A DNA stretch of 36,417 bases from Candidatus Thorarchaeota archaeon (lineage in GTDB: Archaea; Asgardarchaeota; Thorarchaeia; Thorarchaeales; Thorarchaeaceae), in NCBI GenBank assembly GCA_029210805.1, contig JARGGA010000003.1, forward strand, positions 1-36,417. The letters are read 5' to 3'. The notes below the pieces were generated by a model. That model did no database searches and was not told the DNA's origin. It worked only from the letters and a program-made list of their open reading frames with translations. Made by a program: the position numbers and the translations under genes. Positions 1 through 36,417 of this stretch are shown one piece after another. The first letter of the stretch is position 1. Each line of letters starts with the position of its first letter.

Positions 1-1
1 T

Positions 2-490
2 GCTAAGTGGTACTATATTCTTCATGGGTATGCAAGATGTGATTACTACCTCGATGATACGATTCCATTTGATAATGCTATCACTATCGCAGAGTTCGAA
101 ACCCTACATGAAACGTATTATAATCATGAAGGAAGTAGTCTGTACGAATGGCTTTTGATTGCAAACAAAGAGGATATATCCTATCCTTATTGGTATATAG
201 GATTTCACTATGTCGATACTTCTGGTTATGATTGGGGAATTGTTCTTTATGATTACTCACTGGCATACAATGCAAATCAGCAAACAGGTACCGATTTTCT
301 CAATTGGGCAAAATGTGGCTTCTTGCATGAATTTGGTCACCATGCTGGAATTCTTGACACAGATTCCGGTGGGGAAAAATACTGTTCAAATTATGCATGC
401 TGTATGGCTTCAGAAAGTGATGATAATGCGATAGATGCTCCATGGTACTGTTCATTCCATTGGTCACTTAGGAACTCGAATTTTCGATAG
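2..490 (+). CDS. Metzincin-type zinc metalloprotease, C-terminal part (5' end outside the window)
   Basis: The frame is open from position 2 to TAG at 490. HEFGHHAGILD fits HExxHxxGxxD and is followed by CSNYACCM...CSFH, resembling the archaemetzincin Met-turn/Cys cluster. Confidence 0.7.
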   Translation, partial: AKWYYILHGYARCDYYLDDTIPFDNAITIAEFETLHETYYNHEGSSLYEWLLIANKEDISYPYWYIGFHYVDTSGYDWGIVLYDYSLAYNANQQTGTDFLNWAKCGFLHEFGHHAGILDTDSGGEKYCSNYACCMASESDDNAIDAPWYCSFHWSLRNSNFR

Positions 491-507
491 GATTTAGGTT
501 TCTCAAA

Positions 508-542
508 ATAGTGGCCAATTTGGTCACTATCCTTTCTTTTTC
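508..542 (+). terminator. Dyad ATAGTGGCCAA-T-TTGGTCACTAT followed by a T-rich tract; possible terminator or operator
   Basis: 11-bp arms with one G:T mismatch at 508-530, then CCTTTCTTTTT, just after the protease stop codon. Confidence 0.5.
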
Positions 543-618
543 AACATCGTATCAGCAATTCCCCTGTAATACATGGAGTATTATCCCTCTATAACACTGG
601 TCCTATAGAGGACTAATA

Positions 619-801
619 ATGCGTCTGATAGCTGTGCACTTGCCCGAAAAAATTCTGATTGACATTCAAAAACTGGTTGAGAATGGACTCTACCCGAATC
701 GCTCAGAAGCCATTAGAATTGCAATCAGAGACCTGCTTAAACATGAGCTCTGGGGACGCAGTCAGACGACTACAACCAGGATGAGTGATGTCGTAGGATG
801 A
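619..801 (+). CDS. cdrS: Ribbon-helix-helix transcription factor, CdrS-like
   Basis: MRLIAVHLP...LVENGLYPNRSEAIRIAIRDLL is a CopG/Arc RHH pattern. Its stop overlaps the ftsZ start (ATGA), as in the archaeal cdrS-ftsZ2 operon. Confidence 0.8.
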   Translation: MRLIAVHLPEKILIDIQKLVENGLYPNRSEAIRIAIRDLLKHELWGRSQTTTTRMSDVVG

Positions 802-2063
802 AGTCATTCATAGATTCCTCAAGAGAGCATAGTCGTGGTGAGAGGTCGATTGGCCCTTCCCTTGATATGGGTCAGGCTCGAATCGTAGTTATTGGTTGCG
901 GAGGAGCTGGTAATAACACAGTCAAACGACTAATGACAATAGGTGTGCAAGGCGCAGAGTGCATAGCAATAAACACTGACAGGCAGCATCTCGCAGTCAC
1001 AACGGCTCACAGAAAGTTACTCATTGGCGAAAAAATAACAAGAGGATTGGGCGCAGGTGGATACCCACATGTTGGTCAGGCTGCTGCTGAAGAATCTGCT
1101 CAACAACTTTCTGAACTTTTGAGAGATGCAGATTTAGTCTTCATAGCTGCAGGAATGGGCGGTGGTACTGGGACTGGTAGCGCGCCAATTGTAGCTGAGA
1201 TTGCCAAACGAAATGATGCAATAGTAGTTGGCGTCGTCACAATGCCATTTAGTCTTGAACGCGCCCGCATCGACAAGGCAAAGGCAGGGCTTGCTAGGTT
1301 GCAAGAATTTGCGGATACGGTAGTTGTAATTGACAATCAAAAGCTGATGGAACTGGTTCCTGATCTTCCCCTTGAGGAAGCATTTGGCGTTGCTGATGAA
1401 GTGTTAGCCGCTATGACCAAGGGTATCACTGAAACTATTACCATGCCAAGTCTGATTAATCTGGACTATGCGGATGTACGATCCATAATCTGTAATGGTG
1501 GCGTAGCACTAGTAGGCCTTGGTGAAGCCACTGGAACAGAAAGATTGGAAGATGCCATAAAGAATGCCCTGAATAGCCCCTTACTAGAGGTTGAATGGAA
1601 TGGTGCCACTGGCGCCTTAATTCATATCACTGGGGGTCCAGATATGTCACTTGCAGAGGCAAATGGCGTAGGCGAGAAGATATCCGAAAAGATGAGCGCT
1701 GATGCAAATGTAATCTGGGGAGCACGTGTCGATCCACGATTTACTGGAAGTATTCGTGTGATGCTAATTCTCACAGGTGTGAAGAGCCCACAGCTGCTTG
1801 CCCGTTCAAAAGAAGAGGTGGAATCGCCCAAGGGAAGACGACGGCTCCAAGATCTTGGAATCATGTCATCCTCTGCAGGCTCTCTTGATCCTCGGAAGAT
1901 CAAGGCTGAATTTCGATCAATTGGGAAGGTTCCACAAGTGGGTAGAACATCTTGGGAAGACCGCCTCAAGCCACTTGAGAAACGGCTTGAGAGAAGCAAT
2001 GCGGAAAAGACCCAAGAGAAACGAAAGAGTCTGGATGATTTGGGACTACGAAGACTCTCTTAG
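798..2063 (+). CDS. ftsZ: Cell division GTPase FtsZ (probably FtsZ2 type)
   Basis: [20 protein letters not shown] signature and T7 loop NLDYAD. The FtsZ2 assignment is inferred from the upstream cdrS. Confidence 0.97.
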
Positions 2064-2128
2064 TCATTTCACAAATTTCCCAATTCTTGTCTATCTGAGG
2101 TTAAATATCCTCTGGCCAACTAGTATAC

Positions 2129-2500
2129 ATGAAACTCAAGAATGACTACTCTACTCAGGAATCTGAACAAGAAAACATGATTGATGAGTTCTTCCAAGAG
2201 GCAAAGAGGGCGAATGAGGAACGCCGTAAGGAACTGGCCCTTATCCTTGGTTGTGTGATCAACAAATCTGAAGCGGAGAGGTTCACATCACTCTTGAAGA
2301 CAATTGACTTTAGGGGGACAGTAGATGTAACAGGGTGGAATAGGGCTTCTGTCAAAACACTCCTTCAGATCAGTCGTGATAGGAACAACGATACAACGAT
2401 AAAATACGGTGAGCGATATCTTTCGCCAGTGACTCTCCCAAGGGACGGACCATTGCTTGATTCCTTTGTGGATGCCATATTTACAGGCGAGTGGACTTAG
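2129..2500 (+). CDS. Hypothetical protein
   Basis: 123-aa ORF with protein-like composition filling the gap after ftsZ; no motif recognised. Confidence 0.65.
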   Translation: MKLKNDYSTQESEQENMIDEFFQEAKRANEERRKELALILGCVINKSEAERFTSLLKTIDFRGTVDVTGWNRASVKTLLQISRDRNNDTTIKYGERYLSPVTLPRDGPLLDSFVDAIFTGEWT

Positions 2501-2523
2501 TCGCTCCTATATCCAATACAAGT

Positions 2524-3162
2524 TCATTGTTCGAACAAGGTCATTGCAGCCGCCATAGACACTTCGCGTGCAAGATTTCTATCAACAGCTGAACCAATGA
2601 GTATCACATCATTGTCAATAGGTCGTAAGCTTTCTGCAATCAGAAGTGTTTCCTTTTCACTCATAGTCAAGAGATTGGTATTATCTGGAGGCATTAGAAT
2701 CAAGCCATCCTTCATAACTAGAGTCGTAGCTCCCGCTTGGCCATACCCACCATGGACCATGGCCTCATCTCTCTGTTTGATACCGTCTTTGACTGCTGAT
2801 GCTTTCCCTCGCACAACATTTGCATAAGCAAAATCATGAAGTGTTAGCTCACTCAACTCAAGGTACAATCCAAGGGGGATGTCCCTTGAAATCCTATCAA
2901 ATAGTTCCTTGCCCTTTGCAGTCAATCTCTGACCCTGTTTTCCTTCGGCAACAATATACCCTCCCTTTGTTAGACGCTTCATCAATGACCTCACACTTCC
3001 TTCTCCAAGGGAGAGTTGAGTACATAGATCATATCGTCCTAGGGGTTGTTGGGTACCAATAAGCAAGAATGATACAACGACATGATGTGATTGGAATGAT
3101 TGAGGTGCATTCAGATAGCGCAAATCTGCCAACTCGTGTGCAATCTTTCTCCAATCCTGCAT
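2524..3162 (-). CDS. Winged-HTH DNA-binding protein with DUF4443-like C-terminal domain
   Basis: PLGRYDLCTQLSLGEGSVRSLMKRL wHTH; C-terminal GIKQRDEAM...GATTL motif. Confidence 0.75.
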   Translation of the reverse strand: MQDWRKIAHELADLRYLNAPQSFQSHHVVVSFLLIGTQQPLGRYDLCTQLSLGEGSVRSLMKRLTKGGYIVAEGKQGQRLTAKGKELFDRISRDIPLGLYLELSELTLHDFAYANVVRGKASAVKDGIKQRDEAMVHGGYGQAGATTLVMKDGLILMPPDNTNLLTMSEKETLLIAESLRPIDNDVILIGSAVDRNLAREVSMAAAMTLFEQ

Positions 3163-3165
3163 CTC

Positions 3166-3783
3166 TTACATCTCCTCTCCTGATTCTTGATCCTTAGCTA
3201 TGTATAGTTCTTCATTTGGCGTATTCCAAATCATAGATGCCATATTCTTCTTGATTATTGGCTCTACAATAGGAACGACAAACGCTAAGATGAACGCGTT
3301 GGAAACTACATGTATCACCATGAATGGCAATCCTAGGACTACAGCAACAGCATATGGAACATTGTAGACGAGGGAATAACCGATATTTGTCACAAGGTCG
3401 AAGACTGCTGCAAGAAAGGCACCAACTACAAACATCTCGATTGGTTTTTGGTAGGTGTTTAGTTTTCTTCTGCCTAGCAGTCCTCCCACCATCGCGATAT
3501 ACAACCATCCTATCATCTGAGTAAACCAGATTTGTGGGATAAATGGTCCCCATGGATTGATAGTTGAAAAAATAATGGAGGTCAAGAGTGAGGTCCATAT
3601 GCCCATTGGCAACCCGAAAACGAGGGCTGTAATGAAAATCACTACAGACCCTAGTTCCACATTGGGAATACCAACGAGAGCGTAGTTACCTAATAGAGCT
3701 AAAGCTGTCATATTGGCAACAATCGCTACTTTCCGACTTGACGGAATGGATTGCTGGCTTCCCTCTTCTCCCATTATTCTCAC
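3166..3783 (-). CDS. ECF transporter substrate-specific S component
   Basis: About 6 TM helices, N-terminal AIVANMTALAL (AxxxA), IPNVE motif and C-terminal HVVSNA. Confidence 0.8.
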   Translation of the reverse strand: MRIMGEEGSQQSIPSSRKVAIVANMTALALLGNYALVGIPNVELGSVVIFITALVFGLPMGIWTSLLTSIIFSTINPWGPFIPQIWFTQMIGWLYIAMVGGLLGRRKLNTYQKPIEMFVVGAFLAAVFDLVTNIGYSLVYNVPYAVAVVLGLPFMVIHVVSNAFILAFVVPIVEPIIKKNMASMIWNTPNEELYIAKDQESGEEM

Positions 3784-3792
3784 TCTAATTGA

Positions 3793-4578
3793 TTATTTTC
3801 TCCGGAGGAAGAATATGATAACTATTGCAGCTATTGCAACTACTCCAAGCCCTCCAACATATAGGCCTAGCACTGATAAATCGAAAACCAAAGGCGGCTC
3901 AATTGATTTGAGTTCCAAGACCAAGTTATATGGAGTTCCAAAGTTAACAGAAGTGTTGGCTCTAACCAGCACTCCTGACACAAGATCATATGCTAAGTAT
4001 GTCCTCTGTGGTTCTCCAAACCCTGATGGATCCTGCACATAGTCCCAGCTTATGCAATCGCGTGCGACTCCACCCGCGGTGAGCCTTTCATATTTCGATT
4101 CGACAGTTCCATTAAGATAGTTACCTAGGACTCTTGCAGCTGCAGTATAGGCTGAAGCGTTTTCGGCCTCGATATTTGCTGTTCCTGTGGGAATAACGAG
4201 CCCGGGTTTCCATGGGGAAACAAAATTGGAGATTGCCAGAACAAGATTGTAAGCAATGAGACTGTTATTCGCTGTCATAACAAAATCGAAATTCCCAATG
4301 CTAATGATTCCTTCAAGGTAGCTGTTTGAAGCCCCGACCTCCATAACTTCAAACGCAATTTCGTTCCCTATCTCTACAGACCAATTTCCAAGAACTGCAT
4401 AGCTCTGATTCAACCATGCGACCGGAGTTTCAGGTGCTTCAACAACGTTCCATCTTATTACGGTCTTCCCTTCTTCTTTAGGACCTATGATGTCACTATA
4501 TCCACTAGCAGTGGTGGATAAAAACGGGACCAAAAGAATTGCTGCTAAAATCAATGATAGAATTACGTTCTTTTTCAA
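3793..4578 (-). CDS. Exported protein with C-terminal membrane anchor
   Basis: Signal peptide MKKNVILSLILAAILL, several NxS/T sequons, C-terminal TM helix followed by RRK. Confidence 0.75.
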   Translation of the reverse strand: MKKNVILSLILAAILLVPFLSTTASGYSDIIGPKEEGKTVIRWNVVEAPETPVAWLNQSYAVLGNWSVEIGNEIAFEVMEVGASNSYLEGIISIGNFDFVMTANNSLIAYNLVLAISNFVSPWKPGLVIPTGTANIEAENASAYTAAARVLGNYLNGTVESKYERLTAGGVARDCISWDYVQDPSGFGEPQRTYLAYDLVSGVLVRANTSVNFGTPYNLVLELKSIEPPLVFDLSVLGLYVGGLGVVAIAAIVIIFFLRRK

Positions 4579-4584
4579 TTTTCA

Positions 4585-5097
4585 TCATCCTTTGTATTGT
4601 CTTGCCCAGAGCACTATGAGTACCAATATGGATACACCGCCGAGAATAGCAGCGCCCAGAATTAACGAATAGTCAACTATGGGTTGGACTGGAGTGGTTT
4701 GCACATTTGGATTTGGAGAGGATAATACCCATTCAATCGAGTCATTATCTTCTAGCAAGTACACATTCGCAGCACTTCCACCCAGCTCACCATTTACCTT
4801 GTAATGCCAATATTGCTGCGCTTCATCACTCTCGCTAACGCCTGATACCGATGTAACAAAAATTAAGTTACCATACCACTCTCCTTCAGCGCCAGCAGTG
4901 GAGTTAGTGACCTCATAGACATTGGTTCCTTCAAGATTAGAGAACTCGTGGATCGTTCCATTCCCGAAGTTAATAGCCAATGAGATACCTGTTGCAGCAA
5001 GTGTGTATGAGGTACCGAAAGCATTGACCCCCAAAGGAAATAGACTTGCCGCTATCATTGCAAAAACAAGCGACACTCTAAGGCGTGAGGAAGTCAT
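4585..5097 (-). CDS. DUF4430 (transcobalamin-like C-terminal domain) membrane-anchored protein
   Basis: FVTSVSGV...YWHYKVNGELGGSAANVYLLEDNDSIEW matches the DUF4430 pattern; signal peptide and C-terminal TM helix. Confidence 0.8.
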   Translation of the reverse strand: MTSSRLRVSLVFAMIAASLFPLGVNAFGTSYTLAATGISLAINFGNGTIHEFSNLEGTNVYEVTNSTAGAEGEWYGNLIFVTSVSGVSESDEAQQYWHYKVNGELGGSAANVYLLEDNDSIEWVLSSPNPNVQTTPVQPIVDYSLILGAAILGGVSILVLIVLWARQYKG

Positions 5098-5118
5098 TCG
5101 GGCAACCCTCCAGATATG

Positions 5119-5160
5119 TAGGATAGGTTAACCTGTCCTATGACCTATTAAACATTTTCG
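5119..5160 (-). promoter_or_regulatory. BRE-TATA promoter with adjacent 22-bp palindromic operator candidate
   Basis: Minus strand CGAAAATG-TTTAATA at 5160-5146; palindrome TAGGATAGGTT/AACCTGTCCTA at 5119-5140 with one mismatch. Confidence 0.6.
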
Positions 5161-5181
5161 TCGAATGATGATACCGCGCCG

Positions 5182-5856
5182 TTACAGGGATGCTTTACAC
5201 TCTCGGCATCGCTTGCTTCCAGGTTTACTCATTGCACCACATCTGGCACACATTCTATATTCAGTCATCCGCATAGTTTCGGTAGCTGCTTTCTTGATTT
5301 TTTTAATATCTGAACCAGAAAGACCCATTTTCTTCTTTGTTTCGGAGCTGGCTTTTTCACAAAAAGCCACGATGGACTTCAGTTTTGGTCTAATTCGTTC
5401 CTCTTTCGTTGAAAGGCGGTCATGATCACTGGTATCGAGATGGGATTCACGACCAATAGCATCTTGGTACAATGACAACAAATCCGCTATAGTAGCAAAG
5501 TAGTCTAACATGGCAACTCCCGCATCCTTTGAGCCCTGCTGTCTTGAAAGGTCAGGGCCTTTCTCAATCTTACGATTAAGTTGGTCCAGTTTCTCTACTA
5601 GCTTGCCAGACAGGTTTCCAGATGAACCTGCTCCACGTCGATACTGACTACTTACGTTATCTTTGCCAGAGGGAAGTCTGCTCCCGGTTTTGCTATCTCC
5701 GAAACGAACGCTGGTGCTTCCATCTGCACCTCTTGCAACACCATAGGTTCCATCTTCTGGATGAGATTCAACCCGTTTCATAATAGACCTGCCACAAAAC
5801 GGACACACGCTATCATTTGCATCAATACTAGCGCCACAACCTTCACAGCTTGTCAT
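5182..5856 (-). CDS. Protein with N- and C-terminal zinc ribbons
   Basis: CEGC...CPFC at the N-terminus and CARC...CREC at the C-terminus. ATG 5856 preferred over 5937. Confidence 0.75.
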   Translation of the reverse strand: MTSCEGCGASIDANDSVCPFCGRSIMKRVESHPEDGTYGVARGADGSTSVRFGDSKTGSRLPSGKDNVSSQYRRGAGSSGNLSGKLVEKLDQLNRKIEKGPDLSRQQGSKDAGVAMLDYFATIADLLSLYQDAIGRESHLDTSDHDRLSTKEERIRPKLKSIVAFCEKASSETKKKMGLSGSDIKKIKKAATETMRMTEYRMCARCGAMSKPGSKRCRECKASL

Positions 5857-5985
5857 ACTGAATACCTCTTCACAGCAATGACTAGCAACCCTCAAGGTAA
5901 GATTTAGAGCTTCCGAAAATTCATCTAGTACTACCAATATGCTACACGTGCTTGTATGGAACTATGACAGAGGGGAATGACGAAT

Positions 5986-6777
5986 CTAGATTTTTTCGGC
6001 TGTCATGAAGATAGCAGTTCTACTGAACCGTACTCCTCCATCACCTGTCATATGTTCCTTAATGGCTCCACGTGCATCTGACTTAATATCTGAAGTGATG
6101 AATTCACCGTTTTCTTTGTCTTCAATCCAGTTGTAGTCCATCATTTCTTTCCACCAATTATCAACTGAAGGGTATGTGTAATAGAAAATCTCAACCACAA
6201 ATCTGAGATTGATGAGTCCTTTATCTTTCATGATGATACGCCAGCCCTCTTCATGCTCAGCATGGTAGTTGGTTCTACATTCAATATCATGCGAGTTGAG
6301 AAAGCGTTTCATCCAATCCAAATCTTCTTGGTTCAACCATGTACTCAATCCAAAGTACCCACCGGGTTTTAGCACTCGCAGGATCTCTTTTGTGAGCACA
6401 TCATCTGCAACAAACTCACCTTTCTTGAAATCGAAGTAATCATCCCATCCGATGAATCCGGCAATCACATAATCAAAATTGGAATCCGGAAATCCTGTTT
6501 CACAGGCATCTTTCAAGAGGACTTCTGCATTAGAAATAGAACAACGTTGAATTTCGCCATTTGCTTTGTTGACACAATGTTCGCACAGCTCAACACTTGT
6601 CACAGAACCGGTTTCACCAACTCTTTTTGCAGCTGGATAGAGATTTGCCCCGCCTCCAGTTCCAATGTCCAGGACGTTTGAACCATCTTTGATTTCAAGA
6701 AGTCGAACAAGTGTTTCTCCGAAATGGTCCCAAAAAGTACCCCATGTACTTGGAACTAACTCCTCAGTAACCAACAC
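5986..6777 (-). CDS. Class I SAM-dependent methyltransferase (UbiE-like)
   Basis: VLDIGTGGG motif I, FPDSNFDYV and EILRVLKPGG. Confidence 0.9.
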   Translation of the reverse strand: MLVTEELVPSTWGTFWDHFGETLVRLLEIKDGSNVLDIGTGGGANLYPAAKRVGETGSVTSVELCEHCVNKANGEIQRCSISNAEVLLKDACETGFPDSNFDYVIAGFIGWDDYFDFKKGEFVADDVLTKEILRVLKPGGYFGLSTWLNQEDLDWMKRFLNSHDIECRTNYHAEHEEGWRIIMKDKGLINLRFVVEIFYYTYPSVDNWWKEMMDYNWIEDKENGEFITSDIKSDARGAIKEHMTGDGGVRFSRTAIFMTAEKI

Positions 6778-6852
6778 AATCCGCCATCATGTGAATGATT
6801 AGGTGGCAATATGTACTTTCAATTTAACGCAACTTTCTGTTAAGAAAGGATT

Positions 6853-7893
6853 CTAACTCATTATGCCTCGAATAATATCGACCAACACACCATCTTGAAC
6901 AGATAGTATTGACTCTACATCGATATTCGCGATGTAACGGATGTATTCTTTCATAGATTCTGCCATTTTTGATCTATTTGTTCTATGAGAGTCTGCATTT
7001 GTCGGAAGCGTCATCCCAAGATTCGTGAATTCTTCCTGAACATCGAGAAAATCCTCTCCATCACAGGATTTGCCTAGACTCAACTCATGTAGCACATGAT
7101 TTCCATATGCGGTGTACCAGAGTGGTTCGAGGTCAACTTCAGTTACATCATAGCCATCATCTGTAGAGGTATGCACCACCTCAATAGGTATCAGGCTATT
7201 CATCTCATTTGCTCGCAGTTCAAGAATTCGATCGATACGCCTTGCGAGGACTTCGCATTCATTCATTCTTTCGACGTCAAGACCAATAGTAGTTCCTCCT
7301 CTATCTATCTGAGCGCATAGTTCAGTGACTACAAGGTCACGAACTTGCCCTTCTTTTTCAGAAGAATTGGGTATCGCCCAGATCGCACTCAATAGCTTAA
7401 AGGGCTCAATATCCAGTAACCCGACCCACTCTAGATCAAGACTGGACAGTAAATTCTGGAGTATGAGAATGTGTAGCCAGTGGGACTCTTGTGTCTGAGA
7501 TGTGGGAATTTTGTTCTTGATAGAATAAAGGGTGCTGGAATCCAGTCTTCCTCTCTCTATGAGATCATGGACCTTTCTCACCCTTTCTCTGTAGAGTTCT
7601 TCATCTACCTCACGAAAACCCTCTGGGGCTTCTTGTATGAAAAGCAGGACGGCGTTTTTACTCGATATGGGAGGCCAACCTCCTCCCTCAATCAATACTC
7701 TGAACGTGTCCTTAGTAATGACCGTTAGAGGTCCATTATGGCCATCAAAAGGATTGTAATTAATGGCATAATCTTCAGGTTTCTTATTATCAAAGTCTCG
7801 ATACTTGACAGAGATGAGTATCTTCTGTTTCTTCTTATCGATTACAATGAGATGCAGGAGTTTTCCCTTATCGAATGGCTTTGGAGATGACAC
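6853..7893 (-). CDS. Hypothetical protein
   Basis: 346-aa ORF with no recognised motif. Confidence 0.7.
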   Translation of the reverse strand: MSSPKPFDKGKLLHLIVIDKKKQKILISVKYRDFDNKKPEDYAINYNPFDGHNGPLTVITKDTFRVLIEGGGWPPISSKNAVLLFIQEAPEGFREVDEELYRERVRKVHDLIERGRLDSSTLYSIKNKIPTSQTQESHWLHILILQNLLSSLDLEWVGLLDIEPFKLLSAIWAIPNSSEKEGQVRDLVVTELCAQIDRGGTTIGLDVERMNECEVLARRIDRILELRANEMNSLIPIEVVHTSTDDGYDVTEVDLEPLWYTAYGNHVLHELSLGKSCDGEDFLDVQEEFTNLGMTLPTNADSHRTNRSKMAESMKEYIRYIANIDVESILSVQDGVLVDIIRGIMS

Positions 7894-8048
7894 AGTACTC
7901 CCTGCGTAAAAGCAGCCTAAAAGTTACACTTTTGGTTGCTCAATGAAAGAGGAATGCAGATATCGCTAGACGAGTATTGAGAGAGCAATCCTAGTGACCA
8001 CTACACTGGAAGATTAGTAGGAGTCCAAATCATCCATCTTATTCTATA

Positions 8049-8477
8049 TTATTCTATGATTCCTCTTTCTCTCAGCCAAGGTTCAGCTACTTGCAAGACT
8101 CTTTCATATAGCGGTCCAGATCCGTCGACACCCTCAGGTGTCACGCGAACTTTGTTCATAATCACAATTATAGATCTATCTGGGAAATACTGAATGCCGC
8201 CTGGTGGGAACTGCTTCTCTAATTCTTTAGCAAGTCCCTCTAGACTGATTTCCTGTTCTGAAACAGAGAATGCGACAATGCCAGGACCATAGATGAACAT
8301 CTTGGGAACGGCTGCATCGCCAGTTACACCAGCAAGAACGATACTGAGGGTATTTGCATCGATACCGATGAGGGTTCCTGCGTAGTTCTTTCCATTATTC
8401 AGTTCAACTTCTACAGATGAACCGACTACCGCTGCCATCTCGCGGTTAAAAGCTCTCATTGCTGCGACATCTGACAT
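8049..8477 (-). CDS. Sm/Lsm RNA-binding protein with C-terminal domain (SmAP3-like)
   Basis: Sm1 motif VEVELNNGKNYAGTLIGID...IVL and Sm2 KMFIYG, plus an approximately 65-aa Lsm_C-like extension. Confidence 0.85.
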   Translation of the reverse strand: MSDVAAMRAFNREMAAVVGSSVEVELNNGKNYAGTLIGIDANTLSIVLAGVTGDAAVPKMFIYGPGIVAFSVSEQEISLEGLAKELEKQFPPGGIQYFPDRSIIVIMNKVRVTPEGVDGSGPLYERVLQVAEPWLRERGIIE

Positions 8478-8686
8478 CCTATTATCACCTTTGAAAGTAA
8501 AAATGCGGACTTATTCAGTCGCGAAAACAACCTGTTTTAAAACCTCTGTTAAGACAAGAGGGTAGAACCCCCTTCATTTGATTCAGCCTTCTTTTCGAAT
8601 AACAGAAAAGCAATTGTTCCTATATTTGCTAGAAGGCGCATATGTCTTGCATGGTCGCGTTGTAGATTGCCTGGTTACTATACTAT

Positions 8687-9349
8687 TTGTTGTTGTTTTG
8701 GTGGGGACTGCCTTCCTCGCTCACGACCTCAAGAGCAAAGGACTCCAATGTGAAACGAATATGGACATGGATGTGGGATTCGGAAAAGTATCTTCTAGAT
8801 ACGCTTACCCATGTCGGGTTTGTAGAAAAAGAGCGCCAAGGTCTTTTCTCTCTTAGCATCACCAAAGTGAAACCGAAAGTGCATGATTCGGCAATAAAGC
8901 TACAGTCTATTTCAGCAGGAATCACAATTGCAGACTTCGTTAAGGCAAATAGAGAGGCATTCAAAGATGACACCTCACGACCACTAGAGGAAAACGAGTT
9001 GGAAGAATGGCTTGAGAAATCAGAAGGATTTCTTGCAGAATGTCAACTTGCTGCTGTTATTGATGAAACAATCGTTGGAACCGTGATGTCTGAGGTCATT
9101 ACTAATCCCATAAATGATGCAAATCATCGTGAGGCGTGGATATATGGATTAGGTGCATTAGAGCAGTATCGCAGACAAGGGATAGCCTCACTCTTGGTTA
9201 GTGAGCTGACTACCAGGTTGAGTAAGCAAGGTGTCAAAAAGATCTGGCTATTCACTGATATCGAAGGTCCGATAAGGAGTTTCTATGAACATGCTGGCTT
9301 TGTTCATGAGGCTGATTGGGTTGATCTCGATTTGGTGATTGATGAATGA
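8687..9349 (+). CDS. GNAT acetyltransferase, probably a 5'-truncated tandem GNAT
   Basis: YRRQGIASLL motif A and FYEHAGF. The N-terminal VKRIWTW...LTHVGF resembles the end of a first GNAT domain. Start uncertain. Confidence 0.8.
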   Translation: MLLFWWGLPSSLTTSRAKDSNVKRIWTWMWDSEKYLLDTLTHVGFVEKERQGLFSLSITKVKPKVHDSAIKLQSISAGITIADFVKANREAFKDDTSRPLEENELEEWLEKSEGFLAECQLAAVIDETIVGTVMSEVITNPINDANHREAWIYGLGALEQYRRQGIASLLVSELTTRLSKQGVKKIWLFTDIEGPIRSFYEHAGFVHEADWVDLDLVIDE

Positions 9350-9548
9350 TACATCAGGTTCAGATTTGCTATGCCTAAATCCGAAGACATTGGCTATCTT
9401 CTCACGGTAGATTGTATTCTCTCTGAAGAATTCGAGGATATGTAATTTTAGACTAGCATGAAATTATTGATTTACTCCCTAACCCATTGCGCGAGTTCGT
9501 GGGTTAAAATAGCCAAACTCATAGTAATCGTCATCATAGGGATGAACA

Positions 9549-10745
9549 ATGGGTGCTAGAATACAATACGGACTATTACTATTAATCGTCTTGATGCTTC
9601 CTTCGTTTTCTGTCACTGCTCCAGTAGTATCAGTGAACCAGAGTCGCTTCCATTCATTTGACACGTCACAACTCGAAGAGCATGCACCCATATACATCCA
9701 CAGTAACGAAGCCATACTGGAACAAGCTGCTGAAGAAGGCTGGCCGGGCACAGGAACCGCTGAGGATCCAGTCATAATCGAGGGGTACAAGTTCCGGGTT
9801 GCAAACCACATGATTCGGCTTTCATACACTGATTTGCATGTAGTAATTAGGAACAACGAGTTTGATGGTGTTGCAAGGGTACTTTGTGGCATTGTCCTGG
9901 CTGGCACGAGAAATGTCGTCATAGCAAACAATACCATCCATTTTACAGCGGTGGGGGTTCATCTAATCCGGTGTAATCTTACTACTATCTCAGGCAACGA
10001 AATTTATGATAACCAATGGGATGGGGTCTTTTTCGATTATTTCTGCTATGAGAATACAATTACAGGGAACGAATTCTACAATAATGAAGAAGGTGCACTC
10101 TTTGCGACTGGATACAACTGTAACAACACATTCAGTGACAATATCGTTCATGATAGCATGCACTCAGTTATCCTAGCTACAGGGTCTGATAACAATACAA
10201 TAAGCAACAACAGGATTTTCGATCTTTCTGATGATGGCCTATTCATAGCCACTTCTGGTAACACAATCACTGGAAATTGGATATACAATACTCAAGGTCA
10301 TGGTGTCACCATTGCATCATCCACTCATCAGAATTATGTAGTCGAGAATTGGATTGCCAACAATACAGGTTTTGGAGTGGCAATTAACTCAGCTGACAAT
10401 ACCATTGTTGAATTCAATGATTTTATCGATAACACACTTCCTCAGGCTTGCGACAACGGCACCGAGAATATATTCCACCAAAACTTCTGGAACGATTGGA
10501 CCGCTCGCGATGAGGATTCCAATGGATTCGTTGATCAACCATACTTGGTTTCAGGTACTGGTGGCAATATTGATGTCTCACCTATCGCAACAGCTCATCA
10601 CCTCACTCCTGTATGGTACAATACGACAACTGACCCCGGTCTTGATTTCGATATTGTTCCAATAGTTCTACTCGGTGGGGCCATGGGTGCTGCACTCATT
10701 ATTTTGAAACAACGCAAGTCTGATTATATGAAAGATTTCATCTAA
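9549..10745 (+). CDS. Surface protein with parallel beta-helix (NosD/CASH) repeats
   Basis: HAPIYI...GWPGTGTAEDPVIIEG leader, repeated NTITGN-type turns, signal peptide and C-terminal TM helix. Confidence 0.88.
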   Translation: MGARIQYGLLLLIVLMLPSFSVTAPVVSVNQSRFHSFDTSQLEEHAPIYIHSNEAILEQAAEEGWPGTGTAEDPVIIEGYKFRVANHMIRLSYTDLHVVIRNNEFDGVARVLCGIVLAGTRNVVIANNTIHFTAVGVHLIRCNLTTISGNEIYDNQWDGVFFDYFCYENTITGNEFYNNEEGALFATGYNCNNTFSDNIVHDSMHSVILATGSDNNTISNNRIFDLSDDGLFIATSGNTITGNWIYNTQGHGVTIASSTHQNYVVENWIANNTGFGVAINSADNTIVEFNDFIDNTLPQACDNGTENIFHQNFWNDWTARDEDSNGFVDQPYLVSGTGGNIDVSPIATAHHLTPVWYNTTTDPGLDFDIVPIVLLGGAMGAALIILKQRKSDYMKDFI

Positions 10746-10866
10746 TGTGACAGTTGCGTTTCTGTGAAAAGCCATAAGAATACAAAGCAATTAGTAGCTG
10801 CAGGAGTGGCTCTATATATCCAGAACAAAATCAATCTACAGAAGTGCTGAAGGAAAACAAACCATC

Positions 10867-11697
10867 ATGAAACTCTATGATAGAGCTGTATCCGATTTGG
10901 AAATTGAATATGAGGACCGAATGATCGACACTCGTTTCGGGCACTCGTATGTTATCGTTACAGGTCCGGCTGGAGCCTTTCCTGTTGTTGTTTTGCATGG
11001 AGGGAATGAATACACTCCCAATACTTTACGAAATATCCTCTCGCTTTGTGATAAATTTCGAGTCTATGCCATTGAGACGATAGGACATCCTGGGAAGAGT
11101 GCTGAAACGCGACTCTCTCTAGATGAAGATAGTTATGGAGAATGGTTAGTTGATACGCTTGATGGATTAGATTTGGAATCAGTCAATGTCTTCTGTGGGT
11201 CATATAGTGCGAGTATTGCATTTCGATTGGCAAAGATTGATCCCGGGAGAATCAGCAAGATTGTGCTAGTATCTCCGTCGGGAATTACCAATGGATCAAC
11301 AATCACTTTCCTCAGAAAACTCCTCTTTCCGTGATTGTTCTACAGGATTTCACCTAGCCGGAGCAGATTGCTCAAAACAATTCATCCAATCATATCTGAT
11401 CCTGACGAGGATTTATTGAAATTTCTACAAGCTACTCTTAAACATGTTAAAATCAAAATGCCAACTCCACGCTCTATCACTAAAGACGAGATGCTTTCTC
11501 TTCATGCTCCTGTAATGATATTTTGTCAAAGTAATGACATCCTATACCCTGCAGAAAAGGTAATCTCCCAAGCAAGTGAAATCTTCCAGGATTTGGTTGA
11601 TATTGAATGCTTAGATGGAGTTCATTCGCCAACAAGGGAACAATTTGACTACATTACAGATAGAGTTTCAGTCTTCTTCAAAGCTCAATATGATTGA
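10867..11697 (+). pseudogene. Alpha/beta hydrolase interrupted by one in-frame TGA (11332-11334)
   Basis: VVVLHGG, GHPGKS and nucleophile elbow CGSYS lie in part 1; the catalytic His region DGVH lies in part 2. The two ORFs abut in the same frame. The frame is also open upstream (SIYRSAEGKQTI) with no ATG. Confidence 0.75.
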
Positions 11698-11762
11698 GCG
11701 AGAAAACAGTGAGTATCGCTAGGTTATTAACATCATAGCGCCCCGCCCAACTCAGCGGTAAG

Positions 11763-12602
11763 GTGAACATTGTGACAACACCTGCTCCTCATATCTCAAT
11801 TCCATATCTTCGTGAAGAAGCACTTCCGAGCCCATTTTGCCCAGGCTGCGGCAATGGAACTATCACTAACTCATTCTTGAAGGCTGTACGTGACTTAGGT
11901 CATGAAGACCTTTCCGGGTTTGCCTTCGTATCTGGAATTGGTTGTGGAGCTTGGATTCCTTCTCCCCACTTCAAGGCTGACACACTTCACACAACACATG
12001 GACGTGCTATTGCTTTTGCAACTGGTCTGAAGATGGCCCGTCCTGAACTGAAAGTGGTAGTCATTTCAGGGGATGGTGACCTCTCAACTATCGGAGGAAA
12101 TCACCTCATTCACGCTGCCCGTCGCAATATTGACATGACCGTTATATTAAGCAACAATTACAACTATGGGATGACTGGGGGTCAAGTGAGTGCAACAACT
12201 TTCACTGGGGATACAACTGCGACAACCCCCTATGGCAACCCTGAACGTCCCTTTGATATCGCTCGCTTAGTCGCTGCAGCAGGCGCAAACTACGTAGCAC
12301 GATGGACAACTGCACACCCGAATCAAGCTGCACGAGCCATGAAGACCGCGCTCCAGCGAAAGGGATTCTCATTTGTAGAGATGTTAAGCCAATGTCCTAC
12401 GGCATATGGACGACGAGCAAAGATTGGGAATGCACAGAAATTCCTTGAGTGGTTCAAGGCTCTTCCTGTAAGAAAACCAGACGACCCACTTACCTACACG
12501 GTACCAACACATGACGGAATTGACCTTGGTGTGTTTGTTGACCGCGAGGAAATCGGATTTGTAGAGTCAATGCAGAACATGGTCAGGAATATCCCGGAGT
12601 GA
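11763..12602 (+). CDS. korB: 2-oxoacid:ferredoxin oxidoreductase beta subunit
   Basis: FCPGCG, SGIGC, HGRA, and TPP motif GDGD...NNYNYGMTGGQ. Substrate specificity not determined. Confidence 0.9.
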   Translation: MNIVTTPAPHISIPYLREEALPSPFCPGCGNGTITNSFLKAVRDLGHEDLSGFAFVSGIGCGAWIPSPHFKADTLHTTHGRAIAFATGLKMARPELKVVVISGDGDLSTIGGNHLIHAARRNIDMTVILSNNYNYGMTGGQVSATTFTGDTTATTPYGNPERPFDIARLVAAAGANYVARWTTAHPNQAARAMKTALQRKGFSFVEMLSQCPTAYGRRAKIGNAQKFLEWFKALPVRKPDDPLTYTVPTHDGIDLGVFVDREEIGFVESMQNMVRNIPE

Positions 12603-13132
12603 GTTACATGAGGAACGAGATTCGCATTGCAGGTACCGGTGGAATGGGCGTTGTTCTAGCTGGAGTCATCATGGGTAATGCAGCAATTCACGCAGGGCTA
12701 AATGTGGTACAGAGTCAGAGCTATGGCTCAGAAGCTCGAGGCACCGCTGCAAAAAGTGAGATCATAGTTAGTGATGGTGATATCCACTATCCCAAGGTCA
12801 GAAAATCAGACATCTTTGTTGTCATGAGTCAGAAGGCACTTGAGATGTATCTAGAAGATGCTAAAGAGAACAGCATTCTGATTATTGATCCTGATCTTGT
12901 TGATGTTTCAGGGATTGATCCTGGGTTCAAGGTCATCAAAGTACCAGCAATGCAAACTGCAGATGATATGGGCCTGCGATTAGTATCCAACATGGTGATG
13001 TTAGGTGCTCTGGCTAAAACAATCGAGATGATATCGATGGATGCACTTGAGAAAGCAGTAACCAGCGCAGTATCCGAAAAATATCTTGAGATCAACATGA
13101 AGGCTGTCAAGGCCGGGGCTGACTTTGTCTAA
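12599..13132 (+). CDS. korC: 2-oxoacid:ferredoxin oxidoreductase gamma subunit
   Basis: EIRIAGTGGMG, QSYGSEARG and NMVMLGA; overlaps the korB stop. Confidence 0.9.
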   Translation: MSYMRNEIRIAGTGGMGVVLAGVIMGNAAIHAGLNVVQSQSYGSEARGTAAKSEIIVSDGDIHYPKVRKSDIFVVMSQKALEMYLEDAKENSILIIDPDLVDVSGIDPGFKVIKVPAMQTADDMGLRLVSNMVMLGALAKTIEMISMDALEKAVTSAVSEKYLEINMKAVKAGADFV

Positions 13133-13407
13133 CCACCATGAACTAATGGAAGAATTATCAATTCATCGCCATCATCAAGCTTTGTTTCCAATCCATCAAA
13201 CAATCCTATGTCTGCATCGTTTCGGAGTAAGAGCGTATCCCTGTCCATCTGTTCTGAAGACGTCCACACATCTCTTACTTCTTCGTGTTCCCTGATGAGA
13301 TTGATCAGTACATCATTCAAGGTCGCATTATTGTCTGCTTTGATTTCATAGATATCTGATGACATTCTCGCCGCTATTGGACCCCGAAATCGGACCTTTA
13401 CTATCAT
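13129..13407 (-). CDS. Ubiquitin-like MoaD/ThiS/SAMP protein, Urm1-like
   Basis: Beta-grasp size; LETKLDDGDELIILPLVHGG ends in a C-terminal GG. Confidence 0.9.
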   Translation of the reverse strand: MIVKVRFRGPIAARMSSDIYEIKADNNATLNDVLINLIREHEEVRDVWTSSEQMDRDTLLLRNDADIGLFDGLETKLDDGDELIILPLVHGG

Positions 13408-13544
13408 CTTGCTCAGGCATTGCTCATCTGAATCAATGATAAAGTCAACGGAGTGGCCTCATTTTATTGGCGTACTACACAAACCTAATAGCCAAACATA
13501 AATTTTCGATAATTCCTTCTATCAATAACTAGGAAGTATCAGAG

Positions 13545-14996
13545 ATGACGCTGTTAGCCAGACTTTTCGGACTAGAGAACGCAACAGAGTCCGGACTCCG
13601 TCTAGCTAAAATAATGGCTGTAGTTTTACCCCTTTTTGCAGCAACCTTTCAGATTTCCACTACATTCTGGATCATTTTCATTTCCGAATCTCTAGGTAGT
13701 GGTAACTATCTCGATGGTCTAGTCTTTGTTGGTGTTCTTACCGTCATCCAGTTTGGAGTTCAGGTGCTACTTGATTATCCGACAGGCGCACTAGGCGATC
13801 ACATCGGACAACGCTATGTAATTTCATCCGCACTTCTCTGTTATGCGGTAGCATTCTGGCTTACCGCGACACTGACCTTTGACACTCCCTTCTTTGTCTA
13901 CGTCGTGATTTTTGCTCTGATGGGTCTTGGTTCTTCACAAGAGAGTGGTGCATTCCATGCCTGGTTTGACAATAACTACCGTGTTGTCATGCCTGAGGAT
14001 AAAGATCGCAAGCAATACGGAGTATTTTGGGGCAAGGTAGGGATGCTATGGCAGGTATCCTCACTTGCGGTCATATTGCCCGGGAGTATCCTAGCGACAA
14101 TATTCTTCCGTGAAACTGTATTCATCATCCAAGCATTGTCATGTGTAGGCCTAGCCATAGTCGTAATGATAGTAATCAAAGATTTACCTGGAGCAAGAGA
14201 TGAAACCGAACCAAGGTCCGTGCAACAATATGGTGGTCTTCTCAAGGATGGAGTGAAGTTTCTCTTTTCATCTCGATTTGTTGCACTTCTCTTGTTAGGT
14301 GAGGTTGTAATCTGGAGTATGGGTACCGTATGGTGGAATATTGTGCTATTTCCGCTCTACTTTGCATACTTATTCAATGACATTGCAGTGTCCTCGTACC
14401 GCACACTCGTCTTCGTTCCAGAAGCAGTAGCTCAAGAACGGAGTGGAATATGGGCAAAGCGATTCGATCCGGTCAAGTGGACTCCGCGATTCAGATTCCT
14501 GCAGTTCTTGGGATTTGGGTTCAACATCGTCATTGCATTGATAATCTTTGCATTCTCCCCACCACTTGATGCTGCCAATATGGTTGGTTTGTTCATTCCT
14601 TTCACAGATATTGCCATAATTGAGATGCCTGGTGCATCAGTCGCGCCCATGGTTCTAATATTCATCCTCTTCATCATAACCGATGCATTTGGATCATTGG
14701 CTGGCATTCTGACTCAGCGTGTGATGCTTGATGTAGTTCCAAATAAGATACGCAACAGTGTCTACTCTCTACAACCTACTTTGACTCTGTTGTTAGCTAT
14801 GCCTTTTGTAGCATTCTTTGGCTGGCTGCTTCCTCTCCATGGATTTCCTGTCACATTTGGTCTGATGTCTATCGTGGCCCTAGTGGGGACTATCATGATA
14901 GTAGCAGGATTCAGGAACCCTATCCCGAAAATCGAAACTATCGCCCCCGCTACTCAGGAAGCAATTGAGATAGTAGGGGAGATGGAAGCTACCTGA
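13545..14996 (+). CDS. MFS transporter
   Basis: About 12 TM helices; motif A DYPTGALGDHIGQR; SGAFHAW. Confidence 0.9.
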   Translation: MTLLARLFGLENATESGLRLAKIMAVVLPLFAATFQISTTFWIIFISESLGSGNYLDGLVFVGVLTVIQFGVQVLLDYPTGALGDHIGQRYVISSALLCYAVAFWLTATLTFDTPFFVYVVIFALMGLGSSQESGAFHAWFDNNYRVVMPEDKDRKQYGVFWGKVGMLWQVSSLAVILPGSILATIFFRETVFIIQALSCVGLAIVVMIVIKDLPGARDETEPRSVQQYGGLLKDGVKFLFSSRFVALLLLGEVVIWSMGTVWWNIVLFPLYFAYLFNDIAVSSYRTLVFVPEAVAQERSGIWAKRFDPVKWTPRFRFLQFLGFGFNIVIALIIFAFSPPLDAANMVGLFIPFTDIAIIEMPGASVAPMVLIFILFIITDAFGSLAGILTQRVMLDVVPNKIRNSVYSLQPTLTLLLAMPFVAFFGWLLPLHGFPVTFGLMSIVALVGTIMIVAGFRNPIPKIETIAPATQEAIEIVGEMEAT

Positions 14997-15953
14997 TTAG
15001 AGTTCCAATGACTGTTTCAATACCTCGACATTTAGCTCTCCTGCTTCGTAAACTTCATCGTTGGTGATGTCTTTGATAGTGACCTTGGCTGGACTGAAGA
15101 GAAGAGGGTCAACCTTGTAGAAATCGAAATCAAAGCTCTTGAATAGCTTGTAGAAAGGTTGTCCATACTGCTCTGAGTTTGAAGAAGGTGCGTCTTGTGT
15201 CAGCTTCTTCAAGTCATCTCCTTCGTCAGGTCGAATATCATAGTAGGTGGAACCTGCATACAGAATACAGTCGTTTGTAGCACCCATCATCTTGTTATCC
15301 TTCGTACTCACCATCGGCGCAATTGGAGCCACACCATGACCTCTTCTTATCTTCCTTACATCGAAACCAAGTTCATGTAGCTTGTGTGCACCGACCTCAA
15401 CAACCCTAGCTGATATCTGAATCGACCCTGCCAAACAAGCAGTTGGTGCAACTATGAGGTAGAGGTCCTTTGTTTCTATACCACATTTTCCAGCAATGTA
15501 CTCTATCACATTATCAGGTGGAGGAGTCCTTGTTTCAAGAAGCAGTACTCCTACCTTTGCATCATCTTTGTATTCTAGCTCTTTGTAGATTTTCTCTTTT
15601 GCATAGAGTGCCCTTGCAGGTCCAGATCCCATGGCAAAGTACCCATCCTCGTTTATGATCCAACCAGCATACTGCGACCCCATAGTCGAGATTGCAGGCT
15701 CATCAGTTGAAACAATCACAGAGGGGAGCGTAACATCTCCAATTGTGACCTCAGACAGTTTGACAACACCATACCCACCCAGACAGACCTCGCCTAGTAG
15801 CCTTCCAAGTTCATCTGTGCCAGTAACTTCTATTCCAGCATCAATGATAGTAGCTCCATTCCCTGATTTTGTCACTGTACAGTCGAGTTTCTCTGCGTTG
15901 TTCATCATCTCTTCTACAATCTCAAGTCCTTTCTCGTTCACACTAATTGTCAT
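14997..15953 (-). CDS. mch: Methenyl-H4MPT cyclohydrolase
   Basis: GSQYAGW, YFAMGSGPARAL, QISARVVE and DFYKVDPLLFSPA. Confidence 0.96.
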   Translation of the reverse strand: MTISVNEKGLEIVEEMMNNAEKLDCTVTKSGNGATIIDAGIEVTGTDELGRLLGEVCLGGYGVVKLSEVTIGDVTLPSVIVSTDEPAISTMGSQYAGWIINEDGYFAMGSGPARALYAKEKIYKELEYKDDAKVGVLLLETRTPPPDNVIEYIAGKCGIETKDLYLIVAPTACLAGSIQISARVVEVGAHKLHELGFDVRKIRRGHGVAPIAPMVSTKDNKMMGATNDCILYAGSTYYDIRPDEGDDLKKLTQDAPSSNSEQYGQPFYKLFKSFDFDFYKVDPLLFSPAKVTIKDITNDEVYEAGELNVEVLKQSLEL

Positions 15954-15963
15954 AGAATATCCC

Positions 15964-16818
15964 CTAGGATTCATGTTCCATCATTTTTGCACGCACATAG
16001 ATCTCTTCTCTGGGGTCTCCCTCAGCAAAGTCTCCCATGTACTTGACCCATTTCTCAGAGGAAGGTATCTCCTCCGAAATGAAGTCTGGTCTTCGTGATT
16101 TTACATACCGGATGAAATAATTCGTGAATTCTCTCTCAGAAGTTCCACTTGGTAGGTATGTTGGAATGAGTGAATCTATCTTGCCGAGTACAATTATCAT
16201 TCCTTTTTTCGCAGATACGCCAGGTCTCTCAGCAAGGTTTCCACAGACAACGATAGTACCCCCTTGCATTTTTGCCGCTGCAAGTTCGCCTACATTCCCT
16301 TTCACCGCAAGGAAACCCTTACGCATCTGAGATGCTGCTTCCCTTCCTACATTTCCTGCAACATAGACCCGACCACCCATCATTCCTTCGAGGCTACCGC
16401 GATAACCAGCGCAGATCCTGTCAGCCGCATCCCCTTCTATCTGGATGTTTCCTCCCACCATCTCTGCAGCAGCCCAGGCATCAACAGAACCTTTCACGTG
16501 TATCCTGCCTGCAATCATTTCTGCACCAAGATACATGCCCACATCACCATTGACGGTGATTTTGCCCCCGTTCATGCCCTTTCCAATCATCTTCACTTTC
16601 TTGAGGTCACCTTCCACAACAATCTCGGTATCATCAGGAGTTTCTCCTGCTTCGCCATTGATGTCGAAAAAGTCCTTCAGTTCAAGCATCTGATTCCCTT
16701 GAAGGACTGGAAGTTTCCCGATCTCTTCCAGACTCTTGCCTGCAAAGTGACTGGGTGTGACTGTGTCCGCCTCAATAGGCAAGTCAAGCTCGGTTTTTAG
16801 AGTAAGATTCACAGTCAT
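15964..16818 (-). CDS. fwdC: Formylmethanofuran dehydrogenase subunit C
   Basis: PIEADTVTP, GXGXG beta-helix repeats (MNGGKITVNGDVG) and AGYRG. Confidence 0.95.
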   Translation of the reverse strand: MTVNLTLKTELDLPIEADTVTPSHFAGKSLEEIGKLPVLQGNQMLELKDFFDINGEAGETPDDTEIVVEGDLKKVKMIGKGMNGGKITVNGDVGMYLGAEMIAGRIHVKGSVDAWAAAEMVGGNIQIEGDAADRICAGYRGSLEGMMGGRVYVAGNVGREAASQMRKGFLAVKGNVGELAAAKMQGGTIVVCGNLAERPGVSAKKGMIIVLGKIDSLIPTYLPSGTSEREFTNYFIRYVKSRRPDFISEEIPSSEKWVKYMGDFAEGDPREEIYVRAKMMEHES

Positions 16819-17043
16819 ATGCCTAACCAACTCAAAGAATTCTGATTACTACCCCACCTCATAAATACTATGCAAAACCTCTCTCTTACAATTGTGAGTG
16901 AACTGGAAGAAACTTCTGTGCACTGTCCCGTCCAAGGTATGTACCCTTCTCGCAATCCCGAAGACGAAATCAAGTTACTCCACCTCTAAGAAATCTCTTG
17001 TATTCTATTGAATTGAAGGTGCGATTGTTTGAGTAGTAGGGTG

Positions 17044-18201
17044 TCATGTTTTCCGTCGTCTATAATATCCAAGTCCAACTATAACAATCACTCCGATAGA
17101 TGAAACAATTATCAAAAAGACGGGGTCAGTAATCCCCATCCAGAGGCGACACTCAAGGAGATTTCCTTGCGTGGTCCGTAAAATGATGCCCTCGCTACCC
17201 ACTGCCCAACCATGGGTTTGATTGGTGAAGTCCACTGACATCAATCTGCCAGTGACTTCCTCAGAAACTGACTGCTCATACCACGTGTTTCCACCATCAG
17301 GTGTGTACATGATGGGGATTTGGTCACCAACAATCCATCCATGAGTGTCATCCAGAAAGAAGATATCGGAGAGATACGGAGGAGTATGTCTAGGCAAAGG
17401 AGCGCGGTTTGGAACAGGTAGATTAATCCATGTCGTGTAGTCCTCCGAGTACATGAGTTCGTTGTCTGCCACCGCCAATGATTTGCCATTGTCTAGAGCA
17501 ACCAGACTCCACCCACCATAGTCATGGACCTGTTCCCAGGCTTCTGCAAGATCCTCGCTATAATAGATTCCAAACCATCCTATGGCAAGTACCCTAGAGT
17601 CATCTATGAACTCAATGTATCGAGGAAGATCATCCTCAAAGTCCCATCCTGGTACAGCACTCCATGTCAGTCCACCATCAGTGGTCTTGTACAATGTTTC
17701 CATGGTAGCGGTCCAGCCATGGGTCTGATTAAAGAATTCCACCAAGCTATAACTTGCTTGGACAGAGGCAGGTTCAGAAATAAACCAGTCTGAATCACTA
17801 TTATTCGTAAAAAAGAGCTTTTCTTTACCGGTAATCCACACTGTTTGATCATCGACTATCTCAAGGTCTACAACATATTGATCATATTCCTCTAACTGCT
17901 CTGTCCAAGTATCCCCCCCATTTTCAGTGTGCAGAACTATTAAGATATCAGGACCATTCTGCTCTATGAAACCAGTAGTCCATCCATGAGTATAATTAAG
18001 AAAGCCCACATCTCGAAAAACCGCTTCATCGTACCCTGAATTGAGATGTTCCCAGACCAAAGGCGAATCTGGATGTCCAGCAGTACCTGTGTGAGCCTGC
18101 ACCTGCAGAACACCCTTAAAAGACATCATAAGTAGTAGAGTCAAGACCAACATAAAACGTGCTCTTTGGAGTAATCCCACTCGAACCAACCTACTTCTCA
18201 T
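17044..18201 (-). CDS. YCF48/BNR (Asp-box) beta-propeller surface protein, paralog 1
   Basis: Repeated TxDGGxTW and FxNxTHGW blades; signal peptide; C-terminal TM helix followed by RRRKT. Confidence 0.88.
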   Translation of the reverse strand: MRSRLVRVGLLQRARFMLVLTLLLMMSFKGVLQVQAHTGTAGHPDSPLVWEHLNSGYDEAVFRDVGFLNYTHGWTTGFIEQNGPDILIVLHTENGGDTWTEQLEEYDQYVVDLEIVDDQTVWITGKEKLFFTNNSDSDWFISEPASVQASYSLVEFFNQTHGWTATMETLYKTTDGGLTWSAVPGWDFEDDLPRYIEFIDDSRVLAIGWFGIYYSEDLAEAWEQVHDYGGWSLVALDNGKSLAVADNELMYSEDYTTWINLPVPNRAPLPRHTPPYLSDIFFLDDTHGWIVGDQIPIMYTPDGGNTWYEQSVSEEVTGRLMSVDFTNQTHGWAVGSEGIILRTTQGNLLECRLWMGITDPVFLIIVSSIGVIVIVGLGYYRRRKT

Positions 18202-18240
18202 CCTGTATCGTAGAAAATCTGCCTTAGCCCAGTTATTTTT

Positions 18241-18324
18241 CTAGTCAGGCAGGCCACCACCACCAGGAAGTGTCACGTATGCAACAATAATTACTAGAAA
18301 GGCTGTGAAATCCCTTTTTCTCAT
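18241..18324 (-). CDS. Unannotated 27-aa ORF MRKRDFTAFLVIIVAYVTLPGGGGLPD (secreted peptide or internally deleted gene)
   Basis: Translated by hand. ATG at 18324 has GAGGGA upstream and TAG is at 18241-18243. The N-terminus is signal-like and the C-terminus matches ORF 24850-25098. Confidence 0.6.
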   Translation of the reverse strand: MRKRDFTAFLVIIVAYVTLPGGGGLPD

Positions 18325-18715
18325 TCTTCGTCCCTCATGCCATAGATTCGCCTGAAATGTATTCCGCCCTTAGCATATTTCTTGATGAGAACCTATCAAT
18401 TACGAATGCAATCTCCTAGCTATATTTGCTTCAATTCAGGGAGTTTGCAACATTTAATCTACTTCAAATTTAATAAATTAGATGTTTCAAGGAGTAATAA
18501 AGAGCATTTTCAGAAACCAATTACTAAAATTCGGAAAGTCATTTTGGAAGAGATGACTCTTTTTGTGAAATCGGTACGGCATCACTTGATACACTCGGAC
18601 TTTCTACACAAGGTAAATGTGTTATGAAGATATACAATACTATGCATTTTATGGGAAGGCGGAACAAAGAAATGGTGGGAGTGTAATCATTTGAGCTTGG
18701 TTAAGGTGGATAATT

Positions 18716-19612
18716 TTGGAGATTAACGGTATACCCATCGAGGACACATTTGCTGAAGCCTTCAGCATGCACATGAATCGTACCATTATTACAGCATATA
18801 GTGAGGAATGGGCTCGTGTGACTGCTGCTGAAACCACTGGATTTGGGACATCGGTCATTATGGCACCTGCAGAGGCAGGTATAGAGTATGTCATGAAGGA
18901 AAGCGAAACTCCCGATGGCAGGCCAGGTGTTAGAGTGATATTTGCCACTGGTAAGGACTCTGATCTTGAGAAACAGTTGCTAGCTAGACTTGGACAGTGC
19001 GTTCTGACAAGCCCAACTGCCTGCGCGTATGACGACACTCCAAATGCCAAAGAGACCTACCGTGTTGGAAAATTGATTTCGATGTTTGGCGATGGTCACC
19101 AGATAAAGAAGGGTCCTTTAGATGGCAGAGTTTTATGGATGTTACCAAGGATGAGTGGCACATTCGTCATTCAGGAGAGCTTTGGAAGGGTTAAAGGAGT
19201 AGCGGGTGGAAATGTGATATATTCGTGCCGCGACATCAAAGCAGGAATGGACAGTGGTATGGCAGCTGTCAAGGCAATCGAAAAGGTCGAGGGTGCCTAT
19301 ACGCCATTCCCCGGCGGGCTTGTAGGCTCCGGATCAAAGCCATCGTCAAGATACAAGGGTATGTTCGCGTCAACTAACGAGAGGTACTGTCCATCATTGC
19401 GTGCCATGGTACCTGATACCTTTGTGCCCGAAGGGGCTGAATTCGTTCAAGAGATTGTTATCAATGGTCTTACTGAGGAAGCAGTTGCCGAAGCAACCAA
19501 GGTGGCGATTCAGGAAGTTTGTAAGTTCGATGGCGTTATGAAAGTAAGCGCGGGCAACTACGGCGGAAAACTAGGCAAGTTCCAGATACATTTGCATCAA
19601 CTCGGACTATAG
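18716..19612 (+). CDS. ftr: Formylmethanofuran:H4MPT formyltransferase
   Basis: IEDTFAEAF, TPDGRPG, GQCVLTSPT, GVAGGN and SAGNYGGKLG. Confidence 0.97.
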   Translation: MEINGIPIEDTFAEAFSMHMNRTIITAYSEEWARVTAAETTGFGTSVIMAPAEAGIEYVMKESETPDGRPGVRVIFATGKDSDLEKQLLARLGQCVLTSPTACAYDDTPNAKETYRVGKLISMFGDGHQIKKGPLDGRVLWMLPRMSGTFVIQESFGRVKGVAGGNVIYSCRDIKAGMDSGMAAVKAIEKVEGAYTPFPGGLVGSGSKPSSRYKGMFASTNERYCPSLRAMVPDTFVPEGAEFVQEIVINGLTEEAVAEATKVAIQEVCKFDGVMKVSAGNYGGKLGKFQIHLHQLGL

Positions 19613-19681
19613 TCTGGATATGAATCTGGTGCATCTTCGAAACCTTTATCTCGAAAAACCAAACGCACTCCGAATGCTGAT

Positions 19682-19758
19682 GCCCCAGTAGCTCAGCTGG
19701 TTAGATCGCATCCTTGGTAAGGATGAGGCCGCGAGTTCGAATCTCGCCTGGGGCTCCA
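19682..19758 (+). tRNA. tRNA-Thr(GGT), CCA encoded
   Basis: Acceptor GCCCCAG/CTGGGGC, anticodon arm CATCC-TTGGTAA-GGATG, T arm GCGAG-TTCGAAT-CTCGC. Confidence 0.95.
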
Positions 19759-19764
19759 TTTCTT

Positions 19765-20079
19765 CTACTCTTTCATCTTCTCAATCTTGAAAACAACTGG
19801 TTTTAGTCCGTCGCCACAGGGCTGATAGGTATACCCAGGTGCTGGAAATTCATAGTCACCGTCATTGAAATATACCATCAAAGTAGTGTAGAGGTCCTGC
19901 CAAGCCCTGCCACATAGTCCTTCAGGTCTGTCGAGATGATGATCCATGATGAATTCCTCACCTACTTCATGACCGCATACTGGAATTGGATTACCATTCC
20001 ATGTAATTCCATGGTCCGGGCCGAACACGTCTTCTGTAGTAAATTTCCTTACAACTGTAATTTTTACATTAGGACTCAT
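19765..20079 (-). CDS. TIGR04076-family small Cys protein
   Basis: VKITVVRK...C...GEEF...PEGLCGRAW...CGDGLKPVVFKIEK pattern. Confidence 0.8.
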   Translation of the reverse strand: MSPNVKITVVRKFTTEDVFGPDHGITWNGNPIPVCGHEVGEEFIMDHHLDRPEGLCGRAWQDLYTTLMVYFNDGDYEFPAPGYTYQPCGDGLKPVVFKIEKMKE

Positions 20080-20182
20080 TCTTCTATCTCCTTGTATTCT
20101 CTCTTATTCAGAGAAAAATGGAATATGACTTTTAGCAGTTGCATACTCGGCAACGGAATGAGAACAATTCTTGGTTGGTGCT

Positions 20183-20698
20183 TTATTCTGCACCTATCCA
20201 GTCTGGCGAAAACCGAAGCCCACAGACCGCATCTGCACCATGGCCATACTGCTCTGCTGAGTTTATGTGCGTCTGTATTCTTTCAATGAAATGGCTCAAA
20301 GTAGCGGGGTTTACACTCAATTCAACAGTAAAATCATCAAGAATGAAGGGCTCATTGTCCATGGCATCGAATCCAAGCCTAACGACAAGCATGTCCAACC
20401 ACTGAATTTGTACTCCATTTTCTTTTCCAAAAGACACATGGTCAAAACCTGCAGGTGGATTACACTTGTACTTCTTTGTTCCCTTCCCGTAGGTCTGAAA
20501 GAGTATCAAGAGAGCCTGAAGGCTTTCACCTAGAGTTCTAAGGGCAGCATCATCTCCTATGATGTACACTTCATCCCTCCACTTGTCGCTCCTGTTGTCC
20601 TTCACACGCCAGATTTGGAAATTCAAATCGGTAAATTCATTCCTGGTTTTCACATCACTCATACTATCGACTCCTTTGCTAGTGGCGGGTATTCTCAT
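20183..20698 (-). CDS. Hypothetical protein
   Basis: 171-aa ORF; true start probably the internal MSDVK. Confidence 0.65.
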   Translation of the reverse strand: MRIPATSKGVDSMSDVKTRNEFTDLNFQIWRVKDNRSDKWRDEVYIIGDDAALRTLGESLQALLILFQTYGKGTKKYKCNPPAGFDHVSFGKENGVQIQWLDMLVVRLGFDAMDNEPFILDDFTVELSVNPATLSHFIERIQTHINSAEQYGHGADAVCGLRFSPDWIGAE

Positions 20699-21065
20699 GA
20701 TTTTTCATAAGGTCATCTGTATCATCGCAGGTGTCTTGTCTCAATTCGTCAGACGCTCTTAGTTTTAGTAATGCTCTCACAACAAGATAGCTGCCCACAA
20801 TAGACAGTCCAATAATCCCAATAATAAGGCCCACAATGAATGTTAGTACTTGGTCAATCATGTAGTATTCTGAGGTAGCAGTTAATATTGTAAGTAAGGA
20901 CATCGGAATCGTGAGTATCCCTATTCCAGTACGGAGTTCAGCAAGATGGGTTCTTTTTTCAGCTTCAATTGTTCGTATCACTGCTAGTGTTGTTCTCAAA
21001 TCACCCGTTTCTCTTGCTACCTTTGCTATCTTTCTAACATCATTCTTTGGCAAATCATTCACCAT
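20679..21065 (-). CDS. Small membrane protein, DUF202/YidH-like
   Basis: AEKRTHLAELRTGIG motif followed by two TM helices. Confidence 0.65.
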   Translation of the reverse strand: MVNDLPKNDVRKIAKVARETGDLRTTLAVIRTIEAEKRTHLAELRTGIGILTIPMSLLTILTATSEYYMIDQVLTFIVGLIIGIIGLSIVGSYLVVRALLKLRASDELRQDTCDDTDDLMKNHENTRH

Positions 21066-21308
21066 CTAGGGTTCATCAAGTAGACTATCTTTTCGTACTC
21101 CAATCTTTTTCTTGCCGATAAGCCTACGTGCTTCATCTGGACCCACAAGTTCAGATATTCTATGCAATGCCTCCGGGTCATCTTCACGATCCAACCATTT
21201 CTCAATTTGCTTGTACACCTCTGGTGAAAGATCCCTGGCTAGTTTCTTCTTGCGTTCTTTCTTTCCAAGGTCAAAATCATCAGGGCCGAGCATGCTCATG
21301 GGATGCAC
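21066..21308 (-). CDS. Hypothetical charged protein
   Basis: 80-aa ORF abutting the next gene in operon fashion. Confidence 0.6.
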   Translation of the reverse strand: MHPMSMLGPDDFDLGKKERKKKLARDLSPEVYKQIEKWLDREDDPEALHRISELVGPDEARRLIGKKKIGVRKDSLLDEP

Positions 21309-21485
21309 CTACTTAATTCTCAGGGGCTAATGTTATGACCTTTCCTCGTATGGAAGAAATGAAAAAAGGGTGTTTGTACCCAAATCCAAATAGGATATAT
21401 TATAGTAGAAGTGTAGTTCAGTGGTACCCGAAACGTACAACTCCGTTATTCTTATAACCGGAGATGTCCGACGACAGCAACGCAT

Positions 21486-21623
21486 GGGTTGGTGGTCTAG
21501 CTTGGCTATGATTCTTGGTTTGGGACTTAGGGTCACTTTGCCCCTTTGCAAGAATCCAAGGGATCCCCGGTTCAAATCCCTTCCTGATTTCCAGCAGGGG
21601 TGAAGATCCGGGCCAGCCCACCA
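21486..21623 (+). tRNA. tRNA-Pro(TGG) with introns at 37/38 (21525-21554) and 59/60 (21577-21606), CCA encoded
   Basis: Acceptor GGGTTGG/CCAGCCC, anticodon stem CTTGG/CCAAG, T stem CCCGG/CCGGG. Both 30-nt inserts form bulge-helix-bulge motifs. TTATAA at 21452 upstream. Confidence 0.93.
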
Positions 21624-21635
21624 CTTAAACACGCA

Positions 21636-22124
21636 CTAAACTTCTTTTCCCTCATCTTTCCAAGGACCAGAAATAATCACAGGTTCTGTCTTTAGAATGA
21701 GTACAATACCAACCACCAATTGAATTGGAACTGGACCCATGTAGAGAAAAATGCTATGCATATCCAAGGTGTAGAGCATCATTGGAACACCCAACGCCAC
21801 CGGAAAGAGCATGGTCAGCACTCCAATTATATATGCTAGTCTTCTTGATGCCTCTCCTTTGAAACATCGAACAACCTGAATTGCAAAAAGAATGCTGAAG
21901 ATTCCTGTTGTTGCCGCAGTGAGTGTATATGCAAGATCAAATGCATGGACGGCATAGAATTCTCCATTCTGAAGTCTAAGAACCCAAATCATTGAGTAAA
22001 TGGCGGTTTCAGCACCCCTTTCTGAGCCACCTTGCCAGAACACTCCAAAAGGCACTACAAGTGTCAATACTGTCATAAGATATGCAATTCGCCGTCTGGT
22101 CAAATCCTCCAGATTCATCATCAA
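21636..22124 (-). CDS. Membrane protein (about 4 TM helices)
   Basis: Hydrophobic segments; overlaps the upstream gene's stop (ATGA). Confidence 0.7.
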   Translation of the reverse strand: MMMNLEDLTRRRIAYLMTVLTLVVPFGVFWQGGSERGAETAIYSMIWVLRLQNGEFYAVHAFDLAYTLTAATTGIFSILFAIQVVRCFKGEASRRLAYIIGVLTMLFPVALGVPMMLYTLDMHSIFLYMGPVPIQLVVGIVLILKTEPVIISGPWKDEGKEV

Positions 22125-23524
22125 TACCAGCCTGCACTCTGATAGAAATGTATTGAGAACATCATAACTCCTGAGAGGGTTTCATTATCAGTAGCCACGA
22201 TTTTCAGAACATAAGTAAAAGAGGTACCGGGGAAATATTCTAGATTCCAGCCTCCTCCCATTCCTCCCCAATCGCCCTCCGTAACATTTCTTGAATCGCA
22301 GAGATTTCTCCGAGCTGTTTCATTCTCAGCATAAAATTCGCTGGAAGTTACGTTCAGCATTTTGTAGAAGTAAGTAACTTCAGAAGGTGCACTTCCCCAG
22401 TTGATGAGACTGCAGTCATAATATAGATTGTAAAATTGATCATATTGAGTTTGTTGTACCTCACACGAGAAGCTATACCACTCACCAAGATGTATTGGTT
22501 CACCATTGTCAGGGCTCTGATGGAACGTAATTGTTGTGCCTTCGCGCACTGCATTTTGGTATGAAAAGGCAACATTGCTCATTGTCACGAGTAGAAATCC
22601 AACTGCAATTATAAGGCCGGCACGTCTAAACCTCAAGCGGAGTGCAAGTTGTTTGACTGAATCTGTGCTGAAGCCTTCCCTACGCGAAGTCCATACTTTT
22701 TCAGCCTCTGCTGAATCTGATGTCATATCCCAATACTCTGAATTATGTTGTAGTATTTTGATGCTTGTTGTAATGCATATCAAAGAAACACAGACTAATG
22801 AACACAAAGCATAAAGAATTGACCCCCAAGAGGGTTCAAATCCGATGAGGGTCGACAACGAATGACCACTGGGGTGTTCATAATCAGAAAGGATTACCGC
22901 AAATGCCTTGGCTAAATTGTGAGGACTATAAACTGCAATGCTCCTTGTCAGAGACATATACAAGTTAGTTGGAGCCCATCCAATCAGCGTTGCCAAGTAT
23001 ATGGTTACCGCACACCCGACAGATGTAGCAAGTATGATATCATCGGTCAAAACTGCAAGAAAGATTCCAATGGATGTCAGAATCAATGAGATTGCCAATG
23101 ATGATACCAGCACAACTGGCAGATAAATCAGATACCCTGTTCCCATAGGACTGTAGAAAGTAGTTCCCGCAATTATTGGTTCAATGAACAAAACGATTGT
23201 AGACGATATAGTGAACATTGTTGCAAGAATGTAGGCTTCGAGCAATCTCCGGAAAAATACACGAGCTGGTGAAATTCCAGATTGAAGCATTGAATGAGCC
23301 TGTCTTCTAGCAAATGATGAAGAAACAGAAATACCTGCCGCAAGAAAGAACGGCAGACCAAGGCCAATTGAATAGGATATAACGTTCACAGAATTAAGAA
23401 GTACCGCAAATTCATCTGTATAGCTCACATGTGGGCGTGTGGCATAGCAAAGGAACAGTGTAACAATTGAAGTAATACCCCATACAATATACCATCTCTT
23501 TCTATTGTCAAGCTGCGCTAGCAT
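22121..23524 (-). CDS. ABC-2-type permease-like membrane protein with C-terminal extracellular domain
   Basis: About 7 TM helices with LQSGISPARVFFRRLL and YSPHN loops, followed by a sequon-rich C-terminal domain. Confidence 0.6.
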   Translation of the reverse strand: MLAQLDNRKRWYIVWGITSIVTLFLCYATRPHVSYTDEFAVLLNSVNVISYSIGLGLPFFLAAGISVSSSFARRQAHSMLQSGISPARVFFRRLLEAYILATMFTISSTIVLFIEPIIAGTTFYSPMGTGYLIYLPVVLVSSLAISLILTSIGIFLAVLTDDIILATSVGCAVTIYLATLIGWAPTNLYMSLTRSIAVYSPHNLAKAFAVILSDYEHPSGHSLSTLIGFEPSWGSILYALCSLVCVSLICITTSIKILQHNSEYWDMTSDSAEAEKVWTSRREGFSTDSVKQLALRLRFRRAGLIIAVGFLLVTMSNVAFSYQNAVREGTTITFHQSPDNGEPIHLGEWYSFSCEVQQTQYDQFYNLYYDCSLINWGSAPSEVTYFYKMLNVTSSEFYAENETARRNLCDSRNVTEGDWGGMGGGWNLEYFPGTSFTYVLKIVATDNETLSGVMMFSIHFYQSAGWY

Positions 23525-23605
23525 GATCTTTACCCCGGTACCACATCTTTTGAAAATCGTATAGTTCCTAGATAGTACTTGCGGTTGTCAGAAATTTGCT
23601 TTGAA

Positions 23606-23621
23606 CGGGCCGGCCCACCAC
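23606..23621 (+). repeat. att-like copy of the tRNA-Pro 3' end
   Basis: cgggccggcccaccac versus cgggccagcccaccac at 21609-21624. Confidence 0.75.
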
Positions 23622-23627
23622 ATCAAC

Positions 23628-24812
23628 TCATTTTTCGCTAGCTTCTAATTGAGCTGGTTTAGATTCACCTTTTCGCTTTCGATAGATGACTCCTCCAATA
23701 ACTGTCACAACCACCAGTGATAACGCTCCTATAATTGTGAGGAAAACTGGATCGCCCATGCCCCGCCATAGGCGGGAAACCAAAACATCCCCCCTCTCAG
23801 TGTGGAGAATTCTACCGTTGTACCCAGAAGCCCAACCATGTGTTGCATTGAGAAAATCTACTGACATCAGTCTTGATAAGCCGATATCAACTCCCTGTGA
23901 ATACCAAGAAATACCTCCATCCACTGTATGTATCACTGCTGTTTGCGACCCTACAATCCATCCTGTTGTATCATCAATGAATTGAACATCTGTCAAGTAG
24001 GGTTTTCGAAATCCTGGAATTGGTGAGTTGCTTGGAACAGGTGTTTCTTCCCACGAAGTAGCAGTTCTTGTTTCAGCTAACATATTATCTGCAACCGCCC
24101 ATCCAACATTTCTCGATGCAAATGCCAATGCCCAACCTCCCTTATCAAAAACCAGTTGCCATGACATTCCTCCGTCTTCGCTATGATATATTCCATAAAA
24201 TCCTATGACATCCATAATCTCTGGAGTGTGAAAGTATATCCTTCTAATGGTGTCTTGATATGTCCATTCAGTACAAACATTCCAGGTAACACCTGCATCA
24301 AATGTACGGAAAAGTTGCTGGTTTGTTGACGCCCATCCGTGTGAACTGTTAGCGAATCCTACTGTTGTGAAAAGGCTTGTTACATTTTCAAATTCCACAT
24401 AATTCCAAGTGATTCCACCATCTCTTGAGTTAGCCAAAATTGCCATTCCAGCAATCCAAATTGAATTTGGACTAGATATCGTTAGTTGGTTAAACCATTG
24501 CGAACTATCACTGAATCGGGTGACCCAGGTGTCGCCCCCATCTACAGTTGAGAGGATTATTCCGTTACCCAACCCATCCGAGCTTTGCCCTATGACCCAT
24601 CCATGTGTATTGTTTACGAAATCTATGTCCCAAAAGATTGCTTGATTGTATCCAGAATTTTGATCAACCCAAATTTGATCTGTTTGACCTGTTGTTTGAG
24701 CACTAGTGAAGAAAACAAAGTGTGAGAGGATGATTAGAGTAGCAAATAACATTGTAGCAGTTCTACGTCCTCTTGTTGGCATTGAGATAGTAATACCATC
24801 CATGTGTTTCAT
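23628..24812 (-). CDS. YCF48/BNR (Asp-box) beta-propeller surface protein, paralog 2
   Basis: Same blades as 17044-18201 (NSGY...F...THGW, PYLTD...GWIVG, RLW.G..DPVFL). The start is probably ATG 24812, 24803 or 24782, because the longer ORF overlaps the upstream gene. Confidence 0.85.
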   Translation of the reverse strand: MKHMDGITISMPTRGRRTATMLFATLIILSHFVFFTSAQTTGQTDQIWVDQNSGYNQAIFWDIDFVNNTHGWVIGQSSDGLGNGIILSTVDGGDTWVTRFSDSSQWFNQLTISSPNSIWIAGMAILANSRDGGITWNYVEFENVTSLFTTVGFANSSHGWASTNQQLFRTFDAGVTWNVCTEWTYQDTIRRIYFHTPEIMDVIGFYGIYHSEDGGMSWQLVFDKGGWALAFASRNVGWAVADNMLAETRTATSWEETPVPSNSPIPGFRKPYLTDVQFIDDTTGWIVGSQTAVIHTVDGGISWYSQGVDIGLSRLMSVDFLNATHGWASGYNGRILHTERGDVLVSRLWRGMGDPVFLTIIGALSLVVVTVIGGVIYRKRKGESKPAQLEASEK

Positions 24813-24849
24813 CCTCTCATTTTTTCTTATACTTTGATAGCCCTCGATG

Positions 24850-25098
24850 CTATTCTGGTAGTGGGTCTCCTCCGCTACCACCTCCACCAGTACCTGGTAG
24901 AGTGACGTATGTTTCATCACTTCCCAGGTAATGACCCTGTGTGTCATACGCCTGAACTTTTACCTTCATTTGTACGTAGCCCTGAAGAAGTGACCATGAC
25001 ACATAGTAATCGCCACTTGTATACGGTGTAGGTTCACAAGCGATTTTGTTCTCTCTAATCTGATTCTTTGCATCATCAAACCAATCACGTATCGACAA
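24850..25098 (-). pseudogene. Probable C-terminal fragment of a protein ending YVTLPGTGGGGSGGDPLPE
   Basis: Beta-strand-like segment YYVSW...VKVQAYD plus a Gly-rich tail. No signal peptide, a weak TTG start, and the 5' end lies near the island border. Confidence 0.55.
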
Positions 25099-25194
25099 AT
25101 CTAGGTTTCTCTCCTTGCTCCTAGATTCATACGCTTTTGACCCCTTATGAAATCATCTGAGAAGAAACACTCGCAAATGGTGATTGACAAAGGC

Positions 25195-25209
25195 GCCAGC
25201 CCACCACTT
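25195..25209 (+). repeat. Second att-like copy of the tRNA-Pro 3' end
   Basis: gccagcccaccactt is identical to 21612-21626. Confidence 0.75.
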
Positions 25210-25313
25210 TGTTATTCTGACAATGAGTCACCTTTTACGCCATCCGGAAAGACATTTATATTTCTCGATTATCCGATGATTGGAATTGGTCCTGCAATTA
25301 CGAGGTGAGATGC

Positions 25314-26360
25314 ATGAGTACCGAGCAGCATTCTGAGAGCGAAAAGAAACTAAGTATCTTTGAAAAGTATCTGCCAGTGTGGGTCGCAGTATGCATGCTC
25401 GTAGGAATCATTCTCTCGCAGGTAGTTCCAGGTATTGGCGAAGCAATTGACTCGTGGAAATTAGGCGAAATATCAATTCCAATTGGTATCTGTCTCTTCC
25501 TCATGATGTACCCAGCTATGCTGAATGTACAGTCTTCCGAACTGAAGAAACTAGGGAGAAATCCGAAACCTATCATTCTCACACTGTTTTCGAATTGGAT
25601 CATAGCTCCAATTGTAGGATTTGCCCTGGCAAACCTGTTTCTTCCCGGAAACGAACAGCTGATTGTTGCTATCATTCTACTATCTTCTAGTCCCTGCACC
25701 GCAATGGTTCTTGTCTGGGGATATCTTGCAGAGGGGAATCAGGAACAGAACATAATCAATACCAGTCTAAACACAGCAACCATTCTCTTCCTCTACGCAC
25801 CGATTGTCGTTCTTCTCACTGGAATCTCAGCAATTCCGCTTGATCGTTGGACATTGTTCATTTCGGTCCTCGTGTTTATCGGGATTCCACTGATTCTTGG
25901 TTTAATCAGCAGAAAATCGCTTGTCAACTGGAAAGGAATCGACTGGTTCGAAAAGAAGTATCGTCCAGCGGTTGGCAACATTGCTCTACTAGCTCTTCTA
26001 ACAACCTTAATCATACTCTTCTCTCTCAACGGTATGGTCATGCTTGAGAATCCGGATCTCCTGGTTTTCGTATCGATTCCACTTCTAATTGGATTTGCAA
26101 TCGTTGTGGGTTACAACCTGCTGATAACAAGGATGGCAAAGCTTGCATACAGAGAGGGAGTGATTACGGTAATAATCGGTTCATCGAGTCATTTTGAGAT
26201 TGCCATTGCAACTGCGATTTCTATCTATGGCGTAGGTTCGATTGCCGCACTTGGCACAACCATGGGTCTCTTTTGGGAAGTGCCTATCATGTTAGGTATT
26301 GTCTACTTGGGGAAATATCTTCGCGCAAAGGGCTTTTGGAAAGAAGAACCTACTGAGTGA
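25314..26360 (+). CDS. acr3: ACR3-family arsenite efflux transporter
   Basis: LSIFEKYLPVWV, MMYP, NWIIAP, PCTAMVLVW, SHFEIAIA and EVP; GAGGTGA RBS before ATG 25314. Confidence 0.93.
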   Translation: MSTEQHSESEKKLSIFEKYLPVWVAVCMLVGIILSQVVPGIGEAIDSWKLGEISIPIGICLFLMMYPAMLNVQSSELKKLGRNPKPIILTLFSNWIIAPIVGFALANLFLPGNEQLIVAIILLSSSPCTAMVLVWGYLAEGNQEQNIINTSLNTATILFLYAPIVVLLTGISAIPLDRWTLFISVLVFIGIPLILGLISRKSLVNWKGIDWFEKKYRPAVGNIALLALLTTLIILFSLNGMVMLENPDLLVFVSIPLLIGFAIVVGYNLLITRMAKLAYREGVITVIIGSSSHFEIAIATAISIYGVGSIAALGTTMGLFWEVPIMLGIVYLGKYLRAKGFWKEEPTE

Positions 26361-26447
26361 CCCATTGCAAGTCGGCTGGCGTGTTGTCGAGAGTACCGAA
26401 TATACAATCGGCAATAGTCGAAATGTTTATCATGGATTATTCGGCTA

Positions 26448-27182
26448 ATGCCGGTCATGTCAGTTCAATCATCTGTAAGGGAGCGGTTGGCCCGTCGCAT
26501 TGCAGGTGAGATTGCCTTATCCGATTATCCTGGACAGACGATGCGAGTCTGGAGAGAACGCTTCAGATTACCTCAGATTGTATTGGCTGAATATCTTGGA
26601 ATTAGTCCCAGTGTGATTAGTGATTATGAATCCGGACGTAGAAAATCTCCTGGAACTTCAACAATCCGACGTTTTGTTATGGCACTCCTTTCACTTGATG
26701 AACAGAATGGAGGACAGGTTGTTTCAGCCTTCGTGCGATTAATGGATGTCAGTCTAGTGGATCTAAACATTGTCTTGGCAATGAGTGATTTTTCTGCTAG
26801 CATGACAAGTAGGGAATTTTGTGACAAGTTGAAGTGTACAGTCAAGAGTGGAGAGGAGTATCTTGACAAGGAAATCTATGGATACACCCTTGTTGATGTT
26901 GAACGAGCAGTGCGAGAGCTTGACAGTGAGGCATTCCTCAAACTATTTGGAGCAACCACCGAACGATGTCTGATATTTACGAACGTAAATACTGGCCGAG
27001 CTCCAATGATTGCAATCAAATCACAGGAGTTCAAACCTACCCTTGTCGTTCTTCATGGCGTGGGTAAGATCGACCGACTAGCTTTGGAACTATCTGAGCA
27101 GATGCGAATACCTCTTGCAGTGAGCAAGATTAGCTCAATAGATACGCTACTTCGAGAATTACGTGCCTTTGGCCCTGACTAG
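26448..27182 (+). CDS. Archaeal XRE-family HTH regulator (COG1709-like)
   Basis: RIAGEI...SPSVISDYESGRRKSPG and IFTNVNTGRAPMIAI. Confidence 0.85.
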   Translation: MPVMSVQSSVRERLARRIAGEIALSDYPGQTMRVWRERFRLPQIVLAEYLGISPSVISDYESGRRKSPGTSTIRRFVMALLSLDEQNGGQVVSAFVRLMDVSLVDLNIVLAMSDFSASMTSREFCDKLKCTVKSGEEYLDKEIYGYTLVDVERAVRELDSEAFLKLFGATTERCLIFTNVNTGRAPMIAIKSQEFKPTLVVLHGVGKIDRLALELSEQMRIPLAVSKISSIDTLLRELRAFGPD

Positions 27183-27293
27183 CCAAAGATTAGTTTCAAT
27201 GCTAATTTCTGAATTTAAAGGCAGCAATGGAAAGTGATTTCTTGCAGGTCGATGTGACATGGAATTTCATTTGAAAAGAAAAGTGTGTTCGCA

Positions 27294-28397
27294 CTACATC
27301 TGATTATTTACTAGAGTATCCTTCCCTAGGAATTCTAGAAAATCATTGTACACTTGTCTAAAAGACCGCGTATCATTCTTGAAGGCCTCAATCTGTCCAA
27401 TTATTTCTTCAATTTTAGCTATGAGAAATGTCGTATCTCTTCTGAATCCATTTGATTGCTGGTCAGATTGAAGTATGAATAGAATCTCCTGGAATTTTGG
27501 GGCATTTGAAAAGATGAAGGTATCAGTTTTTCGTATAGCTGAAAGGATACTCAATGCTATGGATTCAAGATAATAGATTTGTGGTTTGCGATACTCTCTT
27601 GGTAGAACGCGAATGTATTTCCTTTCAAGGTCTTTATGCAAATATCTAGAAATGGTACTGCGAGAGAAACCTGTAGCATCAATCAAAGTCTGTTGATTAG
27701 CGCCTCGATGGGTAAAGAAGACGCTCAGAATTCGATTTCTTATAGGGTCACTTTTATAGTATCCCAAAATATCCAATAGTTCTCTCTCTAATTCTTGTGT
27801 TTCAAATGGGTAGACTATCATTTCATTCAGCGGGATTATTTCGGATACGTCTTCTTGAAAGAATGAGAATCTCTTCTCTCTCTTCATAATTCTTCGTTGC
27901 GCTTCGATGTAATTCCGAAGGCTATTTAGTCGTCTATGCAAGAGTTTCGTTGCAATGGGATACTTGCTCCGTAGATCTTGAAAATCTCTTTGCTTTTCCA
28001 CTATGTATAGATCAAGTTTCTCAAGATCTTCAATGATTCTAGCAAAAGGGGTGTAAGCAAACCTTACTCTTTCTGGATTTATTCTGTAGAGGTTTTTGTG
28101 CGTATTTGGAATAATACTACGGCTTATGATATCCGTTTGAAGAAACGATTGCAGCGTCGCTGAAATGGTGCTCAGAGAGAATCCTGTTAGTTGCTTTAGC
28201 TGTTCTTGGGTTAGAGTATCATAGACTGAAAGATACGCAAAAACCTCTGTTGCTCTTGGGGTAAGACCAAGCATTTTTCCAATTTTCTTATAGAATGTGA
28301 CAATCTGTTGCTCGATCTCCTTTAACTGCCCTGATAACAACTCAACTTCTTTCATTGGTTCCATCCTTTCTTTAGCATCTTTCAATATATCTATCAA
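27294..28397 (-). CDS. Transcriptional regulator with two tandem MarR/GbsR-like wHTH domains
   Basis: LTQEQLKQLTGFSLSTIS and ANQQTLIDATGFSRSTIS. Start uncertain. Confidence 0.8.
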   Translation of the reverse strand: MIDILKDAKERMEPMKEVELLSGQLKEIEQQIVTFYKKIGKMLGLTPRATEVFAYLSVYDTLTQEQLKQLTGFSLSTISATLQSFLQTDIISRSIIPNTHKNLYRINPERVRFAYTPFARIIEDLEKLDLYIVEKQRDFQDLRSKYPIATKLLHRRLNSLRNYIEAQRRIMKREKRFSFFQEDVSEIIPLNEMIVYPFETQELERELLDILGYYKSDPIRNRILSVFFTHRGANQQTLIDATGFSRSTISRYLHKDLERKYIRVLPREYRKPQIYYLESIALSILSAIRKTDTFIFSNAPKFQEILFILQSDQQSNGFRRDTTFLIAKIEEIIGQIEAFKNDTRSFRQVYNDFLEFLGKDTLVNNQM

Positions 28398-28487
28398 ACC
28401 ATTGCTCTGATAGGATATATTTTATTCAATTTACGAAATTTAGAAAATATATAATTCTTGTGTCGACTTGAAAACGGAGATTCAGCA

Positions 28488-30083
28488 ATGTCAGATTACA
28501 GGGCGTTAAAACGAATGAAGGCCATAATCGTAATCCTAGTGCTTCTATTTCTTGGAGCATTCTTCCAAGTGGAGGCTAGCACTGAAAATGATCAGCTTGA
28601 ATTGATTGATTTCTCGAGCTACTTCGGAGGCTCTGGTGATGAGTCAATGGGGGCTTCGTATGCCTTTGGAGATACTGTTGATGATTCGATGGGGAACATC
28701 ATTTTAGTTGGAGCAACTTATTCTGAAGATTTTCCAATAAAGAATGCCTATCAGGACCACCTCAATGGCAATAGAGATAGTATCATCGCAAAATTCCATC
28801 CGAATGGTTCGCTTATTTTCTCCACATATTTTGGGGGCTCTGCTCAAGAATTGATTACAGGTGTAGATGTTGATTCAGAGGATAATATCATTATAGCAGG
28901 CATAACTGGTTCTCCAGACTATCCACTGGTGAATCCACTCCAATCAACTTTCACGGGAGGCAACGAAGGGAATGCGGATTGTTTCATCACCAAGTTCTCA
29001 CAAGATGGTCAATCCCTTCTGTTTTCGACTTTCTTTGGTGGCACATGAAGCGATTGGTTATATGCTTTGGATATCGATTCCAATAACAGAATAGCTATCA
29101 CAGGTACTACTGAATCCAGCGATTTCCCATTACTAAATTCCAATCAAAGTACAAATGCTGGTTCGCTCGACGTCTTCCTCTCATTTTTTGAGGCCGATGC
29201 ACAGTCTATACTGTTTTCAACCTATCTGGGTACGACAGGAATTGACCATGGGCGAGCGATTGACTTTGATTCCCAGGGAGATATTTTACTCGCAGGGATG
29301 ATTGCAAATGGAGATCTTGCAACAGACGGGGCCTATCAAGAGGAATACGGGGGTGGGACTTCTGATGCTTTTCTAGCAAAGTATCAGACAAATGGTACTT
29401 TGGAGTACATCACTTTCTTGGGAGGTACATCTTCTGACACGGCTAATGACATGGCAGTAGACAGTAATGACAATGTCATACTCACTGGCTATACAATGTC
29501 TGATGATTTTCCGATTCTCAATGCCATTCAAGAAGAGCGGGTTGAGCGATCAGAGATGTTCATTACTAAATTCACTCCAAATAGTCAAAGTGTATCGTTC
29601 AGTTCTTATATGGGCGGCTCGTCTGCAGATTACGGTAATGCTGTCAAAGCAGACTCCCAAAATCGCATCATCGTTACGGGTCAGACTTCCTCGAATGATT
29701 TTCCGACGACATACACTCTGAACAGTACTGAGTCAAGGTATGACAATGTATTGCTTGTGGTGTTGAATCAGGATGGGACACTCCTCTTCTCAACATTATT
29801 TGGAGGAACGTATGATTATGTTGGTATCGGAGTTGCTTGGTATTCAAATGACAGTTACATAGTTGTAGGTTACACTGAATCTACCGATTTTCCAATCTAC
29901 CAAGCCTATCAAGGGACACATAGTGGAAGCAATGACATGTTCATCATGAAGATTAACCTAGAAGGCTTGATAGATCCGCGACAGGTTGAATTTACATTTG
30001 GCATCATAGAAGGCAGTATTGTGATTGGGACAATAGTAGTTGTCATATTACTAGTTCTGTTTGTCCGGAGGAGAGCAGGATAG
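28488..30083 (+). pseudogene. SBBP-repeat beta-propeller surface protein interrupted by one in-frame TGA (29046-29048)
   Basis: Repeated FSTYFGGS..D...I..DS...I.I.G.T.S.DFP units continue in frame across FFGGT*SDWLYALDIDS; signal peptide and C-terminal TM helix. Confidence 0.8.
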
Positions 30084-30101
30084 TATTGCTGACAACATGA
30101 T

Positions 30102-30195
30102 GGTTCGTTGTGACTACGTTACACCGGAATCTGGATTGTCATTTCCACCATCATAAAAGGAATCTCGGTTCGTTGTGACTACGTTACACCGGAAT
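30102..30195. repeat. Two identical 29-nt imperfect-palindromic repeats with a 36-nt spacer
   Basis: GGTTCGTTGTGACTACGTTACACCGGAAT at 30102-30130 and 30167-30195. Confidence 0.9.
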
Positions 30196-30233
30196 ACTCT
30201 TCCAGAGGTAAGAGATGAGTCATGAATTGAGTA

Positions 30234-31157
30234 TCAAGCATCACTAAACAACAGCTTAAGTATTGCCATTCTTGTCACCACACCATTATAGACTTGGTCA
30301 AAATACCTTGCTTGTGGCAACGAATCAACATCAGAATCAATCTCATCAACACGTGGGAGTGGATGAAGGATAATTGCATCTTTTCTCAATTTCTCTGCAT
30401 CTTTTTTGGTTATTTTGAACTGCCCAGCAACCTTGTCGTATTCTCTGATGTCTCCGAATCTTTCTTTTTGTATACGTGTTTGATAGATAACATCGACATC
30501 CTCGGAAACAGCCTCTTCTATACTATCGACCTGTTCAACTGAGATGCCCTTCTTCTTCATCTCATCCACGACTGCGGGTTTCATTCTGAGTGATGGTGGA
30601 GCTGCAAGTCTGATTTTGACGTTATAATGAGACAAACCCATCCCTAGGGAGTGAACCGTTCTACCGTATTTCAGGTCTCCACAGAGCGAAATGGTAAGGC
30701 CGTCTATCTTTCCTTTCATTTTCTTGATTGAATACAGGTCGAGTAATCCCTGAGTAGGATGCTCTTCGGCACCGCTTCCTGCATTAATGACTGGAACGGA
30801 GGAGAACTCTGCAGCAACCCTTGCTGATCCATCAAGTGGGTGTCGAATAACAATCAAGTCTGCATATCTTTCTACAGTGCGGATGGTGTCTGCGAGGGTT
30901 TCCCCCTTTACCCCTGCACTGGTTGACATAACATCTGAGAAACCCAAAACGCTACCGCCTAGACGATGCATTGCACTCTCAAAAGACAACCTGGTTCTTG
31001 TAGATGCTTCGAAGAACAAAACCGCCATTATCTTGTCGTGAAGGTCTGTACTGCGTTTTACGGCAACATCTTCCATCTTTGCCGCGGTATCCAAAATTAG
31101 GTCAATGTCCTCTCGAGAGAGGTCGTGTATACTTATCAGATTCTTGAATTTTCCCAC
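30234..31157 (-). CDS. pyrB: Aspartate carbamoyltransferase catalytic subunit
   Basis: FFEASTRTRLSF, HPTQ, GDLKYGRTVHSL and HPLPR; GTG 31157 preferred as the start. Confidence 0.96.
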   Translation of the reverse strand: MGKFKNLISIHDLSREDIDLILDTAAKMEDVAVKRSTDLHDKIMAVLFFEASTRTRLSFESAMHRLGGSVLGFSDVMSTSAGVKGETLADTIRTVERYADLIVIRHPLDGSARVAAEFSSVPVINAGSGAEEHPTQGLLDLYSIKKMKGKIDGLTISLCGDLKYGRTVHSLGMGLSHYNVKIRLAAPPSLRMKPAVVDEMKKKGISVEQVDSIEEAVSEDVDVIYQTRIQKERFGDIREYDKVAGQFKITKKDAEKLRKDAIILHPLPRVDEIDSDVDSLPQARYFDQVYNGVVTRMAILKLLFSDA

Positions 31158-31236
31158 ACTGCTTCGCCTCGTAACAGTCTGGGATGATTGACCCCATTGA
31201 TTGCTCTTTAAGTCTTCTTGAAAGAATGCGCCTCTT

Positions 31237-31713
31237 CTATTTGCCATTGATACTATGCTTTCGGTCGATATCAACCTGTCTGAAAATAAGATTTGATTGC
31301 TCAACGAGCTCCTTTGCAAGTTTGTCCTCATACCCTTCCATATAGATGACTTCAGTAATTCCTGCGTTGATTATCATCTTGGTGCAGATACTACATGGCT
31401 GCGTAGTGCAGTATATCTTTGCACCTTTCACACTAACTCCATGATATGCTGCTTGAATGATGGCATTCTGTTCTGCATGCAGTCCTCTACATAACTCATG
31501 ATGTGTTCCGGACTTCACTCCCATGCGCTGGCGCATACAGCCCCCCAGCTCTTCGCAATGGGGCAGACCTTTTGGGGCGCCGTTGTATCCGGTTGAGAGT
31601 ATCTGTGAATCCTTTACTATGACCGCACCGACATTATTCCTCAGACACGTACTTCGAGTACTTAGTAGGTCTGCAATCTCTGAGAAGTATACGTCTTTGC
31701 TTTTACGGGTCAT
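31237..31713 (-). CDS. dCMP deaminase (ComEB family)
   Basis: RSTC, TGYNG, HAEQNA and PCSIC. Confidence 0.92.
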
Positions 31714-31862
31714 ATGAAACTGTGCTCCTTTGTTAACCGATGGCTGTTTGTGTTTCTCTTATGAAGTTCTTTATAGTACACTTAAGCCCCAAGGGAAAGG
31801 TAAAAAGAGTACATTTTGAAGTCAAAATAGATTTCCCAACACAATTGGAGCGCCTCGTACCA

Positions 31863-32231
31863 ATGAGAGAGAAGAAAGGAAAACTAATCATCTGGCCTGC
31901 ATACTTGGATTCCAAACTCACACGTGGAGAAGGCAGACGGATTCCTATCAATCTTGGTGCACCTGATGTGACCGCGGACATACTGAAGCAGTCCGCAGAT
32001 ATGAGAGGTCTCGAATCTGAGATTGAGCAAGGCAAACGATACCCTCGTCAGGCAGTGGATCGAGGTGGATATCTTGTCATAGAGAATCCCGAGGGCCACA
32101 AGAAGAAACGTCTTCTCTTGATGCTGGCAAAAGGCGTACGCAAAATAGTATCAGAGCGAAAGGCTGCCAAAGCCGCTGCTGAGCTAAAGAAGACCAAGGG
32201 GAAGAAAGGCAAGAAGGGTCGCCGAAAATAG
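31863..32231 (+). CDS. srp19: Signal recognition particle protein SRP19
   Basis: IIWPAYLDSKLTRGEGRRIP and KRYPR; Lys-rich tail; start ATG 31863. Confidence 0.93.
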   Translation: MREKKGKLIIWPAYLDSKLTRGEGRRIPINLGAPDVTADILKQSADMRGLESEIEQGKRYPRQAVDRGGYLVIENPEGHKKKRLLLMLAKGVRKIVSERKAAKAAAELKKTKGKKGKKGRRK

Positions 32232-32243
32232 AACGAGCCACTT

Positions 32244-32489
32244 GTGGAGTTGAACCTTATGAGAAGACTAGGAAAGGTACTACAGGTCACAAAACGAGGC
32301 TCCGTGATAGTTCAGACGGATAAAAGCCCTCCAATTGGCGCCAAAGTTGTTGACAAACAAGCTCAACCAATTGGCATTATTCAGGATGTTTTTGGCCCAG
32401 TCAATAATCCCTATGTTTCAATCCGTTCAAAAAATCATGAAAAATCTCTGAAGCTAATAAACCAAATTGTCTATTTGTACAAAAAGTAA
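32244..32489 (+). CDS. gar1: H/ACA RNP protein Gar1
   Basis: RLGKVL...PPIGAKVVD...IGIIQDVFGPVNNPYV; alternative ATG at 32259. Confidence 0.9.
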   Translation: MELNLMRRLGKVLQVTKRGSVIVQTDKSPPIGAKVVDKQAQPIGIIQDVFGPVNNPYVSIRSKNHEKSLKLINQIVYLYKK

Positions 32490-32674
32490 CAAGAAAGAAA
32501 TTGCGGTAAACGTACATTATTATACATCCGTGTCGAATTGTAGCCGACAATCAGCGAAAGCGACATGTCGTTACCGTATGTTTTATACGTGGCCGCGTTA
32601 ATTGTTTGGATTGTAGCGCACTCGGAAAAGTCGCCTTTTCCGGCCTCGTTACGCTGTTGTCATGCCCAGAAGGT

Positions 32675-33022
32675 ATGTCAATGAAAAAACTATTCGACCA
32701 GATTCTCAGCGCTTTACGAGCTACAGGTGGAAAAGGCATGATCATTGACGAAATAACCTCCTTGCTCGACATTGACACACAAACCGCAGCAGATGCAATT
32801 GAAAAACTACTCAAGGAGAAACGAATCAAAATGGAAGATGCCCGATACTTACTACAGCAAGACGCGATGGGCGACGAGGCAGAAAAGGGGAAAGTAGGCG
32901 ACCTAAATGGTTGTCCTTGTTTTCAATGCCATAAGCTATTACTCTGTGGGGTCCGACAACCAGACTCGCCTACTAAGTGCAAAGAAATGCAATATTGGAT
33001 GATAGCATCCGATCAAGCGTAA
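32675..33022 (+). CDS. TFE-beta / RPC34-like protein (wHTH plus Fe-S Cys cluster)
   Basis: N-terminal wHTH; C-terminal PCFQC-x5-C-x7-SPTKC...W pattern; located downstream of gar1. Confidence 0.75.
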   Translation: MSMKKLFDQILSALRATGGKGMIIDEITSLLDIDTQTAADAIEKLLKEKRIKMEDARYLLQQDAMGDEAEKGKVGDLNGCPCFQCHKLLLCGVRQPDSPTKCKEMQYWMIASDQA

Positions 33023-33239
33023 AGAGATGCAAGAGTAAAAGGTACCCGCCTCTCACTCTACGGTTGTCCATGCTTTCCACGAGTGAGAATCACCAAGTGC
33101 AGTGAGTTTTCATCCAAGTCCGGTTAACGATTGATACTGAACAATAGTCACAATGAGGCAAGTTCCTCATCGGGGCCAATCGTGGTAGGAGGGTTGAGTT
33201 TCGTAATTGAGGGAAGCCACGTTACAGAGAGCAGGCGGA

Positions 33240-33267
33240 AGCGTGACCAAAGAGCGTGACCAAAGAG
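33240..33267. repeat. 13-bp tandem duplication (gcgtgaccaaaga x2)
   Basis: Units at 33241-33253 and 33254-33266. Confidence 0.85.
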
Positions 33268-33701
33268 ATTGTTTATCTCCGAGAGTTCCTTCAATAGTAT
33301 TGGATAGATTTCTATCGTCAATGTAGTACATGCTCATACTTTCTTTACATCTTGAGATGTAGATAAACTCCTAGAATCTATGCCAATATTCGCCCTGGGG
33401 GTTGTAGAGCAATGAGGAGATGCACCAAGATGACTAAGACTCTACTGCCTTCCTCCCCTCAGATATAGCATGCTCAATATTATTTGTGAGTGTATCAAAT
33501 TCTTTTTCTAATTCATGACGTTTGTCTGAATCGGCTTCAGATTTTGTTTTTTCCGCAAGTGGTTCCAACTTCCTAAGTAGATGCTTCGCTTTTTTGAGAT
33601 GACTACTTCCCTCATTTAATTGATCTTTTTAGATATTTGAACATCCAAATGATTTATGAGTCAGTGCAAATACAAACGTGATATTTGAGGGAGTAGAAGA
33701 A

Positions 33702-34934
33702 TTGAGCCGCTCTGAAAAAGATGTTGAACTCGATGATGATCTGGAACCAATAGTGATTGAAGCTAGAAAGCTTGTGACTTCTTGTGAAGATATATTGAAG
33801 AAACGTGACCTGACCGAAGAGGATTTCAAAATAGGATTTACACAAGCTCTTCACGAATCACTAAGGCAATTGGATATAGAGCATTCAGTTAAGTTTGAAA
33901 AGAATGTGTTTAAATCACTAAGAGCGGACGCTCTTTATCCGCAGCTCATGATTGAATACAAGAAGCCAGGTGTGCTTTCAGATATTCGATCAGTAGAGAA
34001 AGTAGTAGAACAAATTAGTGAATATCTCAAAGGAATCATGAAAAAAGAGCCGAATAGAAGACCTGTTGGTGTCGCAATGATGGCAGCTGGGGCATTTGCC
34101 TGTGCTACCGGAGGAGTTGTTGGCATTCCATCAATTCTATTTGGTCTTGATATGGTCACCAGCAACACACTTGGTCATTCTGTCTTGGATGTTTCCTTGA
34201 AGGGTATGCTCCTGATAGGTCTGTCCGGCGGAGGTATCATGTCGGACATGCGAGGTGGATCATCGAGAGATGTATCGTTTGTATTTGAGGAAGGATTCAG
34301 CTTCTTCCAGTTCACTGGCGACCATCTCACGAACCTCATCCTGACTCAGCTGACGTTCATGATAGTAGGAGCTGCTTTAACGGGCTTCTCTGGACTTTCG
34401 CGTTTCCTAGTCCAGCAGATAGAGAAAAATCCCGGAACGGGGGGAACTTTCGCATCCCTGACGGAATCTGGTACTGCCGGTTTGAGGGATATCATGGACC
34501 TTGCTTCCAAAGCCTCTGGTCTTCCAAATACAATGCTATTAGCAGAATATCTTCTACACAACGCACAACATCTCATCACTGGAGCTGTCTTCCTCTACAC
34601 CCTTGGTGCAATAGGTAGTGCATTTGGTGATGCCGGATTGATAGCTGAGGTATTGCTTCAAGTGGCTATTCTCGCTCAGGTTACACTGGGAGTATATTAC
34701 TCTTGGAAGTCCATGAACTACCAAGAAGAGGTTTCGAGCTACAAAGAGGTCAGTGAACAGTTCGGGGAACTTCCTGATACTGTGAACACCATCAAACTCC
34801 GACTCCAATGGAGTGCCCTAGAACAAGCATCAAGAGAATACGGTTACTTCACAAGTCGGTACAAGATGGTAGCACTAGGTTTGAGCATCGGAACAATTGC
34901 TCTGCAATATGCTACGATTGCCGGAAGCCTTTAG
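33702..34934 (+). CDS. Chimeric protein: restriction-endonuclease-like PD-(D/E)XK N-terminus plus a Gly/Ala-rich multi-helix hydrophobic region
   Basis: RADALY...IEYKKPG motif, then an abrupt switch to hydrophobic sequence after RRPVGVA. TTG 33702 follows GAGGGAG. Confidence 0.55.
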   Translation: MSRSEKDVELDDDLEPIVIEARKLVTSCEDILKKRDLTEEDFKIGFTQALHESLRQLDIEHSVKFEKNVFKSLRADALYPQLMIEYKKPGVLSDIRSVEKVVEQISEYLKGIMKKEPNRRPVGVAMMAAGAFACATGGVVGIPSILFGLDMVTSNTLGHSVLDVSLKGMLLIGLSGGGIMSDMRGGSSRDVSFVFEEGFSFFQFTGDHLTNLILTQLTFMIVGAALTGFSGLSRFLVQQIEKNPGTGGTFASLTESGTAGLRDIMDLASKASGLPNTMLLAEYLLHNAQHLITGAVFLYTLGAIGSAFGDAGLIAEVLLQVAILAQVTLGVYYSWKSMNYQEEVSSYKEVSEQFGELPDTVNTIKLRLQWSALEQASREYGYFTSRYKMVALGLSIGTIALQYATIAGSL

Positions 34935-34958
34935 TCAGGAGGATGGGAGGGGAGGAAC

Positions 34959-35801
34959 ATGGGAATATTTGAGCAGGTCGTTGAACTGGCATCATCGACA
35001 AACAGAAATTCGAGGATAGATAGTCTCGCGGCTCTAGCTCAATCCTGTGTGAAACACCCACCTCCGAAGCTCACTTCTTCAGAGCGTGAGTCCTTGCTAC
35101 AAAAGGCAAGAGAGTTTTTCGAGGAGCCGGACTACTTATCCAGTGAGAGCATAGTGTATATCGTCGCACAAGCCTCAGAACCAGAGGATATTCACCATAT
35201 CGAAAATCATGAGGTGTTTAGGTACGAAGGCGAACCTGAAGGATTCGCCCGTTTTGTATATCAGAATGATTTCCATAGTCATATATTGGGTCATTGGGGT
35301 GTGTTTCAGAAGGGCGAGGTAGTTCTCCTTCGGGATACCTGTACCGTTCTCTACGGCAACGGGAACCTCCGGAGGCGTGGATATATCTTTGTGACAGACA
35401 GGAGAGTCATCTTCTTGGGAGAGGTCAGAGGTCTATACTCGGAGCACTCGGACTCCACACGATTCTTGTACGATGACTGGGAACAACTCCCCTACCTTCA
35501 AAACTACGATTTTATCAATCTTGACCAGATTGTGAATATCGAATCCAAGTGGGGATGGACAAGTCGAACACTCAGTATAGACTGCAAGGTAAAGCACGTT
35601 GTTGAGAAGAGCCGTACCATATTCGGTCCATACTTCTTCAAATGGGATTTGCCAAAGACACATGACGTCCGAGAGGGACTGGTCAACATCAAGGTCGACC
35701 TTGATAGATTCCAATTCGTGAATTTTCCAAAGGATTGGAGAAAGATTCGTCAGGAACGGATTGTCGAAGTCGTGCGAGATAGAATGTCTGCTTTGCATTG
35801 A
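34959..35801 (+). CDS. Hypothetical protein with a PH/GRAM-like domain
   Basis: GEVVLL...RGYIFVTDRRVIF...INLDQIVNIE pattern; strong GGAGG RBS. Confidence 0.6.
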   Translation: MGIFEQVVELASSTNRNSRIDSLAALAQSCVKHPPPKLTSSERESLLQKAREFFEEPDYLSSESIVYIVAQASEPEDIHHIENHEVFRYEGEPEGFARFVYQNDFHSHILGHWGVFQKGEVVLLRDTCTVLYGNGNLRRRGYIFVTDRRVIFLGEVRGLYSEHSDSTRFLYDDWEQLPYLQNYDFINLDQIVNIESKWGWTSRTLSIDCKVKHVVEKSRTIFGPYFFKWDLPKTHDVREGLVNIKVDLDRFQFVNFPKDWRKIRQERIVEVVRDRMSALH

Positions 35802-36322
35802 GCACGTAGGATGAGCAGCCAACTCCTTATTACCAATCCTCATGGAAGCAGCTTTTATCCATACCCCACTCTCTTCTCTGTATATCCCTTGCAATTCATC
35901 ACTTAAATTCCATTCTGACCTACACATATTTGGTGATCATAGGAATGGAAAAAGGCATGTTCATAGATGACCAAAGGACTCTGAAGAAATCTAGGAACGA
36001 ACAGGGACCGCAAGTCCCCCCACTCGTCCGACTAGGAGCTGAGATACTAGAGGAGGACGACTAGTATTCGGCTTTGGCAGTGATGGCGCCCTCCGGTTTG
36101 TCATTGGACAACCAGCGGCAACTAAGAACAAACAAGGGATAACAAAGTGCACGAACTGTCAAGCAGCAATCTAGTCATTTAATCCGTCATTTTCGAGAGT
36201 AGAAAACGTTTCAGACCAAGTTGACAGACTTTGACGATGGAGAATTTGAACTAGAATCATGCAAACAGATCGGTCCCCGACACAGTGGAACCCCGCACCC
36301 CATCTCTGGTTAACCATACTGA

Positions 36323-36417
36323 AGTAAAGGAAGTATCGAGATTGACGAAGTGAAACCAATCAATCAGCAGGTCTCTACAATCATCCACGAGGTAGCACAT
36401 GAGTACATGAAACACGG
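36323..36417 (+). pseudogene. Fragment of a HExxH zincin-like domain (ArdC- or ImmA/IrrE-like), running off the window
   Basis: Hand translation SKGSIEIDEVKPINQQVSTIIHEVAHEYMKH, with in-frame stops just upstream (36311, 36320). Confidence 0.5.

What the first reader, a model, noticed from the sequence alone, without database searches (positions are those of the whole stretch)
17044..25098. Recurrent module: ORF ending YVTLPG..GGG..LP[DE] directly upstream of a membrane-anchored Asp-box beta-propeller
Seen: two diverged YCF48/BNR propeller paralogs sit at separate loci. Each is preceded, about 40 nt upstream on the same strand, by an ORF with the same unusual C-terminus: AYVTLPGGGGLPD* (18241-18324, missed by the ORF track) and TYVTLPGTGGGGSGGDPLPE* (24850-25098). 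The codons differ while the residues are kept, which indicates selection on the protein. Established: Vps10/sortilin receptors are Asp-box propellers with one C-terminal TM helix that bind ligand C-termini. Inference: a co-inherited secreted partner and surface receptor, chaperone or immunity pair, with the Gly-rich tail as the recognition or sorting signal. The alternative is that both upstream ORFs are remnants of one larger secreted gene, which would still be a conserved uncharacterised pair.
Basis: partly seen in the sequence, partly recalled or inferred. Interest (0 to 1): 0.8.

Follow-up and report, generated by a model that had tools for sequence, protein, structure and literature searches.

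The report
Relics of an esterase-propeller gene pair
The two small reading frames are leftover 3' ends of a large secreted esterase gene that, in Thorarchaeota, normally sits directly in front of a membrane-anchored beta-propeller gene; the gene pair is real and unstudied, but the two copies in this window are broken.

Summary
Two Ycf48-like propeller paralogs (39% identical) are each preceded, 39 and 37 nt upstream, by an ORF ending YVTLPG-Gly run-LP[DE]-stop. That hexapeptide occurs only 3 times in the six-frame translation of the genome, each time just upstream of a propeller.

Both ORFs are 3' remnants of a ~600-aa secreted esterase gene with five parts: N-terminal domain, DUF676/DUF7379 alpha/beta hydrolase, TSP3 repeats, FN3-like C-terminal domain, and a disordered Gly tail. 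An intact copy (614 aa) lies upstream of a third propeller on contig C313 of the same genome.

Among Thorarchaeota species genomes, 11 of 12 tail-bearing esterase genes are followed at once by this propeller. The twelfth is followed by a Kelch propeller with the same membrane topology. All 35 database relatives carry the tail.

In the window the 82-aa ORF keeps only 45 aa of the last domain plus the tail, and the 27-aa ORF keeps about 12 aa. Both modules lie in lineage-specific insertions; one is 1.77 kb and flanked by an 11-bp direct repeat. Truncation points in other genomes range from 10 nt to 1.1 kb of retained gene, which fits decay.

Tail-to-propeller docking remains an untested inference.

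The parts
17044..18201 (-). Propeller paralog 1 (385 aa): signal-like N-terminus, Ycf48-like BNR/Asp-box propeller, C-terminal TM helix and a basic end (YYRRRKT)
   Evidence: Pfam PF14870 74.3 bits against cut-off 27. The family profile aligns to Ycf48 chain 8am5_S over query 50-340. Five Asp-box-like motifs and hydrophobic segments at both ends.
18202..18240 (-). 39-nt spacer between the relic's stop codon and the propeller 1 ATG
   Evidence: Read from the sequence. Intact pairs have spacers of 0 to about 60 nt, many with GGTG or GGAG motifs before the start codon.
18241..18324 (-). 27-aa ORF. Only its last ~12 residues (AYVTLPGGGGLPD) are recognisable as the 3' end of the esterase gene; the rest is not clearly homologous
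   Evidence: The DNA alignment to the closest relative's partner gene (G013:C63) covers 18308-18223. About 85% of bases in the tail codons match, by my count on the printed alignment; the flanks match less well.
16864..16874 (.). Left copy of the 11-bp direct repeat AATACTATGCA that flanks the inserted segment carrying propeller 1
   Evidence: the repeat finder family D7, spacing 1772. A same-genus genome (L043) has fwdC and ftr 113 nt apart, with a single copy of this site and no insert.
18636..18646 (.). Right copy of the 11-bp direct repeat; the inserted DNA is 16875-18635
23628..24812 (-). Propeller paralog 2 (394 aa from the ATG at 24812), same architecture as paralog 1
   Evidence: Pfam PF14870 97.3 bits and BNR 31.2 bits. 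Alignments. TM segment at residues 351-379.
24813..24849 (-). 37-nt spacer
24850..25098 (-). 82-aa ORF (TTG start). Residues ~24-82 are the last three strands of the esterase's C-terminal FN3-like domain plus the Gly tail. The first 23 residues have no homolog, and there is no signal peptide
   Evidence: tblastn of the intact 614-aa partner finds only 25029-24895 in this contig (aa 558-602, 86.7% identity, E 4e-17). Alignment A1. No hydrophobic window.
21636..26360 (.). Variable island holding propeller 2 and its relic, two membrane-protein genes without a family (21636-22124, 162 aa; 22121-23524, 467 aa) and an ACR3/SBF transporter gene (25305-26360)
   Evidence: In 15 listed genomes of the same family, the conserved element at ~21440-21580 and the HTH gene (26448-27182) lie 52-489 nt apart. 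Here they are ~4.8 kb apart. Pfam results.

Best explanation
**What the two ORFs are.** They are decayed 3' ends of a gene for a ~600-aa secreted esterase. In Thorarchaeota that gene forms a two-gene unit with a membrane-anchored, seven-bladed Ycf48-like propeller encoded directly downstream.

**The intact esterase.** An intact example is C313:22529-24373 of the same genome. It has:
- a signal-like N-terminus;
- a ~140-aa N-terminal domain with invariant His and Cys;
- a DUF676/DUF7379/PGAP1-like alpha/beta hydrolase with invariant Ser-Asp-His;
- Ca-binding TSP3 repeats;
- an FN3-like beta-sandwich;
- a disordered tail: YVTLPG, 3-11 Gly, then (D)P-x-P-[EDFLI] at the C-terminus.

**What happened in this window.** Two copies of the unit were placed in lineage-specific insertions. 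One is a 1.77-kb insert with an 11-bp target duplication between fwdC and ftr. The other is in a variable island next to a conserved RNA-like element. In both copies the esterase body has been lost and the propeller gene stays whole. I read the 27-aa and 82-aa ORFs as non-functional relics (about 0.75). They survive because deletions that reach the propeller's start region are not tolerated and because the truncations are recent.

**How the intact unit works (inferred, not shown).** The esterase is exported and acts at the cell surface together with the propeller. My preferred mechanism (about 0.3) is that the flexible Gly tail, with its acidic Pro-rich end and possibly the FN3-like domain, docks onto the anchored propeller and so holds the enzyme at the membrane. 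An alternative is that the propeller acts as a maturation factor for the esterase, as Ycf48 does for D1.
For: **Relic status.**
- An intact 614-aa partner with the same tail lies 40 nt upstream of a propeller paralog on C313.
- The window keeps only aa 558-602 of that protein.
- The C-terminal domain model has 7 strands, and the 82-aa ORF covers the last three.
- On the propeller tree, propeller 1 is sister (100/100) to a propeller with a long partner (G013:C63). Propeller 2 groups (100/100) with C313 (intact partner) and G013:C44. Truncated states need at least 5 changes among 8 rows.
- Truncation points differ between loci: about 10 nt kept in G009:C43, ~36 nt in window locus 1, 63 aa in G005:C25, 82 aa in window locus 2, 109 aa in C645, 122 aa in G020:C5, and 363-371 aa in L075 and G013:C44.

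**The pair is real.**
- 11 of 18 propeller loci that were found with the propeller query and have upstream sequence carry the tail ORF.
- Of 14 loci found with the C-domain query, 12 have the tail. Eleven of these are followed by the BNR propeller and 1 by a Kelch propeller with a signal peptide and C-terminal TM helix.
- The single Hodarchaeota homolog has neither tail nor propeller.
- 35 of 35 database relatives carry the tail.
- Ser269, Asp386 and His409 are invariant in 28 full-length sequences.

**Insertions.**

**Precedent for the mechanism.** Ycf48, a membrane-tethered seven-bladed propeller, holds the C-terminal tail of its client D1 (PMC10403576, passages read).
Against: **Against pure decay.**
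- The 54-56 homologous codons of the 82-aa ORF show no excess of amino-acid changes. dN is 0.095 to C313 and 0.159 to G013:C44, against 0.117 between those two, with omega about 0.09-0.10 (one search gives dN 0.074 and dS 1.19 over 46 codons). The relic is therefore either young or still constrained.
- At locus 1 the tail codons match the nearest relative better than the flanks do (about 85% against 55-67%, my count).
- The 27-aa ORF has a GAGGG motif 7 nt before its ATG and a basic-then-hydrophobic N-terminus. Use as a micro-protein is not excluded.

**Against the Ycf48-like docking idea.**
- Only 1 of the 6 Ycf48 Arg-patch positions is Arg in propeller 1.
- The esterase C-domain is far more conserved (82-84% identity) than the adjacent propellers (44-51%). 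This gives no sign of paired co-variation.
- Propellers persist without the esterase in many loci, so their function does not depend on it.
Confidence: 0.8

Rival explanations
1. The short ORFs are working micro-proteins. After the esterase body was lost, the tail was kept, at locus 1 behind a new basic and hydrophobic N-terminus that could insert into or cross the membrane. It would then serve as a ligand, plug or regulator of the neighbouring propeller.
For: The tail codons at locus 1 match the nearest relative better than the flanks do (my count). The 27-aa ORF has an ATG preceded by GAGGG and a hydrophobic stretch at residues 6-26. The 82-aa ORF shows no rise in dN.
Against: The 82-aa ORF has no export signal and only a partial domain. 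The G005:C25 relic (63 aa from stop to stop) contains no Met. In G009:C43 the tail itself is gone while the propeller is nearly identical to one with a full partner. The hydrophobic codons of the 27-aa ORF are T-rich, as expected from AT-rich spacer DNA. No second genome with the same short ORF was found (the four short database hits begin inside the domain and come from contigs of 735-4594 nt).
Confidence: 0.1
2. The relic DNA is kept for what it does as DNA or RNA, not as protein. It would be the leader or promoter region that the propeller gene needs once its upstream operon partner is gone.
For: In intact pairs the spacer is short (0 to about 60 nt), carries GGTG or GGAG motifs and in one case overlaps stop and start (TAATG). 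The propeller therefore looks co-transcribed with the esterase gene. After truncation, transcription must start in or upstream of the relic. Every deletion seen stops before the spacer.
Against: In G009:C43 only about 10 nt of the esterase gene are kept, so the tail codons are not needed for this role. No archaeal promoter scan was available, and no transcript data could be obtained.
Confidence: 0.25
3. The shared C-terminus is a chance resemblance between two unrelated short ORFs.
For: The 27-aa ORF shares only 12-13 residues.
Against: The genome holds three hexapeptide hits, all in the same position relative to paralogous genes. The same tail lies upstream of propellers in other genomes. The 82-aa ORF matches the intact gene at E 4e-17.
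Confidence: 0.01

Closest known systems
Ycf48/HCF136, photosystem II assembly factor (Pfam PF14870)
   Same: A seven-bladed BNR-type propeller on the outer face of a membrane and tethered to it. The family profile aligns over the whole propeller to solved Ycf48 (E 3.2e-27). Ycf48 holds the C-terminal tail of its client D1, including its last four residues (PMC10403576, passages read). This is the nearest precedent for a tail-binding role.
   Different: The NCBIfam Ycf48 equivalog cut-off is not reached (80 and 92 bits against 326). Only 1 of 6 Arg-patch positions is Arg. The anchor is a C-terminal TM helix, not an N-terminal lipid. The neighbouring gene encodes an esterase. The lineage is archaeal, and no photosystem is expected in it (my knowledge).
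Sortilin/Vps10 receptors
   Same: An Asp-box propeller ectodomain followed by one TM helix. Binding of ligand C-termini is my recollection and was not tested here.
   Different: The Pfam score is below the cut-off (16.4 against 33) and only one of the two propellers scores at all. No sortilin chain appears among the PDB sequence matches. The ectodomain of about 310 aa aligns to seven-bladed Ycf48, not to a ten-bladed propeller.
Lipase plus lipase-specific foldase operons of Pseudomonas and Burkholderia (recalled, not tested)
   Same: A secreted alpha/beta hydrolase gene sits directly next to a gene for a membrane-anchored accessory protein that faces the same compartment.
   Different: Foldases are helical and anchored at the N-terminus. 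There is no sequence or fold relation to a propeller.
Cohesin-dockerin and other enzyme-anchor systems (recalled, not tested)
   Same: The enzyme carries a C-terminal module behind a flexible linker, and a separate anchored protein is encoded nearby.
   Different: No homology. Binding is not shown here.
DUF676/PGAP1-like serine esterases with bacterial TSP3 repeats
   Same: The intact partner passes the Pfam cut-offs for DUF676 (38.6 against 20.3), DUF7379 (35.5 against 33), PGAP1 (25.3 against 24.3) and TSP3_bac (29.4 against 25). It has GHSLGG and an invariant Ser-Asp-His.
   Different: It also has an N-terminal domain with an invariant His and Cys, a C-terminal FN3-like domain and a Gly tail. 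The window ORFs hold none of the hydrolase.

Membership tests
Pfam PSII_BNR (Ycf48-like propeller) | HMM score above the gathering cut-off | tested here: met
   74.3 and 97.3 bits against 27.
Ycf48 proper (PSII assembly factor) | NCBIfam equivalog score | tested here: not met
   80.1 and 91.8 bits against cut-off 326.
Ycf48 proper (PSII assembly factor) | Six-residue Arg patch (R180, R196, R215, R219, R220, R237 of Synechocystis Ycf48; PMC10403576) | tested here: not met
   In the phmmer alignment of propeller 1 to chain 8am5_S, only the R180 position is Arg (R194). The other five positions read F, D, W, S and A (positions counted by me).
Sortilin/Vps10 | Pfam Sortilin-Vps10 score above the gathering cut-off | tested here: not met
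   16.4 bits against 33 for propeller 1; no hit for propeller 2.
DUF676/PGAP1-like serine esterase (applies to the intact partner, not to the window ORFs) | HMM above cut-off, plus a GxSxG nucleophile with conserved Asp and His | tested here: met
   S269, D386 and H409 are invariant in 28 sequences.
DUF676/PGAP1-like serine esterase (window ORFs 18241-18324 and 24850-25098) | Presence of the hydrolase domain | tested here: not met
   No Pfam hit for the 82-aa ORF. tblastn finds only aa 558-602 of the intact protein in the window.
FN3/Ig-like beta-sandwich (partner C-terminal domain) | Fold similarity | tested here: inconclusive
   Model pLDDT 76.9 with 7 strands. Best Z is 9.5 (rmsd 2.6 A, 97 aligned), tied with many FN3 domains. 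Foldseek found no match at E<=0.001.
Clan CD (caspase-like) cysteine peptidase (partner N-terminal domain) | Caspase-like fold with a His-Gly and Ala-Cys dyad after beta-strands | tested here: inconclusive
   G-H-G and L-A-C are invariant. Model pLDDT is 89. Foldseek's top rows include caspase-3, -7, -9, -11, SAVED-CHAT and the RTX cysteine protease domain at E 1e-4 to 2e-3, mixed with flavodoxin-like folds. VIA-align ties SAVED-CHAT (Z 10.6) with LacI-type domains. The dyad pattern itself is my recollection.

The most novel reading that the evidence does not exclude
The Gly linker with its (D)P-x-P-[ED] C-terminus, behind an FN3-like domain, could be a new archaeal docking signal. It would tether a secreted esterase to a membrane-anchored beta-propeller encoded next to it, either the BNR type or, in one genome, a Kelch type. 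That would be a surface-display or maturation system of Asgard archaea comparable in logic to cohesin-dockerin or to Ycf48 and the D1 tail. A bolder corollary is that the tail-only mini-ORFs in this window are kept as ligands for orphaned propellers.
Probability: 0.25. Interest if true: 0.7.

Novelty: new variant of a known kind. Interest (0 to 1): 0.35.

Why it matters
**For annotation.** The two short ORFs should be marked as gene remnants, not as new small proteins. The two propeller loci should be marked as parts of recent insertions.

**For biology.** The work brings out an unstudied, lineage-restricted two-gene unit of Thorarchaeota: a multi-domain secreted esterase with a conserved disordered C-terminal tail, plus a membrane-anchored propeller.
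- The propeller has multiplied to about ten copies in this genome.
- The esterase copies decay: among the six copies seen on contigs C313, C548, C144, C645 and C459 (two), one is intact, one is cut by the contig end, one is an odd 212-aa version, and three are short relics.
- In one genome a Kelch propeller with the same topology takes the place of the BNR propeller. This is the best hint that the coupling is functional.

If the tail is a docking signal, it would be a simple and testable example of how Asgard archaea hold exo-enzymes at the cell surface.

Tried and rejected
- **Co-folding.** I co-folded the C313 propeller ectodomain (residues 36-352, alignment A4) with the esterase C-domain plus tail (residues 490-614, alignment A3). 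Result: no verdict, score 0.01 against a mark of 0.32, and the controls were not run. This is no evidence either way.
- **Expression data.** No sequencing run was listed for window:16800-25300, and no RNA holder was listed.
- **Repeats or mobile-element ends beside the relics.** blastn of 25030-25304 and 18283-18715 against the genome found only the query regions themselves. No terminal inverted repeats of note were found in 16800-18700.
- **A general lineage-wide Gly-Pro tail.** In this genome, looser patterns found only the partner family plus a chaperonin-like and an SRP54-like Gly/Met tail.
- **Stand-alone short forms in the protein database.** There were 4 hits of 79-88 aa. All start inside the domain and come from contigs of 735-4594 nt, so they are most likely fragments.
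- **A retroposition-like origin of the 1.77-kb insert.** I considered this because of the 5' truncation and the target duplication. I dropped it: there is no A-rich end, and about 310 nt of unrelated sequence lie upstream of the relic inside the insert.
- **The conserved element at ~21484-21623.** Neither ARAGORN (with or without introns) nor Rfam calls it.
- **Literature.** 'Thorarchaeota' + 'esterase' + 'propeller' gave 0 papers. 'DUF7379' gave 0. 'Asgard' + 'Ycf48' gave 1 preprint on Heimdallarchaeota photosynthesis; I saw only the listing and did not use it.

Full report
**1. What is in the window**

On the minus strand lie two genes for Ycf48-like BNR/Asp-box propellers.
- Propeller 1 is at 17044-18201 (385 aa). 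Propeller 2 is at 23628-24812 (394 aa).
- Both match Pfam PSII_BNR well above its cut-off of 27 bits, at 74.3 and 97.3 bits.
- They are 39% identical over 375 residues.
- The ORF listing offers a longer frame for propeller 2, up to 24947. The paralog alignments begin only at residue 61 of that frame and fit the ATG at 24812.
- Each protein has a hydrophobic N-terminus, five Asp-box-like motifs, and a hydrophobic C-terminal segment followed by basic residues.

- 18241-18324 encodes MRKRDFTAFLVIIVAYVTLPGGGGLPD*.
- 24850-25098 encodes an 82-aa product ending ETYVTLPGTGGGGSGGDPLPE*.
- The stop codons lie 39 and 37 nt before the propeller start codons.

**2. Is it more than chance?**

Yes.
- In the six-frame translation of the whole 4.03-Mb assembly, Y[VIL]T[LIVM]PG occurs three times. 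Two hits are the window ORFs. The third is in a 622-codon frame on contig C313 that also ends 40 nt upstream of a propeller paralog.
- ORFs that end in at least three Gly followed by at most nine residues with at least two Pro number four in the genome, and all are of this kind.
- A looser pattern adds only a chaperonin-like and an SRP54-like tail.

**3. What the ORFs are**

The C313 frame encodes a 614-aa protein, P0001. It has these parts:
- a hydrophobic N-terminus;
- DUF676, DUF7379 and PGAP1-like alpha/beta-hydrolase matches and bacterial TSP3 repeats;
- a C-terminal stretch of about 110 aa that ends ...IYVTLPGGGGGGGGPVPE*.

The window retains only small pieces of such a gene.
- tblastn of P0001 against the genome finds a single segment in the window's contig: 25029-24895, matching aa 558-602 at 86.7% identity, E 4e-17.
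- Nothing of the first 557 residues is present in any frame.
- Alignment A1 shows that the 82-aa ORF joins the family at ...TPYTSGDYYVSW. Its first 23 residues are unrelated.
- The 27-aa ORF aligns only over AYVTLPGGGGLPD.
- An AlphaFold model of the C-terminal 125 residues (40-row alignment, pLDDT 76.9) is a seven-strand beta-sandwich with the last 11 residues disordered. The 82-aa ORF therefore holds about three of seven strands, and it has no hydrophobic N-terminus.
- By fold the sandwich is FN3/Ig-like. The best Z is 9.5 and it is tied among many FN3 domains. Foldseek found nothing at E<=0.001. This says little about function.

**4. The gene pair elsewhere**

*Within the same genome.* The propeller has 10 matches: one is weak and partial, and one has an internal TAG.
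- Five of these have usable upstream sequence and a tail ORF: C459 twice, C313, C548 and C144.
- Four sit within 4-178 nt of a contig end.
- The weak hit on C247 has no tail.
- C645 carries a further 109-codon remnant that ends 41 nt before its contig end. That end overlaps the start of propeller contig C143 by 17 nt.

*Search with the propeller.* Among 41 genomes of the group, 10 have the propeller. All 10 are in one family; the score is 0 of 16 genomes in the other families of the phylum. Taking only loci found with the propeller query, 11 of 18 with upstream sequence have the tail ORF, 7 or 8 have none (C485 offers only 184 nt), and 4 are cut by contig ends.

*Converse search, with the C-domain.* Species-representative genomes gave 14 loci.
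- Twelve have the tail. Eleven of these are followed at once by the BNR propeller (tblastn E 1e-47 to 1e-141).
- The twelfth (L073) is followed by a 378-aa Kelch propeller (PF24681, E 2.7e-63) that also has a signal-like N-terminus and a C-terminal TM helix.
- The two loci without a tail are a broken pair (L082: remnants of both genes) and the only Hodarchaeota homolog (L084). L084 ends right after the domain and has no propeller in the 2.2 kb downstream.

*The protein database.* The C-domain finds 35 clusters. Those that carry a name are called Thorarchaeota esterase/lipase or DUF7379 proteins. All 35 end in a Gly run followed by a Pro-rich end such as DPVPE, DPLPE, PPIE, PPPL or HVPF.
- In 28 full-length sequences, Ser269 (in GHSxGG), Asp386 and His409 are invariant, so the enzyme looks active.
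- The N-terminal domain has invariant G-H-G and L-A-C.
- Its model (pLDDT 89) gives caspases, SAVED-CHAT and the RTX cysteine protease domain among the top Foldseek rows at weak E-values. These tie with LacI-type and flavodoxin-like folds. That assignment stays open.

*Spacers.* In intact pairs they are short (0 to about 60 nt). Many carry GGTG or GGAG a few bases before the start codon. In G020:C5 the stop and start codons overlap (TAATG). The pair looks like one operon.

**5. Both window copies sit in insertions**

*Locus 1.*
- In nine of ten relatives examined, fwdC and ftr are divergent neighbours 82-157 nt apart. In G010 fwdC lies elsewhere in the locus.
- In the same-genus genome G003 the flanks are 92-95% identical to the window, and the 1.77 kb between them is absent.
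- The inserted DNA (16875-18635) is flanked by an exact 11-bp direct repeat, AATACTATGCA. The repeat extends imperfectly to 14-15 bp. The uninterrupted relative has the site once.

*Locus 2.*
- It lies in a 4.8-kb stretch between a conserved RNA-like element (~21440-21580) and an HTH gene (26448-27182).
- In 15 listed genomes of the family, those two features are 52-489 nt apart.
- In G020:C7 a full 987-aa esterase plus propeller sits in the same neighbourhood, with the same flanking small genes and HTH gene.

**6. Decay or function of the relics**

*For decay.*
- The propeller tree places window propeller 1 as sister (100/100) of G013:C63, which has a long partner. It places propeller 2 with C313 (intact partner) and G013:C44 (100/100). 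Truncated partners are scattered over the tree, needing at least 5 changes for 8 rows.
- Truncation points form a series: about 10 nt kept in G009:C43, whose propeller is almost identical to one with a 575-codon partner; about 36 nt at window locus 1; 63, 82, 109 and 122 codons; and 363-371 codons. The G005:C25 remnant has no Met.
- Such a series is what deletions give when they are limited only by the need to spare the propeller's start region.

*Against pure decay.*
- The homologous codons of the 82-aa ORF show dN 0.074 and dS 1.19 against C313 over 46 codons. There is no excess dN relative to G013:C44.
- At locus 1 the tail codons match the nearest relative better than the flanks do (my count).
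- The 27-aa ORF has a GAGGG motif before its ATG and a basic-then-hydrophobic start.
- These points fit recent truncation. They do not exclude use of the tail as a small peptide.

I put the relic reading at about 0.75 and the micro-protein reading at about 0.1.

**7. How the intact unit may work**

*Shown.* The two genes are tightly adjacent. Both products have export-type N-termini. The propeller has a C-terminal anchor. The tail is conserved but disordered. A Kelch propeller of the same topology can take the BNR propeller's place. Tail and propeller are both missing in the one outgroup homolog.

*Inferred.* The esterase acts at the cell surface with the propeller. My preferred mechanism, at about 0.3, is docking of the Gly-linked acidic Pro-rich C-terminus, perhaps together with the FN3-like domain, onto the anchored propeller. 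A foldase or assembly-factor role is the main alternative.

*Precedent.* The best precedent lies in the propeller's own family. Ycf48 is a membrane-tethered seven-bladed propeller around which the C-terminal tail of D1 wraps, with hydrogen bonds to D1's last four residues (PMC10403576, passages read).

*Limits of the analogy.*
- Only one of the six Ycf48 Arg-patch positions is Arg in propeller 1.
- The Ycf48 equivalog cut-off is not reached.
- The esterase C-domain is much more conserved (82-84% identity) than the propellers beside it (44-51%).
- Many propellers persist without an esterase.
- The sortilin comparison fails the family test, and the propeller aligns end to end with Ycf48.

**8. 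Novelty and verdict**

The window shows two broken copies of an uncharacterised Thorarchaeota gene pair, esterase plus propeller.

I found no paper on this pair. The searches were 'Thorarchaeota' + 'esterase' + 'propeller' (0 papers), 'DUF7379' (0) and 'Asgard' + 'Ycf48' (1 unrelated preprint, listing only).

The relics themselves are ordinary. The pair is a moderately interesting lead whose mechanism is open and can be tested at the bench.

Noticed in passing
window 21484-21623 (+): A conserved element matches many genomes of the family at 90-98% over about 40-140 nt. Its ends can pair as an acceptor stem (GGGTTGG ... CCAGCCC) followed by ACCA, and it holds a GGTTCAAATCC T-loop-like motif (read). 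Neither ARAGORN, with or without introns, nor Rfam calls it. It may be a tRNA gene with non-canonical introns. The variable island with propeller 2 starts right after it.
   Followed up: partly
L073:3692-4828 (+): In one Thorarchaeota genome the gene after a full, tail-bearing esterase is not the BNR propeller. It is a Kelch propeller (PF24681, E 2.7e-63) with the same signal-like N-terminus and C-terminal TM helix.
   Followed up: partly
L011:7350-7802 (-) (N-terminal domain of the intact partner on C313): A ~140-aa domain carries invariant G-H-G and L-A-C motifs. The confident model (pLDDT 89) has caspase, CHAT and RTX cysteine protease domains among the weak top Foldseek rows, tied with other alpha/beta folds. 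It may be a clan CD-like peptidase domain fused to the esterase.
   Followed up: partly
L035:3565-5888 (+) (G013:C63): Another pair with the same layout. A 325-aa protein with a signal-like N-terminus ends ...TGGGDPWGKDLPF*. It is followed 30 nt later by a 438-aa protein with a prenyltransferase-type alpha/alpha toroid (PF00432, E 1.2e-24), a hydrophobic stretch near its C-terminus and a basic end.
   Followed up: no
window 21636-23524 (-): Two membrane-protein genes (162 aa and 467 aa, several hydrophobic segments each) lie downstream of propeller 2. Neither has a Pfam or NCBIfam match. The 162-aa gene has a paralog at 74% DNA identity on contig C468.
   Followed up: no
G000 contigs C8, C485, C575, C143, C645: Several propeller and esterase copies sit at contig ends, so the family probably breaks the assembly. 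C8 and C485 carry nearly identical propellers (tree branches 0.019 and 0.075), and the C485 copy has an internal TAG. The end of C645 overlaps the start of C143 by 17 nt.
   Followed up: partly
L035:7667-9688 (-) (G013:C63): The esterase gene beside the closest relative of propeller 1 is split into two frames of 165 and 485 codons. This is either a frameshift or an assembly error.
   Followed up: no
window 14997-19612: Genes of the methanopterin-linked C1 pathway frame locus 1. ftr (18716-19612) has clear Pfam matches and the fwdC-like gene (15964-16830) has a GXGXG match. I read 14997-15974 as methenyl-H4MPT cyclohydrolase from its sequence only; that is recalled, not tested.
   Followed up: no
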